DNA from: Trichinella spiralis
Lineage: Eukaryota
DNA length: 53,648 bases
Assembly (NCBI RefSeq): GCF_000181795.1
Contig: NW_003526948.1
Span: 711,935 to 765,582, forward strand
Direction: 5' to 3'
How positions within the stretch are numbered: position 1 is the first letter of the stretch; each line of letters starts with the position of its first letter. The notes below the pieces were generated by a model, which did no database searches, was not told the origin of the DNA, and saw only the letters and a list, made by a program, of their open reading frames with translations. The translations under genes and the position numbers were made by a program. Shown piece after piece: positions 1-53,648 of this stretch.

Positions 1-34
1 CAAATTTCATTAACACGTAAATAATTTTATTTAC

Positions 35-282
35 TTCTTGCTCTACATAATACCGCCAAAAACGACCACACACTGGAAAATTTTCCACAAGTCGCTCAAA
101 AAAAGGACGGCTTTCTGCAATTGGTTTTTTCTACAAAAACGTTAATGTATGTGAAGAACAAGATGAAGAGCATTCAACTTATAAACCAAATGTTCTCGCA
201 GAAGCATGTACCATGCTTCAATATCATATGCATCCCCTTTTACACGACTTTCTGGACTAATCTGCATGATGACACCTGCCAT
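35..282 (-). CDS. CSTF3: Cleavage stimulation factor 77 kDa subunit (suppressor of forked, HAT repeats); first two coding exons, gene runs off the window start
   Basis: Exons 282-187 (MAGVIMQISPESRVKGDAYDIEAWYMLLREHL) and 130-35 (KKPIAESRPFFERLVENFPVCGRFWRYYVEQE) are joined by a 56-nt GT-AG intron. This matches the CstF-77 N-terminal pattern YDLDAW..L.RE...P....R..YERLV..FP..GRFW..Y.E.E. Not in the ORF track. Confidence 0.88.
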
Positions 283-1794
283 TGATAACCTACAAAAATC
301 ATATTAACACTAAAAATAATGTTCTCACTTATGAACTCAAGCTATTTTGATTTAACATTCAAATATTAAAAAATTTATAAACCTTTAAGTTGCAAACTGA
401 TCGATTAAAAGATACTAGTAAATGTCGCAAAGTTTAAATATGATAGATAACTTCAATTAACAAAGTTTAAAAAACTACACCTAAATCGTAGCAAATTCTT
501 TAGAGTTATGCTATTTACTTCCTAAAAAATTAGGATGAAACATATAAAATGCATAGATGATAAATCTACAATAACACATTTAACATTTTCAATAGCAGTG
601 GTTCATAAATATATACCTTTCAAAAACAATGAAATTTCTGTATGCCGAGTTCTTCAACTGAATATTTAAAACTCAGATCGGATCATGAAAAACTAAATCT
701 TTGCTTACACTTAAAAATGATCGTGTTCAACAAAAATTCAAAAAAAAACTAATTTTTATTTGTTAATATTTCGAGACATAAATACAGTAAGCTAACATGT
801 AATTAAGTATTATTCCATTTGATCTTATTATAATTTTTATTTATAAATTAATTCAGTTTTCAGTTTAATAGTTTTTTCATATTTATGATGTGTCTACAAA
901 CCAATTTCCAATTTTGATATTCAATTTCAAGTATGAGTGTTACCAGCTTAGATTTTAAGAAAAATAGAACATCAGGTTTTATTAGTAAATTTTAAAAAAA
1001 TATCAAGTTAAAAAAGCAGTTAATTATTCATTTCGTTTTATTCATCAGTTATTTAATAATGAAGTTATCAATCAGGCAAGACTGGCAGAACACACTATTA
1101 CAGATAAGCATTTGAATTGTAATCCTAGTAATTGAAATACGGCTTTGTTATTTCTTCATTTCAAATTTTTATATGCTTTTAGAAAAATCTGAATTTTTAA
1201 TCGTCTTTTCGTAACTGCGTTTCTGGATTTGTAGTAGAGATTAAAAACCGATTTTCAGTGTAAAACAGCTTTCTCTTCGAATGGATAATAGCTCTTTTGA
1301 AAATTTGCTAGAACAACTACTCGGCACCTTATAATCACTGAATTTTTCTAACAGAAAAATACAGAAAGAATAAGGATGTGCATGCATAAGATTAGGACTA
1401 CAGTATACTTTTAATACCAAGTTACATCAGAACTGACAGGAATATTAACCGTTTCTTTAAGTAGTATGCATATCTGCAAACGTAAAAAACTAAATAAAAA
1501 TTTCTTACAACAATATACAAAAAATTTTATTTTATATCATTTCTTTTCTTCAAATGAATCGTTTCAGGTCCTCCAAATTGGGATGTTTAAAACTATCATA
1601 AAATTTATATTGCGTATAAGTGACCATAAAAATATTTTACTTTTTATTTTTATCGGAATTTTTTAATCATATAAACCATTTATCATTTTATATAATAAAA
1701 ATATGTTGACACCAAATCTATTCAAGTAAGCTTTCAATATTCCATTTTATTTCATATTCAAAAAATTTCCATTTTTATTCTTCAATAGTCTTCT

Positions 1795-3577
1795 TTACTT
1801 TTTCTTAGGCTTCAATGCAACTTGCTCCACACTGGTGAAAAAATCATCATCAGCCAAATTCAGCATTAAACTCCCAGTATTCAAATAGGCACGGTTAGCT
1901 GACTGAGCAAGCTAAAATAAAGCATTATTTTCCATTATTTATATCTACACTTTAGAAAAAAAATTCTCACCGTTCGTGCAATGTTCTGTGCAGCTCTTAT
2001 TTTTCTCAATTTCAAATATCCGGGATCCTTCCCTAGCGCTTCACCAATCTATCATACAAACAGAATATTTACATATATTTAAATTACACACACTTAAATT
2101 TATAAATCTTTCAATGTATGGGATCTCAGATTACTAAAGATGAAAATCATTTCTCAATTTCTGTTAACTTTGTTTTCGTTGAATGTCAGCGCAGGAATGG
2201 TTACAGATAAGACTGTGTGATAAAAAGCGCTTCATTATGTCAGTCTGATTTTACAGCGAACAAGAACTCTTCTCACTCCGCCAAGATTTCAGACTTTGTA
2301 AAATATTATTATACTTTCAACGCTCATAGAAAATTTTTCGTCACAGACCACAACAATCACGTAAATATTGCATGAGAAAAAAACATACAAAGATTTTAGA
2401 ATACAAAGAACTGCATACCAATTTCGCTGCTTGAGCTTCTCCTTGAGCTTGCACAATTTTCTGCTGCCTTTCTTGCTTGGAACGTTCAACGACAAATGCC
2501 GCTCTTTGCGCTTCTTGCGCAGCTACTTGTTTCGCTTCAACAGCTTGAGTATATTCACGTCCAAAAGACAGTTCTGTAATTGAAACATCGTCGAGAATGA
2601 TGTGAAAATCTCTCGCTCTTTCCACAAGTTGCTTTCGAATTAACAAAGATACTTGCTGACGCTGAGTGATCAACTGTGAAGCGTTGAACTTCGCCACAAC
2701 ACTCTTTAAAACCTAAATTATGAAATAATAGTACACAGTTATTAAGCATTGTATGCAAAATTAATATATCGCATTAGCAAAATAAACAAAATCATATTAA
2801 CTAATCAATAAATATCATTTATATTAATTTTATTTAAATAAAAAAATTACTTCATTGATGATAGATGGTAGAACTCTTTCATCCCAATCGACACCCAGTG
2901 TTCGGTATATTTTCGGTAAATATGCCGCGTCTGGTCGTGATAAAACGCGCAAAGAAATATTCACCATTTGCAAATCTAAATAACCATTTATGCCGAAAAT
3001 TGAATTATTAATAAAACTATTTTCACGCCTACGGCTCACAGCCCACGCATTCACACTACACCTAATATAATCACATTTTTATTAAGGAAATGAAAATATT
3101 CGTTCATTAAAAATAATGTTATTATATTTTAACACGATCGATAACACAATCAACTTATTGCTAAAGTATATTCCAGCTTATAATATAATCATAATAAAGT
3201 TATATTTATATGGTATAACATCTAGCATACCCTTGCTGCCAGTTGGACTGGTGACTTTATGTGGTCTGGCGCGTACATCGTAGATAATTGGATAGTGCAA
3301 CCAAGGAATTCGAAAATGAAGTCCTTCAGTAAAAATTTCTTTCCCAACACCGGAAATTCGACTGAAAACAATTGCTCTGTGTCCACCATCAACTTAAAGT
3401 TATACGATATATGATTAAGCTTCATGTTAAATTTATGATTTTAATTTTACCTGTGTAAAAACTTTGAGACAATGCGTAAGTTAAGCCAGTGGCACCTGCC
3501 AAAAGTCCAATACCGGCTGACAAACCTTTTGGGTTTCGTAACATTCGGCTCATTAAGTCCATTACTTTATCTGCCAT
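1795..3577 (-). CDS. PHB2: Prohibitin-2 (SPFH domain), 6 exons
   Basis: Exons 3577-3451, 3392-3231, 2975-2851, 2712-2419, 2048-1971 and 1911-1795, all with GT-AG introns. Motifs [57 protein letters not shown] and [34 protein letters not shown]. Confidence 0.95.
2121..2349 (-). ncRNA. Intronic composite box C/D-H/ACA small Cajal-body RNA (U85/U89-like), predicted guide for U5 snRNA Cm45 and Psi46
   Basis: On the minus strand: C box GTGACGA (2344-2338); hairpin GTCTGA/TCAGAC with pocket AATCTT + GTAAAA and TGAG in the apical part (2294-2243); H box ACATAA (2240-2235); second hairpin AGCGC/GCGCT then ACA (2186-2184); guide ATCTTTAGTAA (2141-2131); D box CTGA (2129-2126); short terminal stem GGTC/GATC. 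Confidence 0.88.
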
Positions 3578-4246
3578 TTATTAAAAACTGGACGTGCTCT
3601 TGAAACAAAAGCCAAAATCCTTAAGAACAGCGTGTTAACTATCGCCAATAATGATTCTTAGGTATGAACATACAGTAATCATAAATACATTATTAAGTTA
3701 GTCATAACTAGGAATAAGTACCGCGTGAAACCACTTTTCATTTATTTTTTATTTTAAATGTAGTATTTAATGTGTTATAATGTGATTCAAATATCGAAAT
3801 TGTAATTATTTTGATATTACATATTCGTCAAAACTGTCTTTTTGACTTTTTTGATGCCAAAAATTTTCTTAATATGTATAAATAAGCTATTTAAGTTCGT
3901 TTTTGGGCAATTACAACAATAATACCCAAAAGTCGTTCACAAATTTTCAAAATCTTGGCAGCATGGAAATCATGCAGTTGCTATCACTAATCGTGATACA
4001 CCAGAAAAAATACAGAATTTTCGTTTTTGTTTAATTTTTATTTATTTTTAAATAGAAATACATTTCTTCTCCAAATCTAAATATACTGTACAAATTAAAG
4101 ATATGCATGTACAGTTAAATGATGACGCACATCTTGTTCATTGGTTTTTGATTTTTAATTCTTATTAGGACCGCTTTAGCAGCATTTTGTAATTGCTATT
4201 TTATTCAGTTTTGCATCTGTCTGTACGGTTGAAAAGTGGAGGCATA

Positions 4247-5639
4247 ATGGCAGAGAATGATTTTTCTCGATGGTATAGAAGCGTTCCAGAAATTACACGA
4301 TATTGGTTTTCTGGAACCGTTGTTTTGCCAATGTTGGTTCGTTTTCGACTTCTTGACTCATATTGGCTTTTCCTGGACTATGATCTAGTTTTTCATAAGC
4401 TTCAGGTTCACTTAGAATTATACTTATTTTCGCCTATTTCATCATTTTATTTTTCAGATATGGCGCATAGTTACTGCGCTATTTTATTATCCTATTACAC
4501 CTCAAACTGGATTCCAGTATTTGATTTTGCTCTACTTTTTATACAGCTACTCTCTGAAATTAGAAACGGGTAATTTTTTAATTTTTGCACTATTGTGATT
4601 CACGATTTACTAAATATGTTTTGGTTTAGATGCATTTCGAGATAAGAAAGCCGATTATCTGTTCATGTTGATATTTAATTGGTTATCTGCTACTGTAAGC
4701 AATTTATATCGTATATTTTAGTGGTTTTACCGTTTCGCTAATTGTTTTTTACTTTAACTTTTGATAAAATTACATAAGACAGAGCAGGAATGTTTGCTAT
4801 TTTATGTCATCTTATTGTGTTTAGGTTATTGCTTTCTTTTGCAACATACCTATTCTTCCGGAACCTATGATACTGAGCATTTTGTATGTTTGGTGTCAGT
4901 TGAATAAAGATATGATCGTTCCGTTCTGGTTTGGTACCTATTTCAAAGCACTTTATCTTCCTTGGGCTCTGATGTTTTTCAACATGATACTTCGTGGAGG
5001 GTAATTATCATCTATAATATATATATATATATACATTTCTTTTTTCTTCTTTCAGAGGATTCAACGAGCTTGTTGGAATCCTGGTTGGACACCTTTACTT
5101 CTTTCTGGCTATCAAATATCCTCAAGAATTTGGAGGAAGATCGTTTTTGCAGACGCCGAAATTTTTGTAAGCAAAATTCAGTGACTAATAGTTGAATCAT
5201 AAGTTGATTTTGATATGATTCTTTGATAAGATTACTGTAGCGTTTGATAAAGGAATGCAAGTAACTATTTTCATAACACCTACTGTTACTACTGTAACAT
5301 TTTAGTGTTAATATTTTAATGTTTAATTTAAAAGATTGTTTTCAAGTTAATATGTTCATTATTTAAGTTAGTCATTTATGGGTGTTATTTTAACATGCAA
5401 GCGGATGAATAATAAATCGCTGAATAAATATTAGATGGAGTTGAATAATTTTTTTAAGAACTGAAGTTTGACGTTCAGTTGAATTGCGTGCTGATATGAA
5501 TTGGTAACTTTTCAGGGAGCGCTTATTTCCATCTCGTCAAGGTTTTCGTGCATTCGGTCAAAATGGCGGAGTGAGAGGCAGAAATGACAGTTCAGATCAA
5601 CATCGTTGGGGCCGCGGTTATGCTGTTGGCGGAAATTGA
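4247..5639 (+). CDS. DERL1: Derlin-1 (ERAD rhomboid pseudoprotease), about 6 exons
   Basis: MAENDFSRWYRSVPEITRYWF..., QIWRIVTA, FLYSYSLKLETDAF...ADYLFMLIFNW, LYVWCQLNKDMIVPFWFGTYFKALYLPWAL, LVGILVGHLYFFLAIKYPQEFGG. The C-terminus HRWGRGYAVGGN* resembles the SHP box. Confidence 0.92.
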
Positions 5640-5781
5640 ACAGTGGTCATTAACAGTTCTTTTGTTAAATAAAGCCCATAAAATATTAGCATAGAATGGC
5701 AACATTTAGGGTGTTAGCTTGTTCAATTGAATAAAGTGATTGAGAAACATGTTGTGTTCAGCTTGTTTATTTTCTTTTTGA

Positions 5782-7657
5782 TTACCAGTAAATGCTCCAA
5801 TAAACAGCATTAAACGAACAGAAGAGTAACGGGAATAAATACCTGGAAATAATATCAATTTGATCTGCCCGAGAGCTGATTCTGAGAAAGAAATTCCAAG
5901 ATGACAAATTCAATTTTACCCGTCTTCGTTTCTGCCGTTCATTATTGGTCATGTCGACTAATTCCAAGACAGATGTATCTTTTTCTTCTTTAAAATCCAT
6001 CGATGGTGATAATCCGATTTCTTCACTCTGTTTCGATAATGATGATCGTTTTCTTCTTCTCGGATAACTTTCCTAAATGAGCATATTTTAATTTTTTTAA
6101 TGTAAATATACAGTTGCTTTTTTTGCCTACGTAAAGTTCATCTTGATTTGCATAGATTGGTCTGTCATACTGATCTGTTGAAAAATTGGCCGATTCTATT
6201 TGGCTTTCGTTTGCTTTGATTTCTGCAATTTTGAATTGTTCGCGTAAGCCAGCGTAATTAACAAACGCATATTCTATTAATGAACCGAATATGAACATTA
6301 TGCATGCACCAATCCAAACGTCCAAAGCTTTGGCATAAGACACTGGTGGTAATTTAGCATTTATTGCTGAAACGAAATATCATCCAGAAATGTAATTTTT
6401 TTTAGAAAAAAAAGAAATAAAACCAATTTACCATAACTATGCGTAATCATTGTCAACAATGTTATGATGGAAAGCGGCACTCTGCCTGCAGCTGCTCTCC
6501 AATCAATCCAATAAGATACCCACGAAACTGCTACAAGCAAGCTAGAAGGTATGTACAATTGAAGAAGAAAAAATGAAAACAATCTTCTCAAATGAAGCTC
6601 CACTCGAAGGCAAGTGTATGTCCCTTAAAAATATAGGCATTTTTTAAATGAATGAAACAACTTAGTTGCGTCCAATTATTTACCAGTGGCAGTTTTGCTT
6701 GTGCATGACGCATTCTTGAATGATGTAATAATAAAATTTGATAATTCACTTTCCGCCCACGGGGAAATTTTTAAAGGATTCAAACTCCAAGCATAATCCA
6801 CATCAGCGTCCGTATAAGCATCTGAAATAAAACACCAGTGATAAAAATGAAACCACGTGCTAAACATGGGATAATAATGGTTGATTAAAAATTGTTTCAA
6901 CTGCATGCACACTCCAGTTGGAACTTACAGCTCGAGAAATCCATGTTACACGTTTGTTCATCCATGGGATATTTTTCAAGTTGCATAGCGCAGGCGAACG
7001 TCATCGTTAGCCTAGAAACAAACAACTTGTTGTTAAGTGGTCTTTTGAACACAAATTTTTCACATAAAAATAAAACGACAACCTCCTGTTGTATACCACC
7101 GTGCCGTCAGCGCGTATTTTTACATAAAAATTTGGCTGATCCAAAGTATGATAAGTGCCGCGCTTTTCATTTTGAAAAAATGTATCCGGAATCCAGACAT
7201 TTTGATCTTTGGATAAATAGATGAATTCATCTTTCGAAAAATAGGGATCTTTGAATGTCAATCGTTTATCTATCCATTCTTGCTGAAATTTGAACTGCAC
7301 TTTATATTCCTAAACAGTATGGACGTTGGAAAAAGTCATAAAAAAAGGTGATAAATATTTTGTCGTTTATTTAAAAAATTTTAATTTTTCCCATTTTTTT
7401 TCATACCATGTTGAATTCGTCTATTGCACTTAATCCAGTGATGTGAATACTTGTCATAACTAATACCGGCTCGTGGGGACTTGCTGGTCGTAAATTTGAT
7501 GAATAATTTAATAGAAGATTTTTCACCAGTCGTTGTTCCCTCCACGAACGATAGTTTGTCTTATTGTCAGATCGTCTGAAATTACAATAATTGTTGAATT
7601 AAATCAAATTAAATTTCATTACACGTGATGTAGCAATTTTTGCAGAAAAAATCTCAT
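5782..7657 (-). CDS. Cys-loop ligand-gated anion channel subunit, GluCl-like; 5' end and signal peptide uncertain
   Basis: Spliced exons give [11 protein letters not shown], the Cys-loop [17 protein letters not shown]1 [23 protein letters not shown]2 [38 protein letters not shown] and TM4 [21 protein letters not shown]. Confident from 5782 to 7575. The ATG at 7657 is tentative. Confidence 0.85.
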
Positions 7658-10245
7658 CGCTCTTCTGGGTGAAAATTAAATCTTTTGAAAATATATACAA
7701 AATCATATTTCATATAGGAAAAGTTTGAAAATGCTTATTATTCTATTCAATATAAATTCCATTTAAATATATTTTCTTTAATTGATCGTTTCGAATTGAA
7801 CCAAATTTACACTTCGTATAAAATGTCAACGCTTTTGTATGAATGGAGCACATTTGAAAATGTTAAGCCATTTGAAGTGGCTGTTGAAAAAATTCAAGCC
7901 CAAAGTGGAAGATTTTATTTTTGAAAAGAAAACATTTCATGCTTATTTTTCAAGCATGATGCAGTTGTTGAGAAATTTTTAAAAATTTATATAGAAAACC
8001 CAATATAGAGTATATGGAAGAAAAGAATATTTGAAGGGGCAAAAATAAATCGTAATCTGAGAAAACCGGTTCTATCCATTTGCATTTATTTTCATCAAAA
8101 TTATCCTCATCATCGATGTTTTTTTGTCTACACAATTGCGCGTTGTCTAGTTTCTCTTCTGTTACAAATATTCTTTGAAATTTAACAAAAATACTTTAAC
8201 AAAATATTTTACACATTTACAAGAAATATGCAAAAAAAAACAAAACAAAAATAACATGATTTCCAAAACTATTTATTACACAAACAGAGCCACGTTTACA
8301 CTACTGCTGTTACTTTTCCAAGAATGTTTACATTTCACTCTTAACTCATATTATTGTTCCAATCGATATTCTTAATGTCTTGAAATTTCATTTCATTTCT
8401 CTGCATTTGACTTACATTCTGTTTATTATTCACCTTGATTACAGTAATCTTTATATTATCATTATTATCTATTTATTTCAAATCAACGGTTGTGAATCAA
8501 TTCAAAAAAATTTATAAATAAATATATATATTTTTTTAATTGTTACTTATAATAATAAAATGTGAATTTATAAAAGAATAGGGGAGGATCAATTCGGCTA
8601 AAAAGGAAAACGCAATTTCTTTTAATTTACTTATACTTCATTACAATATCCTATGGACAACAATAGTAACATTTGACCACATTTCTAAATATCGAATAAC
8701 TAAATGATTTGATTTGATAAAGTGACATCAGTTTTTATTATTTTATAATAAAATAAAGAAAAAAAAATATATATAATGTAATTCTTTTGAAATGTCCTAA
8801 TATTGTTTAATTTTAATGAAATTTCTTTCACTGCTAAGAATTTGAAAGTATAAACTGTAAACGAAAGAATTATGCAGCGTAATGAAACTTTTTTACCTTG
8901 CAAAATCTTCTTCTAATTCAGCCAACCAAATTGGGTAGTAGTGATTAGCAAAAACCCAGCAACAACAATATGCATAAAACAGTACTATAGAATATGGAAA
9001 AGTAGTTCTCATTTTTGCTTCTTCCCTTGCTGAGCTAAGTGATGCAGATTAGCTTCATGTGCCAACAAGCCGCAACTGGATGGACGCTGTGCTCGTTACA
9101 CGGCAAAGAACAGCCGCGAAATTGGCAGATGCTTGTTATGCTCTATTGCAAATCTGAACCAGTCTAGTTGAGGATTCTTTCTGATGTTAATGACGTCATT
9201 TGGCCGATAATGCGCTTCGCTGATCAAGCAGTCAAACTAATTCTCGAGTCCATCTTTTCCTTGATTTCATCGATCAAGAATTGGCTAAGATCCTTTCCGT
9301 GCGATTCAACGAAATTGCAATACATTGTTATTCTTGTTATTATTATTATTCACATGCTTCACTTATTGTTGTTCACAGATGAGCTATTCAACTTTTTATT
9401 TCTGTTTTTTTTTCAATCTTTTAATAAAGATCACATATCCAGTAAACATGCAAATGTTCTTTCCCATACAAACTTTACAAAATGATATTCACTCGTCGTG
9501 CAACTAATAATTCCATTCAGTTCAGCTAAGCTAATTAGCTCTTCTTCATCACTGATGAATCTTCATCTTGTATTTGTTACTCATCTATTGCAAATAATAG
9601 TTGATCGTTCAAAATATGCAAAAACATGCATTTCAAATTCCAATTCTTCATTGTACTTGACAATATTAACTGTACTATTTTGCATATCATATATTTTATC
9701 CTTAATTTATAAAATTATAAATTTCAATGAACAACTGCAAGTTATTCCAGTTGAATTTATGAATGCGCATCACTTTTGATCTATCGTAAATTTGCAAGAT
9801 GAACAAAGTGAACAGCAACAGTTTGTTTAGAAATTATGTATAACAAGCAACCGTACTGTGTCAATGTTTGAATATGTGATGGGCAGTGCATATTCCTTGA
9901 AAACTTTTATTGGTTACCAATTTTAACAAATTTACTTGAAATTTCATTTAATTCATTTTTTTAGTTTGTAAACTTCATTTTCATTATTTGAAATAAACTT
10001 CTTTTTATCATACCTAATTATCCTAAACGTTCGCGACTTTTATCAGTACTGTAAACTACTGAGGTATTGTAACATTAATTTTCATGCCGTATTATGCGTG
10101 TGTGTGTGTACTGTAAAGTTGCAAGTGACAAAAAAAGACAAGTATATTTGTTTATCAATGAACTTTCCATTGACTAAACAAATTCATGTAGTGTACTTGA
10201 TGCGCGTGGACTGTTGTAACTCTAACCAGCGATAGCTAATTGGCA

Positions 10246-10488
10246 CATCTGGCCCAAAGTAGCCAAAATGCGGTGCCAGTTGAGTGCAGCTGTTGCACCT
10301 TCAGTTTGTCTGGGTCGATAATGGTGCCGGTGTAATCGACCAACCATTGACGTAACTGAATTGCAGATGATGAACAAGAACAGACGTCAGCTGGTCAGTG
10401 GGAGAAAAGTAAAGATGGCCTGATTCGACCGGTCACTTATGTCGAAACAGCTGCATTGGTTTAGCTTGGTCATCTTTGTCCCCACCTG
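10246..10488. promoter_or_regulatory. GC-richer island with 7 E-boxes; candidate distal enhancer
   Basis: CATCTG 10246, CAGTTG 10277, CAGCTG 10287, CAGATG 10364, CAGCTG 10388, CAGCTG 10448, CACCTG 10483. No recognisable coding signal. Confidence 0.5.
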
Positions 10489-10610
10489 ACGCACATTTAG
10501 CTTATTTCACTAAGTGGATGAAGCTGGTTGCGTAAACTGCAGTCACCAGACAACATTCTTTTTTTTACTTCTGTGCTAACTGATCTTTCTATTTACATGC
10601 TTTAGTGAAC

Positions 10611-10613
<3 letters not shown>

Positions 10614-10688
<75 letters not shown>
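10614..10688. repeat. (CA)n microsatellite, about 37 units
   Basis: Perfect CA run. Confidence 0.98.
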
Positions 10689-10691
<3 letters not shown>

Positions 10692-13399
10692 CATCACAAT
10701 GAAATATTTGTAATATTATTGTAATGTAAACATTAAACTAAACTGTATCTACAAGTTGTTATTTCGACTTATTAAATTATTATTGTGTTGTATTATTTAA
10801 ATGCAAACATTTTTGAAACCAATGAGCAAATTATGATAAATATTTGACAGTTTGCTCCTCATTATCATTGATCATTAACTAAATCGATTCATATGTTATC
10901 ATAATTTATAATGTGGGCGTTGAATTCATTATTCGATGAAACTGGTGAATATTTTAGAAAAAAAGAGAATTTTTCATGGGAATAATTAATTGAATATTTC
11001 CAAAATAATTTTCTTACCTTCTATCTGTTGCTCTTTGGAGTAACTTGTTGGCTTCATTTAACAAACCTTTTCTGAACTGCTGGCTAAGAATACCACAAGT
11101 TCTTTTTTAATTATAATTTTGCAATTTTTAAAAATTTTCATAATTCCACATTCTACAAACGGTTGATTTCATACTTTTCCAAAACTGAATTTCCCTACTA
11201 AGCTAGTGAACAACATCGAAGAGTTTTCCATTAATGAACACGTTTGATAAATGTAAGTCATTTTGAAGGAAGTATAAAAATTTGAATAAATACATAGACG
11301 CTGAAAGCAATTAAGATTGATATGCAGGAGCTTTTGTTTGAATAAGATAACAAACAGAAAATCAGGACAGGTAAAATTTGATGCTGTTAAGTCCACTTTT
11401 ATAGATAGACTTGTTAGTAATAATGAAAGTAGTCGAAAGCCATGGAAGAAAAAAATTGCATGTTTTCCGCAAAATGTTCAATTTGCATACAGCATGCATT
11501 AAAAAATGACAAAAGTGCAACAAGTTCATTTACTTTTTAGCATAAATTTTTTATCATCAATTTTCTTTTTAACTACAATTCTGTGATGATGCTCATTTTC
11601 TCAGATAAGGTTGTTAATTTGACTATGGTAATTCAGTGTATTCAAGTGCAAGTAATTAAAAAGTTATTTTAAAAAAATTGCATTTTTGAGTATAAAATGA
11701 TAATAGCACTGATTATAAAATTAATTAGATGTGCATCTATTAAAAGTGAGAAGTTATATTTCAATTCATTGTTGCAATTTTGACACACTGTACAAATAAT
11801 GAAGAAGGTGATGCAGTAAGTAGCAACATGTGACAAAAATACTTGGTTTGTTGCAATACTGTTTGCACTGAGGCAAGGGAAGAGCAGTGTGCAACAAATA
11901 TTTTCTATTGAATAAGAAAAGCGTGTACTGTTTCTTTGGTTTTCGATAAGCTTCATTCCATCTTGACCTAATTATTACCAATCAGTGTGCAATTCTTGCT
12001 TTTGTACATCCATGCACAGGTAGGTTATATAAAGTGATCGCCTATTCAGTGCATCTGTTTGAAGAAAGTCTCTTCAAGTGAAAACTACATTTCACGTTCT
12101 TTATATTCTTATTTATCACTGCGTGAGAAAAGACTCATAATTTTAACAGCTGTAATCTGATGGCAAAGTATATTCATTGGGAAACACTGACCAACGTGAA
12201 GAGCAGCATTGTTTGCCAATGGTCTAAGTTGACCCAACGTCTGTCAAAAAAATGAATAATAAGTACAAAATCTTGCGCAAATAATGGAAATTATTTTCAG
12301 TTTTATTTTTAAAATAAAGTAGCTTGGTTTTCAAATGGAAAATATTCCACATGTTCATTGGAAAAGGGGGCATCATTTCAATGCTGTTTTGATAATATTA
12401 TTTTTCTTTCCAGCTGATTCAAAATAAGCATAAAAAAGCAAGAGAAAATGCAGTATCAAAATCTATTTTATCAAAATTCATATTTGCCAATCATTAAAAT
12501 CACTAGTAAAAGTAAAAGAGTTGATAAATGATTATATAGAACAACCGTTGCCGTTGTGTTGACAGTGCACAGAAAGGGTTACATTAAAATTTAAAACGGA
12601 TGAGACATTGTTGCGTGACAGAGCTCGTTTAGTCAAAGCTAATTATACATAACTAGCAAGGTGGCAAGTTTGGGAAGAGAGGATTTATTGTTTTCCATAG
12701 GTCAAACATCGCTTAGAATGTTGTTCTGATGTGTAATGTTTTAACAGTATGCATATTAATTATTTTTGAATTATTGATGACGATCAGTAATTAATTTGTG
12801 CTTCAGCATGTTTTCCAACATTTAGCACTTTCAGCTTGTAGCTTTATCAATCGAAATCATACTTGATGCATGCTTCAACTGTTGATCCTTGACTGGTATT
12901 AGAAATTTTTCTAAAAAAATAAATATATAATTTTCAAACGGTAATAGAAAACAAACTTCTTCAGAAAGAACTTTCAACATATCTATAATTTTTTTTACTA
13001 GATATGAAGTAAAAGCAATGTCTAAATGGCAGTGCTTTACATTTTATGCCGTTACTAAAATAATTACGCTTTTAACTTTTCATTTAGTAGCAATTCAGTA
13101 CAATTTTATGAAATATTATTATATGAATGACCAATTTGAAACAAACAATGGTCATTATAGAAAGTTATTGAATTAGATTAATTGAAACAATCATTGAAAG
13201 TTTTCCTTTTGCATGAAATATTGAATAGTGGATATTGGGTGAACAAATGAATGTGTAATGTTGAAGTGGACATTGTTAATTAAGAGGTAAGGAAAAGCAC
13301 TGTTGCCGTTTCAAATGTAAGACTTCAATTAGTAGATGCTTAGCGTGGTCCAAAGTGTCGTTTGCCATTGCATTCTGTGCTTTTTGCGTTGGTCATCAA

Positions 13400-13720
13400 A
13401 GAAACGACAGCTGTGCGGCTTTGTTTCAGCGTTTGCATAATTTTCATCTTGGAGTGGATCAGCGACACATGGTCACATCTTTTTTCAGGCCAAAGCAGCA
13501 AAGGACAGCTGAAAGCTTTACTTGTGCTTCCGTCATCCATTTAGCTTTGCTCGTTACCGCATTTGATATTGTCATTGCTGGTCGTCGGGCCAACGTAAAG
13601 TCAAATCGTTCTCTTCTGCGCACCAGTCGCATTTCAGAGGCAGATGGGTCGGCATGGACATATGGCTCAAGTTACGCAACATACCGTTCATCCAGTGCTG
13701 GTTTCCAGTGACCAAGTGTT
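13400..13720. promoter_or_regulatory. Second E-box-rich non-coding island; candidate enhancer
   Basis: CAGCTG 13408 and 13506, CACATG 13466, CATTTG 13560, CAGATG 13641, CATATG 13659, CAAGTG 13713, with raised GC content. Confidence 0.4.
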
Positions 13721-16700
13721 GCGCAAACTCACTTCATCATGTTTAACTAGCCATCCTAAGAGAACCGCTTATTTAGTATCTTATTCTTATATTTGTTTAA
13801 CTAATTTTATACTAAATCAAGAAAAATTATCCGACTTAGATAATTTTGGCCATTGTACAGAATCAACTTTATAAAACAGCTATTTGATGGCAAGCAATTT
13901 TGAGGATGTCACGATTTTATTTATTTCCGTAAAATAGCTGTGTGAAGGCTTAATATGACTATTGCAAAGCATGTTTATCAGAAAAAAGAGCTGACTCTTG
14001 AAATTTACAATCTATAAAAAATTTGAAACATTTTCAAACATGTATCAGAGTACAGCAAGTGCTATTCAAATGGCTATCATTCAGCGTCTGTAATTGAGAA
14101 ATTGATGAAGGCGTTTTTACGCCTGTTGTGCACCTTGAACGACGGGACATCCTGATGCCTCTTGAATATTTCAAAAGAAAAGCGTAAACGTTGGTTGCAA
14201 AGAGGCGTGTCATCTGCGGTCGATTCAAATTAAGCACTGCAAAGCTTAGCAACGCTTGTCACGACCGAACAAATGCCAAATTGTGCAACAGCGTTTATTT
14301 TTTCCCTTTTTACAGGGTTTATTTTAAATATAAATTGAAGCCTCTTTTTTTGTCTTTATTTTTATTACTTTTCTTCAATGTTCAATTTTTCTTAAATGCA
14401 ATAAATATTAATTTTGCTTGAAAGCTAAACTGTTTTCATATAAGTGACCATTCATGTGTACAACGTGTTGCCAATCCAAGATTGCTTTATTTGTGGTTAG
14501 AATGAAGCTCAATAATGCTTTTTGCTTGGCCGGCACCAACCAAATTATTGAATTTGCTCTATGCTTTTGGGCAACCTGCAACCTTGCCATACTGCTGCCC
14601 ATTGGGGCGTAGTGTTGGGAACGATATACATCTTTGAATCCAGCTTTCACTTGCGCGTCTCTTTTGCTTCCTATTTCTCTTCTCAACAATTTCCAACTGC
14701 TGTTTATTCAACCAAAGCTTACTGCTGCTCGATTGATTTGCTTACATTGTCTGAAATTGTAATACACTTATGGAACTCCCAAACAATGCAAAGGGTGAAC
14801 AAGAGCAAAATACAAAAAAATTATTTTAATGGAAAATAGATTTTTGAAAATATCCTTTGATTAATACATATGCAACATTTAACTGACTGCTCTGTTAGAT
14901 GTGTAGATGTTTTGTCTTAAGAAACAATTATAAAAACAGTAATTCTGATGCAATTCAAATGTTACTAATTAGCATTTCATAAGATGAGTTCTCATGAAAG
15001 TCAGGAAGTAATTTCAAATATAACAGAATAATAAAAAAAATCACTATAATTTTGTAAATATCATATTAAAATTCAACTTAGACGTTTAAGAGTAAAAGAA
15101 GTTTCTGTGAGTTTTCAAACTTTATATTTTCATCATTTGAAAAGTAACAGAATATAATGTAGTGATGTAATACTTTCAAATTTGCAAACAATGTATATAT
15201 AATAACGCTTAGTAAGAAAAAGTTCATCTTTAAAATGTATAAAGAAATAAATACATTTTTTACGTAAAGTTATGGATTAAAAAAATAATAATAAAATTGA
15301 TGTAGTCCAATCATTAGATAGCTATTTGTGTTAGTAGAATTACTGTAAAGTAAAAATGCAAAGAAATAAGAATAGCAATAAAAGGCGTAGATTTGGTCGA
15401 TTGGAGAAATTTTGAAATTAGCCACCCGTTTTGGCTTCAACGCGAAAACTGTATTTTGTCATTAGCAAGTGCGGATAGCAAAAGGCAAGAATGTATCCTT
15501 AGCGATGCATTGATTGTGTTGAAATGTTTTGATTTAGAATAATGGCACTTTCATCATCTATTTTCACCTCAAAAGGTCTAAATTGCGCGTCATCAATGTT
15601 GTAAGTTCTCAACAGCTGTGCTGCGGAACTGCCGTTAAATGACTGGACAAATAGCTGCAAGTGAGACGAAATGCGTTTCATGCAGTCGCAATTTCGTCGA
15701 TTGTTGTACTTGAATTGGAGCGGCGGTTATAGCGACGTCCGATTCAAGCTGTTTTGTGGACGGGCGTGATCGATGCAACCCACTCGAACTACGACAACCA
15801 TTTAAACGTGGCCTCTTCAAGCGGCTTAGCCAAGCAGTACGGCTGATGATCGTTCTGTACTATGCGCCTGTCAAATTTAGGAGACCCATTAGTGAACGAC
15901 GGTCGAGGACCATGCACTCGACCGCCTTAAGTAAACTCCACCCACGCACGCGTGATCTGCTAACTGCACCCAAATATGCTTTTCATTTGCGTATATTTAA
16001 TATATTTGCACCATCACAGAAAAAAGCAACAGCAACAACAAAAGTGTGAATATTTGCTATAGAAATTATGCAATAAAAAAATCTTTTCTGTTTATACTCT
16101 ATACTGTAATTTCTGATGAAATTATTTCTCAACTTTTGCATCTATATATTTCTGCAGACAGTATTTCTGAAAAATGATGAAATTGAAAATGAATGCAATG
16201 CAAATTTTTCTCAAATAAGCCTTCTGACACTGTTCATTTTTATGAATAATAATATCAGCAGAATTGCACTGATGTTTCTACAATACTATGCTTTGCTTTT
16301 AAAATTGTCTTTTAATTTCTACACCCTAACTGTACAAACTTAATCTTCTTCCTTTTTTTACACTTTTTCTAATTAATAAACCGTATACTAAAATTTAATC
16401 ATGCATAATTCATTTTCTAAAGTAGTATTACAACGCTTATGTAGAATGCACAAAAAAACCAGCTGCTTGGATAAGAATATTAAACTTTTTAACTTATAAA
16501 TAGTATTGCTGCAAATTTACAACTTTTCTATAATGGAATTTAATTATCATTTAATGAACTGAAGAAATTAGATGACTTTTTAATAAATATGAAAGTTTTA
16601 TTTGTATTTTGTACAAATACAAATTACGGTTGTTGTGAAAAGGGATAAGTGTGAAAAATAAAAAAAGCAAGCCTTTGTAATAATGTGACAAATGGTAAGT

Positions 16701-17143
16701 TTATTAAAGAACAGGTCAAGCGATTTAAGGGAAATGAAAGCGCAGTGATGTCAATGTAGCGGATCTACTTCCGTTCGTACCCAAATGACCTTAGTATCAT
16801 GCAATCGGTTTATCTCTTTCTCGCAACCGGGTCGTACTTTGTATGTTAGTTGGGGTCAAGGCGCCAAGATTTTCTTTGTTCTTTTAAGGCAGATGGCAAA
16901 GTGGCCCTACCGATCGTTGACAAGATCAAGTGAGCCGTTACGCGGCCGTGTCGAATGGTCTCTCAGCTTGCGTAAGCCGTCTTTTTAACCAATCACACAT
17001 CAGCCTTACCACTCCTCTTCCAATTGTCCTGATTGCTTGATTAGGCAAGTCTGTTCATTCGCAGAACGGACAGACGTTGCGCTCATCCGTCCTTCTAAAC
17101 ATTTCTTAAATTTTTCTTTTTTTGACAAGCAGTCAGCTTGAAG

Positions 17144-19644
17144 ATGCATAGCCCTACTGTGCTCTTCTCTGTACAACTTGACAGGCAAAATGCTACAATT
17201 CGAGATTTAGCGCAAAATTTCAACTTCAATCCTATGCTACCTATAATCAGTCCAAATTTGTATCCGTACAATTGGTTGTACGGCAGCACACTTCTTCCAA
17301 CCTTAAATGCACAGCCTCTTAACCCTTACAATTTTGGGTTATCATTTGGTAAGAAATGCTTTCTTAATTTTAATAAATGAATGCATTATGTAAACGTGAA
17401 CAATTGTAGGATTAAACAGTCATTTACTACAGTGGGCCAACTTCAACGCAGGATTAGAATTTTTCCTAAGTCAAAACTCATTGCCTGCAAAAAGTTATCC
17501 TGAAAACAGTTTTTGCGTGGAATCAATACTTGCTTCAAAATCTTTTGATAGATCAGGTGAAACGTCAAAGAAGGAAGAAGCACAGCCGGTAGTAGAAGTC
17601 CAAGTCGAACAGAGTTTAGACGCACCATTAGTAGAGTCTAAAAACACGGCAACAGCTGCTGATCGGTTTCAGGATGGTGTTACAGTTGGTTACACATATG
17701 ATGCGTTATTCATTTCTGACGGAAGATCTAAAAGAAGATTGAATAACGCCGGTGATTCTGAACGGCATCGTTACACATGCACACAGTGTGGAAAGACTTA
17801 TGCAACTAGCAGCAATTTGAGTCGTCACAGACAAACACATCGTTCACTTGATAGTTCATATGCAAAAAAGTGTCCCGAGTGTGACAAAGTTTACGTCAGC
17901 ATGCCGGCTCTTAGTATGCATCTCCTCACTCACAAGCTAGAACATGCTTGCAAGGTAACATTAAAAAATTTTCAAAGTATACCACTCTGTGATGAACATT
18001 GAAGAGCACAGCATTTTAATGTATACTGTAACCAACCATAGGTTTAGTTAGCATGAGACGCTTTTCAACCAGTAGCAGATGTTACTTACAGATAAAAATT
18101 AGCAGCTGTAGAGGTGAAAGCGTTGGCACTATATTTTCTTAATTTCAGTAAGATTAAGTCACCGGTGTGCAAAGTTGTGTATAGGCGATTGACTTTTAAT
18201 TTGTTACGTAATCAGACATTTGCATTTGAGCACTTATGAGAGAGATATGATGATAGTCTGTAAATGTCACTACGTTAGAAATCATTTCGACTTCCAAAAA
18301 TAACAGATCAATAAAAAATTAGGACGTCAATTTCTAAGTTTCATCAAATTTTGGTTGAAAAGAAATTTTCTTATTTCAAAACAATCCTCAAATGCATTAA
18401 AATTTTTGGTATTATGTTTTACTTAGTTTTCATCATTAATTTTTTTGAATTTAAAAACATATCTAAAGATTTAATTAACATTCATTAATTATGAAATGAA
18501 TCTTCAAATTTTGAGTAGCAGATGTTTTTGAAAGAAAATGAATGAACAATCAGTTCCATTTATAAAATATACAAAATCATATCATAATTTTATATAACTT
18601 GCCATATTACAATTTTTAACAGTAAAATTAGTCTTTGTGCATGGTAAATGCATTTCAAAATTTATCTTCCATCTTGGATTACATAAAGCACTACCAGGAT
18701 GCTGCTAGAGTGGGATTTTTTGGCAAAAGTGTTAAAGCGCTTTTTCAAATCATTGCAATAATCATTTGATAAAAATAGTATTGCATTTCATTTCTCACTA
18801 TATAATTCACTTCACCATGTTAACTTGATTCTGTAAAGTAATAAGCAGCATTTGTGCTACTGCAGTTTACTGTAAAAATTTAAGCAGTGTATTTTTTTAA
18901 TGCACTGAATTACATGCTACAAGTGCAATTTATGAAATGAGCTAAACAAGAGTAATAGGAAGTCTGTGATTGCAAAATTACAATGACTGTGCATGACGAC
19001 TTAATGATATAAAACAAAATAAAATTAACTGCTTATTCCAGCTGACATCTAAAGTCAAAATATTCATATAAAAGTAAAGTTTATTAATGAAGTAGTTCAT
19101 CTTTCTGTAGTGCTTTGTTTGATGAGTATTCTAATGTTATGGTACTTTTCATAACGCCCATAACTTTTTGACAGAAAGAAGAGGTCATTTTTCACGATTT
19201 TTCTCTATAGACTAAACTGCTCATTGACCTTTAAGCATTTAAATGTTCTATTTATGGTAAACATAAAATTACTATGAATTTCCTCATTTCAATAGTTCAT
19301 ATGTTGCGTCTTTGTACTTTTTATGATGTGATTCAAATAGTATTTCGTATGCACGTAAATATAAATGGTATTTTTAGATATGCGGTAAAGCGTTCAGTCG
19401 TCCATGGCTTCTCCAAGGCCACATGAGGTCACACACTGGTCATAAACCGTTTGGATGTGCTCACTGTGGCAAAGCATTTGCAGATCGTAGCAACTTAAGA
19501 GCCCACATGCAAACGCACATCAGCCAGAAGCGCTACAAATGCAAGCAATGTGACAAAGCTTTTGCATTGAAAAGTTACCTTGCTAAACATCGAGAACTGA
19601 GCTGTGCAAAGCCAAATGTTAGTGATGTTGACTTTTCTAACTAA
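17144..19644 (+). CDS. scrt: Scratch-family (Snail superfamily, ces-1-like) C2H2 zinc-finger transcription factor, 3 exons
   Basis: Exons 17144-~17348, 17410-17954 and 19378-19644 are phase-compatible. Scratch domain [17 protein letters not shown]. Five fingers include [52 protein letters not shown] and [18 protein letters not shown]. Confidence 0.93.
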
Positions 19645-20247
19645 CAGTTCAATCAGTGCATCTTGTTAGTTGTCTTTCCCGTGAAAAGCACTGAATTATA
19701 ATTTTTATTTGAAAAGGGATAAAATATGTTTATTAGAATTTTTCATTTCAAAATTTTGTTTCGTCCTATTTGTTTTTATAATGAGCACAGTATATCTGTA
19801 TTTGAAACCTGATTTTATTCTAATCTGTAAGCACAAAGCGATATTACATAAGCGCATCACTAGAGATCGCTTATGTACTTGAAATGAGCAGTTTTGTGAA
19901 TTTTTTACCTGGTTAAGCATGCAGTCATGTATATTTAATGCAAGAAATATATTTACTTACACTGTCAAAGCGACCTGTGCATTGTGTGGTGATTGAAACA
20001 GAAGAAATTACGTAAAACTTCATAGAGACCATAAGAAGAATGTTCATGTGATTTATACAATTTAAGTAATTTAAGTTTAATTTAAGTAAATAAGCAAACA
20101 AGAAAAGAATAATGTCCACAAATTTAAAAAAAATTAAAATTTACCGTGAAAGTATTGTAAATTCTGAGGTGGATCAGCAACAAGTACGACTGCTTTCAAA
20201 GAACATTTTATTATTACTGCAGGATAGAGTGAAAAGCATAAGAACAA

Positions 20248-20336
20248 GCTGTCAGCTAGTGACTTAGAAACAGCTGCTTAATAATTCATTATAAAATATA
20301 TTTATTAAATAAAGAATTATTAAATTTAAAAAGTAA
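20248..20336 (+). repeat. 89-bp direct repeat, copy 1
   Basis: GCTGTCAGCTAGTGA[C/G]TTAGAAACAGCTGCTTAATAATTC...AAAAAGTAA, with one mismatch to the copy at 21667-21755. Confidence 0.95.
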
Positions 20337-21666
20337 GGAGCATACGAGGGAAAAACACACAGTGAGTAACGAGAAAATGATTAACTAACCTAAAGCTAAT
20401 GCCCAGAAACGCTTTCCGCCCGGAGCAAAAAAAATTTGCATACATGCATAACATAGACGTTTGAGCAAACAACGCTGACTAGTATTCAACGCTTGCTGAT
20501 AATTCATTGCTATGCAGAGCCGTAGGCCACACCCTTTCAACAAGAAGTTTATACAAAATGGTACATAGATGTCAAAATATTGCTCTGCTGCAACCATTCA
20601 ATTTGAAATAGTTTTCCACATAACCTTTGATGCTTAAATGCATTTTGAGAATCTACTTGATTATGTAGCTAATTACAATTAATTGAGTAATTCATGAATG
20701 AAATTAACTACTGATTCTGATGAGCCAATTTGATGAACTATTTCCAATTTCAAATGTACTGCAAAACTGCGGTGCATTGACAGACGTGAATAAATAATTA
20801 ATGAAAAGCAATAGAATGACATAAACACCTTTACATCTAATAATAAATGCCGAGTTAGCGCCACAGAATTTCTGAAAGCGCAAATAAAAAAGAACTCCTG
20901 CTTTTCTCTTACTGTACCAAATGTCAGGTTTGTCATAAAATCAAGCGCATCTAACATAAGTTTTTACATGAGAAGCTTATAATGATAAAAAACATTTAAT
21001 AAATAAATAAATAAATAAATAAATATTAAAAGTTAAATTTGAAGTCTTTTATTTAAATTTGAAGAATTATAAATGCTGTACAAATCACAATGGCATTACA
21101 TATGTAACTGTTGTTAAATAAAAACTTATCAGTAAATTTATTAAATGTTGACAATATTTTTACAAAAAATTAAATTTAAAATTATTATTAATTAAATAGT
21201 TACACAATTTGAATATTGCTTTAAATAACTATCAGTTCCAGCTTCAAAGTTCATAATTAACTTTTGATTCGGTAAAAGCTGTGGAAAAAGTAGCTGTGAT
21301 ACGTGTTGCGAGTTGCATTTCTTTTTTATTTATTTTTAATGTAACAAGATTGAAACTGAGATAAAGCACAAGCTACAAAGCAAAGTTTTGGTGAAATTCG
21401 GAAACGTTTTATTTAGACATCTTATTATTATTGTTTATCCAAATGACATTAATCAACAAAGCAATTCAAATTAACGCGCATGACATGTTAGCAAACGTGT
21501 TATTTATAATGAAAATGTTCATAAACGTTCGATTAATAAATGCAGCACAATATAGTATATCTTGAAATGAATTTTTTCAAGTGTCAGTCTAATCCTGTGT
21601 CAAGAACTTGGCCAATGACAAAAACGTCACAGTTGTATAAGCTTTTAGATTCATTTAGTTTAAATT

Positions 21667-21755
21667 GCTGTCAGCTAGTGAGTTAGAAACAGCTGCTTAA
21701 TAATTCATTATAAAATATATTTATTAAATAAAGAATTATTAAATTTAAAAAGTAA
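21667..21755 (+). repeat. 89-bp direct repeat, copy 2
   Basis: 88/89 identical to 20248-20336. Confidence 0.95.
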
Positions 21756-24181
21756 CTAATGAAACAATTAAAGCATGGAAAAAAATGTATATTCTTAAAT
21801 GAATGAATCGATTTCTTTAATTCTCAGTCTAATGATTGCGTATAACTTATTATAACACAACAAAAGAACGATATTTGATATTTGGATACTTAAAAACAAT
21901 CAGAATTATCTTCTTAGTAAACTTCAGCTCTATTCACTAAGGTGATAAAGAAAAGTTTGCTTTTTTTGACCTATATGTGAAAGTCATAAAATGGCCAGAA
22001 GCTGTTTTGACCAACAATTAGTGGTATTATTAGTAACTAGATGGTGACCGTTGTTTGCCAGTTGCCATCATACAGATTCAGCTGAAAGAAAGAAATTGAG
22101 TGAAAGGAGGAAAAAGCTTCAATGCAGCTGGCGTCCTATAGCAATGGCATGACCGGACGTCTGGCATGGATCTGTGTGTGGCCGGCCATAGGCGATTAGC
22201 TGAACAACGAAAAGCAATGAATAGAAAACGATGTGAAGAAAATAAATTAGGACTCTGTGAAACAATCAGGCAGTAAAAATATTATAAGCAGAATTTTATT
22301 TCTTTTTATTATTTCGATTGCTCAGTGAAAACAAATTGATAAAGCAAAAGCAACTTTTGATATTCTACTCTAGACGTGCTTATCTAGTGGTTTTTGTTTT
22401 CAAAAACAACGCTTGACTGAAGTTGAAGAAACAAATACTAGCTATTTCCGCCGAATAAGATCAAAGTAACTGAATCGAATCATTTTTCTTATCTATTATC
22501 ACCATTACGTACTTATAAATTTGCACATACACATTATATACACATATATATGTATACATGTTAATGAAATTCATTGTCTTATTGAAAGAAATAATAATAT
22601 TGTAAATAGTAAAATATAAGCACAACTAAAAGAAAAGTAAACTGAACAAACTGTGCAAGCATTTTACATTCGATAGCTGAATGAATAAAGCAGTTTTTAC
22701 GGTTTCAATTTCTATATGCAAAGATGTACTTACAAAGTGTCAATTGAATTTATTTCGAAAATTGGACAGTTTAATTAACATTTCGATGTCAGTGAGAAAA
22801 GCTAAAAATCAAAAAAGTATTCCATTAAATGCTAAATTTGGCAATGCAGATCTTATTTGCATAAAGTTACTTCAAATGTATATAAAAAGTGTGCTGTATT
22901 AAAAAATTTTTTCTTCTTTTTGGTATGTCAAAGTTTCGAATCGGAATGATAATATTTTCAGAAAAATTCACTAGCTTACATTATTAAAATAATTTTTACA
23001 TAAAAATATAATGTGAATTTTGTTTTGTTCAGAAGTGAAGAAAAGCAATTAAGCTGCTATTCAGTATTGGTGAATCAGTTATTAAAATTTGAATAACACA
23101 TTTCTATCTAACATCTAATGACAAATGGTATTTATTTGTTCGTTTCAACTAGCGCATCAGTTTGACGGCGGGCTATTTTGCAGTTGAAAAATTGCTTCAT
23201 CTGAGTAGGAAGATGGTTGATTTCTTTTTGCTTTGATCTGCTAATTTATTCGCTTTGCTTAACAGTACGCAGCTGGGACAAGGTTTATTTGTTGCCGACA
23301 CAGTTGTTTTGCATTTCTTTCAACTTCCCCCTTTTGAAGATAAAAATTTCAAACAAATTTGTCATAAATTATATTCTCTAAATTTGCTACTTTAATAAAA
23401 GACTTTACCGCTTCGGTTCTTTTTCTCTCAACTGAATGTGTCAACAGCAACAAAGCCATGCTAGCAAATAACACTTTCAGAAATTCTTACCAGAACATCA
23501 AATCACATATTTGTTCTGACATCTATCTATCTATCTATTTATATGCATTTATAATAATAATTGCAATTTACATCTCTGCTTTGCATTTTCACACATTCAC
23601 TCACATATAACTGCTTCATTATTAATTATCTGTACTTTTGATTATAAATAATAATAATAGCAATAGTCTAAGACAACGCTTTTATTGCAAATTGCTAAAT
23701 AGCTTTCACTTCTGCAAATGATTATGATACAGTTTTAATGAAAAATTGCTTTACTGCTCATTTGGTTGCTCATTTCAAATAATTTATAACTGATATACAA
23801 TAGCCAAGAAGAAGAAGATCATTAAATGAGTTAGTAAAACAGTTTGCATTGAATTTTTGCTTTATATAACTTTTTCTATTCCTTATTATTTAATTTAATA
23901 GAGTTTTATTTCTTTTATTAATTATTGCAATAAGCAAATGTTATTCAAATAAAAAAATTTTAATAAAATGTGAAATTGTATAAATAAGCATTTGCAGGTT
24001 GCATGCGATCTGAAATGGACACGGCCGATTTTATTTATTCTAAATCATTTTTAAAAAGTTAATTTCTAATCTAAAGTAAATGTGAAAGTCTAAGCAAAAT
24101 ATTGACAACTTCAGTAAGAAATAAGAAGTAGTCAACGTTTGAGAAAATTTGAACTTTGCAGTTTTGCACTCAGTACATTCA

Positions 24182-24182
<1 letters not shown>

Positions 24183-24216
<34 letters not shown>
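24183..24216. repeat. (TA)n microsatellite
   Basis: Perfect TA run. Confidence 0.95.
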
Positions 24217-24219
<3 letters not shown>

Positions 24220-37090: not shown

Positions 37091-38141
37091 ATGCATTTGA
37101 TGAGAGTAGTCATTGTTTCTTTAATAATATATACTACAAGCTCACATAGCAATCGGACAAAAAGACAAAGCAGAGACTTATGGGGAAATCATGGAGTTTG
37201 GTCAGAAGTGGGTCTTCCGCGATTTTGGGAGAAACAAGGCCATGAATATTTTGGTGTTGTCATTCGTGGTTGGCAATACTCAAAATGCGGTGACGACTTT
37301 AAAAATTATTAATTCTTTCCTTCTTTTTTCAAACATTATCTGAAAATTATTACATTTCAGCATCAGAACGATGGCGAAATTATTCTGTTGATGTGAAAAA
37401 ATTAGTAATATGGCCAGAATTTCCTCGTTTTCCGGGTCCAATATTTTTCAATGCGACGGTTTCAGTATGTTAAATTAGATACCCAACAGTGTGCAAATTA
37501 GTGAGCTTTGTTATTAAAAAAAGGTTGATAAGCCGCTTCCATCGACTGGTATTGAGTTGGAGTTGGAACTTCGTCACGCTGTTCTCACGTCGAATGGGCA
37601 AAAATATTATGAAGTGATTCCATGTTATGGCTGGGATATGTTCACTGGTTGTGGTGGTATAGGCTCCTGGTAATTAACAAAAAATTTTTCAATATTTTAA
37701 AGTTTCAATATTTTTATAATTTAGCCGTTACTGTGATGTTCTCACACAGTGCAAAGAAGCAGTTAAAGTAGCGAAGAAATTTATAAAAAATGACGCTCTT
37801 CGTCAAGCTCTCGAAGAACCACAGAACATATGCCCACCTCCAAAAGGCGAGTGGACAATTACATTTAACATGGTTTTCCGTTTGAAGGATTTGCCAAACG
37901 GATTTTTTGGGCCATTACAGTCGGTATGCGACTACATAATTATTCATAGAAATATTGTTCATGTGTTATTGCTTTTTAGAATGAATATTGGCTAACTTTT
38001 ACATTTAACGATGCTCAAGGTCAGCCGCTAGCATGTGGCCGAATTTGGCTTGATGTTTGCAAGTATCGACTTAACGATCGAGAGCAAAGGTGCCTCAGAG
38101 ATGATTCAGTTTATTCCAAATTCATCTCTAGCCTTGGTTGA
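37091..38141 (+). CDS. Secreted GM2 ganglioside activator-like (ML domain) lipid-binding protein, 5 exons
   Basis: Hydrophobic N-terminus, then RTKR, then WQYSKC...KLVIWPEFPRFPGPIFFNATVSVDKPLPS..ELEL...VIPC.....CGGIGSCRYCDVL..C...CPPPKGEW...EYWL......LACGRI. The Cys and motif order follow GM2A (IPC..IGSC..FCDVL..CP..G). Confidence 0.75.
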
Positions 38142-38583
38142 ATGTCCAAAAGCGAATTGTTTAAATTTTAGTTGGTTATTTTTTTTTCTTTTTTGTTGAC
38201 TGCATTTCTTTCTTCATTGTTTATTTGTGCATAATAAATGATATTTCAAACGAAGCTGCTGCTTTTTCATTCATCTTTAGTACACCATTCGTTGGCGCGG
38301 TGAATTTTTTCCTTATTTAAGCAATGTTCATTGTTACGTTGAAGTGAACAATTGAGTAATTTTGCTTTTTATACAAATAAAAATCATTTTCTAAAATATG
38401 CTTTTAAAATGTAAGTTAGAATGATCATTTATGATTCATTCAGAATATTCAAGAAAAGAAAAGTTCATTTTTTTAAATCTAATGGGATTGCATTTTTAAA
38501 GGATTTTTTGAATTATTAACAAATATTCGCTCAGAAAAAAATCAGTTTTTTTAATAAGTTTATTACAGTTTAATCCTTTAAAG

Positions 38584-38867
38584 CAGTGGTTCCCAAAGTG
38601 GGGTTCATGGAGAAATTTTCAGATGTCCACTTCTTCATTTTATTTAATTTCAATTGAAATTGCTAAGAACTGTCTGACATAATGCGCGATGCTTCATTTA
38701 CACATTCAGTTCATTCTATCCAATACAACAACTACTCTGGTTTAAAGTCCGCTTACCGTAATCCCTCCTTTTCCCTGCACATCAAATGAACTGTAAGGGG
38801 TCCACGGTAACAGGAGGTTTACCGAGGGGGTCCATAGCCACATAGCTCTGAACTTTGGGAAACATAG
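38584..38867. mobile_element. Non-autonomous hAT (Charlie-type) DNA transposon / MITE, 284 bp, degenerate
   Basis: Left TIR CAGTGGTTCCCAAAGT and right end ACTTTGGGAAACATAG share the core TTCCCAAAGT in inverted orientation. The flanking 8-mers CTTTAAAG and CTCAAAAG (6/8 identical) look like a TSD. The interior has repeated GGGGTCCA motifs. Confidence 0.75.
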
Positions 38868-39506
38868 CTCAAAAGTAAGTTGAATTATGCAGAGCATTCA
38901 CATCAAATAACATGAAAATATTTTCAGTGAATTAAGAATACCATTATGAGAATTATGCATTGCTTTTACACTTGAGTCTATTAAATCACAAAATGATAAA
39001 ACTTTTTAGACGTAATACGCATTAAATAAGCCAGGAACAGAATTAGCTACATTATCTGCATATTCCACTTATGCATATCTAATTTTTTTAACTGTCTCAG
39101 AGGTTTTTTATCATTATGCAAATGCTTGTATTATTCTGTTTTCCCGCTTTTCAGAAATGCTTGTTTTATGTTTTTTTTTGTAATTTTTATTAATTTATTT
39201 TCAATAAACTAGTTGATCGTTGATATAAATATTAATGCTGAACGTTCGATTGTTGTTCTGATTTATTGTAATCAGTATACCGTTAATTGCGACACTGTGT
39301 TATGCTTTTCTTGACCAACTTTGGCTTGTTGTCAGACGAGTTGAAATATTTGCTTGATTTCGTTTTCAGTTGGCTTGTTTGAGTGATTTGTTAGTAATTA
39401 GTACAAGACCTACATTTGATGCAGTTTATTGTTTGAAGGACAGACAAAATAGTAGACGCTATTTTGCTGATCAACTAATGGTAATATTAATGAAAAACTT
39501 TGATAT

Positions 39507-40596
39507 TTAAAGTTTCTTCTTTCGGGATTTAGCTTGCGTTCTTGGTGGACATGGGCAATATTGGGCGTCATTGCCTGGATCACCAACAGGACCTGGAGGT
39601 CCATCACGACCAGGTCGTCCAGGATCACCTCTCTTGCCCGCTGGTCCCATTGGGCCCGTTTCACCAGTTTTGCCAGGAAGACCTGCCATTCCAGGGAATC
39701 CGTTTGGTCCGTTTGGTCCAGGCTCACCTCGCGGCCCTTTGTCACCAGGTGGTCCTTTACGACCTAATGTTCCATCTTTTCCAGGAGCACCCATTGGGCC
39801 CACTTTACCAGGAATACCTGGTTTTCCTGGAGGTCCAGGTTGTCCTTTGGGTCCTGGCTTTCCATCTGGTCCTGGTTTGCCGTGCAGACCTGGTGGTCCT
39901 TTGGGACCCTAAAAAATTAATGTCAACGGATATTTAAGCAATGATATTAAATCAAATCAAATCACGCACAGCAGCTCCGGGCTTGCCAGGCGCACCAATG
40001 GGTCCAGGTGGTCCGGGTGGGCAGTATCGGCATTTTCCATCAGGACTTACTGGAACTGGTGGAAAATTTCCGGGAAGACCAGGTATACCGGGCTCGCCAT
40101 CAAATCCAGTTTCACTGAAATCCGATATAATATCGCTCGAATTTTAGCAAATAGCACTTAAAATATATACCCATCGACGCCAGGCTCTCCTGGCAAACCA
40201 GGCGGACCTGGTGGGCATGGATTATCCTCTTCGCAGTCTAAATGTACAGTTGCAGAATAAAAGCTGAACACTTATATTTCATCGAAGCAAAGTTCTCTTA
40301 CTGCACAGGCCGCTGACTTGTCGAACAACACGATGCTTGGCATTTAACGACACAGCTCTGCCTCTGATTTCTAATTCCTTTAGAATATCTTCTGCAATTA
40401 TCTATAAAAAAAGAAATTTAAAACAAACATAAGAGTGCAATTTAAAAAGATATACATTGAATTCGTCCATATCGATTCGAATATCCATACGAACGCTGTC
40501 TAAACGTTGCATCAACATTGGTACAAATATCAGACAGCAAAATAGTGCGCCAATGCTGAAGAAAACGGCCGAAGCAGCCGCTACAGTCGACGACAT
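39507..40596 (-). CDS. Nematode cuticle collagen, multi-exon
   Basis: N-terminal cuticle domain [32 protein letters not shown], interrupted Gly-X-Y blocks, and C-terminal [10 protein letters not shown]. Confidence 0.95.
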
Positions 40597-42223
40597 TGCT
40601 TTGCACGAGCAGAAAGGGGAAAACAATCCACCAAGAAGCAGCAACTACTGAAAAGCAGGCAAAATGACGCTTTATATTTAACTGTTTAATACGCCCGTGG
40701 CAAGACAGAACAAGATATTTCTAAATCTTCATGGCCGTCCAAGTTGTTACAGTCTGTTTCTTTTGTAAAAATGGGTGCGGACGGTTGATTGACTGGTAAT
40801 CGACCAACGTGGAGATTTGTCTCCATGTCGCCCTGATTCGTTGATGGCCTTTTTGGACCGGTTATTATAAAGTTTTATAAAGGCTATTTTATCTGGAAAT
40901 TAATCGACTTTATTTGAAAGGTAAGTGAAATTTTGAAAAAAACAAGCCACTTGGACGATAATTTGATGAGAGAATGTTATGCTTGATGAATGGGAAAAAT
41001 GTCCACACGCATACTGTAGCAGCGTTTGAAAATAGGTCTTCTTTTTTTACTACTCGTTTGTAGCGTTTTAAATTTCTTTCAAAAGGAATTTCTGAGGAAT
41101 GTTGCTTTTTGTTAAAATTGTTGTTCACTACTTTTAGGTGTACTGTTGCATTTTTGAATTTATGTTTCAAAACTTATTTTTACTACTACATGCATCAGTG
41201 ATCATCAGCGGCATCAATCACTAGACATTTTTAAATCAAGAATCAAAATTATATTTGCCTAAATTAAAATTCTGCGATAATAATAATGATCAATAACAGA
41301 TGAAATAATCTTATTTATTAAATTATGATAAAGTTCAGTTATGGCGTAAAATGTAAATTTTGTTATCTGTGCATTTTCAGCAGAAACTAGTGATTCTATT
41401 AAAAGCTTATTTTATTCAATTGTCTGCATCAGCATTCAATTATATTTTTTATGGAAACATAGCGGAAATTAGAAGTGAACGTTTTGTCATTGTTATCAGA
41501 AAGCATACTTTATACTTTCTAGCAACTGTTGAAAACACAAAGCAGTTGTTCCAAGCAATCTACTATTTTGCATTCCAGTTTAGTAAGTTTTTATGAAGCA
41601 TTTGATGCATGTTGTTTTTTGAAGAAAATTTCGTCTTGCAATTAATCAATTTTGCATGAAAAATGTTAAATAATATTTATATATTCATTTCAAATAAATT
41701 TTTATGATGAATTGATTTTTTTTATCTCAACGGAAGTTTCAAGGCTAGTCAGCTAGCTAGCCAGTGCTTTTATTTTTCACTTTGATGTTCTGTTTTTCTC
41801 ATACTTGTGTTATTTTTTGGTTTTGTTATTATGGTTAATAATTGTGAAAGCACTGCAAACTTATTAATAATATGAATGGCTGAAAATATGGAATTAACAA
41901 TAACAAGAACCGAATTAACATTTTGAACAAACAAAATATTATTCACACCAATAGTAGCAGTTGCCGTAGCAAATTTTGCGATCGGGTTCTAGCTCAACCG
42001 TTTTTCATCAGTTTGATGAATTTCACTTTGTATTTATTCATCAAATTCTTCATAGCTATAATTCAAATGTCCGTTTGCGTTAGATGCAAGAGACATGTAT
42101 TTGCTTAAATATTCCTGTATTTTAAATTTATCCAAGAAGATTCACCATTTTATTTTTTTGAATAAAACAATGCTGCCAGAATGTTATAATAAAACTTTTT
42201 TTATTCTTCCCAGTAAAATTTCA

Positions 42224-43285
42224 TCATAACAGACAGCCACCGGCAGTTATTTTCGACACGCTTTTTCCAATGGAACAAAATGAGATGGGATGTTTAAATT
42301 TCGAAGACATGTAAGCCATGGTAAAAGTTTCTGAATTGTGGGCGTACAAAAATTCAGTTTTCGCGGGATAATCGTCGGATTCTACCAAACGTAATGCACA
42401 AATACAACCAATTAGCATACGATCTTTCGGTACATCAGCGAGCAATTTTGATTGAAGATATTTTTTCTCAATAACGTCAACTACAATTTCTACCGGACAT
42501 TTGTCTTTTTCTGGTTTCACCAAAGCTCGAGCAATTTTTTTCGCAATTTGCGTCTTTATTAAATATTCACCGCATCCACTACAACTAACCGTACAACAAC
42601 TCGACTGACTGAATGCTTCAGCCCAACAGCCACAACCGTACAACGCAGCCTGGCCAACTCGACCAGGTACTTTGAGCAATAAGCCTCCACTTGAACAAGA
42701 TGCAGCAGGTAGTAACCTGGAATCTAAACATATCGACCCTACGGTGTCAACGCGCTGATGGTGATAGTGTTTTGTACCACTGGCTACCAAATTTGAAAGA
42801 TTCCTGCGAAATGTTTGAACACTGTTTTCAACGATCATATCTTTAAAGTCCACAGTTTCCAAGCCAGCGGATTTGGCGTACTGCAATGCACCATCGCTTA
42901 CCAAAAGCATTGGTTGAATTAACTGTTCTCCATCTTGTTCATGATTCTGTGCATCTAATAAACTTTTAGCAAGTGAAATAGGATTTTTGACTCCTTGAAG
43001 TGCACCAACGCCTGCAAAATTCATCGTTTTGCCATCCATCAAACCTGCGTCACATTCTACCGTTTCATTCAATGTCAAATTAGAACCTAAACCAGCATTG
43101 GTCAATGGACAATTTTCTATAATTATGGTCGCCTGTGTGCAAGCATGCAATGATGATTTTCCTTTTTTCATCTCATTCAAAGCAACTTTACAGGCTTTTT
43201 GTAAACAGTGTAATATTTCATCACGCTGCTTTCTTGGGTAATATCCCGCTCCAGCGTGCACAGCTACGAACATATCGTTCATCAT
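42224..43285 (-). CDS. TASP1: Threonine aspartase 1 (Taspase1, type 2 asparaginase family), single exon, 353 aa
   Basis: FVAVHAGAG, TNAGLGSNL, VECDAGLMDG, autocleavage site D|TVG, SSGGLLLKVPGRVGQAALYGCGCWA, SGCGEYLIKT. Confidence 0.92.
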   Translation of the reverse strand: MMNDMFVAVHAGAGYYPRKQRDEILHCLQKACKVALNEMKKGKSSLHACTQATIIIENCPLTNAGLGSNLTLNETVECDAGLMDGKTMNFAGVGALQGVKNPISLAKSLLDAQNHEQDGEQLIQPMLLVSDGALQYAKSAGLETVDFKDMIVENSVQTFRRNLSNLVASGTKHYHHQRVDTVGSICLDSRLLPAASCSSGGLLLKVPGRVGQAALYGCGCWAEAFSQSSCCTVSCSGCGEYLIKTQIAKKIARALVKPEKDKCPVEIVVDVIEKKYLQSKLLADVPKDRMLIGCICALRLVESDDYPAKTEFLYAHNSETFTMAYMSSKFKHPISFCSIGKSVSKITAGGCLL

Positions 43286-44586
43286 CCTTTTATAACTCTT
43301 AAAAAAGCTTTAATTAATTTATAAATTGAAAAAATATGTTAAACTTAAATTAATCACTGTATTAAAACATAACATGAAATTACTCTTTATACAGCCTATT
43401 TTGGCGAAAACTGCTTTACTAGAAAAGTGAAAATTGAAAACGAAGTTATATTTAACTTATTAAATTTGGATGTAACATACTGTTAAGGACTCTAATTCAC
43501 TTCAACATCTAACGAACTGCCTAATAAACTATTCTATTCATTATAAAAATTATAGCATTCAATTTATATGCAAGTATATACTGTATATGCTTGCATACCA
43601 AGACGTCATAGCGTAATATAACGTAATGAAAATAAAATTATTTAATACATAAATAGACAATTGCGTTATCGAAAAAACATTATAAGCAATAACACTGTTT
43701 AATGCAAATTTGAGCAACATCTTTAGAGTACTACCGTAATATACCAACAACTTGAAATAAAGTTCGAATTAAAAATTTACAATGCTATCTTTTATAATAA
43801 CAGATACTCTCTGAAAATCATGCATCCTTTTATAGAAAAAATAATTGCATTCTAAAATCTCTAAATAATTCAATAATTCTAAAAAAAATAAAATTCTCAT
43901 TATGTAAATAAATAAATAAATAAACAAATATATATGTATATATATATTTTTTTATTAATATATGCGTATGCATATATTAAATGACAAGTAGAAGATAACA
44001 ATGAAAGTAAAAAATGTGATTTTCCTAAATCAAATGATGCTAGATATACTGTAACTTTTTTAAAATAAAAGTATAAAGAAGAAAAATAGATAAAAGAAAA
44101 TATAAAATATATTTATGACCGTAATTTTAATATTATTTTAAAATGCCATAAAAATATTCTACAGAATTTTACACGCAAGCACAAATTAGTCCAAACTTTT
44201 TTTGAATTCAGCTTTACATGCGAAATTTTATAATATTTTTATTAATAATATTAATTTTTTGCATTAATTATTTTATTATTGGTACCTATAAAAAATAAAA
44301 GTTACGCATTAAAGTGCATTCATTAATTTACTATTTACAATCAAAATAAACATTTTTTAAATGAAGAATTTTTTAAAAAAGAAAATTTAATTAAAATAAT
44401 ATTTTATTAAATAACTGTACTAAATTTAAACATGTAAATTTGATAGTGTGCTTGCTTGTCATTGACCTTGGTAAATGATTGTCAAGATGGTGACGTCACT
44501 CCAAATGTATAGTATCCCTTGGTCTTAAGTTATCATTGTTCGCATTTGCGTTGTCCGTTGTCTGTACGTATCGACTGTCATTCCTC

Positions 44587-48464
<3,878 letters not shown>

Positions 48465-49272
48465 ATTTGGAAGCAGAGCAAATGTTTTTCTAATTGAATG
48501 AAATAAATTATTTAATTTTATTCTCTCTATCCTATATTCAATTTTTTTTTAGTATTTATAACATTGGCAGTATTATATATATATATATTTATATTTATAT
48601 TTATATATTTATTTATTTATATTTATTGAAGTTTTTATGGCACCGCAGTGATGACATTTGCTCTGGATTGATGATTATTTGCAAATTTATTTAGCTAATA
48701 AATATTTTCACGGCACTGATTTTGCTTTTGTATTCTGAATTTTTGGCCACTGGCCGACCTAACAGGCTTTTTTTTTAAAATATCAGTCAAACAGTTTGCT
48801 TTTACTTTTTTACATAGGCTTTAAATTGAAAAGTAACGTGCAAGTTTTACATTGTCATCTGACAGAAAAGAAGAAAAGTGTGTAAGTTAATTGTGACTAC
48901 TTAGTGCATATTTTTAACTTTTGAGTTATGTAGTAGTTTCTGCGTTATTTTTTTTTAATTTTAAACAAGGTACTTTTTTGATTTACGAAGTATACGCAAA
49001 CGTATAACTATTTGTGTAATGGGGGGGAGGGGGGAGGAGTATGCAATTCTTTATGCAGTATGAAATTGAAAATCGTTGAACGTAAATGTACAAATGTCAT
49101 ATTGAGCGTTTGAATAATTCGAATTTTTAATTGAATGTTTTCAGTTTTTATAATAGCTATTGTTTAATGGCAGCAAATAGCGGATGTTCTGTGTTGCAAT
49201 ATTTTTTTCCTTTTCATATTGATGAAGAGGTTTTTTACATATTTTATACAGAATGCAGTATAATTTCGTGAA

Positions 49273-49689
49273 ATGAAAGCAGTAACAGCGGTGCAGCGTG
49301 GTGTCTGCGTTGGTGTAATAATTTTAAATAGAAAACGAACTGCTGCTTTTGGTTGTATGAACAATGCATGCCACTTTTACAGTGTGCAGACGAAAAATGC
49401 CAGCTACAGACGACCGATGCGTTTGAAAATGTACCACTTGTTAATACGTGTTCGGGACAAGATGAGATTGTTGAGGCGTTTTTCGTCTTTCATTTTCATC
49501 TGCACTTGTATAGTGATATTTTATTCGTCTTATTTTATCGCTGCTCGACTGATGTATCCGGACGAGCCTGCAAATTTGTACGAGTGGAACAAGCGAAAAG
49601 AAGCAGGGCAGCTAAGTGAAAGTTTGCTAGAGAAAGAACGACGTTTGCACATGTATTTTAAATGCAAAGTCGAAGGAAAGTTGGACTGA
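49273..49689 (+). CDS. Small hypothetical single-pass membrane protein (up to 138 aa; start uncertain)
   Basis: Raised GC content and an acceptor-like TTTTATACAG at 49250 just upstream of the ATG. Basic N-region, one hydrophobic segment (FIFICTCIVIFYSSYFIAA) and a charged C-terminal tail. Confidence 0.5.
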   Translation: MKAVTAVQRGVCVGVIILNRKRTAAFGCMNNACHFYSVQTKNASYRRPMRLKMYHLLIRVRDKMRLLRRFSSFIFICTCIVIFYSSYFIAARLMYPDEPANLYEWNKRKEAGQLSESLLEKERRLHMYFKCKVEGKLD

Positions 49690-50069
49690 TCGTTTGGAAT
49701 TGGAAAATAATTCTTTTGATCGGTTATGGGTTATTTGTTGGAAAACTGTACTCTTCATAACAAGTAAAAATTTACTACTACATGTTGAATATAATAACAT
49801 TATTACGGTTTCTCTTCTTTTGATAATTAATTGCTGTTGAAGTAGAATCATTTATTCAACGTAGCACTATTATTGTTAAACCTAGTTTGATAAATAAGAT
49901 CACTTAATTATGGGAAAATTATTTATCCGAAGCACGTATAAAATTTTCTTCATAATGCTCGAAGCGAGGTTTAAATGTTAAAATATTTTTAAGCTACTGT
50001 TTCTAATGTGCTGTTGTTGTAAAGAATACATGAGAAAGAAATGAAATGAAGCCTGTTAAAAATTAAAAA

Positions 50070-52021
50070 TTAATGCAGAGGTGGAAGCTTGCAATCTTCA
50101 CCAAGGATCAAATTTGTAAAATTGGCAAAGCGACCTTTGTAACGTAATTCGATGAAAATGTTGTTAGAAAAGGATTCACTTGGGCAATCCAGGCGTTGTC
50201 CAATTTTCTGTCCTTGGCGAATTGTCTGTTTTCCAGGTTCGATTGAAAATTTCGCATTGTAAATATGGGCCGTAAAATCTGCAATATTGTGGAAAAAATT
50301 ATTTTCTTTTAACTAATAATGAATTTCAAGCCAAATTCTTGCCTGTCCACTGACCAGCACCTAGAATGAATATACCATTGTTAGTGCATTGATAATCTTC
50401 GACACCATCGGCTAATGGCATAGGTCGGAAGCGTCCCAGAAAATGACCATCAATTGGAGCGTAAATATCAGGCAAACGGGATGACATTTCACCATTGTTA
50501 GTCAGTTCTTGAACAGCGTGGCATTTCAAAGTCCAGCCTTTGCCAAAACCACTGAAATGAACTACTGCTGTTAAATTTATCAAGAAAACCAAATTTCATT
50601 CTACCGCCTATTTTGATATGGTACAGAAGCTAATTTATTGCCAACGTTCGACTCACACACCTGCCCGGTGCACATGCCTGTTAAATTTATAAATTCAACG
50701 TAAGTAGACGTTTTTGATAAAACTATAAAATACTTACATTCCTTTAGATGATAAGTTGGATTCACTGGTTGACCTTGGAGGTAAAGTTGAAAAAGTATGT
50801 GTGGTTCAAAATGGCTGTCAGGGCGAGGCAAACAAGAAAGGGTCAAACTGTGCCCAATTATATCTCCTCGGTGCACCCTTCCACCGTAGCGTATGGGTTC
50901 AATGTAAGAAATAACTGCTATATAACCTGAAAATCGTTATTTTGATTTTTATTTTTTCGGTTTTTTGAATCAATGAAATTTTTATAAAATGAATCCTTTG
51001 TTTGATGAATGAAAATTTTTAAAGTCTTTTAACAACTATGAAAGTATCAGTTTAAAAAAAAACAAAGAAAATTTTAATGAACTTTTATTGTCGACAAGTT
51101 AGTTTTTTTTTCAAAATATGTTGACTTATTAGATCATATTTAACTTCATATTTATTTCATAAAACATTAAATAATTTAAGCCAAGTAAAGTTCTTTTATG
51201 TAAATCTTGGTTTTTATTTATTTTATATTATGTAGATTTCTGTACGGTTTCCTACAGACATTGTCATTTGCTAACAGTTCGAATTGTTGTGTATGGTCAT
51301 AAATGAAACTGTTTTTTTTAGATCAGATAAATTTCAACAAGAGTTCAAATCAGTTCTCATTACCTATCCATTGACCTTCTCCAGTTATACGAAGGCCATG
51401 ATCAATGCAAGAGTTGTCACGAAATGGTCGCTGGTAAGTTATAACACCATCAAATGGAGCATACACAGCACTGCTTGGTTGGCACAGAATGTCCACACCT
51501 TTTATATATCTTTCATCAAATCTGAAATTTAAATGTGATTTTAACTTTGTTTTACGTATAATTTTAAGACCGAAATTCTTATGATATTAGTAAACGGTGA
51601 TTTTTAGATGGCTATAATAATTGATTCATCAACCCAATGATAGTATTTTAACTTTTTCTTTGATGTCAAGAAGGTATTTATAAGTCGTTATATAAATTCT
51701 AAAGTTAAATTTTTGTATTGGAAATTTTAAATAGTTTATTACAAATAATTCTGATGTCAACTCAAATCAACAGATCCCATTTTTCATCTGCTTAAATATT
51801 TTAAGCTAAGAATTTATTTTAATTCAATTCAATTCAATGAAAAAGTGTGTGATGTTACCTTTTACCACCATATGAACCACAAGTGCTATCATAGTCTGGG
51901 CACCTTCTCAAGCTGTTATCTATGTTTCCCTCGCATATTACTGGTATGCAACCATGAGAGTGCACTGAAAAAACATGCTATGTGTATACATAGATTTATT
52001 CATATTTAAACTTTACAAAAC

Positions 52022-52078
<57 letters not shown>

Positions 52079-52343
52079 CAGTTTTATGCAGTTCATTTAA
52101 AAAGTATTATCATTTTTTGTTTTCATTTTTAGCATAATAATTTTTATACAATAATGCAATTTACAAATAGCAAAACATTGCAAAAAATAAAGTTTGATTT
52201 TGAATTCAATTTTATATTTAAAAATGTATTTATTAAATAATTTGAGAGCAGACTATAAATAAAGAAAAAGTGATTTGTTACTCACCATAATCAACACTAA
52301 TGATGAACAACATCAACTTATAAATTGTCGTTAATCTTTTCAT
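50070..52343 (-). CDS. lect-2: LECT-2/chondromodulin II-like secreted protein with two M23-like domains, 7 exons
   Basis: Signal exon MKRLTTIYKLMLFIISVDY. Domain 1: CIPVICEGN..RRCPD..CGSYG..KGVDILCQPSSAVYAPFDG..GLRITGEGQW..PVNPTYHL. Domain 2: DIYAPIDG..NNGIFILGAGQWTDFTAHIYN..FIELRYKG..PPLH*. Confidence 0.88.
52022..52076. repeat. (ACATAT)n hexanucleotide repeat in lect-2 intron 1
   Basis: About 9 tandem units. Confidence 0.92.
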
Positions 52344-53648
52344 TGTGTAATGTTTTTGAATAGTTAAACTTAAAGAAAAGAGAATAGTAGTCGTGCAAAA
52401 TTATTTAAAAAGCGAACTTTAAAGAAAACTTCGAAAACAATATCACAAAGATGAGTAAGAAGTGGCAAAAGTAGTCGAATGGCAGGCAACTTGTCTTAGC
52501 GGTTGCAGTTGCACGAATAAAAACGAGAATGACAAATGTGTTCGTTTGTTCCAGGCCTTCAAGCAAAAATTTTCTACTTTGTCAACAAATGTGGCCCACG
52601 CTTTGAACTTGGCAGCTGCTAAGATAGACTCAGTCGAGCAGTAAGCTGTAAGCCATAGTGCGCTTGCGTTTGGCTTAATGTGAATGTAAATACAACACAA
52701 CGGTTGATCGTGCATTTCGTCGTTTGAACTTCAGCTTTGCTGAAAGCCAACCTCTAAGCTTTAGGTCTGTTAATCTTTTATCCTGTTTGCACACCTGTTT
52801 TATCCTTGAAAAGTTTTTTAATGATTGCACAATGCTTAAACATTTGTTATTTTATGCTCTGCATTTATTTTTGATTAAATCTTTTTATTACTAAACAGTT
52901 GCTCGATTTGAAATGCAGATAATTTCATTTATAATTATTCACTGATTTATTCTAAAGTATGCAACAGCTTCCAATAGTTAGAAATTAATCAAAATCCTAG
53001 ATATTCAAAATCAACTTCATGAAATTCTATAAATACTTCTCAAAATATAAATTTATAACGTTGTGATGTAAAGCATCTTTTCTTAACAGACATATTAACT
53101 TAACGTCTCAAAGTTTAACTTTGAATTAAGTAAAAAAGGATTAGAGCACTGCATATTTATGCAAAAATATTTAATCTTCAAAATTTTAATGCTCGACGTA
53201 CTTAAGCATCTGCAAACATGAAATAGATTTTTGATTACATTTTTTACTTTGCACGGCAATGTATTTGATCACATTTTTCAAAATAATGAGAATCATGTTA
53301 CAGTTCATTCCAGCATCATTATATGTTCATCTATCGAATAATTATTTTGTTAGATTTGCATTATTATTATTTTGCTAATACTTCATATACTATTAGCATT
53401 GGGAAAACGTTGGCTTTTTTTGTTATATACTGCTAAATAATGAAAAATTAATAGTTTCTGGAAAGTTCCACGGCAAACAAAAGCGTACGTGTAGAATAAA
53501 TGGCCTCTGAAGTTGCCATGTGCCTATCTTAATACACAGGGAAGCGGCCCATTTGAAAATCCGTTGAAACGGATCGACGGTGGTTGAATTTTGATATAAA
53601 AATGTTTTTCGACTTTATAATGAGGTATTCGTTGAAACTGCCACGTTT

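What the first reader, a model, noticed from the sequence alone, without database searches (positions are those of the whole stretch)
2121..2349. Hidden U85/U89-type composite C/D-H/ACA scaRNA in prohibitin-2 intron 4, with two guides aimed at adjacent U5 snRNA nucleotides
Seen: the 370-nt intron (2049-2418) is longer than any other PHB2 intron. On the host strand it reads C box GTGACGA, then a hairpin GTCTGA-AATCTT-(GGCGGA..TGAG..TTCGCT)-GTAAAA-TCAGAC, H box ACATAA, a second hairpin plus ACA, then ATCTTTAGTAA-T-CTGA, closed by a short terminal stem. Established: U5 loop I reads ...GCCUUUUACUAAAGAUU..., and human U85 (SCARNA10) has an H/ACA domain nested inside a C/D RNA that guides Cm45 and Psi46. 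Here the pocket pairs with UUUUAC and AAGAUU, leaving UA unpaired (Psi46). The fifth base upstream of the D box is the G opposite C45. TGAG matches the CAB box. Inference: this is a compact (~230 nt) functional scaRNA. I do not know of it being described in nematodes but cannot verify that.
Basis: partly seen in the sequence, partly recalled or inferred. Interest (0 to 1): 0.9.

Follow-up and report, generated by a model that had tools for sequence, protein, structure and literature searches.

The report
Compact U85 guide RNA in Trichinella
An intron of the prohibitin-2 gene of a Trichinella worm gives rise to an abundant RNA of about 225 bases of the known U85 type, which likely marks two neighbouring bases of the splicing RNA U5 for chemical modification; it is a real but ordinary family member, notable for being short and for occurring in a nematode.

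Summary
Real and expressed; a new member of a known kind. The window is Trichinella. PHB2 intron 4 (2049-2418, minus strand) holds a composite C/D-H/ACA RNA at about 2122-2349. Rfam snoU85 matches end to end (36.1 bits, E 5.9e-6 window-wide), below the gathering score of 41. Both guides pair perfectly with the published T. spiralis U5 loop I, selecting C45 and U46. In one stranded RNA run depth reaches 61 inside the RNA, 0 in the flanking intron, and at most 18 in exons. One correction: the UGAG named as CAB box is predicted paired; AGAG at the hairpin tip is the better candidate. It has U85 guides but lies in the host gene of human U89. At 229 nt it is shorter than five invertebrate-like homologues (258-273 nt) and lacks a 5' element they share. 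Modification and Cajal-body localisation are untested. This scan noted U85 in PHB2 three times before, in other animals. I found no nematode composite in print, but the key survey (Marz 2011) was unavailable.

The parts
1788..3588 (-). Prohibitin-2 (PHB2) host gene, six exons
   Evidence: Spliced 946-nt contig in X20 and five splice joints in X22; exon 4 is 99-100% identical to Trichinella and 86-93% to other animal PHB2 entries; best PDB match Prohibitin-2, 8rrh_B
2049..2418 (-). Intron 4, 370 nt, GT-AG, phase 0, between codons matching PHB2 residues 237 and 238
   Evidence: Joint 2048/2419; exon ends align to 8rrh_B 140-237 and 238-263; donor fails the U12 rule
2122..2349 (-). Composite box C/D-H/ACA guide RNA, U85 type, about 225-229 nt
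   Evidence: Rfam snoU85 2121-2349, model positions 1-329; read depth confined to about 2125-2349
2346..2349 (-). 5' strand of the terminal stem (pairs with 2122-2125)
   Evidence: Constrained fold; organism C turns a G-U pair into A-U and could add a fifth pair
2338..2344 (-). C box GUGACGA (one deviation from RUGAUGA)
   Evidence: Sequence; the 5 homologues have RUGAUGA
2317..2322 (-). Predicted helix with 2177-2182 that closes the H/ACA domain just after the ACA box
   Evidence: Constrained fold only
2242..2295 (-). H/ACA hairpin 1 with the pseudouridylation pocket
   Evidence: Main stem pair probabilities 0.91-1.0; z -2.9; lower stem invariant and upper stem kept in 6 of 6 aligned sequences
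2283..2288 (-). 5' pocket strand AAUCUU, pairs with U5 A48-U53
   Evidence: Sequence; U5 rows in the supplement of PMC2396436
2249..2254 (-). 3' pocket strand GUAAAA, pairs with U5 U40-C45; 14 nt from the pocket top to the H box
   Evidence: Sequence; U5 rows
2267..2270 (-). Candidate CAB box AGAG in the terminal loop of hairpin 1
   Evidence: GAG unpaired at p 1.0; 5 of 5 homologues have NNAG in the same loop; function untested
2272..2275 (-).
   Evidence: G, A, G paired at p 0.97-0.99
2235..2240 (-). H box ACAUAA (ANANNA)
   Evidence: Sequence; ANANNA at the same place in 5 of 5 homologues
2188..2231 (-). H/ACA hairpin 2, with a 10+10-nt internal loop and no CAB-like motif in its terminal loop; no target assigned
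   Evidence: Fold; sequence not conserved with homologues
2184..2186 (-). ACA box
   Evidence: Sequence, 1 nt after hairpin 2
2131..2141 (-). 2'-O-methylation guide AUCUUUAGUAA, 11 bp with U5 U42-U52; the fifth base before box D (G2134) faces C45
   Evidence: Sequence; U5 rows; at most one difference in each of the 5 homologues
2126..2129 (-). D box CUGA
   Evidence: Sequence; 5 molecules end at 2125, one base beyond it

Best explanation
PHB2 intron 4 yields a discrete, accumulating RNA of about 225 bases with a box H/ACA domain nested inside a box C/D frame, and it likely guides 2'-O-methylation of C45 and pseudouridylation of U46 in U5 snRNA, as human and Xenopus U85 do. Shown: the boxes, the two perfect complementarities to Trichinella U5, and accumulation on the host strand. 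Inferred from the known families: the RNA is trimmed from the spliced intron; the C/D ends form a kink-turn that loads 15.5K, NOP56/58 and fibrillarin; the inner hairpins load dyskerin, NOP10, NHP2 and GAR1. The two guides cover overlapping U5 bases, so they must act one after the other; from the Xenopus data, U46 probably goes first. Targeting to Cajal bodies through AGAG is possible but the weakest step.
For: Rfam snoU85 full-length match. The T. spiralis U5 loop I equals the human one with the same numbering, giving 11 bp for the C/D guide and 6+6 bp for the pocket, with canonical +5 and 14-nt spacing. Run X22: depth 12-61 at 2125-2334, 1.7 at 2335-2349, 0 at 2050-2109 and 2350-2409, all on the strand of the spliced mRNA; exon bins peak at 12-18 and bins wholly inside introns 2 and 3 are 0. 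A separate 254-nt contig 2122-2375 lies beside the spliced mRNA contig in organism E. Five distinct homologues keep the same guides and boxes. Human and Xenopus U85 make Cm45 and Psi46 in a yeast test (PMC5733568 passages).
Against: The score of 36.1 is under Rfam's gathering score of 41. The C box deviates at one base. Expression rests on one raw-read run, 71 reads in the fine lay, about 18% of the run read; the 5' end is not defined. This species' own U5 was not seen. Conservation against organism C is not significant (4 of 228 vs 20 of 652 intronic positions, p 0.21; with indels p 0.077). With all five organism-C differences applied, the whole-RNA constrained fold rearranged hairpin 2, although the isolated H/ACA domain kept it. 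One of two Xenopus U85 copies with intact-looking guides made only Cm45, so complementarity does not prove both activities.
Confidence: 0.85

Rival explanations
1. The RNA is real and homologous to U85 but only one half works, most likely with the C/D half methylating C45 and the pocket inactive, or the reverse because of the deviant C box and the lost 5' element.
For: One Xenopus U85 copy makes only Cm45. The C box deviates and a GGC-containing element found after box C in 5 of 5 homologues is missing. C. elegans is reported to keep only an H/ACA-type partial homologue (Huang 2007 as cited in PMC3388055).
Against: Both guides are perfect and unchanged in the relatives examined; the terminal stem is intact and read depth runs out to both ends.
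Confidence: 0.1
2. The intron is processed into a shorter H/ACA-only RNA (about 2181-2295) that makes up most of the reads, and the C/D frame is a remnant.
For: Depth peaks at 2185-2304 and falls towards both ends; three reads have loose ends at 2162.
Against: A fall towards the ends is expected for fragments of a short RNA; depth stays 12-24 at 2125-2169 and drops to 0.4 just past box D, with 5 molecules ending at 2125; the loose letters at 2162 look like library adapter.
Confidence: 0.04
3. The match is chance and the reads come from a retained intron, a stable lariat or DNA.
For: X10 has a contig across the whole intron and X19 one from 2123 to 2411, so precursor or DNA exists in some libraries.
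Against: In X22 the intron flanks have zero depth while the RNA has up to 61, on one strand only; E 5.9e-6; two independent perfect U5 complementarities.
Confidence: 0.01

Closest known systems
U85 / SCARNA10 (Rfam snoU85, RF01296; human, Xenopus, Drosophila)
   Same: H/ACA domain nested in a C/D RNA; guides for U5 Cm45 and Psi46; pocket strands, upper-stem start and guide-plus-D-box nearly match the Rfam consensus; intron-encoded.
   Different: 229 nt against 329 model positions, 298-315 nt in Xenopus and 258-273 nt in five metagenome homologues. C box GUGACGA. No GGC element after box C. At most one CAB candidate, where human U85 has two (PMC4041459 passage). Score below the gathering threshold. 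Human U85 lies about 0.46 Mb from U89, in another host gene (NCAPD2, recalled).
U89 / SCARNA12 (human, 270 nt, PHB2 intron 6)
   Same: Same host gene, PHB2 (PMC12995542 and PMC10618143 passages); same Psi46 target; probably the same intron position (human boundary recalled, not tested).
   Different: U89 is listed with U5-U46 as its only target; this RNA also has the full C45 guide.
C. elegans H/ACA snoRNA partially homologous to U85/U89 (Huang et al. 2007, seen only as cited in PMC3388055)
   Same: Nematode relative of the U85/U89 H/ACA part.
   Different: Described as a canonical H/ACA RNA, not a composite; FISH failed to detect it in early embryos. Its sequence was not compared here.

Membership tests
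U85-type composite guide RNA (SCARNA10) | Terminal C and D boxes closed by a short stem (kink-turn geometry) | tested here: met
   GUGACGA / CUGA, 3-nt bulge, 4-bp stem 2349-2346 with 2122-2125; one C-box deviation
U85-type composite guide RNA (SCARNA10) | Hairpin-H box-hairpin-ACA domain nested between boxes C and D | tested here: met
U85-type composite guide RNA (SCARNA10) | Antisense element before box D that places U5 C45 opposite the fifth base | tested here: met
   11 bp with the published T. spiralis U5, paired by hand; congener, not this species
U85-type composite guide RNA (SCARNA10) | 5' hairpin pocket that leaves U5 U46-A47 unpaired 14-15 nt from box H | tested here: met
   6+6 bp, 14 nt
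U85-type composite guide RNA (SCARNA10) | Intron-encoded on the host strand and accumulating as a discrete RNA | tested here: met
   One raw-read run
U85-type composite guide RNA (SCARNA10) | Actually installs Cm45 and Psi46 | not testable with these tools
   Needs modification mapping or a yeast reporter test
scaRNA class | CAB box (ugAG, last two bases crucial) in hairpin terminal loops | tested here: inconclusive
   AGAG at the tip of hairpin 1; none in the hairpin 2 loop; UGAG paired. Definition from PMC2172171 passages
scaRNA class | Cajal-body localisation and WDR79 binding | not testable with these tools
   No data; PMC3388055 (2012) says neither Cajal bodies nor coilin had been identified in C. 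elegans; Trichinella WDR79 was not searched
Rfam RF01296 automatic annotation | Bit score at or above the gathering score of 41 | tested here: not met
   36.1 bits; it would be missed by standard Rfam annotation. This is a curation cut-off, not a biological feature
U89 / SCARNA12 | Hosted in PHB2 | tested here: met
   human host
U89 / SCARNA12 | Same intron position as human PHB2 intron 6 | tested here: inconclusive
   Intron here falls at residues 237/238; that human intron 6 falls there is recalled, from no call
U89 / SCARNA12 | Guides Psi46 only, without a C45 guide | tested here: not met
   The C45 guide is present and perfect; U89 target list
U12-type (minor) host intron | RTATCCTT donor and a U12 branch site | tested here: not met
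   Donor GTATGCAGT, no branch-like motif in the last 45 nt; rule from PMC2846911 passage

The most novel reading that the evidence does not exclude
Early-branching nematodes keep the ancestral bilaterian arrangement, a dual-function U85 inside PHB2 at the intron where mammals now carry U89, in the most reduced form yet seen (229 nt, no 5' element, one CAB box at most), while the C. elegans line kept only an H/ACA half. Vertebrate U89 would then be the in-place copy that lost its methylation guide, and this RNA a natural minimal model of a composite guide, possibly in an animal without typical Cajal bodies.
Probability: 0.45. Interest if true: 0.4.

Novelty: new member of a known kind. Interest (0 to 1): 0.27.

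Why it matters
It fills a gap in the range of a well-studied guide RNA: standard Rfam annotation misses it, and the only nematode relative I found mentioned is an H/ACA-only partial homologue in C. elegans. It supports PHB2 as an old host of the U85/U89 family and shows how small the composite can become. It does not reveal a new mechanism.

Tried and rejected
No whole genome is held, so this species' U5, WDR79, coilin and further U85 copies could not be searched. Rfam at gathering level found nothing in the window; ARAGORN found no tRNA. Marz 2011, Jady and Kiss 2001 and Darzacq 2002 were not held. The run search listed no indexed holder on record as RNA; the RNA evidence comes from laying X22, added by species label. 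X21 (organism F) and X18 (organism D) laid nothing, which is no evidence of absence; 7 of the 24 listed runs were laid. The metagenome pattern scan gave 39 loci; 7 loci (5 distinct sequences) carry a C box and the D-box guide; 12 of the 39 were scanned with Rfam and 5 scored as snoU85; the other 32 were dropped as chance matches. No PHB2 exon was found in those 7 loci, of 1.4-6.3 kb, so they neither support nor exclude a PHB2 host. The consensus fold of the six sequences had a covariation term near zero (0.04) and hairpin 2 aligned poorly, so covariation is not claimed as support. A U12-type origin of this intron was considered: the donor fails the rule, and intron 2 begins with the same six bases, so the resemblance is uninformative. 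No target was assigned to the hairpin 2 loop, as no rRNA or full snRNA set of the species was in hand. UGAG as CAB was rejected as first choice.

Full report
Organism and host gene. A single-frame threonine aspartase in the window is 99% identical to a Trichinella patagoniensis entry, 93% to T. pseudospiralis and 45% to Trichuris, so the window is Trichinella. No whole genome is held. The gene around the finding is prohibitin-2: exon 4 is 99-100% identical to Trichinella entries and 86-93% to other animal PHB2 entries, and matches PDB Prohibitin-2 (E 7e-41) better than Prohibitin 1 (E 4e-29). RNA joints give five GT-AG introns of 58, 255, 138, 370 and 59 nt. The finding lies in the fourth and longest, 2049-2418, between codons that align to residues 237 and 238 of chain 8rrh_B.

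Observation. All elements are present on the minus strand at the stated places. Rfam found nothing at gathering level. At E-value level snoU85 covers exactly 2121-2349, model positions 1-329, with 36.1 bits against a gathering score of 41; E is 7.7e-8 for 701 bases and 5.9e-6 for the whole window, where the next of 5 listed hits has E 0.018. Each hairpin beats all but 2 of 300 shuffles and the H/ACA domain all but 6; the full 230 nt does not stand out (z -0.8).

Target pairing. The alignment in supplementary file 3 of PMC2396436 (rows seen) gives T. spiralis, C. elegans and human U5 the same loop I sequence, and T. spiralis the same numbering as human. Paired by hand: guide 2141-2131 forms 11 Watson-Crick pairs with U42-U52, and the fifth base before box D, G2134, faces C45. 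The pocket pairs 2254-2249 with U40-C45 and 2288-2283 with A48-U53, leaving U46-A47 free, 14 nt from box H. Human U5 has Cm45 and Psi46 assigned to U85 (PMC7960923 table passage). This species' own U5 was not seen.

Expression. Of 24 listed runs I laid 7. X22, a stranded raw-read RNA run of organism A (about 18% read), gave 156 reads on the gene. Exon bins peak at 12-18, bins wholly inside introns 2 and 3 are 0, and bins 2138-2326 are 32-61. At finer scale (71 reads) depth is 0 at 2050-2109, 0.4 at 2110-2124, 12-61 at 2125-2334, 1.7 at 2335-2349 and 0 at 2350-2409. All first mates lie on the same strand as those of spliced mRNA reads, so the RNA has the host strand. Five molecules end at 2125, one base past box D. 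The 5' end is not sharply defined. Contig runs add presence only: X20 (organism E) has a separate contig 2122-2375 beside the spliced mRNA; X19 (organism D) one at 2123-2411; X10 (organism B) one across the whole intron; X18 and X21 laid nothing. Expression therefore rests on one run from one study.

Conservation. Organism C (X17, whole gene in one contig) differs at 4 of 228 RNA positions with no indel, against 20 of 652 other intronic positions plus 6 indels; p 0.21 for substitutions and 0.077 with indels, not significant. None of the differences falls in the 48 box and guide positions. One changes G-U to A-U in the terminal stem, one just outside could extend it, one changes C-G to U-G in hairpin 2, one is in a loop, and one breaks a predicted pair in a weak outer helix. 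With all five applied, the constrained whole-RNA fold rearranged hairpin 2, while the isolated H/ACA domain kept it. A pattern scan of metagenome contigs gave 39 loci; 7 loci, 5 distinct sequences, carry box C and the guide, and these 5 score 72-84 bits as snoU85 at 258-273 nt (12 of 39 loci scanned). They share the pocket, box H, guide and box D with the window's RNA; the pattern itself required most of the pocket, so only boxes C, H, D and the methylation guide count as independent. No PHB2 exon lies in those short contigs. The covariation term of the consensus fold is near zero.

Correction on the CAB box. CAB boxes lie in terminal loops and their last two bases, AG, are crucial (PMC2172171 passages); human U85 has two (PMC4041459 passage). 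UGAG at 2275-2272 is predicted paired (p 0.97-0.99 for G, A, G), while AGAG at 2270-2267 is at the tip of hairpin 1, where 5 of 5 homologues have NNAG and the Rfam consensus has AGAG. The loop of hairpin 2 has no AG. Cajal-body targeting is untested; flies without WDR79 modify snRNAs normally (PMC3884663 passage), so it is not needed for the guide function.

Mechanism. Shown: boxes, complementarities, accumulation. Inferred from established C/D and H/ACA biology (recalled): exonucleolytic trimming from the spliced intron, kink-turn assembly with 15.5K, NOP56/58 and fibrillarin, and dyskerin-complex assembly on the inner domain. The two duplexes overlap on U5 and must form in turn. In Xenopus, prior Cm45 can inhibit Psi46, and one of two U85 copies made only Cm45 (PMC5733568 passages); this suggests pseudouridylation first and leaves open that only one half is active here.

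Comparison with known RNAs. By its guides it is U85; by its host it resembles U89, which lies in human PHB2 intron 6 and guides Psi46 (PMC12995542 and PMC10618143 passages). That human intron 6 falls at codons 237/238 is my recollection, from no call. In Xenopus two U85 copies and U89 lie within 4.4 kb, whereas in human they are about 0.46 Mb apart (supplementary table of PMC6984369; host genes not named there), which fits a shared ancestral host. The same paper states that SCARNA10 is conserved in vertebrates and invertebrates. The RNA here is 29-44 nt shorter than the five homologues; 16-22 nt of that is between box C and hairpin 1, where a GGC-containing element present in 5 of 5 is missing. 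The host intron is not U12-type, unlike the host intron in two earlier notes of this scan.

Novelty. Ten full-text searches were run, read as listings. 'U85 + scaRNA + nematode' gave 6 papers and 'Trichinella + snoRNA' 40 (38 listed); no listed title or abstract start describes a Trichinella U85, and I opened only a few of them. The one nematode report found is an H/ACA-only partial homologue in C. elegans (Huang 2007, seen only as cited in PMC3388055). Marz et al. 2011, the metazoan survey of these RNAs, was not held, nor its supplement, and may already list this gene; PMC4914119, PMC2952598 and PMC2831892 were seen as passages only. This scan noted U85 in PHB2 introns in three other animal genomes (unchecked AI notes), none a nematode, and no look-alike by sequence.

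Verdict. A real, expressed, compact U85-type dual guide RNA; new member of a known kind; interest 0.27.

Noticed in passing
window 1788-3588 (-); proteins P0122-P0125: Four public Trichinella protein models of 1024-1109 aa join PHB2 to cleavage stimulation factor 3 domains, whereas run X20 has a 946-nt spliced PHB2 contig on its own; the fusion is probably a gene-prediction error.
   Followed up: partly
window 2419-2712 (-): Human and fly PHB2 have an AT-AC minor intron (PMC2831892 table: human intron 5, fly intron 3). All five introns here are GT-AG and none passes the U12 rule, so that minor intron seems lost or converted in Trichinella, which still has a minor spliceosome.
   Followed up: partly
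L001, L007, L008, L009, L016 (and duplicates L029, L033): U85 genes of 258-273 nt in metagenome contigs, 72-84 bits, host genes not identified. All have a GGC-containing element after box C that could pair with U5 just upstream of the methylation duplex (inference); the window's RNA lacks it.
   Followed up: partly
window 2188-2231 (-): Hairpin 2 has a symmetric 10+10-nt internal loop whose top is 16 nt from the ACA box, the geometry of a second pseudouridylation pocket; no target was searched.
   Followed up: no
window 3577-4250: PHB2 and a Der1-like (derlin) gene lie head to head about 670 bases apart.
   Followed up: no
window 26668-29674 (+): MyoD-like bHLH gene (HLH and Basic domains) with two long poly-glutamine runs.
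   Followed up: no
window 42227-43285 (-): Threonine aspartase encoded by one uninterrupted 353-codon frame, unusual among the intron-rich genes of this window.
   Followed up: no
window 5782-7309 (-), 17400-19644 (+), 39507-40644 (-), 44529-48464 (+): Ordinary genes: a ligand-gated ion channel and a C2H2 zinc-finger factor; a cuticle collagen and CDC-48/p97 (recognised by eye from translations, names recalled).
   Followed up: no

Follow-up and report, generated by a model that had tools for sequence, protein, structure and literature searches.

A U85-type composite scaRNA gene in an ancient, positionally conserved intron of the prohibitin-2 gene of Trichinella

U85 (SCARNA10; Rfam RF01296), known from human, Xenopus, chicken and Drosophila (snoRNA:MeU5-C46), joins a box C/D and a box H/ACA part in one composite RNA. 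The host gene of human U85 we take to be NCAPD2. According to passages of PMC5733568, U85 carries a D-box guide for C45 of the U5 snRNA and a first-hairpin pocket for U46 of the same RNA. PMC6984369 describes SCARNA10 broadly as conserved in vertebrates as well as invertebrates, and passages of PMC3884663 and PMC4053861, which name no host, confirm the Drosophila RNA. Chicken U85 lies in NCAPD2 intron 3 (excerpt of PMC2653536). SCARNA12 (U89) is placed in intron 6 of human PHB2 by an excerpt of PMC12995542, in agreement with the initial annotation, which had given a PHB2 intron as its home, and in excerpts of that paper and of PMC10618143 it is credited only with guiding Psi46 of U5. In rows of PMC6984369, human U85 stands 457 kb from SCARNA12, and in Xenopus scaRNA12 and two copies of U85 all lie inside 4.4 kb (chr7:1.659-1.663 Mb), these rows naming no host. 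In addition, human PHB2 and fly CG15081, that is l(2)03709, share an orthologous AT-AC intron of U12 type (Table 2 of PMC2831892, with excerpts of PMC2952598 and PMC3695530). In the present study, we describe a U85-type RNA gene in PHB2 of Trichinella, in an intron that shares its codon and phase with the AT-AC minor intron of insects and other eukaryotes.

The window analysed here, a stretch of 53,648 nucleotides, is Trichinella DNA, since the protein encoded by the exon at 2712-2419 is 100% identical to proteins of T. nativa and T. patagoniensis; its identity to the proteins of T. murrelli and T. spiralis is 99%. The coding gene for PHB2 (prohibitin-2), recognized by its Band_7 Pfam domain and delimited by tblastn and a boundary search, occupies 1795..3577 on the minus strand and is divided into six exons (3577-3451, 3392-3231, 2975-2851, 2712-2419, 2048-1971 and 1911-1795), which together supply 300 codons plus a stop. 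The host intron is intron 4 (2049..2418, minus strand). It is 370 nt long with GT-AG ends, and the boundary search placed it in phase 0 after codon 236 (AQAAKL), just as the initial annotation had it after ...EAQAAKL. This position aligns with human M237; in the Trichuris orthologue (P0009), which matches human PHB2 with E 8.5e-129 and PHB1 with 5e-78, it is AAKM that is aligned with M237. Three of the remaining four PHB2 introns of the window have 58-138 nt and one has 255 nt. The latter, intron 2 (2976-3230, minus strand), holds a U12-branch-like motif about 110 nt before its end and is in part translated in the T. spiralis protein model P0005. A second small RNA in this intron was considered and rejected, its Rfam matches having E 1.9 or worse and its fold a z of -0.47.

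Within intron 4 lies a gene for a U85-type composite box C/D-H/ACA scaRNA (2121..2349, minus strand), which is about 229 nt long with ends predicted from a terminal stem. The Rfam model snoU85 (RF01296) matches 2349-2121 over its full span with 36.1 bits, at E 7.7e-8 in a search of a 701-nt stretch and 5.9e-6 in the whole window. This is the best family match and the only convincing RNA family match in the window; one further overlapping match of the same clan was suppressed by the search filter. The score lies below the gathering score of 41, hence a scan of the window at the gathering threshold returned 0 matches. The hairpin described by R1, a model that we built from 11 RNA sequences, is present once in the window, in single copy.

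All parts of the RNA are on the minus strand. A 4-pair terminal stem, one arm of which (2349-2346) precedes box C, is closed by this box, a variant with one mismatch to RUGAUGA (2338..2344), and by box D, CUGA (2126..2129), which stands 77 nt before the acceptor, the distance in ten other copies being 68-102 nt. Both boxes enclose an H/ACA domain of the order hairpin, box H, hairpin, box ACA. In hairpin 1, which shows covariation, the 5' strand of the pseudouridylation pocket (2283..2290) is complementary to U5 A48-C55 and the 3' strand (2249..2254) to U5 U40-C45, and U46-A47 are left unpaired. The upper stem and apical loop between them (2255..2282) were read from the fold and are 96% paired over the 11 sequences. 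The AGAG at the tip of hairpin 1 (2270-2267) may serve as a CAB box, for which we assumed the consensus ugAG; no CAB-like motif was seen in the fold of hairpin 2. Box H (ANANNA) is at 2235..2240, and a short second hairpin (2231-2188), read from the fold, is followed by a directly read box ACA (2186-2184), the two together spanning 2184..2231. The H/ACA part (2186-2296) folds with a z of -2.14, and 6 of 200 shuffles fold equally well; folding of the whole RNA is no better than that of shuffles (z -0.81). A candidate box C' was read directly at 2144..2150, and several other copies have a C'-like motif 5' of the guide. On inspection, the window RNA has no clear box D'. Over 11 nt, at 2131..2141, the methylation guide is complementary to U5 loop I, with the G at 2134 (D+5) opposite C45.

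The composite layout and the assignment of the two guides are shared with U85. The window RNA differs from it in length (about 229 nt against 329 model positions, some 100 nt less than human U85), in its short second hairpin, in the variant box C and in its host, PHB2 instead of the NCAPD2 given for chicken U85 in the passage cited above. With SCARNA12 it has the host gene, probably the intron and the Psi46 guide in common; unlike SCARNA12, it has a C45 guide that is still perfect, gets its best score from the U85 model and exceeds the 143 nt of the Xenopus scaRNA12 entry. We conclude that the locus is a genuine gene for a U85-type scaRNA, housed in an old intron whose position is conserved.

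For the substrate, the T. spiralis U5 loop I sequence was taken from supplement rows of PMC2396436; it is identical to the human substrate given in PMC6984369. The D-box guide forms 11 perfect pairs with T. spiralis U5, with the G at D+5 opposite C45. The pocket forms 8+6 perfect pairs around U46, with box H 14 nt downstream. Among 1000 dinucleotide shuffles of the intron, a D guide of at least 9 pairs occurred in 0, a pocket of at least 10 Watson-Crick pairs in 62 and both together in 0. From its base pairing, the window RNA is predicted to guide Cm45 and Psi46 in U5. Thus the U5-targeting composite RNA that the initial annotation saw inside PHB2 at 2049..2418 is borne out by the exact intron ends, the snoU85 match and the two guides; its further claim that both guide functions are kept by this copy holds only as far as base pairing goes. 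A decaying relic, or an RNA active in just one of its two guide roles, would fit the mismatch in box C, the score below gathering, the length about 100 nt short of human U85, the unclear D' and the uncertain CAB box, and in passages of PMC5733568 one Xenopus U85 copy in yeast methylated without pseudouridylating despite good pairing. We hold this to be very improbable, as both guides are perfect, box H keeps its 14 nt, box D lies inside the range of the other copies and no other copy exists in the window.

To follow the intron in other genomes, metagenomes were scanned once with a pattern that joins the PHB2 exon end to an RTAH donor and is blind to lost introns and to GTG donors. The scan returned 49 loci; the pattern occurs a single time in the window and not at all in viral contigs. 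Nine loci (L006, L007, L024, L033, L038, L039, L041, L042 and L050) were dropped because they have no intron at the site. The 40 PHB2 introns at the codon of the window intron comprise 36 with U12-type donors (34 AT and 2 GT) and four with U2-type donors. A U12-type intron at this codon is present in five protist loci (L015, L020, L035, L044 and L047), and the intron is therefore older than animals. It also left traces in protein databases, since 26 of 301 fetched PHB2 proteins, including those of named insects and of the bivalve Solemya, contain IS(F/L), which arises where the AT-AC donor of this intron is read through. The proteins with such a read-through include P0014, P0016, P0018, P0022, P0050 and P0301, and it is a common gene-prediction error at the PHB2 minor intron. 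AT-AA ends in place of AT-AC are seen in the minor intron of L015, L020, L030, L047 and L053, two of them animal loci and three of them from protists. In the comparison of intron positions that the initial annotation had proposed, the codon of the window intron is that of the AT-AC minor intron in PHB2 of other animals, with the human position probably the same, and its reading was not refuted.

The two-guide RNA is also present in the intermediate lineages where the initial annotation had suggested a search, namely in ten of the 40 introns: four from mites, three from animals of the insect/crustacean clade and three from annelid-like animals. In each of the ten, the D guide has 9-12 pairs and its end lies 68-102 nt upstream of the acceptor; nine pass the pocket test as well, L029 having a U where a G is needed. 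Their mutual identity is at most 61%. Of the 49 loci, 29 were searched with Rfam; snoU85 matched 5 of 14 loci in one set (56.6, 42.9, 42.6, 32.0 and 24.5 bits, all among the RNA-bearing ten, with three above the gathering score) and 0 of 15 in the second set. The alignment of the whole RNA was too poor for use, and covariation was evaluated for hairpin 1 in the window copy and the ten others, 11 sequences in all: 30 cells are altered on both sides, a number equalled in 0 of 500 shuffles and compared with 6-17 in slid controls. Across these copies the pocket strands are near-invariant and the stems variable. The lower stem is 61% paired in one fixed register, and when the register is allowed to shift, 10 of 11 sequences have 6-8 lower-stem pairs. 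Model R1 recovers only its own 11 sequences among 55 sources, the next match having E 1. The 5 matches that a U85 hairpin pattern had in viral contigs were rejected, as R1 scored none of these better than E 2.3.

In the counts of RNA presence and absence, from which three incomplete introns (L009, L013 and L019) were left out, the RNA is absent from 27 complete introns (19 clusters) at the same codon. These belong to termites, ants, the annelid-like L010 and L046, L043, coral-like and sponge-like animals and protists. Because termites, ants and L010/L046 are without the RNA, the pairing of RNA and host is patchy among bilaterians. The PHB2 intron of L010 (2655-4004) and that of L046 are of the GT-AG U12 subtype at the same codon, a subtype proposed as intermediate between AT-AC and U2 type. 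H/ACA-only remnants were sought in the RNA-free introns and none was found; L037 has a pocket-like match with neither a box H nor an R1 match.

The taxonomic placement of these loci was approached by trees of loci with at least 110 aligned residues, after removal of near-duplicates and of several rows for insects and protists. Among the RNA-bearing loci, L016, L022, L025 and L034 cluster with Tetranychus and Brevipalpus, both mites (SH-aLRT 87), and L029, L031 and L049 with insects (SH-aLRT 99). L030, L053 and L054 fall, with weak support, near annelid proteins. A search with the exon protein of L053 gave no named relative above 89%. Among the RNA-free loci, those of termites are 95-96% identical to Cryptotermes and Coptotermes, those of ants reach 97-98%, and L010/L046 are nearest to Helobdella. 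Two RNA-free clades were placed outside the named bilaterians; we presume them to be corals and sponges from their residue patterns, the tree holding no named cnidarian or sponge. The PHB2 tree is a poor species tree, in which nematodes stand with fish, and the phylum labels are therefore provisional. Neighbouring genes of PHB2 in these loci include a TRAF-family gene (L011, 660-1984) and, as a single long open frame, a Leo1 gene (L029, 3554-5191), neither of which fixes the taxon.

With regard to the age of the pairing, it might precede Bilateria and go back to all animals or earlier, with the RNA lost from the coral-like, sponge-like and protist introns or with some RNA-bearing loci being non-bilaterian. 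The five protist loci's U12-type intron is in keeping with this, and L030 and L053 have only about 80% identity to any named protein in a comparison whose tree had no named cnidarian or sponge PHB2. Against it, both guides are missing from 8 of 8 coral-like, 4 of 4 sponge-like and 5 of 5 protist introns (several of just 69-109 nt), and L030, L053 and L054 share residues with Helobdella, lie near annelids and stand away from the coral/sponge-like clade. We consider such an early origin unlikely. A bilaterian age is preferred: an RNA in this PHB2 intron in mites, in other invertebrates and probably in humans makes the pairing likely to be as old as bilaterian animals.

The vertebrate side of this argument was drawn from published material, as the metagenome scan returned no vertebrate or secure deuterostome-invertebrate PHB2 locus. 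By its exon sizes, the human gene presumably has the exon 6/7 junction at c.711, codon 237. In a published supplement, the cloning primers for the SCARNA12 intron have CCTT after the restriction site on one side and cover CCTTAAC on the other; the former would match a U12 donor at +5 to +8 and the latter a U12 branch site. These primers, together with the published human-fly orthology, suggest that the human SCARNA12 intron is the same U12 intron as that of the window. It is conceivable that the protostome and vertebrate copies entered PHB2 independently, converging on a popular housekeeping host, or that SCARNA12 sits in a different PHB2 intron. U85 does appear mobile, being in NCAPD2 in chicken (in the passage already cited) and missing from the termite and ant intron; the human U12 intron is apparently numbered 5 in the excerpt of PMC2831892, whereas SCARNA12 is in intron 6 in that of PMC12995542, and the human position was deduced from publications. 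On the other side, all 10 metagenome copies lie in this single intron and none in another PHB2 intron of the loci examined, the SCARNA12 primers bear U12 donor and branch motifs, and a second U12 donor inside PHB2 is absent from 12 of the 13 longer loci checked (L022 has one 3.9 kb upstream), so that we give either reading very little credence. Overall, it is probable that PHB2 intron 4 of Trichinella holds a U85-type gene whose RNA is expected to come free on splicing and to guide both Cm45 and Psi46, likely in an intron that U85 already occupied in the protostome-deuterostome ancestor. The suggestion of the initial annotation that PHB2 may be the ancestral bilaterian host of the U85/U89 family has thus gained from the ten invertebrate copies and the homology of the intron. 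We regard PHB2 as a well supported ancient bilaterian host of U85, in which the human codon position and the limit to bilaterians are inferred.

The history that we propose begins with an old AT-AC minor intron that would predate the RNA. The RNA may have entered it around the base of Bilateria, and its later loss or relocation would account for termites, ants and some annelid-like animals. U85 would have been duplicated in vertebrates, human SCARNA12 being the degenerate copy left in place, and in amniotes the U85 copy would have moved from PHB2 to NCAPD2. In Trichinella, the intron would have switched from U12 to U2 type. By likeness to the U85 family, the spliced intron should be debranched and trimmed so that the RNA is released, and the RNA would reside in Cajal bodies. 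Fibrillarin on box D would then methylate C45 of U5, as U85 biology, described in part in PMC5733568, suggests, and dyskerin on box H would turn U46 into pseudouridine.

The splice signals of the window bear on the switch of intron type. Unlike the AT-AC minor intron of PHB2/l(2)03709 (CG15081), the window intron is GT-AG and has no U12 signals: its donor fails the RTATCCTT rule given in an excerpt of PMC2846911, differing at +5, +7 and +8, and no CCTTRAC or other U12 branch motif exists in the intron sequence, including its last 30 nt. The human SCARNA12 intron is probably of U12 type. Passages of PMC2846911 report that T. spiralis retains a minor spliceosome and other U12 introns. By this comparison, the Trichinella PHB2 intron appears to be an ancient minor intron converted from U12 to U2 type, a point that the initial annotation had missed. 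The same type is seen in three of the ten RNA-bearing metagenome introns (L016, L029 and L054), each from a different group (mite, insect/crustacean clade and annelid-like). U2 type is thus found in 4 of 11 RNA-bearing introns, the window included, against 0 of 19 RNA-free clusters (Fisher p 0.033 without the window and 0.012 with it, in a post hoc test on non-independent taxa with lost introns invisible to the scan). The incomplete L019, which has a U2-type donor and ends before the RNA site, could weaken the pattern. According to an excerpt of PMC2831892, loss of minor introns outnumbers conversion and conversion of AT-AC introns is rare. A tie between conversion and the presence of the RNA is a lead, not a result. 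Tentatively, one may picture U85 as resident in the PHB2 AT-AC intron since the bilaterian ancestor and anchoring it there, an intron that could not be deleted and would therefore be converted to U2 type. Lineages that erode their minor introns would then convert it rather than delete it, with four independent conversions, and SCARNA12, not SCARNA10, would mark the original locus; we rate this whole picture as possible and somewhat doubtful.

No report of U85 in an invertebrate PHB2, or of a Trichinella U85, was found in a literature search of titles and abstract openings. Marz et al. 2011 reportedly dealt with composite scaRNAs across animals, and that work or its supplements may report the synteny. 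What appears new is the switch of the Trichinella intron to U2 type, and likewise of three other RNA-bearing copies. In addition, a basal nematode gains a U85 that is missed at the curated threshold of Rfam, and the usual reading of the human pair would be reversed, as the degenerate SCARNA12 likely marks the old locus. The job of the RNA is already known, therefore the surprise is moderate. The finding gives a single codon position at which to look for U85 in any animal genome. It also connects a guide for an snRNA with a minor intron that has been studied well, and so offers a testable case of whether an intronic RNA steers a U12 intron toward conversion and not loss.

Other observations were made in the same window. 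Two RTATCCTT motifs occur on the plus strand at 14850 and 15493, neither with a branch motif inside 2.5 kb. The stretch 10615-10690 is a long repeat of the dinucleotide GT, and a SCARNA7 match at 10651-10737 was set aside as spurious, being this repeat. Downstream of PHB2 and on the same (minus) strand lies a gene for cleavage stimulation factor subunit 3 (Suf/HAT; 1-1491). The database models of four Trichinella species (P0002-P0005) merge the two into a single protein of 1024-1109 aa; these fusions are likely an annotation artefact, PHB2 having its own stop at about 1795. On the other side, a derlin (DER1) gene (4247-5640, plus strand) is arranged head to head with PHB2, the start codons of the two genes being about 670 bases apart.
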